Notes: generated by a model not told the origin, from the letters alone. A DNA stretch of 64,000 nucleotides from Chlorokybus atmophyticus (GCA_009103225.1 RHPI01002368.1:463397-527396); one strand, 5' to 3'. Counted from the first letter of the stretch, positions 1-64,000 are shown. A program made the numbers and translations.

Positions 1-485
1 TTGCTGCTCCTAGGACACGACCTTTGCTGCCTGCAAACGGGACGGCGAGACATGCGTCTCGGATGCTGGGCAGGTGCTGCCGTTCTGTTGTAAAGGTGAA
101 GCGCTGTCTCATGCCGGGCAGGCCCGCGGCAGCAATGGATTGCACTGCGGTAGGTACAACAAAAGAGACGCATTTTCCCGGTTGCGTGCCTCGGCGGCCT
201 TGGTATCTTGCTACACCTAAATTGGTCACCTGTAACCACTGCTTTTAGTTTGTCGGTGGTTCGGTTGACTGCTAGCTTAACTGCTTCTGCGCTGACATGT
301 TGGTTATGTCACAACTCACTGGCTATGGTCCTGCAAGTTGGTTGAGCTTAACCGGACATGCATGACCTGCGAGGATATTTAGCAGCGGGTGACGTAACCG
401 GGGACGCGTATCTGCTGCGCGCTACACACGTCGCAGTGTCGCTTGCATTACGCCTGCAGACGCCGCCAATGATGGATCTAAGCAT
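1..485 (-). CDS. Possible 5' part of a gene running off the left edge, with a mitochondrial-presequence-like N-terminus; product unknown
   Basis: ATG at 485 gives MLRSIIGGVCRRNASDTATCVARSRY..., followed by a plausible AG|GT donor near 362. Open frames continue from about 290 to position 1. No family recognised. Confidence 0.25.
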
Positions 486-725
486 ACAGACCGATTTTTG
501 CAAAGGAGAGAAATTCTTGGTTGTGCCCAAGGCGTGCACTAACTCGACATTATGTGATCACCGCAATGACGTCACGCAGTCACGTGCCTTTCGACATCCG
601 TTTGGCGTTGATATCAGCATGTGTGACATACGGCTCGCTCTGATGTAGCGCCGACCAGGCCAGGTGTTGTCGGGGCAGGCTGTAGAGGCCAGGCCGGAGG
701 CTGCGGTGGCAACGGCGACGGCGGC

Positions 726-1145
726 ATGCGCAGCGGGGTGATTCTGATTGTTGTGCTATTGGCCGCCGTCTGTGTCCAGGAAGTGGCGGCTGCCAGCAAG
801 AAGGCGAGACTGAGGGTAAGCATGCCGCAACACCAGGCCAGTTCAGGCCAGACCAGGCCAGAGCAGGCCAGCAGCGTTGTAGACTCAACTACACACTGTC
901 TGGCAGGAAAAGGATCTGGTGGCGCTGCGGACTGCATGTGAAGAAAGAGTTTCTGGGTAAGTGCTGGAGTTGTTGTCTCCATGAATTGGTGATGTGCTGA
1001 TGAAGTCGTCTTGTTGCTGAGCAGTGTCGAAGCGTGCTTAGAGTCGGCCGCAGCCAGAGAAAACTGTGTTTTGAAGTGCGCATCACCATCATGCTATGAC
1101 AAAGTGTACGCTTCAGACCCGGTAACGACTTGCGCACAAGCTAGA

Positions 1146-1243
<98 letters not shown>

Positions 1244-1620
1244 TCCTTCATGTGCATGTGCGTGCGTGTGCGTCTGCGTGTGCACTCATACGTTGTTCAC
1301 TTTGCTAGTAGTATGTGTGATTTGCATGGTTGTGGTCTGGCAGATGTCTGACGTCATTCAACATGAGTGCTGCAGTTGGAGGATGGGGAAATAGATTCCG
1401 AACGTGGACGGGCATTCCGTGCATGTGCCCGCATGTGAGTGTACATGTTGTTGACAATCGGTGTGACCTGTCACGTTGTCCATGTGCAACAAGTGTGTAT
1501 CAATCAACACACCCGTCTTGTTGCTGCAGTGATGATGCTCGTTGTCTATGCTCATGTGGCTAACTCTGATCATGCAGGGAACTGCGCACGCGGATGGTTG
1601 AGTTGGAGCGCACCACTTGA
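726..1620 (+). CDS. Small secreted Cys-rich protein, DUF4787-like (5 exons)
   Basis: GT-AG exons 726-815, 907-956, 1025-1121, 1376-1434 and 1577-1620 join in frame. Product: signal peptide MRSGVILIVVLLAAVCVQEVAA, then EKDLVALRTACEERVSG-VEAC..RENCVLKCASPSCYDKVYASDP-LEDGEIDSERGRAFRACARMELR. This matches the recalled NCVLxCxSPxCY..DPLExGEID..RGRxF pattern of DUF4787. Confidence 0.75.
1149..1242. repeat. (CT)n microsatellite in an intron
   Basis: Direct dinucleotide run. Confidence 0.98.
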
Positions 1621-3356
1621 GACAGGTTATGGTTGCAGCACAAGTAACTATAATCAAGTTGATCATGAGGTAATTGCAGTTGGGATTCAAGCGCATCGCT
1701 GAAGCAAGCCAACAATAATGCGAGTACATTGTGGGCAGTCTCGAAGAGACAATGAGCTCGTTGTAAAGCTACTTCTGTTCACTTTGTACATGCGAGTAAT
1801 GCAAGTCTCACATGCTTATATTTTTTCAAGTGCGGATACATTACTACGAAATAATGCTAGCATGTATGGCATAGTGTCTTAGACTTATGTACACATACAT
1901 CTATTGCACGCATGCCATATGGTCACATGCGAGATAGTGTTGCTAGCAAGCAAGGCGACATCCTTGATGAGAATGATGCGGTGGCAAACAAACCCACATA
2001 GTATGCATCTCCCATAAACAAAGGCAGTAGTTAAAATGCCTGATGCATGTAAAAAGGCAATCAATCCGCATGGAAACTAGTCAAATGCATCAAACACCAT
2101 GCGTCAATGGCATATTGAAGAAGGTCATCATCCTTGGATGGATTGCAATTGGCCACTCTACCACCCTGCTCACATCGATAATTAGGTGCAACATGTATGT
2201 ATGTTCATTCGATGATGTTGTGGAAATGTGTGCAATGAGATGATGACAATGCATGTGGATGTATAACATATAAGATGCAAGGCTTGTGGCATGCATGAGT
2301 GTGTGAGGCATGCAACGCAAGCAACACACCACAGCACTCAACACCGGGCGTTCCACCTACTGACTACCTACATACTTCACTAGTAGCCCAACCTCGTCGG
2401 ACATGCATGCATACGTTTTCACCTGCACATGCGCCTTGGTCAGCAGCCTTGCTGCAGCAGTAGCGACCACATCAGCGACAGGACCATGGACTCCCCTCCC
2501 TTCCCATCTCCATCGCCTACACCCTCTCCTCCTCCGCCGCCGTCGTCTACTTCTGCTGCACGCATGCATGCTACTGTACTTGCATATGCATGTATAATCG
2601 GTATGTACGGATGCTGCCTGCTGTCGCTATGTGTTTGTGATTGCAATGCTATACCCTATGATGACACGCAGCAACCCATCATTCCATTATGCAACTTGTT
2701 ATTAGTGTACACAATTCACCTTCCACATGACCACCAGGGGAGGCGCGCACTCTGAAGCTACCTATTTCATTGCTGTGTACTTTTCTCATGTGGATAGTTA
2801 CTAAGATACTATCAATTACACATCTGAGTTACATATGGGCTCTTACTTGCACTGATTTGCTTGCGGTCACAATGTCACTTTGCCGCAGATGCACAGGCAA
2901 CATTTTTAATGTAGGCTTTCTCAGAGGGTTGTTGCAATGGAACACGCGCACATGTACAAAATTGCCTCGGGCATATTGTGTACATTGTGGCATACCCCTT
3001 TTGTCCACGAGGCAAAGCACACAACAATTGGCATGCCACTTTTGTGCCATGCAAGTTGCACACAATGCACTGCAATACTGCGGTCATGCACAACCAAGCA
3101 CAACCCAAACTTGCAACACTCCTCCCAAAGCTGTCCTGATAAGAATATACAAGTGCAACCGACCCAAAGAGCGACTGAGTGGATGCGAGATCAGCACTAG
3201 ATCCTACAAGCCAAGTACATGGTGCACGCGAGCGCATGCAGCGGTGCCAGTCTTGACAAACTGCTGAGTGTTGGTGACACGGCCCGGCTGCTTGCCTGTC
3301 AAGCGTCTTCGATCCAAGTAGCAGTGAAGCGGCCAGCCACATGAGCTCTACAAACC

Positions 3357-5070
3357 TTATAAGGCCATCTCCGCTTGCAGTGCCTCCAGCTCCTCCTCCT
3401 CCTTGCTCTTGACAGGCGCGGCTTGCGGCCTGGCTCTGGCTGGCTGTGCCGGCACTCTCCCCGCAGGAACTGCAGTAACACCTTGATTAGGTGTTGAATA
3501 TCCAGGTGAATGATAGCTACACCTTACAAACTTTTGTGCCCTGCCTACTTTAACACCCCCAACAGTGTTACTGCAGCACACTCACCACTGGGCAAGTGCT
3601 GCACTGGTTGAGCTGGTGCAGCAGTGGCAGGACCAAGCAAGTCCTCATCAAGACCTTCAGCCTCCAACTCCTGCGATGCACAACATTAGCAAGAACTCTA
3701 TGCAGTATGCGGTGGTATTGCGGGGCAAACACACACTCGTAAGGCCAAGCCAGTACCTGAAGCTCGGCCTCCAGCTCATCTTCATCAAGATCAGCAGCTG
3801 CACCTGCAACAGGAAGCCACACTCAGCAACCAGAATCAGTTGGGTGGAGTTGATGTGTGATCAATGTGCTTTATGCACCTATCGGTTGCCCAAGGGCGTC
3901 CTGAATCTGGCGCATGTTTTCTGTTTGCTCTGCAATCTCCTCCATTGTCTTATCCACATCGTCAATGTTGGTTTCTTTCTGCGAACATCATGGGTTAGCC
4001 ATGTTGTGACTGCCTGTACATACATTTAAGCTCGGCTGCCAAGTGCCTTACCTGCATGCGCTTCATTGCAAGCGCCCCAGATCGCAGTGCACCAACAGTC
4101 TCGGTTGTCGCCTTGGCACCCTCTAGCATAATCATCTGCAGGAGACAAGCATTGCAACCTGGGTTGAACATCAACAACATGCTGTGAAAACAGGCAACGG
4201 ATACATATACTTGAGACAGTATATACACATGTTGCAGCTATATTGTACAACAGTAGAGACTTGAATGTGAACAGCAATGAACTGCATCAGCAACAACCAG
4301 CTCACCTGGTCATGTATGCGCAATTGGTTATTCGCCAACTGATCCGCTTGGGCTTCGTACATCTTTTTGCGTTTTAAACATTGCAAGGCAGCTGCAAATG
4401 CAGAACAGAACTGTCAGACTGAAGTAGAAGCACAGTCTCACTCGCAATCGGACACGCATGCGTGCACAAGCATACCGCGCTTGTTCTTCTGACGGGAGTA
4501 CTCCTTTGCCTTTTCTACTTCAAGCGCTGCTTTCTTCTGCAGCACCTTCTCTCGCTTTTCCAGCATCTCAAGGGTCTGCATGTCACACCCATGAGACATT
4601 GCAAACCCACCAACAACAGAACATACCAGAGACACACCAAGCTACAAGGCTTCAAGCCTGTGAGCGCTACTTGATTTGTTGAAACAACACGCTATAGCGT
4701 CACGTAACTAGATTTACGGGCTTGCATACAGCCGGATTGTGCTATGCTTGAACCGGGTTCAAGCAGCAGCTTGAGTCGAACAATGCTACGGCTAATGTAT
4801 TGGCAAGGCAATCTCTGCTATTGTGAATGTGACGCCCATGCAACAAAGCATCGAGCACAGCACACGTTGTGCCAATCTGGTACACGACTTGTTATTAACG
4901 GTGTATGCAGCCTGGTAGCTGTGTGCAAGGCAGGCAATCAGCGCCATTGAGGTGTTGAACAGCCATCCTTCACCCACCTCATTGAGCTTAGAGAGTGTGT
5001 CAATGGTAGTGGCGCTGGTGTTAGACGCGGGTGCCTCCCCCTTGGGCTTGCCAAAGAGGCGGCCAAACAT
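3357..5070 (-). CDS. VPS32: ESCRT-III subunit SNF7/VPS32 (multi-exon)
   Basis: Exon peptides MFGRLFGKPK..TIDTLSKLNE, TLEMLEKREKVLQKK..KNKR, ALQCLKRKKMYE.Q.DQL.N.QLRIHDQ, MIMLEGAKATTETVGALRSGA.AMK, DLDEDELEAEL and EEEELEALQAEMAL* are diagnostic of the Snf7 family. GT-AG junctions. Confidence 0.95.
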
Positions 5071-5329
5071 CTTTGACGGCCGCAGCCTCAGAGGCCGAGA
5101 TCAACGACGATGAAAACACCAACAACCACACCAGCTACCACCCCGTTGACCCTGGCTTCGCACGTGACACTCTTCCTTCTCTCAGCAACGCACTGCTCAG
5201 GGCGGTGTCGCCTCAAGATGACCTCAGACAACGCAACCACGCCAACGACCACGTCAACAACACCGCCGCCGCCGCTGCCACCTGCCACCAGCCTGCTGCT
5301 CGCTGCTGCCACGTGGCGAATGGCAGCGC

Positions 5330-5338
5330 AAACCCTAA
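5330..5338 (+). promoter_or_regulatory. Telo-box (AAACCCTAA) upstream of VPS32
   Basis: Exact motif about 260 bp upstream of the VPS32 ATG; function inferred from plant promoters. Confidence 0.4.
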
Positions 5339-6310
5339 GAAGCTTTGACGTTAAAAACGATATCGGCAAGACAAACCGATTTCTCTGGTAACAAGCAGCG
5401 AGATATCGATTCACATGGCTTAGCACGACACCTCTTGAAGCAGGAGTTAATAGCAGTTCCGAGGTAGCCTTTAACCCTTGGGTAACATTGTGTCAATGAG
5501 TGCCTACAAGTGAGTACCTACCGGTAGTAGCTTATGTAAATTAATGTTCATTCACAACTACTGTGCCAAAATGATAGTGGATTGATCAGCATATTAGTGC
5601 CTCACGGGTATCAATTAGCGCCCATCTTTCTTTGCCCAAGTATCCCCCTTGGCGCAACTCTAGCCGCCCTCACCTGCTGCTGCCTACCCTTGTGATGCAC
5701 GCACATAGGAACCAGCCCCTTATCTATTTTAGTGTTGGTTACCTTCTTGTGATAATGATGTAGTTGTGTGCCTTGGTTTGCCTTGCCTATTGTGCTATGT
5801 GACTGGGTGGTTACCATAATAGCATACAAAATGGGTGAGCAGCAATAGTGTGGACTCAAAGATCTTCAAGCGAGCGAAAACGACTAAATAAACATAAGGT
5901 AATCAAACTCAAAGGGTTAAATTCAACAAGGTTATTTGTTCACTACATGATGTAGATTTGCAAGGACTACGGACGCTTTGTCAAAGCCACGTTGCATTTA
6001 TGACTCGTGATAATGGTGCAAATATTGCTTCTATAGTGCGTATCTGGTTTTACGTATATTATTTTCATCAAGCAGTATTTAAAAAGGCTATGAAAAAATA
6101 ATTATCAATTCTAAAATGGATGATCATGATCGTTGCTACGTCTTCCAGCAAGGAATGCTTGGTTAACATGCATATCTGTGATAATTATGCAAGGTTAAAT
6201 AGTTATTTGTGTTCAATTGCAGATCAACGTACCATATTTGTGCGAGTGGACACCCCCCTTCCTTATTACAGCACCCCAATTTATTTCGAGAGGGAGGGGG
6301 GGGGGGGGGG

Positions 6311-6535
6311 NNNNNNNNNNNNNNNNNNNNNNNNNNNNNNNNNNNNNNNNNNNNNNNNNNNNNNNNNNNNNNNNNNNNNNNNNNNNNNNNNNNNNNNNNN
6401 NNNNNNNNNNNNNNNNNNNNNNNNNNNNNNNNNNNNNNNNNNNNNNNNNNNNNNNNNNNNNNNNNNNNNNNNNNNNNNNNNNNNNNNNNNNNNNNNNNNN
6501 NNNNNNNNNNNNNNNNNNNNNNNNNNNNNNNNNNN
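6311..6535. other. Assembly gap (N run) flanked by poly-G
   Basis: N characters with G homopolymers on both sides. Confidence 0.99.
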
Positions 6536-6957
6536 GGAGGGGGGGGGGCTTGTTTGTAAGAAGGGGTTGTATCGCATAAATACGTCTTTGTACGTTGCCA
6601 TACCAATGCCATTTGCAAATATTGTAATTGATCTGTCAACTGCATTTTGTTCACTTAAACTTTTGCATGAAAAGTGTCGCATATCACCATAATTCCCAAC
6701 AAGAAAACCACACAAACAATCCCACACCTACAAGCGAATTTCATGAGGGCAATACGAAGGCGATTCACTATCACAACGTGTTACAACCTGGAGTACAGGC
6801 ATGCCCGGTACAAATGTGCCTTGCTGACCATGACACTCATGAACCTGACAGAATTGCTCTGCTGATGTTCCATTCACTGCATCCGTAAGTATTCTATGTC
6901 ATCGTGCAGGCCTACCTCAACGAGATGTCGCGTCGTTTTCAAAACCCTCGCAAAAGC

Positions 6958-6965
6958 GCGGCAAA
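6958..6965 (-). promoter_or_regulatory. E2F-like site (TTTGCCGC) in the RPA32 promoter
   Basis: Fits WTTSSCSS about 125 bp upstream of the ATG. RPA genes are known E2F targets. The motif is conserved in the duplicated copy near 47600. Confidence 0.45.
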
Positions 6966-7089
6966 AATCGAACCCTTCTGCGCTTGTCTCCAGCCAAAGT
7001 TTTCTTACGCTTAGCCTGCTGCCGCCGCCTGCGCCGACGAGGAGGAGGACGAGGGGGAGGAGGAGGAGGAGCTGAGAGGGGTGTGAGGA

Positions 7090-9737
7090 ATGAGTATGTA
7101 CGGCGGTGGGGGTTTTGACACGACGGCGAGTCAGTTCGCCGGCGGGGGTTTCATCCCTCAGGAGAGTGGGCACAGGGCGGGAGGGGGAGGGGGCTATGAC
7201 GCTGGGGACACATCGGGCACACAGTCTGGATATAGGGTGAGTGGTTTGATTGACTTGGACTATTTTATATTTAGTTAAGCTAGTTCTTGCTGGTGCTGCA
7301 TGTGGCATGCCTAAGACAACTGTTGTGAGCACCTCGCATTGAAATGAACAGTTATATGTCTCCAAACCAGGGGTAGGAAGGCCAGTCTTTGCCAGTGAGA
7401 ATACAAAGTAGTGTGTCCTTGTGCGCCCACATTGTGCATTGTGACGAGGTGGCACAGCCATCGCTGTCATCATCAACAACATACTGTTGTGAGAGGGTTA
7501 CTCGTGTGCATGCTTCTGCCTAAAACCCTCCACCCAACAGTATGTACATTTTTGCCTGCCTGTCACACCAGCAATGTGCAATCGATAGTCAGCATTACAC
7601 TCTTCTTTACACTCTTACACACTACTGATTGTGGTATGTTGTGACCATCTACCTCAGCGGGGCGGCGGCCAATCCCAGCCCCTTCTAGCCTTAACAATTC
7701 GGCAAGCCGACGGCGCCGTGCATGTGTCAAGCGGAGAGTTCCATGTTGATGGCGTGGCCGTAAGTGTTGTTGTTGTTGTTGTTGTTGTTGTGAGAATGGA
7801 GTCTGATATGCTCCCTCCATGCTGCAGCTTCACACAGTCACGATGGTGGGAAGGGTCACCGAAGCTGTTGAGAACGCCACAACATATGAAATGACTCTGC
7901 ACGATGGCACCGGCAGCATTAAGGTAACACATCATACAACAGGCACCCATCTCACTTTCATAAGGTTCATCAGACCCTGACACAAGCTTACAACAGTTGA
8001 AACGAGATTTCTGGCATGCTGGTCTATGCGTTGAGGAAGCATAATTGTCAGCTTACACTTGTGCTGGAAGTGTCCGCGCACGCACACATCCACACGCGCA
8101 CACATGCATATGCGCATGTGCATGCCCAGGTGTTTGCGTGTGAGTGTGCGCGAGTGTGTGCGAGTGAGCGTGCACAAGCATGCGCACATACAGGTTGCAT
8201 GCTTGATGCCGTGTTTGTTTTTGGTCTGGTTGCAGGTGACCAAGTTCAAGAGCCAGGAGGACGAGGCTGCTGGCAGCCAGTGCGACTGGGGCAAAGGGCA
8301 GTACGTGCGCGTGCACGGCTACCTGCAGTCGTTCCAGGGACAGCAGAAGATCACAGCCTTCAACATCAGGTAAGCTGAGCACAGGCTTGTGTTCGTGCGC
8401 TTACACATACGCATGCACGTGTGTGTAGGTGTGCATGCAGCTGTGTGTCTGTATTCGAGCGGGTGCACATGTTTGCATGGGTGTGCATGTGGATGTGCGT
8501 ATAAGTGTAGGTGTATGCTTGTTTGTACTTTTTCTGATCAACCAACCAACTGAATGACAATCTTCTGATCACATGAGTGACTGATTGATTGGTCAGTCAT
8601 TGACTTGAGCGTTGTACTTGTGAACAGGCCCGTAACTGATTTCAACGAAGTGACGTACCATTTCTTGGAGTGCATTCAGAGCCATCTCATCAACACGAAG
8701 GGCCTCGTGCCGGGTGGCGATGGCGGCGCGCAGCTGCCGCAACCCGCTCACATCGGAGCCCAGGTTGGTGGGATGTCCTTCTCACATATGTGTGCGTATA
8801 CCACACACGCACACACATACGCGTACAGCAGTGTGTGTGCGTGCGCATGCAAATGTGCGCGTGTGCACGCGCATGTGCGTATGTACACAAACGCACACGC
8901 CCACACACGGCCATGCACATGTTTGTATGCAACGGATGCCAAGTGCACATGGTTGTGTGATGCGGACAGACCTGCTTGTGTAAACGACATATGCTACACG
9001 TGTACACTACATGTTTACTGCATGTTCAACTGTCTGTTGTGTGACAGTATCAGCCGAGCGGGCTGGCAAGCAGCGCTGTCGGTGGCGGTGCTGCCGGCGG
9101 CGGCGGTGGTGGTGCGGGCAGCGTGAACGACCGTGTGCTTGAGGTGTTCTCAGAGCCCGCTGCGAACCAGTCCGAGCCTGGACTCAATGTCGACCACGTC
9201 GCGGCCGTGCTTCGCATGGACAAGGAGACCATCAAGTATGTACAACAGCACTTGACCAGCATGCCTGCAAGTGTGCATGTGCGTGTGTGCGCGCTCGGTG
9301 TCATATGGGCGCATATACATACGATGTTTGTGTGGATGTGTTATTTGTGTGTGGTTCATGTGTGGACACCAGAAGTAGTCGAAGGTGGATAAGTTTGCAC
9401 TTCACTCCATGAGTAGTGGCAATGATCAAGTTGAGCTGCATCGCATATGACACGTTTGCACTGTATAATGTACGTTTCAGCTATGTCTCGCCAAATTGGG
9501 TGCGTCATGAACTCGCTGTGTCTGGTCCAGAGGCGTTTCATTTGTGTATGTGAAGATTGTGTGAGACGGGTGCAGTGGAAGAACTGATCAGCAGCAGCCA
9601 GACTCGTCATTGTGTGTATATGCCTAACCAATGCTCATGCCTGCAGACGTGCGGTGGACTATCTGGTTTCAGAAGGCCATCTGTACTCTACTATAGATGA
9701 CGACCACTTCAAGGCTACTGGCGGAGCTATCTACTAG
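7090..9737 (+). CDS. RPA2: Replication protein A 32 kDa subunit (multi-exon)
   Basis: N-terminus MYGGGGFD...FAGGGF; OB fold ([57 protein letters not shown]); winged helix ending [21 protein letters not shown]; stop TAG at 9735-9737. Confidence 0.95.
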
Positions 9738-10954
9738 GTGTGCTTGACAGCATCCCGCGTTGTGTATAATACTAGAATTGTCCGTCATGTAGCTGTCTTC
9801 TGACTTGCTTGTTGTCTGTGTGTGCCTCTGGCAAATGTGTGCAAAGCATTTGCGCAAAGAATCATTGGGGAGTGGGCAAGGCTGATAAGCTCGCCTGAGT
9901 GACACCTGGTTGATGTGCTTTGTGCATGCACATCTACAATGTGAAGTTATATGCACAAGGCCGTTACAATTGAGGGCAATCAGGACAGTTCAGCAATGCA
10001 GACAACATCTTCACACACATCACCTACGTAGTAGTAGTGAGTCTTATATAACTTATGTACCGCTTGCTGAGTGCCCAACACTAATGCTGACTTGTGCCTA
10101 CCATGACAGTTGCCAAACCTCCGCCTGGCCAGCTTTACACTACAAGTTGCGGTATTGTGTAGTGTGCGATTGATGTGGTGGTGGTAGTTGTTAGAGCCAC
10201 TAACTTTGCATATATACTTGGTGGTTGATAGGAGGCCCTGCGCATGCATGCAGCGCAGTTGGCCTGTGCGCGCTCACATGCGCATCGTACAACCCTTTCA
10301 TTGCAGATGTGCGCTGCATCCCAAACTCATATATATGTAAGTATGTGCGCTCATACCCAGCTTCACAAGCCCAAAACGTGCGTGTACAGGCGAAATGCGC
10401 AGGTACTGAAGCTTGCGGCTGACACATGCATGACTAACAGGGGGGTGGTAGAAGTAGAGTAAGTGGTAGAGTGTAGGAGGCACGCAAGCGCATGGTGTAG
10501 CCCAGTGGTTTTGTAGAGTGAGGTGAGTGTCATGCATGCTGTACGACATCATGATGTGGGTTGAATATGCATCCGCATTGTTTGTACATGTGGTTCTTGT
10601 GCACTCAGCCCAGAATTCACTCGCTTATATATGCACACGTGTGCTCACAGGCATGCGCATGTGCGTGTATGTGCTACACGCATTCCTATAATCACCACAC
10701 AGTGCAGGGTACTGCAGAAGAGAAACTAAACGAAACGTATAGGAGTATATGTAAAAAGGGAAGGATGATGTCTCTAAACACACAAAGGATGCCTTCACAA
10801 CAGTATGCCTGATCAACTCATGACATATTAACCACTAAAGGGGTGCCGTCGCACACTCTTCAATCCAATATCCCACCAGATGGCCAAAGAACACACTCTC
10901 TTATTCAAAGGGGGGCCAGTGATGGTAGTCTAGTATAGTTGTATGCTTATTTCT

Positions 10955-12332
10955 TTACTCGGGCTTTGTGACTTTGTGCACCCTGTACACGGAAGACGGA
11001 CCGCCCACCAACGGCTTGTACTTGAGGATGGCCTGTAACATTGCCATGCCAAACACATCAGCACCAAATACAACATGTCTCCATATCAAGCATGATATGC
11101 ACAGCGGATACACGCCTGCTGGTGGTAACACAAGCACACACATACCCGCGCCAAACACCCGTGCGTGCACACACCTGTGTACGCTCACACACATGCGCAT
11201 ACTCTTGCACACACAAACACAGACACAAGCCCGCGCGCATACACACGCACACACGCACACATGCTCAGTCACCTGTAGACCGCGCTTGTAGTCCGGCAGC
11301 TCATTGGCCTCCCTGTATGCCTGCGCGCGGGTCCAATCAGCTCCAACTCACAAGCATACACAACATGTTGTTAAGTGTCCACCATCATCATCATCATCAT
11401 CATCACACCTGCAATGAGGTCCACTGCGCGTAGTTGAACGCGCGTGTGCGGTCGGCCGACACGTGGAAGTTGGCACTAATGAAACCGGGAGCGCGCTCCA
11501 CCGTCTTGATGAACTCGGCGATGTCGCCAAGAAGCGCATCGATCATTGCGGGTGAGTCCACCTGAAACATGTGTGCGTGTGTTTGGTGAGTCACTCACGT
11601 GTGTGATGTTGTGTCAGTGTGGAACAACAATCTTGCCTGGAACATGACGAGGACGACCACGCTGGAGGCGTTTTCTTGCACGGTTGTGGGAGGGTTTGCC
11701 CCGCGCGTGGCATGCACGGTGAAGGCCTTACACAACAACATCATATCGGCAAGGGACCAACATACGAATAGACATATCGACAAACTGGACCAACCCCAAC
11801 ATGATATAGACGCAAGAGCCCACAAACACGCATTGCCCACGCATGCACTTGCGCACACTGCACGCACATGCGCGAGTGCATTGTGCGTGTGCGTGCACCC
11901 ACCCAAATGCACACATATGCATACACTCACGCTCACGCGCGCGTGCACACACACACACACATGCGCACACGCGCACACCTGTTTGCGGCTGATGCGAGGG
12001 GGGTCGGGCACAAGTCCCGACGAGGCCATATAGGCAGCGAAAGTGCCGGCAATCGGCAGCACGCTGCACGCTTCAATAAAGGCCTGAACACACCAAAACC
12101 ACACTGGTAAGCACACGTACAGCGTGTACTCCTGTACCCAACATGAACACACACAAGCACACATCCAACACACCTTGTCAGTTTGGAACTGAATGTAGTT
12201 CAACACAGTCGTGCTGTCCAAACCCGCGTGCAAAGCCGCCGACACGAAGCCCGGCCGCGCAGCAAGCATCTTGTTCAAATTCTCAATGCTCCTGTTTCGA
12301 CACAAGTGACCCACATGTCAACAACAACATAC

Positions 12333-12365
<33 letters not shown>

Positions 12366-13770
12366 CACCAACATCCCCTCACACCTCAGCATGTCGTTCT
12401 GCGCCTCTTTCGTTGTTCTGAACACGTTCTGCACGACGGTGTACCCCGCATCCTTTGCGATAGTTGTCGCGGGACCGGTGGGTGGAGCCGCAACAGCGGG
12501 AACGGGAGCTGCGTCGGGAGAGGCGTGTGCGTCTCCTCCGGCGGGGGGTGAACCACCTAATACATGTGTGTGGGTGGGTGGGTTGGGGAGGGGGAGGGGG
12601 GCGCGGGGGGGTGAGGTGGGTGTTGGATGAAGGGTTGGGCTTACCCTTGGCGGCGGCGACGTCGGCGAATAGCGGGCGAAGGTCAAAGTAGATGCGGAGC
12701 TCGTCGACCTGACAAACAGTGTGTGCGTGAGTATACACGTCCAGTCAAACAACCGAGAAGAAGTAGAAATGACCACACAATGGCCAACCACACACACGCG
12801 CACGCGCCTGTCCAACATCTAGCACAAATGACCAAACAGTGACACACATACACACACACATGCTCACACTTGCGCACGCATGCGCACACATATGCGCTCC
12901 CGCGCACGCAACAAACCCGACAACCCAACATCACCCCCACCTTATTCCCCTTCATCCTAAACACATCATACGCCGGATACTCCGCGTCCGGTATCCCCAG
13001 ATTGTCCCTGTAGTAGTGCGTCATGAGCTCGACGACGATATAATCCCCGGTCTGGGTGATGCCGGTGACCTTGTGGTGGGAACCGCGAGCGAGGCCCTTC
13101 TTGATGAGCATAGGGACCATGGAGATGATGGTGGACTTGCCCTTGACGGCCGGGAAGGGGTTGCCGGTAGGGGCCATCTGAGGGAGAAGGGAGACAGGGT
13201 GTGAGAGCGCGTGACACACAAGCATATGCGCGCGCACGCTTGCAACTGAGCATGCGCGTGCGCGAGCGCGTGCGTGCATGTGTACCAATACAACGCACAC
13301 GCTCTCTCCCCTCCCTCTCACCTGAAACGTCGCGTCCTCCGTGAAGTAGCTCACGACCTTCTCGGCGTCCTGCTGGTTGTACGCCTCCAGCACCTTCATG
13401 ACGGTACCAAGGGGAGTCTCGTCCTCGATCGGCGTCGAGACGTAGCGGTCGCCGAGGGAACGCGCGATCATGGCGTCGCGGAAGAGGGGAGCGAGGTCGA
13501 AGTAGATGCGGAGCTCGTCGACCTTGGGGGGGGAGAGTGTGGGTATGTGGGTGTGTGGGTATGTTGTTTCCGACACAACATGTGGGTTTGACACAACAAG
13601 TGCACATGAACAACATGTGGTGATGTTGTGTCGGGCGCGTATGGAAACACGGGGGGTTTGACATGACAACATGCCACGTACCGACATGTGTGCTTGGTGT
13701 GATCGATCGCACAACACGGCAATGCTTGCACTACCTAACACAACATGTGTGCTTTGCCACATCTACAGCA

Positions 13771-13845
<75 letters not shown>

Positions 13846-16189
13846 TGTCTTTCTCACCTCGTTGCCCTTCATGCGGAACACGTCCGTTGCCGGGTACTCC
13901 GAATCTGAACACCCACATAACCCACAATGAGTTTGCCTCTTCTCTGATTATCCAACACAAACTAGTAACAAATCGTCATTGCATAATGGGTTCAATGTGC
14001 CTGCTGTGTGTGTCTCTGCGTCCTCACGGGCTGTGCGTGCGCGTGTATGAAGCAGAGTGTACAAACACACACACACAACACAACAAGGGTCTGTCACTCA
14101 CCAGGGATGCCGTCGCGGTAGTACTTGGTCATCAGGTCCACAGTGATGAAGTCGCCGACCACGGTGATGTTAGTGATCTGCTCAGCACAACAAGGGTGGC
14201 AATTGTCACATACCCATATAGTTTGGACAAAAAAAGCAGATATAGGCACACGCACGTTCGTGCGCATGCGAAAGCACTCACGGATATGTGAGCACGCGCG
14301 CACATCAACGCGCACACTTGTGTGCGCTTATGCACGCGTACACGCGCACGGACGTATCAACATGCACCAGCGCACATCAACAACACACACACGTGTACGC
14401 ACTCACGGGCACTCATACACACGCATACAGACACACACGTGCACACGAACGCACAACACACGCGCGCATACAAGCAAACACACATGCACACAGTCATGCG
14501 CACTCGTACACGCACGCATACATGCACACACACACATACCCTGTGCAGTGATCCCCTTGCGAGTCCCTTCTTGATGAGCATTGGCACCATGTTGACGATG
14601 GTGGACTTGCCCTGAACAGCCGGGAACGGGTTGCCCGCGGGAGCCATCTGCAACAACAACAACGTATATTTTATTACCATGTCAGTGTGTGGTGATGAAA
14701 CGTGTCACATGCATCCGCATATCAGTGCAGATGACACACTGTTGTGATGCGATGTATAACATCAACGTGCATGAGCGTGTACTATGGGTACTTGAGTTGC
14801 TTGCACGCACGTGAGCATTGCATGCATGCAACTAAGATACACATACACCAAGCTGTGCACACGCAGACATACACACATAGGTACGCACACATAGATACGA
14901 ACATATACACATGCACACGCACGCATACACACCTGGAAAATGGCATCCTCAGTGAAGAAGGACACAATCTTTTCCGCATCCTGCGAGTTGTACGCCTCCA
15001 AAATCTACAACACAACACAACATCAAACCCACCCCAAACCCCACCCCCACCCCCACCCACCCACTCACCCACCCACACATCCCACATACCCACCCACATT
15101 ACTCTCACCTGCATGACCACTCCCACCGGCGTGTCGTCGCGGTAGTTGCGATACCCGTACCCGAGGTACTTGCTGTAGTCTTCTGCCTCATTGTTGCTGG
15201 GTGGAGCTGTGGTTGATGTTGATGTTGTTGTTGTGGGAGGGGAGGCAACAGCTACGGCTTGGCAGCGGGCGTGGTGGCGAGTGCATGACTTGGATTGCAA
15301 CCTGAGGGGGAAGAAGTGTATGTTGGGAGGTGGCGGTGGTGGTGATGGTGACATTGCTTTGTTGTGGCATGTATTGCGTGTGGGGATGTGAGTATGTGGG
15401 CTATGCGATGAATGTGCGTGTGTGCGCGCGCATGCGTGTGTATATGTGCGGGTGTATGTGCATGCGTGTGCGCATGAAGAGAGGAGTACACTAGTGCAGG
15501 TATAGTGTGTATGGGTATGGGTATGGGTATAGGTATGTGTGTGCAGCGAGTGCAGGTGTATGTGGGCATGCATATGTGCGTGCAGGTATATGCCTTCATG
15601 TGTGTCACAGTGTGAGAGTAATTTTGAGTGGGGTGCATGCGCGTGGGTGCAAGCACCAAAAACCAACCTTTAGAGTATGAGTTTGGGTGCATGCGTTTAG
15701 TTCATGCAAACATGCACACATAAGCGGCCTATGCGTTGCTGGGTGACTCAATATGACTGCCTTGTTGGGTTGAACGCATTGCACCTGGCAACGCTACAAA
15801 TATCAAACTTCAAACACATGATACACATAATAGGTACAACAACAGAGTGCTACAGAAGTACACACTCAGTACATAGACACCGCCTGACAAGACATGCAGG
15901 TATTCTTGTAGCCAGCACAGCTGAAACGATGCTTGAGAGAGTTTGACAGGAACGAATACATAGGCTAATCAACTATACTCAAAAGGCCCGCCAGTCAAGG
16001 TTTTGACTCTTGTGTAATGTAAGAGGCTTACTTCTTGGCAGCAGGGGTGAAGCGGGCTGGCAGGGCAGCAGCCCGGTTGCGCGCAGGCAGAACAGCTGCC
16101 GCCGCCGCCGCCGACGACGATGATGAAGAGGCTGTAACATGGAGAGCAGAGTGCGGGGACACGGCGGTCGCTGAGGACGCCATCGCCAT
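10955..16189 (-). CDS. Plastid-targeted fusion protein: transit peptide + 2 SnoaL/NTF2-like domains + 2 ABM (ActVA-Orf6-like cofactor-free monooxygenase) domains; 16 exons
   Basis: In-frame exons: 16189-16032, 15301-15109, 15004-14933, 14647-14540, 14177-14102, 13904-13858, 13522-13322, 13177-12941, 12708-12645, 12556-12386, 12291-12174, 12083-11979, 11726-11637, 11562-11409, 11320-11273, 11032-10955. The N-terminus is Ser/Ala-rich ([18 protein letters not shown]...[11 protein letters not shown]). Two repeats read LEAYNxQDAEKxVSxFTEDAxFQ...[23 protein letters not shown]. Two repeats read PGFxSAxxH...NYxQ[FW]. Confidence 0.85.
13774..13843. repeat. (GA)n microsatellite in an intron
   Basis: Direct dinucleotide run. 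Confidence 0.98.
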
Positions 16190-17017
16190 CGCTACCGCCG
16201 CCGCCGCCGCTGCTATGCTGCCCCTGTTTTCCTTATTTTTCCACGCATTTCTTGCTCATTTTTGCTTGTCGCTTCGGCTGATTACGGCAACGTGACGACG
16301 CACCAGATAACTGTCCGTACTAGGCGTAACAAGATGACGCTTTCGACACAGTTTGATTCACCGCTAACTGGATTAAACTGTGCTTTAGGGCTTTGTGCCT
16401 GGGGTCAGCAGCACAGTTACACATCGAGTGCAACACGGTTTAACACGTAGATTCTTGGTCAGAGTCAGTCGCGTAACGGGATTACGCGCGCAGGCTGTTG
16501 CGTCGCTGCAACGCAAGTTGTGGATTCTTAAGCCCATTTGATAGTTGAGACTTTCGCCTTGCGAAGCCAACCAGCCTGACACAAGTGTTACCCGTGGGAT
16601 GCAGCCGATATCGACTTGATGGTATGGATATTCGGTCTATACGTAGACCACAAACTTTCTAGCCGAAGTAATGACCGGTTGATTCTAAGCTACGCAACAG
16701 TCACTTCGATCTTACAGAAGGGTGCGTTGTCGCAGGCATTGAGAGCGACCAAAAGCCCACTTACAGGCGAATAAGAAGGCGAAGCTGTATGGTAGTATCG
16801 GCTGCAAGCGTCAAGGGTCAAGTTGGGCTGTCTCTGGTCTTTAATCGGTTTGACACAACACTTCTGTATGAATGCAAAGGTGAAAATATGCCCCAAAAAT
16901 AAAGTTCAAGGAAATACCCACAAGTTGGTTTGTTGGTGTGCCAGCTGGCGGTGGCGGAGAAGGCGAAGGAGACGGAGAAGGCGGCGAGGGTTGGACGCTA
17001 GTTTGACACGTGGCGCA
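16190..17017. promoter_or_regulatory. Shared divergent promoter/5' UTR region of the SnoaL-ABM and EthD genes
   Basis: About 830 bp between the two oppositely oriented start codons; contains GACACGTGGC (G-box/ABRE-like) at 17005-17014. Confidence 0.55.
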
Positions 17018-17160
17018 ATGGCTGCCCAGGTACGACAACACCCTACTTGTTGTTGGCAATGCTGAGTGGCTATTTCTGCCCTGCACCTGCCATGCATTTG
17101 CTTTGATGAGTCGGTTAGCATTAGGCTTTAGGCTTTTGCTTCCGATGTTTTAAGCATACT

Positions 17161-17191
<31 letters not shown>

Positions 17192-20100
17192 CTTGGTGCA
17201 CACAGTATACTGTTGCTGTGAAACATTTCATTGTACAAGCACAGGCTACTGATCGGGTTGGCCCATATTCACTCAAGTGGCAATCGCAGTGGATCAGGTG
17301 TTGCGTTCAAGCAAGAAACAAACCTGCTCAGCTGTCGCATTGTCATTCGTAAGCAACACAAGCGTAAAAGTGTACTACTGGTAGGCGTTTTGCGTTTATT
17401 TTCACAACACTCCAAAGTTAAAATGTATTTCAGACTGTATTCACATCTTTGTTGCCACTACTACCCCCCACCCCAGCCAACAACAGCATCAACAACAAAC
17501 TCTCAATGCATGCCCCATCCAGCGCATATGTCCTTTACTCAACTCACTTATGGGAGCAACAAAACTGTTGATCATATGAGTATTATCTGGTTTGCATGCT
17601 TGGTGAAAAGGTGAAAAGGTATTACACAAGCCAGTGCCTGCATACAACAATGCATGCATGTGCATTACTTAGTTATTGACACGTCACTTCTTGTTCTCAT
17701 CCAGTGCGCGATGGGTTCGATATCTCTCCCGATGGCGAAATCCGCCTCGCCTTCCATGCCGACTGCCTCTTTCATCAAAGGCCAGACTCTAAAGAAGGCG
17801 ATATCACTCAAAGCCGCCCCTCGCAGACAGGTGAGTGAGATCACAACTCAACACATGTGCGTGTGTGTACATGTTGTGTGGCTGTAAATGCGTATGTGTG
17901 TTTGTCCAACAGAGTGTTGCTATCCGTGCGGTGATGACGCCACCCGTCAGCGAGGACGAAATCAGCCGCGCTCTGCACATGCTCGACGCCGGGGGCAGCA
18001 TTGAAGTAAGCACACATACTGATACTACTTGTGTGTATGTTGCATTGACTCACCTTCCAACATTATGCGTGCATGCATTGTCAATGAGCACTTGTTGCTT
18101 CCATGTGGTTTGCACCTTGAGCTGTATGTCATTCACTCGAGCAGCCCCATTTTTGCATGCAGGCACACACGCGCATGCATGCTCTTATGTGTAAGTGCGT
18201 GTATCGTGAGTCACCATCGTGCCAGTGTACTAAAAATGTGTCCTTGTGTTGGAACACTGCAGGAGCGGTCTGCGTGGAGAGCGAAGCTGTGGCGTGAGAT
18301 CATGGAGGCAGGAAAGGGCACGTTCACCACCGCACAGGCACGTACACACCCTTGCCTCCTCTGAAATGTGATGAGACCATCATACATTTGTGTGCATGTG
18401 CACGCGCACATGCATGTGCGTGTGTGTTGGTGCATGTGTGCATGTGTCCACGTGCGTGCGCACACGCGCGTGCGTGTGCAAATGCATGTGCGCGGCAGGT
18501 ATGCGTGCACACTTGCGCTTGCGTTCCCGCGCATGCGTGCGCATGAACGCGCGCACGCGCGTGTGTGTGCGTGCGTGCACACTTGCCATTGCGTGCATGT
18601 GCACGTGCATACGTGTGTGTTTATTGATGAATGCAATCCTTTCAGGTTGCTGCGGCGGTTTACCGTGTCGAGCAGGAGAAGTTTGGCGAGTCTCTGTCGG
18701 ACAACCTTGCCGACCTGGCCGCACGCGACGCAGACGGCCGCGTCACGTTCTACGTACTCCTCTGGAAACGCTCCGGTACGCGCCTTGGCTGCTGCGTTTG
18801 CACTGCTTGCACACCAAACAACATCACTGTGCTGTGGCTCAAGCAACATGCACTCGCCTGCACACACACGCTCACATGCATCTGCATACGCGCTGTGGTT
18901 TGAGCAGCACACTTCCGCACACGCACGCACTGAGCGCATGTGCACGTGTATGTTGCGCGCGCGTGTGTGTTCTTGTGTCACACAAGCTTCTCGCATAACT
19001 CAGATTGCAACTACAAAGGAAAACAAAATTATCTTTCACCTGCAATTGTAGTCACTACATCACTGCTTATGTTTCATTGTAATCCTGCCGTACTCATCGA
19101 TCGCTTGTTACCCGTTTTAGGTTTGAGTCTTGAGCTGTTTGACGACTACTGGCGCAACGTGCACGGCCCCGTATGCGCCCGTCTCCCCGGACAGCACCAG
19201 TACTGGCAGGTGAATGATAATAACACACACACTCTCTCATAACAAGATGATGGTGATGTTGACGATGTGTGTCTACAGTTTCATGTGGCGCACTCGGATG
19301 GAGGCATCTGGCAGGCGCCGGCTGGTGTGGAGATTGAGACGGCAGAACACCGACAGTTTGATGGTAACTTATCATGATGGCGGTGTGTGGGGTTGGGTGT
19401 GCACACGTACACACACGCACACAGTATCATCTCATGTGTGCATGCGCGTGCGATAAAAGGCATGTCAACATTATTGTTGTTGCATTGGTTCGCAGAAATG
19501 ACTGTTGGTAGATGTATATACCCCACATGTTTGTCTGAGTGCGTCATCCTGTCCCTGTTCTGTCCTGTGCCAACCACACAGAAGTTGTCGTATGTGTTGG
19601 TTGTATCACAAACTGAGTGGCATCACGCGCAGGTATTGCGGAGCTGACTTTCCGTAGCGTTGAGCAGCGTGCGATCTGGTTCAAGGCCGCGGGCATCCTC
19701 ATGGACGACGAGCACAACGTCTTCTCAAAGGCACTCGGATACACCACATCCGACGTACGCTTGTGGGCTTGCGCGCATGTGTGCATGCGCATACGTGTAT
19801 ATGTGTGTACATGTGCACGCGCGCGCATACGTGTGCGGGTGCCATTGCACGCATGGAGTGCGTGTGCGTATGCGCGTGCAAGCGCGCGTGCGTGTGTGCA
19901 TGCGCGCGTGTGCATGTACATGCCTGTGCGTGTGCAAGCTGCCATGCCTAAGCCTGTAGCATTCCATTGCATTCTGTGGCTGCGTGGCACTGTGGCAGTA
20001 GACCAATTGTTCATATGCAAGTCTCTCACATGCTTCGCTACATTGTCTCTCAGGGCAACTCCATCACGTTCAAGGATGTCGTGCGCAACCCCGCACCCAA

Positions 20101-21182
20101 CGGCACACAGCCTTTCATCAAGCTGCACACGCTCATCCGAAAGGCACGCGTGTGTTGCATTTTTGTGTCATCAACCCTTTACTGTAATGACACCGTCATA
20201 TTGTATCACGTTGTAGCGTAAACATAATGATTGCTATACACTACAGGTGCCTTCTGCTGATACTCAAGCCTTCAGACGGTACATGATGGACTTCACGGGC
20301 GCTCTCTACTCTATTCCACAGGTGAGTGACACCAACACCAACATCACCATCGACAACCACCACCACAACAGTAACAACAACAGCAACAACATGTGGCATT
20401 CCAACAGGTGACGAAGATCCGCCTGCACCTTTTCGACGGTTTGGACCTGAGCCGGCCGGATGCGCAGGGCGTGGCTCACGGCGAGACCGAGCAGTACTGG
20501 TATCAGGTAACGTGTGCGTTGACGTGCGCGCGCGTCTATTGTTGTCGTGATTATACCGCTCGCTATGTCAATTGCACCAAGATGATAACACTATGTGACG
20601 GTTGGTGCTTACTTGCTTGCATTATAGGCTGCGCTTGAGCTGTGTTTCCCGACAAAGCTTGACATGGAGTTGTTCTTCGAGCACCCCAAGTACAAGGCCG
20701 CGTGCGCCGACCAGGCCAGATACGTGGCGGTAAGCTGTGTGTTACACACCAAACTTCAGTGTATGAGCACATGCACGCTTGATATTGGCAAAGTTGTGCC
20801 TGTTGTATCCAACAACATTGGAGGCAAATATCACCTAAGAATTGAGGGTGTTTCCCGCGTAAAGTCCACTTGCAGAAATGCTGATGATTATTGTACGCAT
20901 CTGGGTGCATGCTGGTACCTGATATAAGAATCACTCCTGTAAATATGAGCTTGGAATTTGTGTTGGGGTGCGTGCAGTGCTCATACGCTCCTTTATGTGC
21001 AGGCCATGGGAGTGTTTCCGCAGCGCACGGCGTACACATTTGTGTACAGCGACAAGATGACGATGGCGGGGATCCGTTCGTCGGTGGTGGCGCAGAACAT
21101 TACTGACATCGGCGCCACCAACCAGCTCCGCGACGACATCTCCGAGCTCATGGTCAAGGGCTGGGGCCAGCACATGCTGTAA
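17018..21182 (+). CDS. Plastid-targeted tandem EthD-domain (dimeric alpha-beta barrel) protein of bacterial/cyanobacterial type; 13 exons
   Basis: A 12-nt first coding exon (ATGGCTGCCCAG, 17018-17029) splices in frame to 17705. Transit peptide MAAQCAMGSISLPMAKSASPSMPTASF...SVAIRA. Core: ARDADGRVTFYVLLWKRSGLSLELFDDYWRNVHGPVCARLPGQHQYWQFHVAH...FDGIAELTF...LMDDEHNVFSKALGY...KIRLHLF...TAYTFVY..MTMAGIRSS..IGATNQL. The YWRNVHGP and FDGIAELTF motifs are EthD-like. Confidence 0.85.
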
Positions 21183-21799
21183 AGTACAATGATGGTGATA
21201 CGATCTGGTCATAATATGGTCAAATGTGGGTCATGAGTGTCCTATTCTTGTATGTATGATATAAACAGTGATGCGGGTTTGGATGTGCGGTTGTTGAGGG
21301 AGTACACATCTCTCAAGTAGGGTCATGAGTGCTGTCGTGGGTGTGTGGCATTGGTGTGAGATGGGCATCTCGACAAGCAGCCTCTATTATCGTGGACATG
21401 TACGTGTTGAATAACAGTGCTGCACCATGCCTATCCGCGCACATCACATATATCACATACAACCTTAGCCACACCTACACGTCCACGGCGCAACGCGAGC
21501 GCCGCGTCCGCCTCAGGGTATCTCGATAAGACTGCGCACAACTAGGTCAGCGGGACCTTTGTTTGGATATTATTAGGCAATTTGTTGTGCAATAGAAATG
21601 AAGGAGTAGACAATGGAAATGCGCCTCTCACCCATCATATATAGACATTACATAGTAACGCATTTTGCTGCGGTGGTCATGGGTGCTGGCATTGTCGAAT
21701 ACTGATGACTGCCTGGACACAACCAACGCCTGATGCTGAATATCATCATCATCACCACATGTAGCGCTCAGCTCCAAACGGGGGGGGGGGGGGGGGGGG

Positions 21800-21839
21800 N
21801 NNNNNNNNNNNNNNNNNNNNNNNNNNNNNNNNNNNNNNN
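21800..21839. other. Assembly gap (N run) flanked by poly-G
   Basis: N characters between G homopolymers. Confidence 0.99.
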
Positions 21840-21940
21840 GGGGGGGGGGGGGGGGGGGCACATGCAATGCTGTAGCTAACTGTGGCCACACTTGTGCACT
21901 CAAAACGGCAGTCATCGATGCGGCAGTAGGCGGGCGGAGG

Positions 21941-22420
21941 TAGCGGCGGAGATATGGGCGAACAAGGAAGGGGAGTCCGTTGGGGTCTGTTGCTGTGGAC
22001 TTAGGTGCAAGGATGGGCCGCTAACCAACAACAGCCGTGCTACAGGTTGGTTCGTGTTACCTGCTGCTACTGCCTGCTGCTGCTGCTGCTGCCTGCTTCA
22101 CGGTATTGCATTGCACATAGGTCATTTGGACTAGGCTAGTGTGATGGCCCCGGGTGTAATATAAGTGTGGCGCTGTGCTGGTTGGCTTGAGTTGCTTTGG
22201 TAGTTCGTGTGTACAGTATAAAGGATGCATGGACTGTGGCATGCATGAGAGTGCAAGGCCTCAAGGCTTCACTACTAGCCCAAACCCCGTTAGACAAGCA
22301 TGCATGCACGCGGCATCAGCTGCACCACGGCCGTTTGTTAGCGGCCCAATCGTCGAGGAGGCAGCAGCAGCGTCAGCAGACCCAACGGTCTCCCCCTTCT
22401 CCGCCCACATCACCGCCGCC
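21941..22420. repeat. Degenerate inverted repeat with arms of about 105 bp (21941-22047 and 22318-22420)
   Basis: GCGGCGGAGATATGGGCG..GGGGAGTCCGTTGGGGTCTG..GATGGGCCGCTAACCAAC aligns with the reverse complement of the second arm. Confidence 0.6.
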
Positions 22421-24515
22421 ACCCACACTGCGTCGTCCACCCTGCTTGACGCGACTGTGTCGTTAGGGTTTGCGACTGTGTGTGTGTGTGTGTGCGCGCG
22501 CGCGCAATGTGACTCATTTCCTATGCAACACAGCTGGCTGTAAAGTGCCGTTAGTGCAATCGAAAAGAGAGTTAGCGATCATGCGCTTGAGACCTTTGCC
22601 AATTTCACGGCCTGTTTCCACAAGCTAATATTACCTTGTGGGGTTCATCAATCATTGCGCGCCGCTTACTTTAACACAAGGGATTACATGCTAGCCGCAT
22701 GTCGGGCTTCGTCCATTTCCAGTGCAAAAGAGTGTTGACGATGTATTCACATCGTCAACACTCTATTGCACTGGACAACGCTTGTACAAGGTATTGGAAT
22801 TCATGAAATCCTTCAATCATCATCACTATCACATCACACATAGCAGAAGCAACAGTGAATCTAGGGCGGGGGGTATAGCTTTTTTATCAACTACTGCTAG
22901 GACACCCTCTAGCCTATGTGCGTGTGTGCCATGTGCAATGTGACAGGGAAACGACGAGGGCACGTGAAGGCAAGATGCAGTGGCTGCACCTGCGGGGAGA
23001 GGAGGTGGAGAAGGCGATTGTATGAGTCCAGCGAGAGCGCAACGGTAAGCAGCACAGGCAGTAGTGTGGATGTGTTGTGCTATGCTATGCTGTGATGATG
23101 TGGACACCCACGCCCCCCACTGCCGCCTCAACCCGCCACCACCGCCACTGGCCTGCTAGAACGACACACTGGCCAGTGTAGCCATTAGGGTTAGGCAAGA
23201 TTAGGGTCAGTCACAATCACATGAACCCGTAACTGCAGTGACACATGCGCATATGTCCATTGCATTCGCATGTTGCAAAGCAAATAGATGCAACAAAGCA
23301 ATGCACACGCAAGCACACGCACACGCAAGCAACCAGGCACAGCTAGGACAATAGCATTACACAGATTCTGGGGGGCCCAGAGCAGTGCTAGACTTCTAAG
23401 ACCTTAAACGCATACATCATATACACAACCACTGGGTAGGATGGAGTGGGGAGGGATGCAGCAAGGAGGGGGAGGGGGAGGGGAGGTAATCACCTGCACA
23501 GCAGCGGGAAGAGCGTCAGGTCTTGTCCTTGTAAGTCAATGATGATAATGGAGGTGAGACATGTTGATGATGTACAGGCAGCACGTTGAACGTGCGATGC
23601 AATGTGCTCAGGGCGTGGTCCTATTGGAGAGGGCAATTAAGGCCACGCGCATGATTATGAGCCGGCGACCACTTCAGACTGCCCCTGCTAGTACCTTCCA
23701 AGCATTACCGTGCTCTTCACGGGAGGCCTATATACTGGCGTGCATGGCTTCGGTATGCAATGGTTTGCTAGGTGTACATAAATCTCAAAAAGTATTCTAC
23801 ATATGCAATGAGTGCCTTGCACAAGTTAATCATGTCCAACAATGGCATGCATGATAGCTCACCATATACATACCTCAAGCTGACCACAGCAACCACCGGG
23901 CAACATTACTCACTCTATGGCCTAGCTAACCAACTACCCCACCCTGTTAGGCATGCACTGCATGCCTATGCCAACTGAATCACCTGCGGCACGGCTGTTG
24001 TACAGAAAATGCGAGAGGGGTATGCCCATTCAGACCACACCGCGCATGCAACACTCTGCAGAACACACTCACCTCGTTACTACATACGCGACCACCAGGG
24101 TACCTACTCTACTCCTACACCTACGTCTACGCCCACCTGTCAGTCATGCATTGTTGTGTTGGTGTAGCAGCATTGCGCGCACACATACAGAAGCTTGCGG
24201 TAACTGTGCAACCTTCAACTTGCTGTAGCTGCAGTTGACTGGACTTGACAAGCGACGTGACATGAGATCACAGGGATACGCAAAGACAGTAGCAGGCCTT
24301 TTATTTTATACTTTTTAGCACAGGCAGGGACAATGGCACTCACGGCATGCACTGCGACACGCACAACTGCCATACAGCACTGTGGCAAACCGATAAACCG
24401 CCCATTCGCAGACCGCTGACATGCACACCACTGTGGCGAAGAAACCACAAGAAAGCATAAGAACGGCTTGCCTTGTTTGCATTGAGACTGCGACATACAG
24501 AACAAGAGTTATGAC

Positions 24516-25827
24516 CTACGCCTTGACAGCATATTTCCTCATGGGGAAATACCGCTCCTTCTTGACTTGGCGCTCGGTCTTGAGGCTCTTCTGGTTCTGT
24601 GTGAGCTGACGCCGGATAGCACGGGTCTTCTTGGGCCGCAGATCCAGAGGCACGTACTGCAAGCAAGGGCATGATTAATACACTAACAAACATTGTGCAT
24701 AGCTTTGCGCACTAACATAGCAATCAGCATAGTGGCAGACTCACAACAATCAACACATTCGGCGCAGCATGTACAAAATGTGTCATGGTCAGCATCAACA
24801 ATAACAACAGCACCTTCTTACCTTCTTGCCCTCATAACCAGTGCGCAAAGAGCTCTTCTGAGACTGGTGGATGACGGTCAAAACTCGGGCAATGCTAAGG
24901 CGCACAAGTGCGATCTTGCTGAGCTTGTTGGGCGCACCACCGGTAACCTTTGCAACACGCAGCGCCGCCAACTCTGTCCTGAGCTCCTTCAACTGCAGCG
25001 ATCGACATGAGTTACTGGTCAGACCTGTGATCCTCGTGGTATTGATAGGTTGCCATGTGCAACAGGCGATCAGGCTACGTGATGCGAGCATATGCTGAAG
25101 CTTGGAATAGAAACACATGTAAACTTGCTGGGCCATCACAGAATGTGCTCAATAGTGCAACGGATTGTTGTGGCATGCAGTTGTGCTACAGTCATCATTC
25201 TGCAAGTCACATTACGAGATTAAACTACAAAGTTTAAGATCACTTTCATACAGCCGACAACACAGCCTGGGACACAACTGCATGCTACAACCATCATACT
25301 GTTAAAAACATTCCATATTTCAACTACGAAGTTTGAGATCAATTCGCATACAGCCAACAACATGGAAACCATACGTTTGCTAGCGATTCGTGCAAGTTGT
25401 GAGTCCCGGCAAACCGACAGCCACAGTGCAATACATAGAATAATCTGGTAAATGAGGGAGCACACTCAGGGAACTGAGGGGATTAGTAGTAAGGGTCCAC
25501 AAACATTTGTGGATAGTAGAGTGCACATGAATATGTCAGCTACCTGATTGAGAAGATCAGTCTTGCTCTTCTTACGAAGCTCGTGCACCTTCAACCGCGC
25601 TGTGCACACACAATGGTAGCAGCATTGTCAATCAACAAGTTTTCACACGGAAGCAATCCCACGACAACGCAACCACAAAGCCACTTATAGCCATCAGACC
25701 ATTAACATACAGCAAAACCCTTAGATCGAGCACCAGCCCAAAACAGCTAAAGAAAACAGAAACAAATCCAGCCAAAGCGCAAGCCCAATCCCAGAAAAGA
25801 AACGTCCCCTCCTCAATACGCACCCAT
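24516..25827 (-). CDS. RPL35: 60S ribosomal protein L35 (uL29); 4 coding exons
   Basis: ATGG micro-exon (25827-25824), then [77 protein letters not shown]...[14 protein letters not shown]. Confidence 0.97.
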
Positions 25828-25899
25828 TGCGCCTACTGACACGTGGCACGCTCCCGCGGTGACGGCGGCGGCAGCGGCGGCGACGCCAAAGAGGGCGCA

Positions 25900-25908
25900 T
25901 TAGGGTTT
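25900..25908 (-). promoter_or_regulatory. Telo-box (AAACCCTAA) in the RPL35 5' region
   Basis: Exact motif about 75 bp upstream of the ATG; typical of plant ribosomal protein genes. Confidence 0.6.
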
Positions 25909-26600
25909 GAGCGGCAGTGTTTGATGACTGGCGGCAGGTCTTAGCAACCGACCTGCCGAATTCGCCTGCAAGCTCGCTAAGACCAGAGCATAGGTGAACA
26001 CCGATCAACTCGCCTGCAGGCGACACCGAGTTCAGTACAACTATACTGATTGATCGCTGAACCTGGTGATCCTGAAGTTAAGAAAATCCAAAAGGGCTCA
26101 AGTCGGCAAAAAAGCGCAGCTTTGTACAAAACGAGGATAACAGCCTATCATAGAGTACATTGCGCGAGTTAATTGTCGATGTTTGCTGAAAACGCCAATA
26201 TTGTATCAAGGCATTCCCGGCCACGTATGCGTAAAAAGAGAAATTAACTGCGTGCGTAAGACAGTGTCCTGAAATAGTTTCGGGGATATGCCCGAAAACT
26301 TTACGTATGCATGGCGCCAACTCCAAGTAACTTGTAGCTGAGTTCATCAGCGGCGGCAGCGAACAAGGATCAGGACGACGACAAGGAGGACAAGAAGCTT
26401 CGGGGTGTTGCGTGGTGAGATTCGCTTGTGTTATCTGCGCTGTTGGTTTACAGCGGCAGCTTGCATGCATTGCTTGAAACAGCTACGGAAGTGGCTTGTG
26501 CCCAAGTTGTCCAAGTTTTGCTGGACGGCGGTTGTTGCTGTGAACACCGGTGACATGCTTCTTGTCTGTGTTGCTTGTGCAGACTGTTGACAAGCAAGCC

Positions 26601-29513
<2,913 letters not shown>

Positions 29514-29919
29514 ACACCGTTACAGGTACACTGTGCACATGAACGCATAGCATTTGTGTCACAGACGTGGGTTTGCCTACGCCAAGCATGCATTGTTGTT
29601 TCCGTGGCATTTACTGAGTCAGGCATATAATGTGCCTCGTGTCATACGCGATATGTATTGACTTATATATAGTTTATTTGCAAACATGTGCACGTGCCGT
29701 GACAGTCTTGTGTTGCAGTGTTTGCAGTGCGCAGCGAAGATTGTTGGAATTGAAGTTGTACAGATGTAGCGGGCGAGCCATGGTAGGGACGTGTAGACTA
29801 TCATCGAACGTGCTTATTGTGCGTTGACTGCTAGCAGCCAAGCTTGTGTTGCAAACTCTCTCTCTCTCTCTCTTGTGTTTTTATTCATTCTCCTTGAAAT
29901 GACGGGACTGACCCAAAAC

Positions 29920-30001
29920 GGCACTAGGGGTGCCTGCTTGCCGCGGGCTGAGATTATACCCTTGGCACCTGACCAGCTTAGCAGCTGCGTAGGGAAGTGC
30001 C
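29920..30001 (+). ncRNA. TPP (thi-box) riboswitch in the THIC 3' UTR
   Basis: P1 GGCACT/AGTGCC, AGGGGTGC, CTGAGA, ATACCCTT, ACCTGA, P5 CAGC/GCTG and GCGTAGGGAA appear in canonical order, about 400 nt after the THIC stop. Confidence 0.95.
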
Positions 30002-31099
30002 ATTGTTGTTGCGCAGATTTGGCGCTGGTGTGACGTCAATGGGACGCAGATGGACGGCATGGGCTGTGCTGACCATACCAGCCTAAGACAGGTACGTCAT
30101 GTGTACGCACAGTGCTGCATTGTCAAAGCATGCAACGCAGTGATTTTCAACCATGCATTCTATGGTTGTTCCCTTGCAATGGCACCGGAAGGCAGCCTAG
30201 GCTAGGGCCGAGCGGAATAGAACAACTGCAATTATGCAACAGCATTGCGGTTTTTGTTTTCGTGCATGTGTCAGTGCATTGCTTCCCAGCAGCCGTGGCG
30301 TTGCGATGTGTCAAGGTACCTAACCTGATCACTTGTGCGAGTACTATGGTGATGCTACTCAGACTGCTGCATGTGGCTGCGGTGGTGTAGGGTGCTGCAT
30401 CTACACGGTGACATGCATTGCTGTGCTTCAAGTCGTCATTTCAGTTTTATGCAAGATGGAGTACAATGAGCCTGCATGCGTCTTTGACAGACTAGCCCCT
30501 GTCATGTCTGCACAAGCAGACGATACTGAGGTGGTACCTTGTATGTGTTGTTGATAATGAGAAGGCACGCATTGTCATGGCTGCCCAGTGTCACACTGCA
30601 ATGCATCACTAGGCGTCAGTCCTAAGTAAGATTCAGTCTTACTGAGGACTGATCCTAGTTGTACAGTCAGCATTTGTTATCTTGAACTCGGTGAGTGGTG
30701 TAATACTATCGCAGGCTATTGCTGCCGTTTATGTTTCACTTGGATGTAATCATGCCGTGTAATTTCATTTATAATAATGTTGTGATCTGCACGTGTACAG
30801 AAAATGCAAGGGATGCATGTAGCATGCCAGACACACGCATAGTGCACCATGCTCACCATTATGCAGCGTTTATTCACCAGTGGGGTTTACCTATAAAAGT
30901 TAGCTACAGTAACTACTGCCTGCAACTTGCGTCAAACAGACATGCAAGCATGTGTGCAGGAAGGAGATATCTTGCGGGTACAACAATTCAGGTCCCAGTG
31001 ACGGTTATGAACAAGGGTTGCCACAAATTTAGCATTAAGCAAATGCTATGTATACAAAAGATGGTATGCCTCATACGCTGCATGCAAGGGGTGTCATGC

Positions 31100-31562
31100 C
31101 GTATGTGTACAAAGCTCGTATGCCACATATAGCGCGCACACATCACCAAATGCCAATCACAAGCAGCACATGCACAGCATGTGACGCCGCATCTCACATA
31201 CACCACCGGGTTACTCTACCTACACTACCTACGCTACCTACTCGCCGTCCCCCCCCGTTAGACATACGAGCATGCAATCGCTGGAGTCATCACCTGCACA
31301 ACGGTGCTTGGTCAGCGACCAGCCCTTGCAACGTCTATGACAGCAGCAGACTAGAGCCATTGCCCCCTGTTAATTGTTCACGTCTTCTCTGCCTACTGTT
31401 GCTGGTGTGCTTGCATGTGTGCATGTGTGCATGCTATTGGAAAGCCCAGACTCCACCGACTCCCCTCCCTTCCATACCGCCGCCGCCGCCGCCGCCGCCG
31501 CCGCTCGCCATCCTATTTCTCTCTCTCACCAAGCCCTCGCCAGGCCGCAGTGTGCACACATT
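31100..31562 (+). repeat. Diverged copy of a local dispersed repeat
   Basis: Aligns to 31902-32240 (GTGTACAAAG.TCGTATGCCAC...GGTGCTTGGTCAGCGACCAGCCCTTGCAACGT...CCCTCGCCAGGCCGCAGTGTGCA) with substitutions and an internal insertion. Confidence 0.85.
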
Positions 31563-31925
31563 AGGGTTCCGGTGACATGGGCAGGTGGAAGTGCTCCCCA
31601 TGTGCTCGCTAACGACTTTCACTTGGTCTTCACTATGCTTCCGCCACTGGAGATCGTGCACTGCTTTGTATGTCTAACGGGGGTGGGCGCTAACTACACT
31701 AACCACACTAACTACTCTAGACTATGCATGGTGCCCCCGGTCAAGCACCCTAACATCAACAGCAGTCACACGCCAAGATGCATGCATCACAGCAAACACT
31801 CAGCATACATCCCTATGCCGTAACATAGGGTAGCCCGGCGCTCCCTACTGAGCGAGCCACTTGGCTGGCATGTGACGGCCCCGGGACCAGCCAGTGCGTG
31901 GTGTGTACAAAGATCGTATGCCACA

Positions 31926-32303
31926 TACGACGCACACACATTACCAAATGCCAATCACCAGCAGCACATACACAGCATGTGACACCGCATCTCACGTACA
32001 CCAACGGGTTACTCTACCTACGCTACCTACGCTACCTACGCGCCGTCCCCGTTTGACATACACGCATGCAATCGCTAGAATCATCACCTGCACCACGGTG
32101 CTTGGTCAGCGACCAGCCCTTGCAACGTCCATGACAGCAGCAGACTGCACCGACTCCCCTCCCTCCTCCACACCGCCGCCGCCGCCGCTCGACATCCTCT
32201 GTGTTTCTCTTTCCAAACCCTCGCCAGGCCGCAGTGTGCATACGTTAAACTTGCAGCATGCAATGCGTCAGCATGCCACACGTTAGCAGCGCAGTCGACT
32301 GGC
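31926..32303 (+). repeat. 378-bp repeat, apparently identical to 42037-42414
   Basis: Same sequence by eye and identical ORF translations in both copies. Confidence 0.9.
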
Positions 32304-32479
32304 TGGATACTGTCGGTCGTATGCCGTAAGATTGTGTACATGTCCTAGAAGATTGCGAAACTTTGGTTGCATCTGGTGCGTGTTGAACTTCAACCATTTT
32401 CAGTTTTAACCATCAGCATGTTTTTGTCAGAGTTCACTGTTGTCGAACACATGGAGACTGAACTCCTCGATCAATGATC

Positions 32480-32544
32480 AGGTACATATGTATACACATA
32501 TATACGCATATATATACGTATACATATATGCGTATACATATGTG

Positions 32545-32612
<68 letters not shown>

Positions 32613-33180
32613 CGTGCGTGTGTGTGTGTGTGTGTGTGCATACATACCCATATACATGTATATGCAAGTATACATATATAAGTATATGCAAATATACATA
32701 TATATACATAGTCACACATATATGTATGTATACATATACATATATATGTATATATATACACACACATATATATATATACACATTATGTATATATATACAT
32801 ATATTCAAAGATGTGTAATTGATTATGTACATGTATATATGTATATATCAGTATATACATACTTACACATATTTATGTACATATTTATATATGTAAGTAT
32901 GTGTATATGCATATGTTTACACATATATATATACATGTAAATGTATATATATAAAGTATATGTACATGTATATACATGTACATGCATAAACATATATATA
33001 TCTATACATACATGTGTATATGTAAGCACATGTGTATACATGTATACACATGTGTATATAAATACATGTGTATACATATGTATATACATATATACACATG
33101 TATATATACATATATATATGTGTGTGTATGTAAATGCACGCATACATAAGTGTGCATGTATGCTTAGTCATACGCACAAA
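32480..33180. repeat. Compound low-complexity (TA/CA/TG) microsatellite
   Basis: ATAT/ACAT/ATGT mosaic with a (TG)n core at about 32548-32638. Confidence 0.95.
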
Positions 33181-34123
33181 GAGTTAACTGTGCTGTGACA
33201 CGCAACATGATCACAAAGTGGTAAGTGTGGTTTTGATATTTATGTTGAAGTGATTTGTACTGTCTCCATAATATATAACCACCAGAGCATGAATGAAACA
33301 TTTTCAGCCTTGACTTTCCAAAGACAAGTATGTGTTTGAAAAAGACTCAATTTTTTGCACTCGCGTCATACAAATGATTGATAATATATATGTCCGGGAC
33401 GCAATGCATGGAGTATCTGCGCACAAAAAGGTGATGTTAGTGTTCTTATGTGCATGCGTGCGCGTGTGCGCGCATGCGTGCGTGTGTGTGTTGGCAAAGT
33501 AAGCAGCATGCACTAATGATCACATATTACATATTACACACCTGCACGCACGCACGCGCACGCACACGCACATGCACACGCACACACACACAGGAGATGC
33601 AACTTTCCGCTTCAGTGTGCAGCCTCACAATGGGTGCGGCTACAGGCTCTTACGGTTAACAATCCCTTCCACTTGCTGCACCTTGCAAACCATATTGAAA
33701 ATTGTCAATCCGTCTATACCCATGCACAGATAAATCTTGGCAGCTGGTGTAGGATATGGTGTGGGTGTGAATTGTGCCACAATTTACACCCACACTATAC
33801 ACAAACATGTGCCATCTACAATGCCCGGCGTCACACTACATGGTGCGTTGTGACGCCAGGCACTGTCAATGGCACATGTTTGTTACATGTGTAAGAGAGT
33901 TCAAACACGATGTCGGTATGAGTTGTGCGGGAGGGTGTGAGGGTGAAAAACGACTCCGCAATGACACGACAACAACTTAGTGTAATATCGGCGCCTTCAA
34001 GGTGACCACTAGACCATGGCAGCACAAGTTAATGCATGCCATAAGGGGATCCACATGTCTCATATATGCCCCATGCCATACATGTTACACTCGGCTTTAG
34101 CCGCCTGCAGGTTCTACTTGTAT

Positions 34124-34224
34124 GTGTTAAAGACTTTCGACAATATGTGTGACTTTCAAGAGTGATGTAAAAGTGTTAAAGACTTTCGACAATATGTGTG
34201 ACTTTCAAGAGTGATGTAAAAGTG
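34124..34224 (+). repeat. Perfect 49-bp tandem duplication
   Basis: GTGTTAAAGACTTTCGACAATATGTGTGACTTTCAAGAGTGATGTAAAA occurs twice in a row. Confidence 0.95.
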
Positions 34225-34437
34225 CTTGTCTTGGCAGGGGAAGACTCTTTGAGCCTTCATGTAAGTAAGTTACATGTCGTGCAAGGGAGGCTCCACGGCA
34301 AGCTGTGTCTTGCAGCGAGGGTGAGTACATCTAAGCGCGAGAGTGTGAGGGCTAGTAGTGCTGCTAATAGCATGAAGAGTTAGCTTAAATCTCCTCCACA
34401 TGCTCCGCATGACGTGGAGTTGGTGTAGTCCTACACC

Positions 34438-37400
34438 TGTCATGTTCAAAGGACAGGCTTGAGTCACTCTCAGTTCCTTACTTATGTGGTAAGTATGAAG
34501 GACGAAATGAGGATTCAGTACAGTTGTGTGTGTGTCGCACTTGGCATACGTGCCCATGAAGTCAGTGCTTATGTACTCAGTGCATAAGGACATATCAGCT
34601 ACACAAGGCACTGTCAACATGTAAGTACAAGTCTGGTGAGTGTCAAGCGCATGGTCGCTAAAACAGCAAGAGTGCTGCCTATGTTGATATGTCCGAGGGT
34701 GGACAGAGTCAGCCTGTGCTCACAGATCAGCGCATAGGTGGCGAGGCCTTGTTGGCCTTGGACATCTGATGTGCCTGGCCTCGGAGAGCAACGCGTCGTA
34801 ATAAGGCGTGACTACCACCTTGTGGTGGTACCCAGTTGCTGGCCTTGCACAACTACTTGTGTGGGGTGCCTGGCTGAATCTGTAAAAGAGTGCTCTCCCC
34901 ATCCAACTCTTTGTGGGGCCACCACACGGTGTTAACTGTTGCAAGGTGTGTTGAGTTTATCTGCTCGTGCAGAAGTTTGCGAAGTTGCGCTCTCAGCAGG
35001 TTAATTGAGAGATCAACGTGACATTGGTGTCGACGCGGTTTTCCAAAGCCTTACATGCTTGTGCATCAGCCTATGCATTTGTTGCTGGCATGTGCGTTGC
35101 ATTCTTTGCTTGCATATGCTTTGTGGTAGTGCTGTTGGCTGAGGTTGCATGCTAGTTGGATGTTTTAGCTGCGTGCACACTTGCATAGCAGGTGTGGGCT
35201 GTATTTCACGCTGACTTTGCACTGATTGTGTGCGTTTCTGTTGCATACACACTGAGCGATGTTGAGAGGGTGTGACAGTTGCATTCACACTCATTATGTG
35301 CTTGTGCATAGCAAAAAGTTTGAAAATCGATTTGGCTGATGGAAATGCTACCAACCCGCTAGCAACTCAGGTAGCTGAGCTCCAGAATTACGTGCAGGCC
35401 ATGTTGGCTGCTCACACATCCATGAAGGAACAGCATGAGCACTGCTGAGCAGTTGGCTAAGTTGACAGCTGCAAACGCTCACAAGATAATGCCACGCCTT
35501 AAGTTTTTCTCAGGCGCCCATGAGGGGAAAGGCAAGGATCTTGGTGGTTGCTGTGCGTGATTGGTTATCTAAATGCATGTGTGTGTTGAGTGCTGCTAAG
35601 GTTTTACCTCGGCATGAGGCCAAGGCAGTTGCACTGTTAACATCCTACTTGCGGGGTTGTGCTGCACGCATGTGGGAAGGGGCTTTCCACGCCCAGAGGC
35701 CGCTGGCAAAGATGTTACGAGCCTGGGTGTGTTTGAGAGTGCTATGTTGCAAGCCTATGGGGGTGTAAACCCATTGCAAAAAGCACGTGACAAGCTCAAG
35801 GGTTTGAAAGTTAAGCCGGACAGTCAGTGGAGGACTTTACTGTCGGTGTCTGCCTGACATGCCGCTCTTTAATGCGGAGAAGATGGACAAGTACTGGGCT
35901 GCTCTGCCAGAGGATATTCAGAAGCAATTGACCTTCAAGGAAGGCCTTGAATCCTTCACATGCGGACTTCGACTTGATGAAGCGCACGGATGTGCAGCAT
36001 GACAACAGCCAGTGCATAATCAAGCAGGCCAAGAAGGTGACTCTTGTGAACAGCTCCAAGCCCTCATCGACCACCACCACAGTTGCTGGTGGCAATGGCA
36101 ATGGCAGAGGCAACAATTGAAAGCGTGGGCGGCCAGACAGCAAAGGCAAGCAGCCCTTTCAGCCTGCCAACAAGCAGCGCACCAACAACCTTCCAGAGGA
36201 CAGCCCGGAACTGAAGGGTGCTCGCTTCATGGCCGGAGCGTGTCTCAAGTGTGGGGAGAAGGAGATCGAGTGGTCACCTGCCCCGACCCCGCCAAGAACA
36301 AGCCCATTGCATAGGATGACGGGGTGGAGAGCTGCTCGACTAGCAGTAAGGCCCTGCCAGCTACCAACATTGTGTTGAACTTTGTTGGTAATGTACACCC
36401 TTCCATGCGCACATGTGATGTTGCTATATGGGACAATGATATGGGTGTGCCTGTTGGCTCCAACTTTGTGATGCATGACTGTGTGGGCAAGCATGTGCTG
36501 TTTAATGTTTCTTTCGACAAGTTGTCAATGGTGCTCGAGCACTATGTACAGTGCAAGAGCAAGAGTACACATAACACAAGTGCATCTGTCATTGTACCCA
36601 AGTATAGAGGATCATGGTTGTCCTTTGCGAGGGGTATGCAAGTGGTGCAGGACCACTTGCATACCCTAGAGATTGACAAGGCTTTGACTGGCTTGGGATG
36701 CTCAGTGCGAGTCATATACCCGCCAGTTTTCCACCGGGGAAATCACTTGGATTTAACGTGGTTGTTTAAGGCAACGATTGCACGTGTGCCAGGTACTCTG
36801 ATGATTGAAACTGGCACACCAGAGAACTTTGTGAGTGCAACTCTAATACAAAGGCTGGGTATCCGATACCTAGGATGATCCGATCCATGTGGATAAAGTT
36901 AGCGAAGTTGTAGCCACACGGATGAGCATGAGGTCTCGTAAGTACGAGGGTCTATGCCTTTGGCTTTTCGTGTGCAAGGCTACCACGCCCAACTTAGGTT
37001 CTTTGTGGTGCCAGTACAAGTACAAGGTGTTGATGTCATTGTTGGTGGTCGTTGCCAACGACCACCCAGTAGGAGCGTGCTATGGCCTGCGCACAGGTGC
37101 AGACACCGGCATATGCGGTGTCCGCAAAGGGAAAGGGCGTGTGATCCTAAGAGCAGAGGGAAGTGATGATACCTCCTTGTCTCTAGTGATGCATCATGTG
37201 ATGCATAACCATTGTTGATGAGTGCCATACAGGTGAAAAGAGCTGTAAAGAAAGGTGCTACACCTCTTCTTGTGCTGGTCAAGCCATTTGCTGACAAGTC
37301 CCACTTCAGCTGGTGAGATTGTCACCAATGAGCAAGACACTGCATTGAGTGCTTTGCTGCATGAGTATTCTGATGTGTTTAAAGCTCAGCTGCGTGAGTT

Positions 37401-40400
37401 GCCACCTGAGAGGGAAGTCTGGCATACTATCCCTCCCATGACGGGTGCACAACCTCCATTCAGATTTGTGTATCAGCTAAGTCCAGCTGAGCATGCGGAC
37501 ATGGCATATCAATGCATAGCTTGCGAAGGGATTGATTGAGCCAAGTAGCTCTCTCTTCGGAGCACCTACTATAGAGCTTGTACCCAACAAGGATGGCAGA
37601 CTGCGCATGTGCGTAGATTATAGCGCCCTGAACAAGCTCATCATCAAGAATAGGTGCCCACTGCCAAGGATTGATGATCTGTTGGATCAGTTGAGCGGAG
37701 CCTCGGTATTCAGTCATTTCATTGGATTTGATTAGTGGCTAATATCATATACGCATTACCTCAGAAGATGTGCTTAAGACAGCGTTCTAGACGCATGCAG
37801 GCCACTTTCAGTACAAGTACTCCCTTTTGCGCTGATAAATGCGCCAGCCACCTTTCAAGCTATAATGAACCGGGTGTTCTATAAGCTAATTGGAAGTTAG
37901 TACTTGTGTACTTGGATGACACCATAATGTTCAATAAGGACCCTGCGTCACATGTTGTACATGTGCGTGAGGTGTTAGACACGTTTCGTGCCATTAAGTT
38001 CTTTGTGTATATGCCCGAAATTTTTGGGACATATTGTGAGTGCAAAGGGCGTGTGCCCAGATCAAAAAGAAGTTGCGAAGGTTAAAGAGTGGCCTGCTCC
38101 TAAGAATGTGCACGAGTTGCGTGTCTTCTTGGGTTCAAGCAACTATTTTCGGAAGTACATTTTGGGTTACTCATCGCAAGTAGCACCCCTCACCAACTTG
38201 TTGCGTGACAAAGTTGTGTGGAGGTGGACGCAAGGGCAGGAGAAGGCTTTAGAGTCCATTGAAGAGGCCTTGGTGACAGCACCTCTGTTACAACCGCCTG
38301 ACTTCACCAAGCACTTTGAGGTTGTGAGTGATGCATCCCTTAATGGCACTGGCGTGTGTTGCGCCAGAAGGGACACCCTCTTGCGTACTTGAGCAAGAAG
38401 TCCTCTCCAGCTGACAGCAACTATACCACAACTGAACACGAGTTGTTAGGGTAGTCCATGCGCTACAGGAGTGACACTGCTATCTGGAGGGCCAAAAAGG
38501 AGGGTTTACCGTGGTAACAGACCGCAACCCCCTTGTTTTCTTTCAGACCCAACCAACCATGTTCCGGCGGCAAGCACGGTGGGCTGAGTTTTTGTCACAA
38601 ATGAACTTCACTTGGGTTTACAGACCAGGGAGAGTGAACATAGTTTACCCTTTAAGTCGCTCGCCTTTGCTGCTGGCAGCAATAACTCCGTCAAGTATGC
38701 ACCCTAGAAAAGGGAGCACAACCCCAAGAATGGGAGCAATAACTAGGTCTTTGAGGCAAAGGCAGTCTGATTGCAACCAAGCAAGGCTTGTGCCGAGGAG
38801 TTGCCAATTGCAGGTGAATTAGTTTGTACTAAGAAACCAATGGCAGTTGCTGATGCAAGTGGGGAGGACCTGATTGCTAATGATGTGCAAGACACCGCTG
38901 TGCGTCTACCACGGGCTTATGCACTTGACAACTGGTTTGTGTTGAGTTGCTGAAGCAAAGAGATGACAAGATCACTTGTCACAAAGGTATATGGTATCGT
39001 AAGGGCAAGCTGATTGTGCAAGATGCACTCAATCTTTGAAAACATTGCTTATTCGCAGCACACAACGCAGTGTATAATGATTACATGAGAATGATCAATA
39101 CCATCAAGACACTGCAGCGACAAAACTAGTGGCCTACTTTGGTTGCTGATGCAATGACGTATGTACAGAACTGTAACACTTGTCAACGTGACAAGGCATC
39201 ATATCGTAGGCCAGCAGGGTTGTTGAAGCCACCAGCTATCCCAAGCTATCAATGGGAAAGTGTGAGTACGGACTTGATCACATCACAAATCTGCCTAAGA
39301 CGATGAGAGGGCATGCTGCCATTATGGTCTTTGGTGACCGTCTTACCAGGATGGTTCGGTAAACCCTGTCGCACCAGCATCAATGCGCAAGAGTTTGCGT
39401 ATGCTGCTTGAACACGGTGTTCAAGCTGCACGAGGTACTCAACGAGTTGGTATCTAACGTGACCCCAAGTTTACCAGTTCTCGCAAGCTATGTGTCAGTA
39501 CTTGGGTACTAAGCAGAGCTTAAGCAGTGCTTACCATCCACAAAGTGACGGGCACACAGAGCGTGCGAACCGGGTGTTGGAGAACGTATTGCGACACTAC
39601 ACTTCACCCAGGTTTGATGACTGGGATGTGCACCTCACATTAGCTGAGTTTGCAGTGAGCAACTTGCCATGCATTCAATGCATGGCAAGAGTCACTGCAC
39701 AGCCCTCCGTTCTTTCTGAACTATGGTAGGCATCCTGTGACGCCTATGTCTCTGCAAGTTCAGCCGTTTAGTGAAGTGCCTACGGCTAGAGACTTTACTT
39801 TAGCCGATGCGCTGATTAGCTTGTGCCAAAGACTGCCTGAGAGCAGCTCAGGATCGGCATAAGATGTATGCTGATTGGCAGCGCAGGCCTGGAGAAGGGT
39901 TAAAGGTTGGGGACAAGGTCTTGTTGAGCACTAAGAACATTAGGCTCAAGACCATTGGTGTTCGTAAGCTTCTGCCTAGGTGGCTTGGACCGTTCACTGT
40001 CTATGCAGTTGTGGAATCACAGACCTTGAATTGCCGAAGAGCATGTGTGTCCAGAATGTGTTCAATGAGGCGCTACTCAAACCATACAAGAGTGATGGCA
40101 GAATGCAAGTTGCACTGTGCAACCATCCCCATCTCCTATTGAGGTAGAGGGCGACCTTGAGTATGAGGTCGAAGCTATTGTTGGCAAGCCTTAAGGAGGT
40201 TCAGAAAGGGCTTCCGAACCGAGCACTTGGTACGGTGGCTGGGTTTTGGTAAAGAGCATAACCTCCAAGAGCGAATCTCTAACTTGGTAGATTGTATTGC
40301 TATGCTGGAGGAGATTGGAAGTGAGCTCAAATCCACAGGTGCCACTAAATAAGAGCTTGTGCTCAATTGCAATGTGCAACATTCCCTTCTGTGACATGCC

Positions 40401-41162
40401 AACATGCGCGCACTTTTACTTAGTCTCAGAGTTGGTCATCACTCCCGTGACTTGCACTTGTTGTACGCGTAGTGTGCGGTGGTTCAGAAGGGTTGGCCAC
40501 CCTTGCTGGCAATCATTGTGCGGGGGCTTGTACTCCACCAGTTTACAACGTGGAAGTTGCAATGCAAGTGGGGAGGAATGTCACGTTTAAAAGACCGGCT
40601 TAAGTTGCTCTCAGTTCCCTAATATGTGGTAAGTATGAGGGACTGAATGAAGATTCAGTATAGTCGTGTGCGTGTGTTTAGCACTTGGCATACGTGCTTA
40701 TGAAGTCAATGCTTATGTACTCAGTGTATAAGGACATAGCAGCTACACAAGGCACTGTCTACATGTAAATACAGAACTGGTTAGTGTCAAGCGCATAGGC
40801 GCTAAAACAGCAAGAGTGCTGCCTATGTTGATGTGCCCGAGGGTGGACACAGTCAGCCTGTGCTGACAGATCCGCGCATAGGTGGCGGGGCCTCAGGCTT
40901 GTTGGCTTCGGACATCTGATGTGCTAGGCCTCGGAGAGCAGCAGGTTGTATAAAGGCGTGACTACCACCTTATGGTGGTACCAAGTTGCTGGCCTTGCCG
41001 AAGTACTTATGCGCGGGGTGCCTGGCTAAAGCTGTTAAAGGGTGCTCTCCCCATCCAACTCCTTGTGGGGTGTTGCTTGTTGCAAGGTGTGTTATAAATT
41101 TCATATGCTTGTGCAAAAAATTGTGACGCTGTCAGCAGGTAAGTTGAGTAGTCAACGTGACA
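34438..41162 (+). mobile_element. Full-length decayed Ty3/gypsy chromovirus-type LTR retrotransposon
   Basis: LTRs 34438-35023 and 40579-41162 (TGTCA...TGACA); 5-bp TSD ACACC at 34433-34437 and 41163-41167; PBS-like TGGTGTCGACG after the 5' LTR; PPT GTGGGGAGGAA before the 3' LTR. Internal order: gag, zinc knuckle (CLKCG), protease, RT ([21 protein letters not shown]), RNase H (VSDAS), integrase, chromodomain (EYEVEAI..VRWLGFG). Many stops and frameshifts. Confidence 0.95.
36410..36660 (+). pseudogene. Dam-like (N6-adenine DNA methyltransferase-like) domain remnant between the gag zinc knuckle and the protease
   Basis: SNFVMHDCVGKHVLFNVSFDKLSMVLEHYVQCKSKSTHNTSASVIVPKY resembles the recalled SFL..D..G..VW.N[PA]PF....L.HY..CK...P..TSA...VP.W signature. 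The NPPF-type motif is degenerate (NVSF, 36504-36515). Confidence 0.6.
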
Positions 41163-42036
41163 ACACCAACTCTTGAGCGTACGAGTATTGGCTCTCTGTC
41201 CGACAGCCATTCAATTCAGGAAAGAAGGTCAAGAAAAAACAACCCAGGTAGTACCCTAGACTGCCTAATAGTAGTCACTCATCAAGCTCATAAACAAGGA
41301 AATGCACACAACAGTCACCCACATGGTGTGCCGCAAGAACGTTTCGTGTGATCATTTAAACCGATTAGTACAAGATTTTGCACTGCAAACACTGAATCCG
41401 CAAAGTGTAAGTTAATGCCGAATTTACTTGCATGCAAGCAGCGAATGACAACCAAGAGACCGTACGCGTACTGGAGTTAAGGTGATGCATGTTGCAGGCA
41501 ACGGACACAGTAATCGCACCCGTGTGAATAGCACAAGCACGCGCGTGCAAGATTGCGTATCATAGTGGGAAAGAGGAAACAATGTAAAGTGTACAGCATA
41601 ACAGTTTAGCTACTACTAGTAGTAAACACGCATGAGGCTAGATATTATACATTTGTCACATGCATGCACACACTTCAAGTTGGCCAAGGGTTGCTTGGCA
41701 ATCTCGGATGTGCCAACGTCGCTCTCGCGACAGTCTGTCTATTTGCAACTCACTGTCAATCGCTGCTTTTGAACTTTGATAGTAACCACTATTGGCGCAA
41801 TCCGCCGCAACATCGACTTCGTGTTCTGGCGATTGACGATGTTTGTTACTGCTGACAACAGATGGATCGACAACATATCTACAACCCACTACAAGAGCCG
41901 GTTCGGACATTTTTGAAGTCAACGGAACGCGATAGGAAGCACATGGAATGCGAGGGAGAAGTGCGTGCCGAGAGTTGGCGCCGCGACACCCTCATTAAGA
42001 GGGCTTGTACGCCTTATAAGGCCCCTGATTAAAGGG

Positions 42037-42414
42037 TACGACGCACACACATTACCAAATGCCAATCACCAGCAGCACATACACAGCATGTGACACCGCA
42101 TCTCACGTACACCAACGGGTTACTCTACCTACGCTACCTACGCTACCTACGCGCCGTCCCCGTTTGACATACACGCATGCAATCGCTAGAATCATCACCT
42201 GCACCACGGTGCTTGGTCAGCGACCAGCCCTTGCAACGTCCATGACAGCAGCAGACTGCACCGACTCCCCTCCCTCCTCCACACCGCCGCCGCCGCCGCT
42301 CGACATCCTCTGTGTTTCTCTTTCCAAACCCTCGCCAGGCCGCAGTGTGCATACGTTAAACTTGCAGCATGCAATGCGTCAGCATGCCACACGTTAGCAG
42401 CGCAGTCGACTGGC
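42037..42414 (+). repeat. 378-bp repeat, apparently identical to 31926-32303, ending at an N
   Basis: Exact match; the copy ends at the single N at 42415. Confidence 0.9.
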
Positions 42415-43300
42415 NAACAGCATAAGGACATTGAACACATACCCAACAACAGTGTGACATTGTCGGTGTCGTGTTGTGTGTACAATCAAGGTTCAACGCT
42501 TAGCACAGCCTGACTCAGGTGGCATGAGCTCGAGTTTCCACCATGAACGCCTGCGCCGACGGGCGGCCAATGCACTTGCGTCCGCCGGTCCGCCGGTCGG
42601 GACCGCGGGGGGCGTCCCTCTCTGCTCCGCGCGGTCCCTGGTGCGGGACCGTGCGGGCTTCCTCCAACTCTTCGAAACCTGGATGGTACCTGGATATATG
42701 CTTCTTCTTCATCAAAGGCCCGGGGCAAGACAAAGCTGGCTTGCCTGGTCTCAGGCGGCGGCGGGCTGAATGTGTCGCTCGTGGCGAAGGGCTTGAGCTG
42801 TCTGCTTAGACACCGCAGCGTCCGTCTGCAACGCCTCGCATGCGCAAGGATAGGTGCTCTGCGTGATGTTGTGTGTGTTTCATGCAATGCACTGCTGATG
42901 GATGGTGCACAGCATGCACGTAAGCAAGCAGTCAACCCAATGCCTGCGCTTCGCCTCGTTCACTTACAGCTTTGCCGATCACTTTAAAACCTGTTCAGTG
43001 GCAGTCGTGTACTGCTTATTGTTGCTCGCTCCGGCACTGTGGGATCGGCTTGTCAGCGGCAGCATGCCTAGGCAAACACGTGATAGTGCTACTACTGGTG
43101 CTATGCTATGCTAGTCTAACTACGAGTACTCGCATAAGCAGAATTGCAGCAGCCTTTGATAGTCGTTGTGGTAGTCGCTCGCTGCCAGCAATTGCAGCGC
43201 TTGTAGGCTAGGAATCTCTGCTCAAGTTGTTGGTATGAGAAGCGTTTGTGTTCGTCTGAGGTTCGACTAAGCGTTCTCTGACCACATGTGAATTTTTCAG

Positions 43301-46300
43301 ATGGACGGAGTTAGTCCGCATTGGGGTATTGCGGCGACAGTTGTCAAGGAACTCGTGGCTGCTTTGGTCGGCAATGTGGCCACCGGTGGAGCGCTTGCCA
43401 TTGCCAACGGTGCAGCGAGCATATTGCTGGGCTTTGGCGATCTTGGTGTGCGGCTATACGAATGCAGCCACCAGAAGAGTGTTGTAAGGCAATACCAGCT
43501 GATCGAGTGTCAGCTGCGGGCTGTGCACGACAGTGTGTTGCAGAATTTCAGCAGCGTCGAAACGGCTCTCCGCGAAACACGTGTTGCCAGTGAGCATTAT
43601 GATGAATCCGTCAGGACCCTGCGAAGACAAATCAGTGCTAAATTCAGGCAGCAGGGGGAGTTTGCTGAGAAATTTGAAGCAAGCATGGCGCAGCAGATCG
43701 CAAGGCTCGTCAGCAAAGAGGAGCGCTTTCAGCTGGCAGGCTTGCAGGAGTTGATAGATATCATCTGCCAGGACTTTATCGCCTTCGTGCAAAGCTCTGA
43801 TCCAATGAATCGCAAACGCCTGTTTGACGCAGTTGGGAATAATGGCACTACAGTCCGTGCACGCGCTTTGACCATCGCAAAAGGCAGGAAAGACCTGAAC
43901 TCTTTCCCGTTTATTGTTGTGCGTATCGTGGTATTGAGCATGGAGGCAGCTGTGCAGAAGATGATGGGCTTTGACTTGGAGTGCCAGAGCAAGGTCCGCG
44001 CCGCGCTTGACCTGGTGTACGCTCAGGTAGATGCGATTTTGCCGGAGCTGCAGCGCGCTGGTTACTCCAATCTCGTCGAGCACAAGGCTGTGCTGGCATG
44101 GCTGTCTGTTGCTGGACAACGCCTGGCATCAGCAGATCAGTCAGGTGGGTGCATACGCTGCGCTAATCGCTAGCGAACATGGCAACGCAGGCGCTGGCCA
44201 GCATGTTAGCGTGCGTTTACGTAAGCATCCATGATGGTGTTCACATGTGCTTTGCCTGTGTGTACGTTGGTAACTTGCACTGTGCAGCAGGTACAAGCAC
44301 CGCAAATGTTGCGTTGATGGACCTGCTTGGGGACAGCATGGTTGAACCGCGTAAACATCATGTGGAAACCATGCTGATGGACTGTGATGCGGCAGCATTG
44401 TATGTTCACGCAGCCTTCGCTTGGCGAGGCACAGTGCAGGCGATCAGTGCAGACAACTACGTTGACCAGATGCTGCTAGCCATTGAACACGGCTTGCCAT
44501 CAGTTGTACAAATGGCCGTGTTGGGATTGGAGGCAGCAGCTCAAAGCACGAGTTTGCTGGACACATTGGTGAAGCGTCAGCATCTTCTTGAGAGGCTGCT
44601 GCACATCGCATGTGCAACGAATAGCACAGAGGACGCGCAAATTGCTGCTGCTCGGACAGTGCACGAGTTGGCTACAACTTCCTATGGTTGTGAGGCGATA
44701 GTTGCTATTCGAGGTGATGCGCAGGTGAAACAGACACTTGAGAAACAAGTCGTGAAAGATGGAAGCGCAGCGCTGCAGTGGAACTTGGCAGAAATTCTAA
44801 CACACACTAGTAGTGACACCAGTGGTCAAGTGCGCAGAGGTCATGTGCCAGCTGGGAGCTTTCAGCCTCACAACAGCAGGATTGCAGAATTGATCACCAA
44901 CGTGCGTCAAGGTATGCCAGTGGCGCGTGAGCGTGCAGCATCTGAACTGGCAGATCTTGTTGGTTCGCAAGGTGACGGCATGAGAAACACCATCGAGGAG
45001 AGAAAAGGCATTTGGGGACTGATAACGCTGCTGCATGATGGCAGCCCCGGTGCCAAAACACAGGCGGCCAGAGCATTGGGCGCGGTCATCAATAACAGCG
45101 CAGAAAACCTCTACTATTTCTGGAAGCTGGGGGGTTATCTGCCGTTGGTAGCTGTGCTGCGCGATGGCACACCAGGTGCTCAAGCACAGGCCGCAAAGAC
45201 ACTGCAGTTACTGGCTTTAAGTTCTTGCTACAGTGCAGGTACTGGTTTTCACAAAGGTGTCCTGCCGCAGCAGGCTGCGGTAGCTGCTGAGATTCTTGAA
45301 TTGGGCGGCATCAAAGCCTTAGTAACACTTGCGCAGCATGGTACGCTGCAAGGGAAGGCTTGCGCAGCAGCCGCTCTGGGCAGCTTGGCGTCAGTGGGCA
45401 GCACCAACGCTGTTTGCAACGCTGGCAGTATCCCTCCACTGGTGGCGCTGCTGTGCTTGCAGCAGAGCGATGGGGAGGACGACACAACAGTCATGAAAGC
45501 ACGCATAACCGCAGCTGAAGCGCTGAAGCCGATGATTGAAGACGAAGCAGCGCTGCAGCTCCTTTGTGACAAAAGAGGCATTGAGGGCTTCGTACAGCTC
45601 ATCCGGCAGGGCTCGCGCAGTGCACAGATAGTTGCTGCTGCAGTGCTAGAGCGTGCTGCGCAGAAGAATGACATTATTCGGTGCGCATTACGTAACGCTG
45701 GTGCCGTGGAAGAGCTTGCGTGGCTGTTGGGCGCTGATGATGCAGAATGCAGAAAACCTGCAGTAAACGCTCTCAGGTTTCTTTCCCTCAGTGGTGTCGT
45801 CAAAGATGACTTCCTTACTCGAGGGGCAATCAATGCGCTTGCTGCATTGCTGAGCAGCGAAAAAAGTTCAACATCGGAATGGAAGCTAGTTGCGTTGACT
45901 CTTACAGCGGTAGTGGAAGGTCACAACACCAATCAGCGTGCAATGCTGGACTTGATGCCAGAGTTGGCGCCTATTTTGGTAGGGCTGCACAGTGACACAC
46001 CATCTGTATGGGAGGTTGCCGCAGGCCTGCTGAGGTGGTTGCTACATGACAGCGCTCAGAAAGAGCTGGTTTGCCTATTAACAAACATTGTACCGCTGCT
46101 GAATTTGCTGTGGGAGGGCACAGGTGATGGACCAAAACACGTGATGCACATTATGTATAAGGTGGCAATTGATAGTGAAGAACCTCACCGAAGGGCGGTC
46201 ATGGCTCCGCTTGTGGACTCCCTATGCAGCGCTGAACGGACAAGCCAGAGCAAGCACAAGCGAACCATCGAAGCACTTGCAGTCATTCTCTCGCAATCGT

Positions 46301-46746
46301 CGAACGAGGATCCCATCAGGGAAGAGATGCTTCAGATCAATGTGAACAGCATCAAGTCCCTGATACAGGTGGCTGAGCAAGAGCGCAACGACCAGACAGT
46401 TCAGCAGAATGTTGCAAAGGTTTTGGAAGCTTTGGTACCTAGCAGCAAACCCAACAGGCAAGCTGTTGTTGCTGCAAATGCTATACCACTGTTGGTGAAG
46501 ATGCTGCGCGATCAAGATGGCACTGCTCAAAGCGCAGCTGCAGCACTTGCAATCCTGGCCCCGTGGAACAAGTTAAACATTCGAAGAGCAGAAGGCATTA
46601 AGGGCCTGTACGAGCTGAAATACACACGCACAGGCACGAAGGCAGCAGCAGCTGCAGAGGGTGCATTGCAGGCGCTAACAGACGGGTATTGGCCGAAATC
46701 GATACTCAACAGGAGACAACTAAAAAAGCTGCAAAATGACGCTTGA
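43301..46746 (+). CDS. Large (about 1100 aa) armadillo-repeat protein with an unidentified N-terminal helical domain; one internal intron
   Basis: The ORFs starting at 43301 and 44179 join through an intron at about 44145-44290 (TCAG|GTGGGT ... GCAG|GTACA) in phase. ARM-like repeats: GIWGLITLLHDGSPGAKTQAARALG, GGYLPLVAVLRDGTPGAQAQAAKTL, GGIKALVTLAQHGTLQGKACAAAALGSL, GSIPPLVALL, NAIPLLVKMLRDQDGTAQSAAAALAIL. The ATG follows a TTTTTCAG acceptor, so an upstream exon is possible. Confidence 0.8.
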
Positions 46747-47384
46747 AGCTGCTTGAAGCTTGCGGGGATCAGGCGGGATATGTCAAATAGCTTGTGCACC
46801 TGCTTGTTGCTTCTCCGACCGACTATTCCAATTTGTGCTTGCTTGACGAACTGTGGATTCCCATACCACTTGCGCTCTTTGTAACTGATATGTAAATAAG
46901 GTTTTTGCAATGATGGCAACCCCCTTTGTTGCGCTAAATCATCCTCTAAACCTGCACGGTACTTAGCTGGCACAACCAGCAAGGACGTTGCTAATTCATG
47001 TCATACACAGCTTGCGCTCATTGGTTTTAAACATTGCTGGCACATTCTCAAAATCATGAGCGCCAGCTCCTCACGGTCATGAAAGGGGCATGTGCGCCTT
47101 TCACATCTCTCAGCAGTCACCATTCTCTTGCAGATGTTTGCTCCCCAAGAGACAACTTGAGCGCGGCGATAAGCATTAATAAGCACACGAACCATAGCTT
47201 ACGGTTCATCTGTGCAGGCCGCTGCCATGATCACCATCGCATGTTCCACCACACACCAATTGGCATGCTATAAAGAGACCGACGCAACAAGCGTTCAAGT
47301 CCTACGCGTTGCCACGCTTGCGGCAAATGCTATCAGTTGTTCAAGTTGACAAGCGTCATTGCTTATGCTACGCATTGCCCGTCG

Positions 47385-47615
47385 CTCTCCACCCGCGAGC
47401 TAACTCGCCGTCACGAAACAGCCACCGCCGTACATACTCATTCCTCTCACCGCCTCCTCCACCTGGTCGTCCTCCTCCTCCTCGTCGGTGGCCTCAGCGG
47501 CGGCGGCAAAGGCTAAGGCTAAGGTTTAGCCGCTAAGCGCAAGGTGAATGTTAGCGCAAGGCGTTGGCGGGAGAATAGCGCAGCATAGCTTTATTTGGTT
47601 TTTGCCGCGCTTGTA
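47385..47615 (-). pseudogene. Inverted, truncated copy of the RPA32 promoter, 5' UTR and first codons
   Basis: The reverse complement reads ...AAGCGCGGCAAAAA...CTTAGCCT..GCCGCCGC..CCGACGAGGAGGAGGA...GAGGAATGAGTATGTACGGCGGTGG..GACGGCGAGTTAG, matching 6954-7145. ATG at 47441. A codon is lost and CAG has become TAG. Confidence 0.85.
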
Positions 47616-48885
47616 AAAAGGGGGCTGGTTGTGTGATTTTGAAGGTGAATTACGCCGATATCAGAGCAGTATCCGTGACTCGAGACGGATGTCGAGAGTT
47701 TCAGACCACATCAGCAGCGTCTGGACGTGGTCTATGAGAAACTTTCATTATATATCGTGAGTCGCCTCGTTACATAATTTGCCAAAGTGCAGATTTCACC
47801 TGCAGCTTCTACGATTATTACTTGCATTACAGGCCATCCACTATATCGAACAGTGTACGACGAATACGTATGCAATCGAATGATTCGGCTGTTGACCATG
47901 TTTGATGACGCAGTAACTATAGCGTGTAATCAATTAGCGTTAAAGGGTAGAGTGGATTAGTTAGAACGAGGGTGAGTAGTGGCGGCATGTCTTTGGGGTA
48001 TGGGGCCTGCCCCGACCTCGTACCGCCAAAAACGCGGCCGTTTTAACCACTAACTGTGCCGCAATTGCACCAGATCCCTAGCAATTTTGGGTCGCCGTTG
48101 GTAAGCGGTTGCCGCTTAGATATGTTTCAGCATCTTTTACGCATCTTTGCAATGATAGGCCATTTCGCTGCCTTTTTGAGCAACTGGCTGTTGTCACCGT
48201 TGCGGTTCCATTTAATCAAATTCATGCGTGACCAAATGGTGGCCTAACGATACAATTTTTCGTTTAGTTGAATCTTAACGTTAAGTTAATTTAGGTTAGC
48301 ATTATTTTGATGGTCGTAACCTCGGTATTATTTACTGAATATCGCAGCACGTACCGTGGCGTGAACGTTACGTTAATTATTAAGTTTTGAAACACTTAAC
48401 AGCATTTGCTAATCATATCGCACCATGTTGCACCATATTGCACCATATTTATCAATATTAAAAATGTAACACATTAAAATGATCAACATGCAGCCATAAG
48501 CGGCCATGTATGCAGAACTGTGCTTAATTTTACATTTATTGGCAAGCGCTTAAACAATTGGATGTGCCTTGGACGGCCAAGATCGTGTTTGAGCAGATCT
48601 AACGGTGTAACGCTTGTCCTCGCCGTCTAGCCAATGAGAAGCAGGCGGGTCGCACATACTGCCGCGCAGCCCTGCAGTCGCGGGTGCCGTGTGATGGCCC
48701 TGACGCGGGATGTGTGATGTAGGTTGAATGCCGACAGGCCGGCCGGCCCGACCAATAGGCGTGATGGGCGTAATGAATCTGCGCTGATAGCATATATATG
48801 CTCTTAACGTTCAAGAGCATAACCCTGTCCAAGAGCATACGATTTTTGAGGATAATAGTATGCTCTTACAAAAGGGTAGACTATA

Positions 48886-49389
48886 TAGTCTATCCCCGTT
48901 AAAAGACTTCGGTTTATGAGAATAACCCCGTTGAGATCATAGATTTGCAGAAGACTAATGGTTTCACAGGCAAATATCATCGGTTAGTGGAATAGTTTTG
49001 TACGCAATAAGACTACAACGGAAGGTTAATCTTTTGAGTGAGCTCAGTCTTGTTACAAGGGAATACCTCGTTAATAGCATGTTTATTTTAATTTTATAAG
49101 CATAACATGTTAAAAGACTCATATAGTTACGTAGACTCATATATAGACTTATATATAGTTACGTACATACTATAAATATTCAATTTATTGTTGACTATTG
49201 TTGATTTAATGTATGCCACGTTACAATGTAATAACGTGGCTTACGGTTATTTCGCAATGCCCCTGTTAATAAAATATATATTATGTAAAAAATAAAGTAG
49301 TATATAGTATTGTAAACGCCAAGAGAATAACCCCGATGATGGAATGAAAGCTGAAAGATACACGTGATTTGTATAGCGGAGGTAGACTG
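48886..49389. mobile_element. TA-flanked MITE (Tc1/mariner-type TIR), diverged copy; abuts the right end of another copy ending at 48883
   Basis: Left end TAGTCTATCCCC and right end GGAGGTAGACTG|TA; preceded by GGGTAGACTA|TA. Confidence 0.6.
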
Positions 49390-49439
49390 TAAAGTTAAGG
49401 TACATAGTTGTACCTAATTATATTGAAACATTTATTGTA

Positions 49440-49907
49440 CAGTCTACCCCTTTTAATAGCATTCTGTTTATTTTTAAAGATAGTTTGCTCCTGGCGGGGT
49501 TATGCTCTTGGCGATAAATAGTGTAATATGCTCTTAAACATTAAGAGCATCTGTATGCTATAAAGCAGTTTAATACGCCCATCACGCCCATTACATCACG
49601 CGCATTACGTCACGTCTATTATGCCATCACGCTCATTACGCTGATTACGTGTTGCACTGTATCCCATCACGCCTTGTCCATCACACTCATTACGCCTGAT
49701 GACAAACCCGTCACGCGCTACTCCCTCAATGTTATGAATATGCACACTTACATTTGCAAAAATGTCATGAAAAATAATATGCTCTTCGCGGTTAGTCATA
49801 TTCTCTGAAGCATTAACATTTGCCTTTAGCATCGTTGGTGATCTCACAACGCATGCTACAAGCGGGGTTATTCTCCTGGAGCAAAGTCTTTTAGCGGGGG
49901 TGGACTG
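49440..49907 (-). mobile_element. 468-bp MITE with TIR CAGTCTACCCC and TA target duplication
   Basis: TA|CAGTCTACCCC ... GGGGGTGGACTG|TA; its reverse complement aligns end to end with 54052-54523. Confidence 0.85.
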
Positions 49908-50545
49908 TATAATGCACACATGACGCATATGTGCACCGTGCATGTTGTGGTAAAAATGTATTTCTTTTATTCATTCGCATACTTTGTGCAATTGCACGAT
50001 ATGGGGATGTGCTTTGGAAGGTTGAGATTTGTTTAACACAAATCGAATGGCCGATAGCTGATAAACGTCGCATAGCCAATGACAGGCAGGCGGGCTACTC
50101 GGTATGCGCGGCAGGCATGTAGTCTCGGCTGATGGCCCACAGTGCGCGTGATGTGTCTTTGTGCCCTAATGCCGGCCTCCCGGCCGGCCGGCCGGCCCAG
50201 TCACACGCCCAATCAGCCGCACCGCTAGTTTCTATTGTACTATACATGAATCAGTAGTGGTATTCACAATAATATTGTAAGCATAACTCGTGATACCACA
50301 TACAATACTTTCATTATGCAACTCGGGGCGTTGTCGTGCAAGGAAGCTTCGGCTGCGGGGTATCACACGGCTTGACGTTGAAGGACCATGCATGGTGCTT
50401 CAACGTCCTTTCACGGACCCCGCGGACCATGCATGATCCGTATCCGGCGGGCCAGGACTGCCTGGACCGCGGGGGATGGACCGTTTCTGGTCCATTCGGG
50501 GCCCCGTGGCCCGTGACTGGCTGGCGCGGCGACGCGCACCACGTA

Positions 50546-50583
50546 TGGTCCGTGCCGCACCATTCATGGTGCGGCACGGACCA
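50546..50583. repeat. Perfect 17-bp GC-rich hairpin
   Basis: TGGTCCGTGCCGCACCA-TTCA-TGGTGCGGCACGGACCA; degenerate relatives near 50650-50680 and 51660-51695. Confidence 0.9.
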
Positions 50584-50779
50584 GTGCTGTACTCTGGCCC
50601 TTGAATGCGGACCAGGTGCGGTCCCGCAGTCCTGTGGCCCTACTAGCACGCACCGTACATGGTGCCGCACGGACCAGTGACCGCGGCCCTGCCGCTCATC
50701 ATGAGTAGGTAGCACCAACCTATGTAAGGTACAATAGATTGCCTAAATGCCTGATTGCACAAGTGCACTTAACGTGTTA

Positions 50780-52560
50780 ACTGACAAGCCGCACCGACTG
50801 TCGGCTATACACCCGTGGACAGCCGCAAGTGGATAGCCGCAAATGGTCGGCGGCTGATTGACAGCCGGCCGACTGTCAATTAAGCTGTAAGGGGCTGTCT
50901 ATGCAATCAACATGCTTCATAGTACCGTACGTGTATTTGCAAAAATTTATGGACATGCATCAATAACATGTTTTATGCGTTTATCTAAGTGTCTACGTAT
51001 ATATGAACATTATACATGTGTATACGTCAATGCATTATATAGTATATATATATGTTAAAGTGTGCACAAATGAATCCAATCTTATACGCATAGATACACA
51101 GGTTTAAATGGTTATGTTAGTAGTATATAGGGTGAGCCGTATACAAGGTATGTCTCATACAAAAACTCGTACAAGAAGTAAACATAAATTACGTCATTTT
51201 ATAATAGCCTTTCATGAGACCGCAGAATGATTGATAGCCCCAACCAAGCTTTGTGTCCAACCAGCCAGTAAATACCTACGTTGGTGCCGCAATGCGCTTT
51301 TGATATTTATATCGTGTAAACGTATATGTATATATACACGTTTACACGATATTAATATATATATATACGTGTACATGATATAATACTATGCACGAATGCT
51401 TACATATATACACATGTAGGTGTGTGTATGCGCACGCAAGCAGGATGTTGACAACCCCTAACAAGGTTACATACTCATGGACAGCCCCCAACAAAGCATT
51501 GTACTTTACAAACCTTGGCAGCCGCCGAGTTGCGTCTGTCTGTGTCATCAATGATGACCTAAATAATGTAAGATAGCGGAGAATAAAGGGTATGCTCTTA
51601 AAGGGGTAAGACTGCACGTCCCGCGGCCCTGTGGTCCTGCGGTCGCGCACCGCACCTGGTTTGTGCCGCACCGTGTATGGTGCGGCACGGACCAATGACT
51701 TTGCTGGTCTGTGGCGTATTTCTAGTACATTTATATTACTAGCAACATCTTGAATGTAGATACTATTAGGCCCGGTTGAACTCTGGACTTATTGACAGGC
51801 CGCCCCGACTGCCGCAAAATGCTCACCGACAAGTGGACAGCCGCAAATGGTCGGCAGCTAGCCGCGCTGTCAATAAAGCTGTAAGAATCTGTGCAATAAA
51901 CATGATTTGTACATGCATAAAGTTGTGAACATCTATTGTAAAAATGTGCTTTGCAACTGTTCTTATGGATATATGAATGTGTACACATAAATACATATAT
52001 ACACATATACAATATGTACGATGTAGATACTTATGAACATATCGGGTCCTATCAGTCACATGTATTGTAACAGCGCGCAGTACTTAATAAAGTGTTATTT
52101 ATATTAATCGATAGTCAAAATTCCATTATTATACAATTCGTAAATGTCAGCATTTTGCTTAAGTTTTGTTCATTCGTGTGTATACAAAGTGTGTGGATAT
52201 TACTAATATACAACAGATCATCAATGCCAACTGCTACAGTAGCCCCTTATTTGACTACGAGATAATCAATAGCCGCTCACAAAGCACTACATATATAATT
52301 GGCCGATAAAATCGCATATTAATTTGTATTATTAATAGTACATGCATATACACATAATTAAACTTATATATATATGCTATAAATATATGTGTCGTTATGT
52401 GTAGGCTAATATCTGCTGTAAATAGGGCGTCAATAACAGCCTCCAACAAGAGTTCATAATTGTGGACAGCCCCCGCCCATGTCTGACTTATGCAATACCC
52501 TGGCAGCCGCCGAGTTGCGGCTATTTATTGGACAGTGTCGTCCATTGTCGTCTATGAATG
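50780..52560 (+). repeat. Degenerate direct duplication with a period of about 1 kb
   Basis: CAAGTGGA[T/C]AGCCGCAAATGGTCGGC..CTGTCAATA.AGCTGTAAG occurs at about 50826 and 51829; TGGCAGCCGCCGAGTTGCG occurs at about 51516 and 52501. Confidence 0.65.
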
Positions 52561-54051
52561 ATGCGATAGTGGGCTCAGGCTGGGCCTGTCAATCCTTTTA
52601 TGCAAGTTCATTGTGCTCTAGATGTGCTTGGCGACTGTCGACGACAACAATACCGACGCCGACAGTCGCCAAGCGGCCGTCGGCGCAATAAAGCATGTAC
52701 CAAAGGATTTCGCGATCTTTGCCGGTACGTGCACATGTAGCTTAATGGTTGAGGCGTCGTGTTTGTATGCTAAAGCAGTCGGACCGCCCGAGGGGGGTTT
52801 CACTGCTAACCATCTTGCAAGTCCTGCGCGCGCGGACGAGGCGGACCCCGTTGTGTCGTGTTGAGTCCGCGAGGAGTCCACCAGAATTGTGGCCTGTCAA
52901 GTCCGAGTGGTTCTCGTTTTGTCGTGCAAGGCAGTGGGGTGAGTCGCCGAATTGTTTGCTGACCCAACCGGCCTGCTAAGTCGCGGGCTCGGTCGCGAGT
53001 CTTGCAATGTCGGTGATGTTCCTCGAGAGTCCGCATGCTGCCGACGGAAGTCGCGGCATTTATCACGATAATATCTGTTCTACGATTATATCGCGGCAAG
53101 TCCACACGGACCCTGTTGGACCCTTTTGCCAGACCAGGCCAGGGCGCCTGGCGGCCTGACGGCCTGGTAGCTAGTTCTCCCAAACGGCGCCACCAGAGCC
53201 GGCGCTGACTGGCTGGTCAGCTCCAGCGCCGCCCATATACCCTAATCAACTTATGTTAACGTTGCCGCCGCCACTCCCTGCAACACCCAATGACGCCGCC
53301 CTCCCCGCCCAGCATGAGCAGGCGGTGGCCCAGCGCCTCCGAGCAGATGCGCGTGGACACCCCGCGAACCGGCTGGGCTAGCAGCGCCGATAAATCGCGT
53401 GGTTACCATCGGATAGTTGTAATAAAGTGCATTCACACTCAAATTCACCGAGCCAAATTCCGCACCATTTCGCAAGGACCGCTTCGACATCCGCCGACAC
53501 GCCAAGTCCGGTCGCGTCACGTCTTAGCGGAATTGCGCATTTAGCGCTGCCGGTGGACCGGCCAATCCACACGACATGACAAGCCCAAACACTGCGACTC
53601 AGAGGGAACCCCTCGGACCCACGCCCTTTCGCACGACATCGACACGACCGTTGTTGCAAGATGAAACCCCTCCGGCGGTCCGACTGAAAGGTGCAGGGTT
53701 TGAATCCTCGTGAACGCATGCGTTCTGGGCGAATCATGTAATAACGCCGCGGCCTCGTACGCCGTAATTCGGGCTTGGCCGGTGCTAGGGTCCTATGGGC
53801 TTAAGATCAAGCGACATGTACTGCATGTGCACTCAATTCTCTTTGCTGATACTGTATGAATCGGTCCATGGTCCGCTGGCTGGACCAGTGTTGATGAAAT
53901 CAATGTAATAAATGAATTATTTGTTGTGAGTTGGTCCCTGGTCCGCTGCTCGGACGCTACCTGGTCCTCACGCGATCGAAATGCGCCAGACCGTGGTGCG
54001 ACCCCCAAAAAACATGGCTTCATTCACGTGAACTCGGACCATAGGGGCCTA

Positions 54052-54523
54052 CAGTCTACCCCCGCTAAGAGACTTTGCTCCAAGAGAATAACCCCGCTTA
54101 TAGCATAGAGTTTGAGATTACCAATGATTCTACAGGCAAACGTTGGTGCTTAAGAGAATATGACTAACCGCGAAGAGCATATTTTTTTATTTAAAATCTT
54201 GCTAATTTGAGTGTGCATATTCCTAACATTGAGGGAGTAGCGCGTGACGGGTGTGGCATGATGGTGGCGTGATGAGCGTGATAGACAAGACGTGATGGGT
54301 AAAGTGTAACGCGTTATTAGCGTGATGAGCGTGATGGCATAATAGATGTGACGTGATGCGTGTGACGTAATGTGCGTGATGGGCGTGACGAAACCGCGTT
54401 TGTAGTATATATATGCTCTTAATGTTCAAGAGCATATTATGCTCTTGGACGCCAAGAGCATAACCCCGCCAAGAGCATACGATCTTGGAGGATGAATAGT
54501 GTGCTCTTAATGAGGGTAGACTG
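54052..54523 (+). mobile_element. 472-bp MITE with TIR CAGTCTACCCC and TA target duplication
   Basis: TA|CAGTCTACCCCC ... GAGGGTAGACTG|TA; internal AAGAGCAT/ATGCTCTT and TAACCCCG repeats. Confidence 0.85.
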
Positions 54524-54899
54524 TACATGGTCCGACTGTCAATGACAGCCAGACCATGTAAGGTCCACCGATTTCGCTTAGCATGGAAAAAATCTCGTAT
54601 GAGGGTACGGACCATTGATGGTCCGTAGACGTCAATCAATGTGGGAACATCAAACTTCTCCGTTTTCCGTATCCTACCTGGGAATTGCGAAATTAAGGTC
54701 TTTTAATAGCACTTGCGGATTGCCCACAGGCATTACTTGGCATTTGCGCCTGTCAAATCTGTGGCAAATCGCACTGTCACGGTACAAACCCTGTGGTTTG
54801 CCAACTTGGCTCTTTTCTTAAAGCTGTCACTTATTGTGGCAATTCGTAGGTTTAGGCTCACAGAGCCTCATGCATTGACCAGCCCTGTGCAAGCCCTCA

Positions 54900-55700
54900 T
54901 TAATGCCATGTATAGTACTGTGTCCAAGACTCATGAGGAGACATAGATCAACCGCATGAACGCAGTTGCCAAGTACTACACAACTTGAAAACCGGAATCT
55001 CTACTTGGATTTTTTTACTTACATAAGTAGAGAACAGAGAATGACTTTAACCAGCCTTATAAGCGTGACATTCCACCCCACTTGCATTGCAACAACCGCG
55101 TTGCAAAAAATGAGACACGTGTCTCGAACAGGCCGGATGCAAGGGTGATCAAAGCCCGATCGAAGGCTGCACTCATCATGTAAAGGTAGTGCAAGTCGTT
55201 GGAGTGACAAAACCAACTCTGATATTAAGTATTGGTGTGCACGGTGTTGGTATGTCACATTAAGAGGTTGCAGGAGTGCGTCCACGCTCTTGCAATTAAG
55301 CACATGCTCTGAGCACAAGCTCATGTGGCGCCTGTGGATTTTAGCTCGCATTTTCAAACTCGTCCAAGTTGGCAGCGCAGTTTGCTAAGTAAAAACTGAG
55401 GTCCCATGTGTTATTCTTTACCGCACCCGAGCCACTTCACCAAGTTTTGGATTTGAAAGCTTTTCTTTTATGGTTTAAACCGTTTGCAAACGAAGGCCTC
55501 AAACCTCATACTCAAAATCGCCTCAGCCTCGACTAGAGGAGGAGGAGGGAGTTGCACTGGGCCGTTACACTTATATGGTTTCAACAGCGCCTCATGGAAC
55601 ACATTGTGTACCCGCATGCTCTTTGGCAACTCTGGCTAAAAATCGGGCTCACCAATTTTGTCAGTGATGCAGAATGACTATACCTACCTAGGTCGTGCCT
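54900..55700 (-). mobile_element. 3' remnant of a chromovirus related to the 34438-41162 element (integrase tail, chromodomain, PPT, partial LTR)
   Basis: The minus strand gives ELPKSMRVHNVFHEALLKPYK, a decayed chromodomain (FEYEV...LVKWLGCGKENNTWD) and GTTGCAATGCAAGTGGGGTGGAATGTCACG, which matches the PPT/LTR start at 40557-40585. The LTR starts at 55069. Confidence 0.8.
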
Positions 55701-56002
55701 GCCATGGTCGAGGGTCACACCGTCTCGGGCATGCTGCAGACGAGAGCTCATGCCGTGGGCATACTGGTGCTGCGCGCAGCATGAGAGCAACACAAACAAA
55801 GACAACCCCCCAGATATATGCATGAGCTCGGGGATGAGCCTATGTGAGGATCTGATCACTAGTAGAGCTGGCGACGCTCTCCTCCTTACTGTACCTACTG
55901 TGCTATAGTACACACAATCAACAAGCCACCCCCCACTGAAGTTCTGGGGTAGCCTTCTGCGCCAAAGCTCAGCTTTTACCGACTGTGTAGGGGACCGTTG
56001 AT

Positions 56003-56151
56003 GCGGCAGTGATTGCACCAATACTCCAACAGCGGCACCTTGTTCAATGGAGGGTCAAGGCAGTAACAGTGCATGCCTTGATTGCAGCCTTCGCATAACA
56101 GCATCACCGGGTCGTTGTCGGCACTGTTACTCACACACCACACTTCTCGCA
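56003..56151 (-). pseudogene. PHD finger at the C-terminus of the retrotransposon pol
   Basis: CEKC (frameshift) ..DPVMLLCEGCNQGMHCYCLDPPLNKVPLLEYWCNHC gives the C4HC3 pattern. Confidence 0.85.
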
Positions 56152-57070
56152 GCGGGTGCTTTGCAGCGGTCGCGGGTGCTGGATCTTGCCGAAGCCAGCA
56201 ACATGGGGAGATGACAGGGTGCGCAGTTCACCATGTTGTCTTTCATGTGCTGGCCTTGTTGTCCCAGAAGGTTCAGTATACCTGTGGGATACACCTTCAA
56301 TACCTTATAGACAGCGCGCCCGACGGAGGTGTCGAGGGTGTCGTGTGTGGCCGCCATGCGGTAGACAATGTCTCCTCACCGGAAGCGGCGTTCTCGCTCC
56401 TTGTAGAACCGCTGTGCACGCGCTCGTAGCAGCGCGCTGCGCACTGTCAGATTATACAGCATCTCGTCATGGTTGTCGAGATTGACCACCACTCTGTCGG
56501 CCTCCTGCTGTGCGCGGAAAGGGAGCAATGGCTGCCTCCCGAACAGCAAATAGTACGGGCTATACTCCCGCGGTGCTGCCAACTTGGACAGCCGGTACCC
56601 CAGTGATACCCATGGGAGGTGGTCATCTCATGTGTTCTTTTCGTAGTCAAGGACATATTGCGCAAAGCCTTCGTGATGGTCTGCACAGTATGCTCAGCGA
56701 GACCATTGGCTTGTGAATGGTTGCGTGCGGCGATGGTCGATGAAGCATCTGTCCATGAGCTTGTTGCAGGCTCCTCTAAACTTCATACCCTGGTCGGTGA
56801 TGACTTCAACACAGCTGCCAAAGTGTCCGAGTACATGGGAGACGAAAGCTTGGGCTACTCCCTCGCTGCTCTTATCGGGCAGGGCACCAGCTCCACCCAC
56901 TTGAAGAAGTGCTCGATCATGACAAGGATGTAGCGGTTGCCTCGTGCTGAGGGCGATAAGTCTCCGAGGATGTTCAGTTCCCAACGGTAGAACAGTCCCG
57001 AGATGGGGAGGGGATGCAAGGTGGCGTTGCACGTGTTGAGGCTCGCGCGGACCATATCACACTGCTGACA

Positions 57071-58570
57071 GCGTCGCAAAATAAAACACTTAACCGCCGA
57101 CCAAATATATGGGACGAAAGTGGGTCTGAAGATATTCATTTTGACTGTCGTTCTTTGGTTTACCGGCGATCTCGATACAAGCGACTTAATACAACGTTCG
57201 TCCCCGGCTGTCTACACAAAGGACTGACCTACGGACAGGTACCTGTTAGGTACTTATCAGTTGAGCAAAATAGACTTAGTCTAACAAACCGGTACCTCCA
57301 AGATACCTATCAGTCAAGCAAAGGTGACTTAGCGTAATTAACAGGTATCTGACCGGTACATATTTATTGAGTACCGGCAACTTTGTAGTAATTGTCCCTA
57401 ACTGCCGGATACCTAATAATGACTGACGGCACCTTAAGCACCATTCGTTATAATTATGAACATTAAAAACCGCGCTTGTGTAGCATCTACAGTGCAAGAC
57501 GGCAATCATATATCATATATCATAACTTGATTACATCACACAGTGATATACATGTGACCTACACAGTACCAGCCCCACTATTACCATACTACGGTATACT
57601 ACACTACTACGGTAGTAGTACTACCTACTACACTACACTCTGCCGCCGCCGCTAAGTCTTGTGCTGCCTCCGCCCTCCTGGCCTGACCGTCATGAGGAAA
57701 GAGGGGCGGTCAGCTAGGGCGGCGCAACACAACATATACACACCACCACTACAACAATAACAACTACAGCGCACCTGCTGTTGGCCACCACCGCCGCCGC
57801 TGCCGCCTGGCCTGATGGCCGCCCTACATCACGAAGGGTCGAAAAGTGGTCAGACTGCGCTGCTGTGCACTACTTGACAAGATATACACAAGCACATACC
57901 TGCCACCGCCACCGCCACCGCAGCACAATGCTCAATTGTGCAAGTTGACTTGCATAGTTGAGTGTTGTGTTGCGGCTTTTATATTAACAAGGGGGTCGAT
58001 GAGTTTGAAAAGTCAACGGCTTCCCTTCGGACTTGACAATGGCACAATCGTACCATTATTATGGTACGTAAGTACAATGGTACCATTGCAATGGTACCGC
58101 TGTACTATAACAATGGTACGAACATACAATCATATACTAATAGCTGTCCCAACTCACCGCCACCGCTCGTCCCTAAGTTGGGATTAATAAGTCACTCGCT
58201 TGCAATTTATAATACATCGCTGTCGTAAGTGCTACACGACCGGCTGTCGGCCGTATTAACCACGTGGCATTACTTGTCGCCATTAGGGGACTGAGAGGTG
58301 ACTTTATTGCCAAAATAAGTAGGTCGCCGCCGCAAGTGTGGACGATCGGCGATCGGCCGTCAACATAAATTACAAATAGGTCATAACAGGCAGGCAGCAG
58401 TCCACAATAATGTACGATAAGCCATTGCCCGTCGATTATGTTTCACAGTATACACCGGCAGTCTACTCAGTCCCTTTATGGCCTAAGTCGTCAGGGTCAG
58501 GTAGGGTCAAGTAGGGTAAGGCAGTCGTCAGTCCTTCAGTCCCTGGTTGGTCACCATGCAAAATTAGCAA
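57071..58570. mobile_element. Unclassified ~1.5-kb insertion splitting the integrase HHCC zinc-binding motif
   Basis: The integrase reading stops after KFVSN (about 58573) and resumes at CQQCDMVR (57070). The intervening DNA is non-coding and rich in GTAC/GGTACC motifs. Confidence 0.6.
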
Positions 58571-60719
58571 CAAATTGCTGACAAACTTGCGCACCTGTTT
58601 GTGCACCTCATACCACCAGTATTGAGTCCTGACCAGAGTAGCCGTGCGCTTGACACCGAAGTGTCCGAGCTTGGTGTGGAGGGCAGCGAGGATGCCTTCT
58701 CGCGCAGCTGGTGCTGGGACCTCCTTTTCCTCATTGTATATCCGTCGATACAGCTTGTCGTTGGCCCAGCGATAGTGCTGAGTGTGTTTACTGCTGCGGT
58801 CCTTCTCGCGCGCGCTCATGCCTGCTGGAAATTGTTCTGTTTGGAGCAGAACGAGGGGTGGCTTGTCAAGCCCAAATGTCTTGTCGTGTGTTGGTGGGTG
58901 CCAACTCCTCATCGTCCACCTCAGGGTCAGCGGTGAGCGCTTCCTCTGGTAAGGGGTCGGTGACTGTGACAATGGGCTCGAGAGAAGGCACGTCCTCATT
59001 TGCTACTGCCTTAGTGGCCTAGGTCTTGCGTTCTAAACGTAGCGCAGTGACAGCGAACATGGCCGCTACACTTGGAGGTGCGGCTGCAGGACCCAACTCG
59101 GCCGGGCTCCTGTTGCATTGTTGGTGCTGAGGTGGAGGGGTTGGGGGTTGCAAACGGCCGTCTGCGTCCTGGTTGGACAGGCCTACCCGATGCCACCTCA
59201 AAAATTATACTCCTGCAGCAATAGTGCCCACCATGCCAGCTTGCCCGTCAGGTGCTGGTTGGTCATTAGCCACTTCAATGGTTGGTAGTCGGTGATCAGT
59301 TGGATCTGCCGATCAAACAGAAAGGGGCGGAAGAAGGAGATGGCCCATACTGCGGCGAGACACTCCCCCTCATAGCTGCTGTAGTTGGCCTCAGCGCTGT
59401 TATTGCTGCAGCTGGCAAACGACACTACGCGCTCCTTCTTGTTGTCATTGTGCTGCACGAGCACTGCTCCCATGCCGAGCTTGCTCCAATCTGTGAGCAG
59501 ATGAATAACTGTTGTAGTCAGGTCGCTGAAAAATGGGAGCTGTGGTGAGTTGAAGCTTCAACTCTTCGAAGGCCCCTTACTGTGCCTCCTTCCACAGGAA
59601 TTTCGTGTCCTTCCTCAGCAGCTCATTGAGTGGTCGTGCGATCTTCGCGAAATCCTTGACGAACCGTCTGTGGTAGTTGGCAAGGCCGAGGAAAGCACGC
59701 CGCGTGAGATCTGTGGGGGCAGGAATGGCCACTAGTGCCTCCACCTTGGCCTGCTGAAAATACACACTGTGGGGCACAATCATGTGCCCTAAGTACGGTA
59801 CCTTGTGGGTATAGAAGGTGCACTTGTCGGGGTGCACCGTCATCCCTACTTCCTTTTATCTCTGTAGAACCTCATTGATGTGCCTGAGATGCTCCTCATT
59901 GCTGCGACTAAAGATGAGGATGTCGTCGACGTAGCAGCGTGCGAAGTCCAATCTCTTGAGGGCTTTGTCCATGACGCGCTCGAACTTGGCAGGAGCATTC
60001 TTCAGTCCGAAGGGCATGACCTTCCACTGGTACAGGTGCCGGTTGCTCCAGAAGGAGGTATTGTGCTTGTCCTCCTCTTTGATGGCGATCTGGTTGTACC
60101 CTTGGCACATGTCCATGATATTAAAGAAATACAGTCTCCTGCATCATCAAGGATACATTCTGCAATAGGCATTAGGTACCTACTTTGCTTGGTCTTATTG
60201 TTAAGGGGGCGGTAATCACTGCACATACGCTGGTCTATTTGCTTGCCTGCTGAATCCTTCTTCAGGGGCATGACGGTCGCGGCTGCAAAGTCGGATGTGA
60301 ACTCCTCAATCAGGATTGCATTATAAAGCGCCTTGCACCTCTGCTCCACCAAGTCTTCTTCCAACTTAAGAGTTTGTACTGTCATCGGAACACCGGTTCG
60401 GTGTCCACCAACACGATGTCCATCCCGTAAACTGAGCAGCTGCCCAGCTCCTTCGCGCTAAAGCTAAACCGGCTCCTCCACTTATTAAGGAGAGCCTGAA
60501 GTTGCTCTCGTGTCTGGCCTGTAGCCAGCGGTTCAATGACATGGAATCAGGAGGTAGCATTGGCAATGACTGGAGTATCCTCCACAGTGACTTCTGCCTG
60601 CTCCTCCATGTGGGCGATCTCGAGGGCGGTGTGTTCTGCTTTGGACTTGCGAATGCGATTAGCCCACCCCACTGCCAGGTGTTTGAGCGCTTGCAAGGAC
60701 ATATGGCGGTCCGAGAGAG

Positions 60720-61680
60720 CACATCTCCAACAACCACACCATGCTGTTCGGGTCCATTGCGCGCCTCAACAATTGACACTACTGACTGTCGGTCAGAATG
60801 GAGCATGTGATACTGCCTGAAGAGAATCTCATGGCGCATTCGCGCTCACGAGCGTTGGGCTCCTCCAGACGACCTGTGCTGGATTCCAACACCATGCTTT
60901 CGCTTTTGTTGCGGAAGGCGTACGATCCTGGGTAAGATACTGGAGTGGGGAGCGCACGGCGCCGTTGACCAGGCTGGTTGCACTGGTAGAAGTGCTGGTG
61001 ATTGTGTCGCGCGATCGATTGTGCTGTGCGCCCAGGGTCCAGGTTAGTGTCGACGGTGAGATCGCGGGGTTGACTGCTGTGCAGAAATATAGCAGCGAAA
61101 AGATCTCCGGCTGTGGCAAGGTTGGTCCACTTCGCGCGGACGCAATGAACACGGGTCCCATGACGCGCTGCGTTGATCTTGAGTGGATGCCCCAGCAAGG
61201 AACACACTTGTCAAAAGCTGTTGGCCATTCGATGACCATTATCGTCCTCGGAGTGCACGTGTTCGATAATGTACCAGGAGGCCTGGACAGCTGGTTGCTC
61301 TGCAGGAGTTTGATGACGCGCATCAGCTCCCTGAATACTTGCGAGCAAGTAACTGAGAGTCCTTGGCCTCTACTTGTCCTGGAGTGTCCTTGACACTCCC
61401 ATCCTGCTATGAGCAAGTTGAAATTGCCCACCGCCAGGAGGTGATCAGTGGTGATTAAATATATGTCCTGTGGTAGTGCCTTTATACTGCTTTGCAGTGC
61501 TGATAGTGGCAACTGCTGCGGGTAGCATTTGTGTAGGTGGCGCAAGTGGTGGCTCAGGGCAATCTGTACGTGTGGATAAGGGTCACAGTGGAGGTACGTG
61601 GTGACCATCAGCCGGTGTTGAGGACAGCGGCGAGGCGACTACCTATACCTCCAAACAGTCCCAACACGGTGATGCCTTGT
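60720..61680 (-). pseudogene. C5 cytosine DNA methyltransferase domain within pol, between protease and RT
   Basis: Motif I GITVLGLFGGIG, motif IV LLIAGWECQGHS (PCQ to ECQ), motif VI YIIEHV (ENV), motif VIII-like HCVRAKWTNL, SYPGSYAFR..EP.ARERE.AM.F and motif X-like LLRRAMD occur in the correct order across frameshifts. Confidence 0.85.
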
Positions 61681-64000
61681 TGTCGGCGAAACACATGGAA
61701 CTCCACTACTCCAGTGGCCACCTGGCGTTGCTCCCGAACTACAGCTTGGTTCTTGTTGAGAGGGAACCGTGCAGTGAGCCGTGGTCTGGTCAATAGATGT
61801 GCGACCACTTGTGCACGCCATCGGCGTTCAGATGGTTTCTGTTGGGCCACTTCTTCAGTAGCATCCTCCTTGGACTCATTGTATGGGATAGAAGAGTCCT
61901 GGTTAAGGTTGTGGGTGACTTCCGCTGCTGATCTGTCAGTGGTTGTCGAACCCGACCTGTAGGTGGCTGCTGCAGCTGACCTTTAATGAGAGCGAGTGCA
62001 AGCCACCGGCTCGAGAGGTAGGTATCCTTGAACCTCTCCATCCGCCTCATCCCAATGGGGACGCAACCATGCCTTCTCTGTCTAGTAGTCCAGCCCCATG
62101 CCAACAGAAAAGTTGAAGTCCTGTCTCAGGGTCGAAAAATCCCGCGTCGGTGACCACACACTACTATATAAACTCGGTGCTGTGGGAAGGGTCCAACCCT
62201 GTCAAACATATGCAAAGGGCCTGCTAAGTGATGCCAATCACCTTGTCACGGCTGCCGGTTGCTGTGTCGAGCACGTATGGGCAGGGCATCAGCTCAGCAC
62301 TGACGATGTCGAGGTCGCGTGCGAGGTAACGTCCAATGATGACAGGCTGGGCTCTAGAGTCCAGCATCACGCGCTTGGGTGCTCAACCATTGATGGTAAC
62401 ATGCTTGCCTTTGTTGGCGATCATGGCTGCATTGGCGTTGATGCGCAGAAGCTTGAACCATCGGTAGCGTGTGCGTGGGGTGACCGCTGCTGCAGTCTCC
62501 TCCGTTAGTGTCAAGCGCAGTGCGGCAAGCGCCCTTCGACCGACTGGGTCTTGAGAATCTCCTTGTTCGTAGCCCGAACCGTCCGTCTTGGCTGTTGGTA
62601 TACTCGATGCGGCCTGGATGCTGGCGGTGCTGCCTGTGGCTGCCCTGGTTGTGGCGCAGGGGGATTGCGCCTCTGTGTGGCCGGGGTCATACCTAACGGC
62701 GTAGCCAATGGCTGTGGGGGAAACCCAAAAAGACCGGTTGTTTGTGGGCCCGCCTCCCGTGCAGTCTGTTCTTCCACATAAGTCCAGCATACAGCATGAG
62801 CCGCCTCTCTGACCAATGTACCTTCCCATGTGCTGTTGATTCGTTGACCACGTCACTCCAGTGATGGTTTCGAGGCATGGGCTGGAGATACACTGCGCAG
62901 GAGCCGCGCTTTTATGTCGTGGGTGATGGTGGGAACCCTTAGGATCCCAGCTATGTAGGCATCCCATCTGCCATTGACCACCCCTACTACTAGCACCGCT
63001 GTTGCTGGTGCACGCACAGTGAGGTAGGTCTTTGGCTGTTGGACATGCTGCTCATAAGCAGCCGATGCGTCTGCGTTGTCGCGCTGCTTCTACTCCTGGC
63101 AACCTTAGTATGGCCTCTTAACCTCTTTTGAAAGTGTCAGCGGCTGCCGAGGCAACCTCGTCATAGGCTTGCCAAAGCGAGCGAAAGAAGGCGTCCAACC
63201 ATAACAATCTGGTGCCAAATGCGAATTGAGGGACTGCGGGTGATTAGTATCTAGCCAAGTCACTGCTGTTGCTCGCGCTGCATTGCCACCTCTCGCATCC
63301 CCATCATCCGTCTTAGGCCGATGCCTTCTTGTCGATGTACCATGGTTGCTTGGCGCAACCGGGCAATGCAAATTTGCTATTCTCCAATTGAGCCTGCTCC
63401 ATCCCGTTCTGTACACCTCGTGGTGTAAGGTAGCCTCTCCCTGGGTCTCGTTGATTGTTAGGAAATCTTCCACCAAGGGTAGCAGCGGGGCGATCACCCC
63501 CCAGGTTTGTTGGGCCAGCGCCCTCACCTGGTCAATGTCGGGCGCAACGGCGAGAGGTGTCGTGGACGATTGGCCAGCGATTGTTGGTTGAGGAACGGAA
63601 GCGCGAGCAGTAGCAAGGGCTTGCGTTCTTGCGTATACGGCCGCAGCTTGGTCCTGCTGCCAGTTGAACGCTTGCTCCAGAGCGGTGTAGCGCTCGTGAA
63701 GCCCAACAGTACCGAGGGGTCTCAATGCTTCGTCGTTACCCAAAAGCATGTCGGCTGCATCACTAATGTGCTGCTGCACGTTGGGTTCCCGGTCTTGATA
63801 CGTGTCCAGCGGACTTAGCTCGAGACGGACTTGTGCGGGCTGGCGTGGCGCGGTGTGCATGTTGTTATGCAGAGTCCATAACAGCTGTAGGGCTAACTCA
63901 CGCACAACATGTGTCCTGACCACAAAGACGCGTTCTCGCATGGGAGGCGCCGTGCCGGTGAGGATTTCATCCTCCAGTTGCCGCTGAGTCTGCTCTGGCA

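Follow-up and report, generated by a model that had tools for sequence, protein, structure and literature searches.

A divergent, intron-bearing gene pair in Chlorokybus atmophyticus that probably descends from two members of a single bacterial gene cluster

Two neighbouring genes of Chlorokybus atmophyticus, here called gene A and gene B, lie head-to-head and encode enzymes of bacterial type, which raises the question of whether their products act in one pathway and where the pair came from. The initial annotation of the window, i.e. the whole 64-kb stretch of DNA analysed, read the pair as a candidate aromatic polyketide tailoring set of the plastid. Herein, we propose that both genes derive from a single bacterial cluster, of which they represent two parts now carried in the nucleus and interrupted by introns, and that their products serve a shared substrate pathway; we give this reading a probability of about two in three.

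Both divergent genes were found at the coordinates first given for them, and the distance between their start codons (16189 and 17018), put at about 830 bp, was measured as 829 bp (Table 1). The intron counts of 15 and 12 likewise agree with gene models of 16 and 13 exons. RNA contigs end in the spacer near 16215 for gene A and at about 16996 for gene B, leaving approximately 780 bp between them; the sole feature of the spacer is a short GGAGAAGGCG-type repeat, and an Rfam search of it returned no family. For gene B, 11 of the 12 junctions are present in RNA contigs from two runs; the other (20321/20408) lies within a repeat skipped by the contig comparison, and the contig pieces are compatible with it. 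The RNA sets the start of gene B at 17018, with a first coding exon of 12 nt followed by an intron to 17705, and the end of exon 9 at 20143. Introns 18338-18645 and 20144-20246 are GC-AG, and an annotated protein that is a form of gene B (P0001) shows 100% identity across the last exon. The model of gene A was assembled manually from the sequence, using splice sites and the open frame, and comprises a coding sequence of 1920 nt with 14 GT-AG introns and one GC-AG intron (after 11637). Two RNA contigs, 2246 and 1856 nt long, contain its first junction (16032/15301), and its remaining junctions are those of the model, so that splicing is borne out by RNA for these 11 junctions of gene B and for the first of gene A. 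The RNA runs hold a share of 0.27-0.33 of the 31-mers of 10955-15004, in agreement with the approximately 0.28 that we estimate if all predicted exons of gene A are transcribed. Bacterial contamination as the source of the pair was ruled out by the spliceosomal introns, the spliced RNA, and the ThiC exons in the same window.

Table 1. Features of the gene pair, with positions counted from the first nucleotide of the window
Feature	Coordinates	Strand	Basis
Gene A, CDS (16 exons, 639 aa)	10955..16189	-	hand-built, open frame, first junction in RNA
Gene A, exons 1-8	16032-16189, 15109-15301, 14933-15004, 14540-14647, 14102-14177, 13858-13904, 13322-13522, 12941-13177	-	
Gene A, exons 9-16	12645-12708, 12385-12556, 12174-12291, 11979-12083, 11637-11726, 11409-11561, 11273-11320, 10955-11032	-	
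Gene A, putative presequence and Thr/Pro/Ser-rich linker (~aa 1-90, including intron 1)	15190..16189	-	composition
Gene A, SnoaL/NTF2-like domain 1 (~aa 105-236, five exons)	13469..15147	-	77% identity to domain 2; tblastn
Gene A, SnoaL/NTF2-like domain 2 (~aa 249-382, exons 7-9)	12655..13432	-	Pfam SnoaL_2, Atlas features
Gene A, ABM domain 1 (~aa 411-510)	12000..12482	-	39-aa exon, PDB matches 9kdp, 1lq9
Gene A, ABM domain 2 (~aa 521-639)	10955..11717	-	51-aa exon, best PDB match ActVA-Orf6
Intergenic spacer, between both start codons (828 bp)	16190..17017	.	RNA contig pieces
Gene B, CDS (13 exons, 425 aa)	17018..21182	+	RNA junctions, runs X1 and X2; open frame
Gene B, exons 1-7	17018-17029, 17705-17830, 17913-18005, 18263-18337, 18646-18775, 19121-19209, 19279-19363	+	
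Gene B, exons 8-13	19633-19754, 20054-20143, 20247-20321, 20408-20506, 20628-20729, 21003-21182	+	
Gene B, putative presequence (~aa 1-57, including introns)	17018..17945	+	composition
Gene B, alga-specific helical extension (~aa 58-122)	17946..18705	+	sequence comparison, paralogue model
Gene B, EthD domain 1 (~aa 125-244)	18712..19754	+	Pfam EthD; family invariants
Gene B, EthD domain 2 and C-terminal helices (~aa 245-425)	20054..21179	+	second Pfam EthD stretch

The bacterial character proposed for both genes is upheld; each has homologues in bacterial loci. In the gene B product, two EthD barrels are joined in one chain to form a pseudo-dimer of the ferredoxin-like alpha+beta type. P0001 reaches 55.3 bits against Pfam EthD (PF07110; cut-off 22) in two stretches, and NCBIfam at threshold gave only the generic "EthD family reductase". 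Over aa 125-417, gene B is 50-58% identical to bacterial double-EthD proteins and retains 27 of the 27 invariant residues of that family; in the first domain, these include His160, His177, Glu207, Asp229, and Glu230, and the motif YWRNVHGP is present. The AF2 model of a paralogue (P0002, 62% identical to gene B) is a tandem alpha+beta barrel with a core pLDDT above 90, the single halves of which superimpose on 4-methylmuconolactone methylisomerase with TM values of 0.77-0.80; the model also has tandem-barrel enzymes among its fold matches. Despite this likeness and the common Pfam match, EthD proper (Rhodococcus EthD, the methylisomerase, and fungal putative decarboxylases of TpcK/MdpH type) consists of single barrels that dimerise rather than a fused pseudo-dimer, and the identity is 16-18%. 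The bacterial double-EthD family, with proteins of approximately 300 aa alone, approximately 515 aa with an uncharacterised C-terminal domain, and 700-1200 aa in fusions, has the same two-barrel layout, and gene B is a member; unlike its bacterial relatives, gene B has a presequence, a helical stretch of approximately 65 aa, and 12 introns, and it lacks the conserved C-terminal partner domain. The helical stretch, with the blocks E-I-x-R-A-L-x-x-L, W-R-x-x-L, and VExEKFG, is common to the Chlorokybus and Mesostigma proteins, is absent in the bacterial ones, and appears as low-confidence helices in the predicted model of the paralogue. The algal EthD proteins, two from each alga, form a single clade (SH-aLRT 99-100) nested in a bacterial clade, and the algal EthD genes have a single origin within bacterial diversity.

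Gene A encodes a presequence, two SnoaL/NTF2-like domains, and two ABM domains, in that order. Atlas features assign SnoaL_2 to the second SnoaL domain, which scores 26.1 bits against Pfam SnoaL_2 (PF12680; cut-off 27) on an ORF with an in-frame intron and shares 27-31% identity with the SnoaL_2 domains found in fusion proteins of cyanobacteria; the first domain gave tblastn matches to SnoaL_2 domains in the bacterial loci. The homologous domains of P0009, P0020, and P0205 clear the SnoaL_2 threshold comfortably. The SnoaL domains of gene A are only 24-31% identical to those of the bacterial cluster, and a global search with domain 2 found no match at E<=1e-3, so the cluster proteins are the closest relatives of gene A among the loci and proteins fetched here. 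In ABM-1, the 39-aa exon matches anthrone monooxygenase 9kdp (E 2e-4) and ActVA-Orf6 1lq9 (E 2.3e-4), and the domain is 34% identical to the ABM domain of P0205. In ABM-2, the 51-aa exon has ActVA-Orf6 as its top PDB match (E 9.6e-7) and scores 17.6 bits against Pfam ABM (PF03992; cut-off 23.1) on this single exon; the domain is 35% identical to a separate Pfam-annotated ABM gene in Nostoc locus L002. The ABM assignment, borderline on single exons, is made firm by the homologues and the PDB matches; that of SnoaL_2, likewise borderline, is probable from the homologues.

A close bacterial counterpart in layout is a cyanobacterial Nif11-SnoaL_2-SnoaL_2-ABM protein of approximately 500 aa (P0205), which aligns with gene A over both SnoaL domains and ABM (E 3e-27) and, like P0183 and P0198, has the NTF2-like/ABM order of gene A and is encoded beside double-EthD genes. 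However, gene A lacks Nif11, has a second ABM domain, and is only 24% identical, and its SnoaL copies are a recent duplicate, whereas the bacterial pair represents two old types. The copies within gene A are 77% (SnoaL-SnoaL) and 35% (ABM-ABM) identical, with intron positions in common, and their layout results from duplication inside the gene in the alga; gene A therefore resembles the bacterial protein in domain order partly through convergence.

The genomic context of the bacterial homologues speaks for one cluster. EthD served as the sole query in retrieving 74 bacterial loci, of which 61 have a SnoaL domain resembling that of gene A within 10 kb (58 on the same strand) and 18 a similarly close ABM domain resembling that of gene A (17 on the same strand). 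Several proteins (P0009, P0010, P0014, P0017, P0020, and P0026) fuse two EthD domains with SnoaL_2, CMD, Glyoxalase, and AtaL. In Nostocales, the Nif11-SnoaL-SnoaL-ABM gene lies in the same operon-like row as the EthD gene, directly downstream of it in L003, L004, and L005. The row of conserved partner families is also found in soil Acidobacteriota, with identities of 65-74%. Thus, the check for which the initial annotation had called, whether the bacterial homologues are neighbours in one operon, came out in favour of the pair. Since the domain types are adjacent or fused in bacteria, the products of gene A and gene B very probably work together. A chance meeting of two bacterial-type genes that were acquired or placed independently, with unrelated roles and a spacer in common by accident, would fit the divergent orientation, unlike the co-directional bacterial genes lying 1-6 kb apart, and the greater divergence of gene A (24-35% identity to bacterial relatives) compared with gene B. 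We regard this explanation as highly improbable: most of the bacterial loci have all three domain types within 10 kb of one another, several proteins fuse them, and Chlorokybus and Mesostigma both keep double-EthD proteins and cluster-type SnoaL proteins. By a rough estimate, if approximately 10,000 genes include about ten of this set, chance would place two of them side by side in well under 1% of cases. A link in function and a bacterial origin of the pair are well supported by the identity and invariant residues of the EthD protein, the neighbour counts, the fusions, and the Nostocales row.

The nature of the pathway is a separate matter. The proposed ActVA-Orf6 type of the ABM half is substantiated, as its nearest sequences are ActVA-Orf6 and the tandem-ABM anthrone monooxygenases. 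Gene A has the motif PGF[LIV]SA..H.S.D.T...NYAQW in common with these enzymes. ABM-2 keeps both the Asn and the Trp of NYAQW, which we take to be active-site residues of ActVA-Orf6; ABM-1 retains the Asn and has Phe in place of the Trp, and Tyr51 of ActVA-Orf6 is Phe or Leu in the ABM domains of gene A. As in 9kdp (PenE) and 5f9p, two ABM barrels occur per chain; unlike in these enzymes, the predicted barrels of gene A share their chain with two NTF2-like domains and a presequence and have no PKS context. No cofactor is required by ActVA-Orf6 and anthrone monooxygenases for the oxidation of anthrones to quinones (PMC7247197). Because the ABM exons match these enzymes best, quinone-type chemistry is plausible for the ABM unit.

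A plastid tailoring set for an aromatic polyketide or anthraquinone, comprising a cyclase, an anthrone oxygenase, and a decarboxylase with the PKS elsewhere in the genome, would account for the first matches of the ABM exons to ActVA-Orf6, PenE, and 5f9p and for the first place of the anthrone oxidase-like 5f9p among the fold matches to the EthD model; in addition, fungal emodin-type clusters contain EthD proteins regarded as putative decarboxylases (PMC4591646). We nevertheless consider it unlikely. No PKS was found in the window by ORF and Pfam checks, in agreement with the initial annotation, and 79 bacterial loci, inspected to 10 kb around the homologues, yielded no KS or megasynthase; one stray DTACS motif was observed there, and their large ORFs encode multicopper oxidases or kinases. 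The NTF2-like domains of gene A would have the alpha+beta cone and SnoaL_2 family in common with SnoaL polyketide cyclase and limonene-1,2-epoxide hydrolase; they resemble general SnoaL_2 and gave no match to the SnoaL cyclase model PF07366 in Pfam and no significant match among PDB sequences. In the cyanobacterial relative, the second of the SnoaL domains matches limonene epoxide hydrolase structures (E 6e-6). The conserved partners in the bacterial cluster are CMD (AhpD/PcaC-like), VOC/glyoxalase-fold, AtaL, and DJ-1/PfpI proteins, together with an epimerase-like protein, GlgX, and partner-switching stress regulators. These partners suggest a role in processing or detoxification rather than in polyketide biosynthesis, and the polyketide reading of the initial annotation, including that of SnoaL as a cyclase, finds no support in these results.

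Ligand-binding and stress functions are frequent among NTF2-like proteins and alpha+beta barrel proteins of the DABB/NipSnap type. The two products could accordingly have such functions, with a linkage that is only inherited and no common enzymatic pathway: in Swiss-Prot, the fold of the EthD model also matches NipSnap and the A/B barrel stress-response proteins of plants, its fold matches have an identity of only approximately 10%, and STAS/SpoIIE/HATPase_c_2 partner-switching genes adjoin the bacterial cluster. The invariant His, Asp, and Glu residues of the EthD family, the identity of 50-60% between algae and bacteria, the ABM motif of a catalytic enzyme retained with Asn and Trp in ABM-2, and the repeated fusion to enzyme folds (VOC and CMD) make this explanation improbable.

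We therefore return to the descent of the pair from one bacterial cluster, under which the two proteins would act one after the other, without cofactors, on a single small cyclic substrate bearing oxygen, such as a quinol- or anthrone-like phenol, a quinone, or a lactone. The ABM unit may perform an O2-dependent oxidation towards a quinone, and the NTF2-like and EthD barrels may contribute acid/base isomerisation, ring, or decarboxylation-type steps. As a scaffold synthase was found beside the cluster in none of the loci covered, the pathway would handle or detoxify a metabolite rather than build a polyketide. Both proteins may act in the plastid after import. The Ser/Ala-rich, transit-peptide-like N-termini described initially are seen in both: the first 90 aa of gene A contain no Asp or Glu, 24 Ala, 16 Ser, and 11 Thr, and the first 59 aa of gene B contain no acidic residue and are rich in Ser, Ala, Thr, Lys, and Arg; both are net positive and absent in bacterial relatives, and we infer that they are transit peptides. 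The divergent 0.8-kb arrangement might permit joint transcription. Among four contig runs, both transcripts are present at similar depth in X1 and X2 and neither in X3 and X6, and co-expression is seen only as this joint presence in two runs.

The literature on EthD together with SnoaL, on EthD in Nostoc, other cyanobacteria, and streptophytes, and on Nif11 together with SnoaL gave no relevant paper and no known substrate for the cluster enzymes. When the cluster proteins were compared with the window by tblastn, the EthD, SnoaL, and ABM parts only were recovered, with no CMD, C-terminal partner domain, or DJ-1/PfpI. Tentatively, and with less confidence than in the descent of the pair itself, a wider event may be envisaged, in which a whole bacterial operon (double-EthD, NTF2-like, ABM, DJ-1/PfpI, and possibly more) entered the common ancestor of Chlorokybus and Mesostigma, gained transit peptides, and became a pathway of the plastid that acts on oxidised metabolites of quinone or phenol type and is absent in other green plants. 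If so, the pair would be the last linked piece, the final remnant of operon linkage.

The two divergent genes described in the initial annotation, gene A (SnoaL/ABM) and gene B (double EthD), were confirmed by reading of the sequence, exon assembly and RNA contigs, and their start codons lie 829 bp apart, in agreement with the earlier estimate. Exons were assembled by script after reading both strands of 10800-21500, and contigs from two publicly available RNA runs of this alga were compared with 15190-21189. In gene A, all introns are of the GT-AG type except one, the first junction was seen in RNA contigs, and a transcript contig of 2246 nt is consistent with a coding sequence of 1920 nt plus UTRs. 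The share of 31-mers of 10955-15004 found in the RNA runs was 0.27-0.33, in agreement with the roughly 0.28 estimated if all predicted gene A exons are transcribed. In gene B, 11 of the 12 junctions were seen in RNA contigs, and junction 12 falls in a repeat skipped during contig comparison, although contig pieces agree with it. According to the RNA, the first coding exon is 12 nt long and contains the start codon, an intron of 675 nt comes next, and exon 9 ends at a GC donor. Of the 27 introns in genes A and B, three have GC-AG rather than GT-AG borders, and two of these three are confirmed by RNA contigs. A search with the last exon of gene B returned the annotated protein of the window, Chrsp10S01490 (P0001), and a 437-aa Chlorokybus paralogue (P0002). 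Compared with RNA-supported gene B, P0001 skips exon 4, ends exon 8 early by 12 residues and carries two extra residues beyond the GC donor; the public model of 390 aa is thus corrected to an RNA-supported protein of 425 aa.

Features of the gene pair, its surroundings and the bacterial loci (window positions unless a locus, L, is named)
Feature	Location	Strand	Properties
Gene A	ATG 16189 to stop 10955	minus	16 exons, 15 introns, 639 aa
Gene A junction 1	16032/15301	minus	seen in RNA contigs
Gene A SnoaL repeats	12941-15004	minus	four introns in repeat 1, one in repeat 2
Gene A in-frame intron	13178-13321	minus	no stop codons
Gene A GC-AG intron	after 11637 (donor 11636)	minus	
Gene B	17018-21182	plus	13 exons, 12 introns, 425 aa; RNA contigs; start codon 17018
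Gene B helical stretch	17946-18705	plus	about 65 aa, alga-specific
Gene B exon 4	18263-18337	plus	skipped in P0001
Gene B GC-AG intron	18338-18645	plus	
Gene B exon 8	19633-19754	plus	19719-19754 missing in P0001
Gene B exon 9 end	20143	plus	GC donor at 20144; 20144-20149 extra in P0001
ThiC exons	27088-28625	plus	thiamine pyrimidine synthase
Partner domain	L004:5763-6386		about 200 aa; 72 other loci, alignment A3
Large multicopper oxidase	L003:1-1800		
Large multicopper oxidase	L067:10-4797		
Large multicopper oxidase	L068:1412-6214		
Large multicopper oxidase	L076:16296-20813		

Transcripts of both genes were present in RNA runs X1 and X2 (contig depth 269 and 566; 160 and 210), a joint presence in two runs that falls short of proof of co-regulation. 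In runs X3 and X6, neither transcript was found across 15190-21189, where only 20-nt low-complexity matches were obtained; these runs carry the same organism and study label as X1, and might represent a different library type or sample. Rfam and repeat searches of the spacer between the genes gave nothing notable. The ThiC exons, about 6 kb past gene B, indicate ordinary nuclear surroundings, and bacterial contamination was rejected on the basis of the introns, the spliced RNA and the eukaryotic genes alongside.

Several findings concern the origin of the pair. First, P0001 matched Pfam EthD in two stretches (55 bits), the core of gene B (aa 125-417) shares 50-58% identity with bacterial proteins, and gene B keeps all 27 invariant columns of a 43-sequence alignment. 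NCBIfam assigned only the generic EthD model to the family, and no equivalog was found among the cluster proteins. In the AlphaFold model of P0002, whose core has a pLDDT above 90, two ferredoxin-like alpha+beta barrels are formed in a single chain, and the predicted fold of gene B is clear. With Foldseek, this model matched tandem-barrel proteins at about 10% identity, namely the anthrone oxidase-like 5f9p, sulfur oxygenase reductase, bacterial chalcone isomerase, DyP, plant DABB proteins and NipSnap; 4-methylmuconolactone methylisomerase was matched by each half (TM 0.77-0.80). None of the solved structures was sequence-related. The bacterial double-EthD relatives take three forms: stand-alone proteins of about 300 aa, proteins of about 515 aa with a C-terminal domain without a Pfam family, and 700-1200-aa fusions with SnoaL_2, CMD, Glyoxalase/VOC and AtaL domains. 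Where a source is named, it is a cyanobacterium (Geminocystis, Waterburya, Dendronalium, Anabaena cylindrica and Nostoc), and the only eukaryotes among the matches listed are Chlorokybus and Mesostigma, with two proteins each. In two trees these four proteins group together as a single clade (SH-aLRT 99-100), nested inside a supported clade made up of sequences from cyanobacteria and acidobacteria, which shows a single bacterial origin that predates the Chlorokybus/Mesostigma split. Inheritance from the plastid ancestor and a later transfer would each predict nesting among cyanobacteria, so the tree fits both. The helical stretch of gene B is present in Mesostigma and absent from bacteria, and contains the blocks [DE][VI]x[RK]A[LM]xxL, W[RK]xx[LM] and VExEKFG, with E-I-S-R-A-L-H-M-L occurring in gene B and its algal relatives; the N-terminal extension matched no Pfam family, Nif11 included. 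The W[RK]xx[LM] block is reminiscent of the motif by which pyrenoid proteins of Chlamydomonas bind Rubisco, which we take as a possible lead.

Second, the question of whether the bacterial homologues of the two genes are neighbours, raised in the initial annotation, was answered positively. Among 76 loci fetched from species-representative genomes by EthD alignment alone (74 non-duplicate), a gene-A-like SnoaL domain lies within 10 kb of EthD in 61 of 74 (58 on the same strand), and a gene-A-like ABM domain lies near EthD in 18 of 74 (17 on the same strand, 2-6.6 kb downstream). A global search with SnoaL domain 2 of gene A, restricted to candidates of 107-340 aa, returned zero matches at E<=1e-3. 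The tandem SnoaL region aligns (E 5e-20) to the paired SnoaL_2 domains of the fusion proteins, with the motifs GN.F and ELRI[YF].D in common, and the complete SnoaL-SnoaL-ABM part of gene A aligns, with the domain order preserved, to cyanobacterial Nif11-SnoaL_2-SnoaL_2-ABM proteins of about 500 aa (P0205; E 3e-27, 24% identity). In three Nostocales genomes, the gene for such a protein lies directly downstream of a row made up of genes for CMD, for EthD (518 aa) and for CMD-EthD-VOC-(AtaL)-SnoaL_2 (1054-1201 aa); in the same row, Nostoc UHCC 0302 carries a separate 105-aa ABM gene that is 35% identical to ABM-2, the second ABM domain of gene A. Thus, the functional pairing of genes A and B and their bacterial origin are well supported.

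The bacterial row (CMD, double-EthD, a Cys/His/Trp-rich domain, DJ-1/PfpI, VOC, SnoaL and ABM) was found in Cyanobacteriota and Acidobacteriota with 65-85% protein identity, and adjoins stress-signalling and glycogen genes. With Nostoc proteins as queries, the partners counted in the 74 loci were the C-terminal domain without a Pfam family (73/74), CMD (66), DJ-1/PfpI (58), a GlcNAc-2-epimerase-like protein (57), VOC (54), GlgX and STAS (39 each), AtaL (28), an OprB-type porin (SLH-OprB; 25), Cupin (23), SDR (16), SpoIIE (14) and HATPase_c_2 (13). The first of these, fused to or beside the double-EthD gene, has a mean column identity of 78%, with four Cys and two His residues that are invariant and numerous Trp; it gave only a weak SnoaL-like hint against the PDB, no profile similarity to the gene A SnoaL domains with hhalign, and an AF2 model too poor for use (pLDDT 43). 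Acidobacteriota (Bryobacterales and Vicinamibacterales; L006, L008, L051, L053, L066 and L077, compared with L004) have the same row as Nostocales, with protein identities of 65-74% against Nostoc, which implies that the row was transferred between phyla as a unit. Frequent neighbours of the cyanobacterial cluster are very large multicopper oxidases (1430-1600 aa), which carry FG-GAP and DUF4114 domains, and OprB-type porins. In the literature searched, no description of the CMD/double-EthD/DJ-1 row was found, and nothing relevant was found on EthD and SnoaL, Nostoc, cyanobacteria or streptophytes.

Third, gene A was enlarged within the alga. An acid-free N-terminus and Thr/Pro linker of about 90 aa, rich in Ala, Ser and Thr, is followed by two NTF2/SnoaL-like domains, a Pro/Ala linker and two ABM domains. 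The SnoaL domains are 77% identical to each other and have two intron positions in common (after FQ and before VDELRIY), the ABM domains are 35% identical with one intron position in common, and each SnoaL copy is 26-28% identical to, and equally distant from, both bacterial SnoaL types. The four-domain layout thus grew by duplication in the alga, following intron gain, and the unequal intron number of the SnoaL repeats shows intron gain or loss after the duplication.

The initial annotation had proposed an aromatic polyketide/quinone tailoring module. Searched alone against PDB sequences, the ABM exons of gene A matched ActVA-Orf6 first (E 9.6e-7), with further matches to the tandem-ABM anthrone monooxygenase 9kdp, ActVA-Orf6 and 5f9p (E 2e-4 to 6e-3), and the cyanobacterial Nif11-SnoaL_2-SnoaL_2-ABM relative gave similar ActVA-Orf6/anthrone-monooxygenase matches. 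Anthrone-type ABM oxygenases form quinones without a cofactor (PMC7247197), and EthD proteins of fungal emodin-type clusters are putative decarboxylases (PMC4591646). Together, these matches and the known chemistry lend sequence support to the proposed ABM chemistry, and quinone-type chemistry of the pair is plausible. However, the polyketide-derived substrate found no support: the bacterial loci contained no PKS or NRPS, the scanned frames above 1300 aa encoded either multicopper oxidases or kinases of signalling type, and the single KS-type motif lay at the border of its locus. A polyketide pathway is therefore unsupported. The reading favoured here is that the pair would contribute to a chain of cofactor-free steps, whose substrate would be a quinol, a phenolic, a quinone or a lactone. 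The CMD, VOC and DJ-1/PfpI partners and the adjoining partner-switching stress regulators suggest that this chain would have a processing or protective role.

Bacterial genes are already known in streptophyte algae; here, two such genes retain their bacterial neighbourhood, which is rare, direct evidence for acquisition and retention as a working unit. The analysis also reveals a strongly conserved gene row in Cyanobacteriota and Acidobacteriota, which the algal pair reduces to a minimal domain set that is apparently useful in a putative plastid setting.
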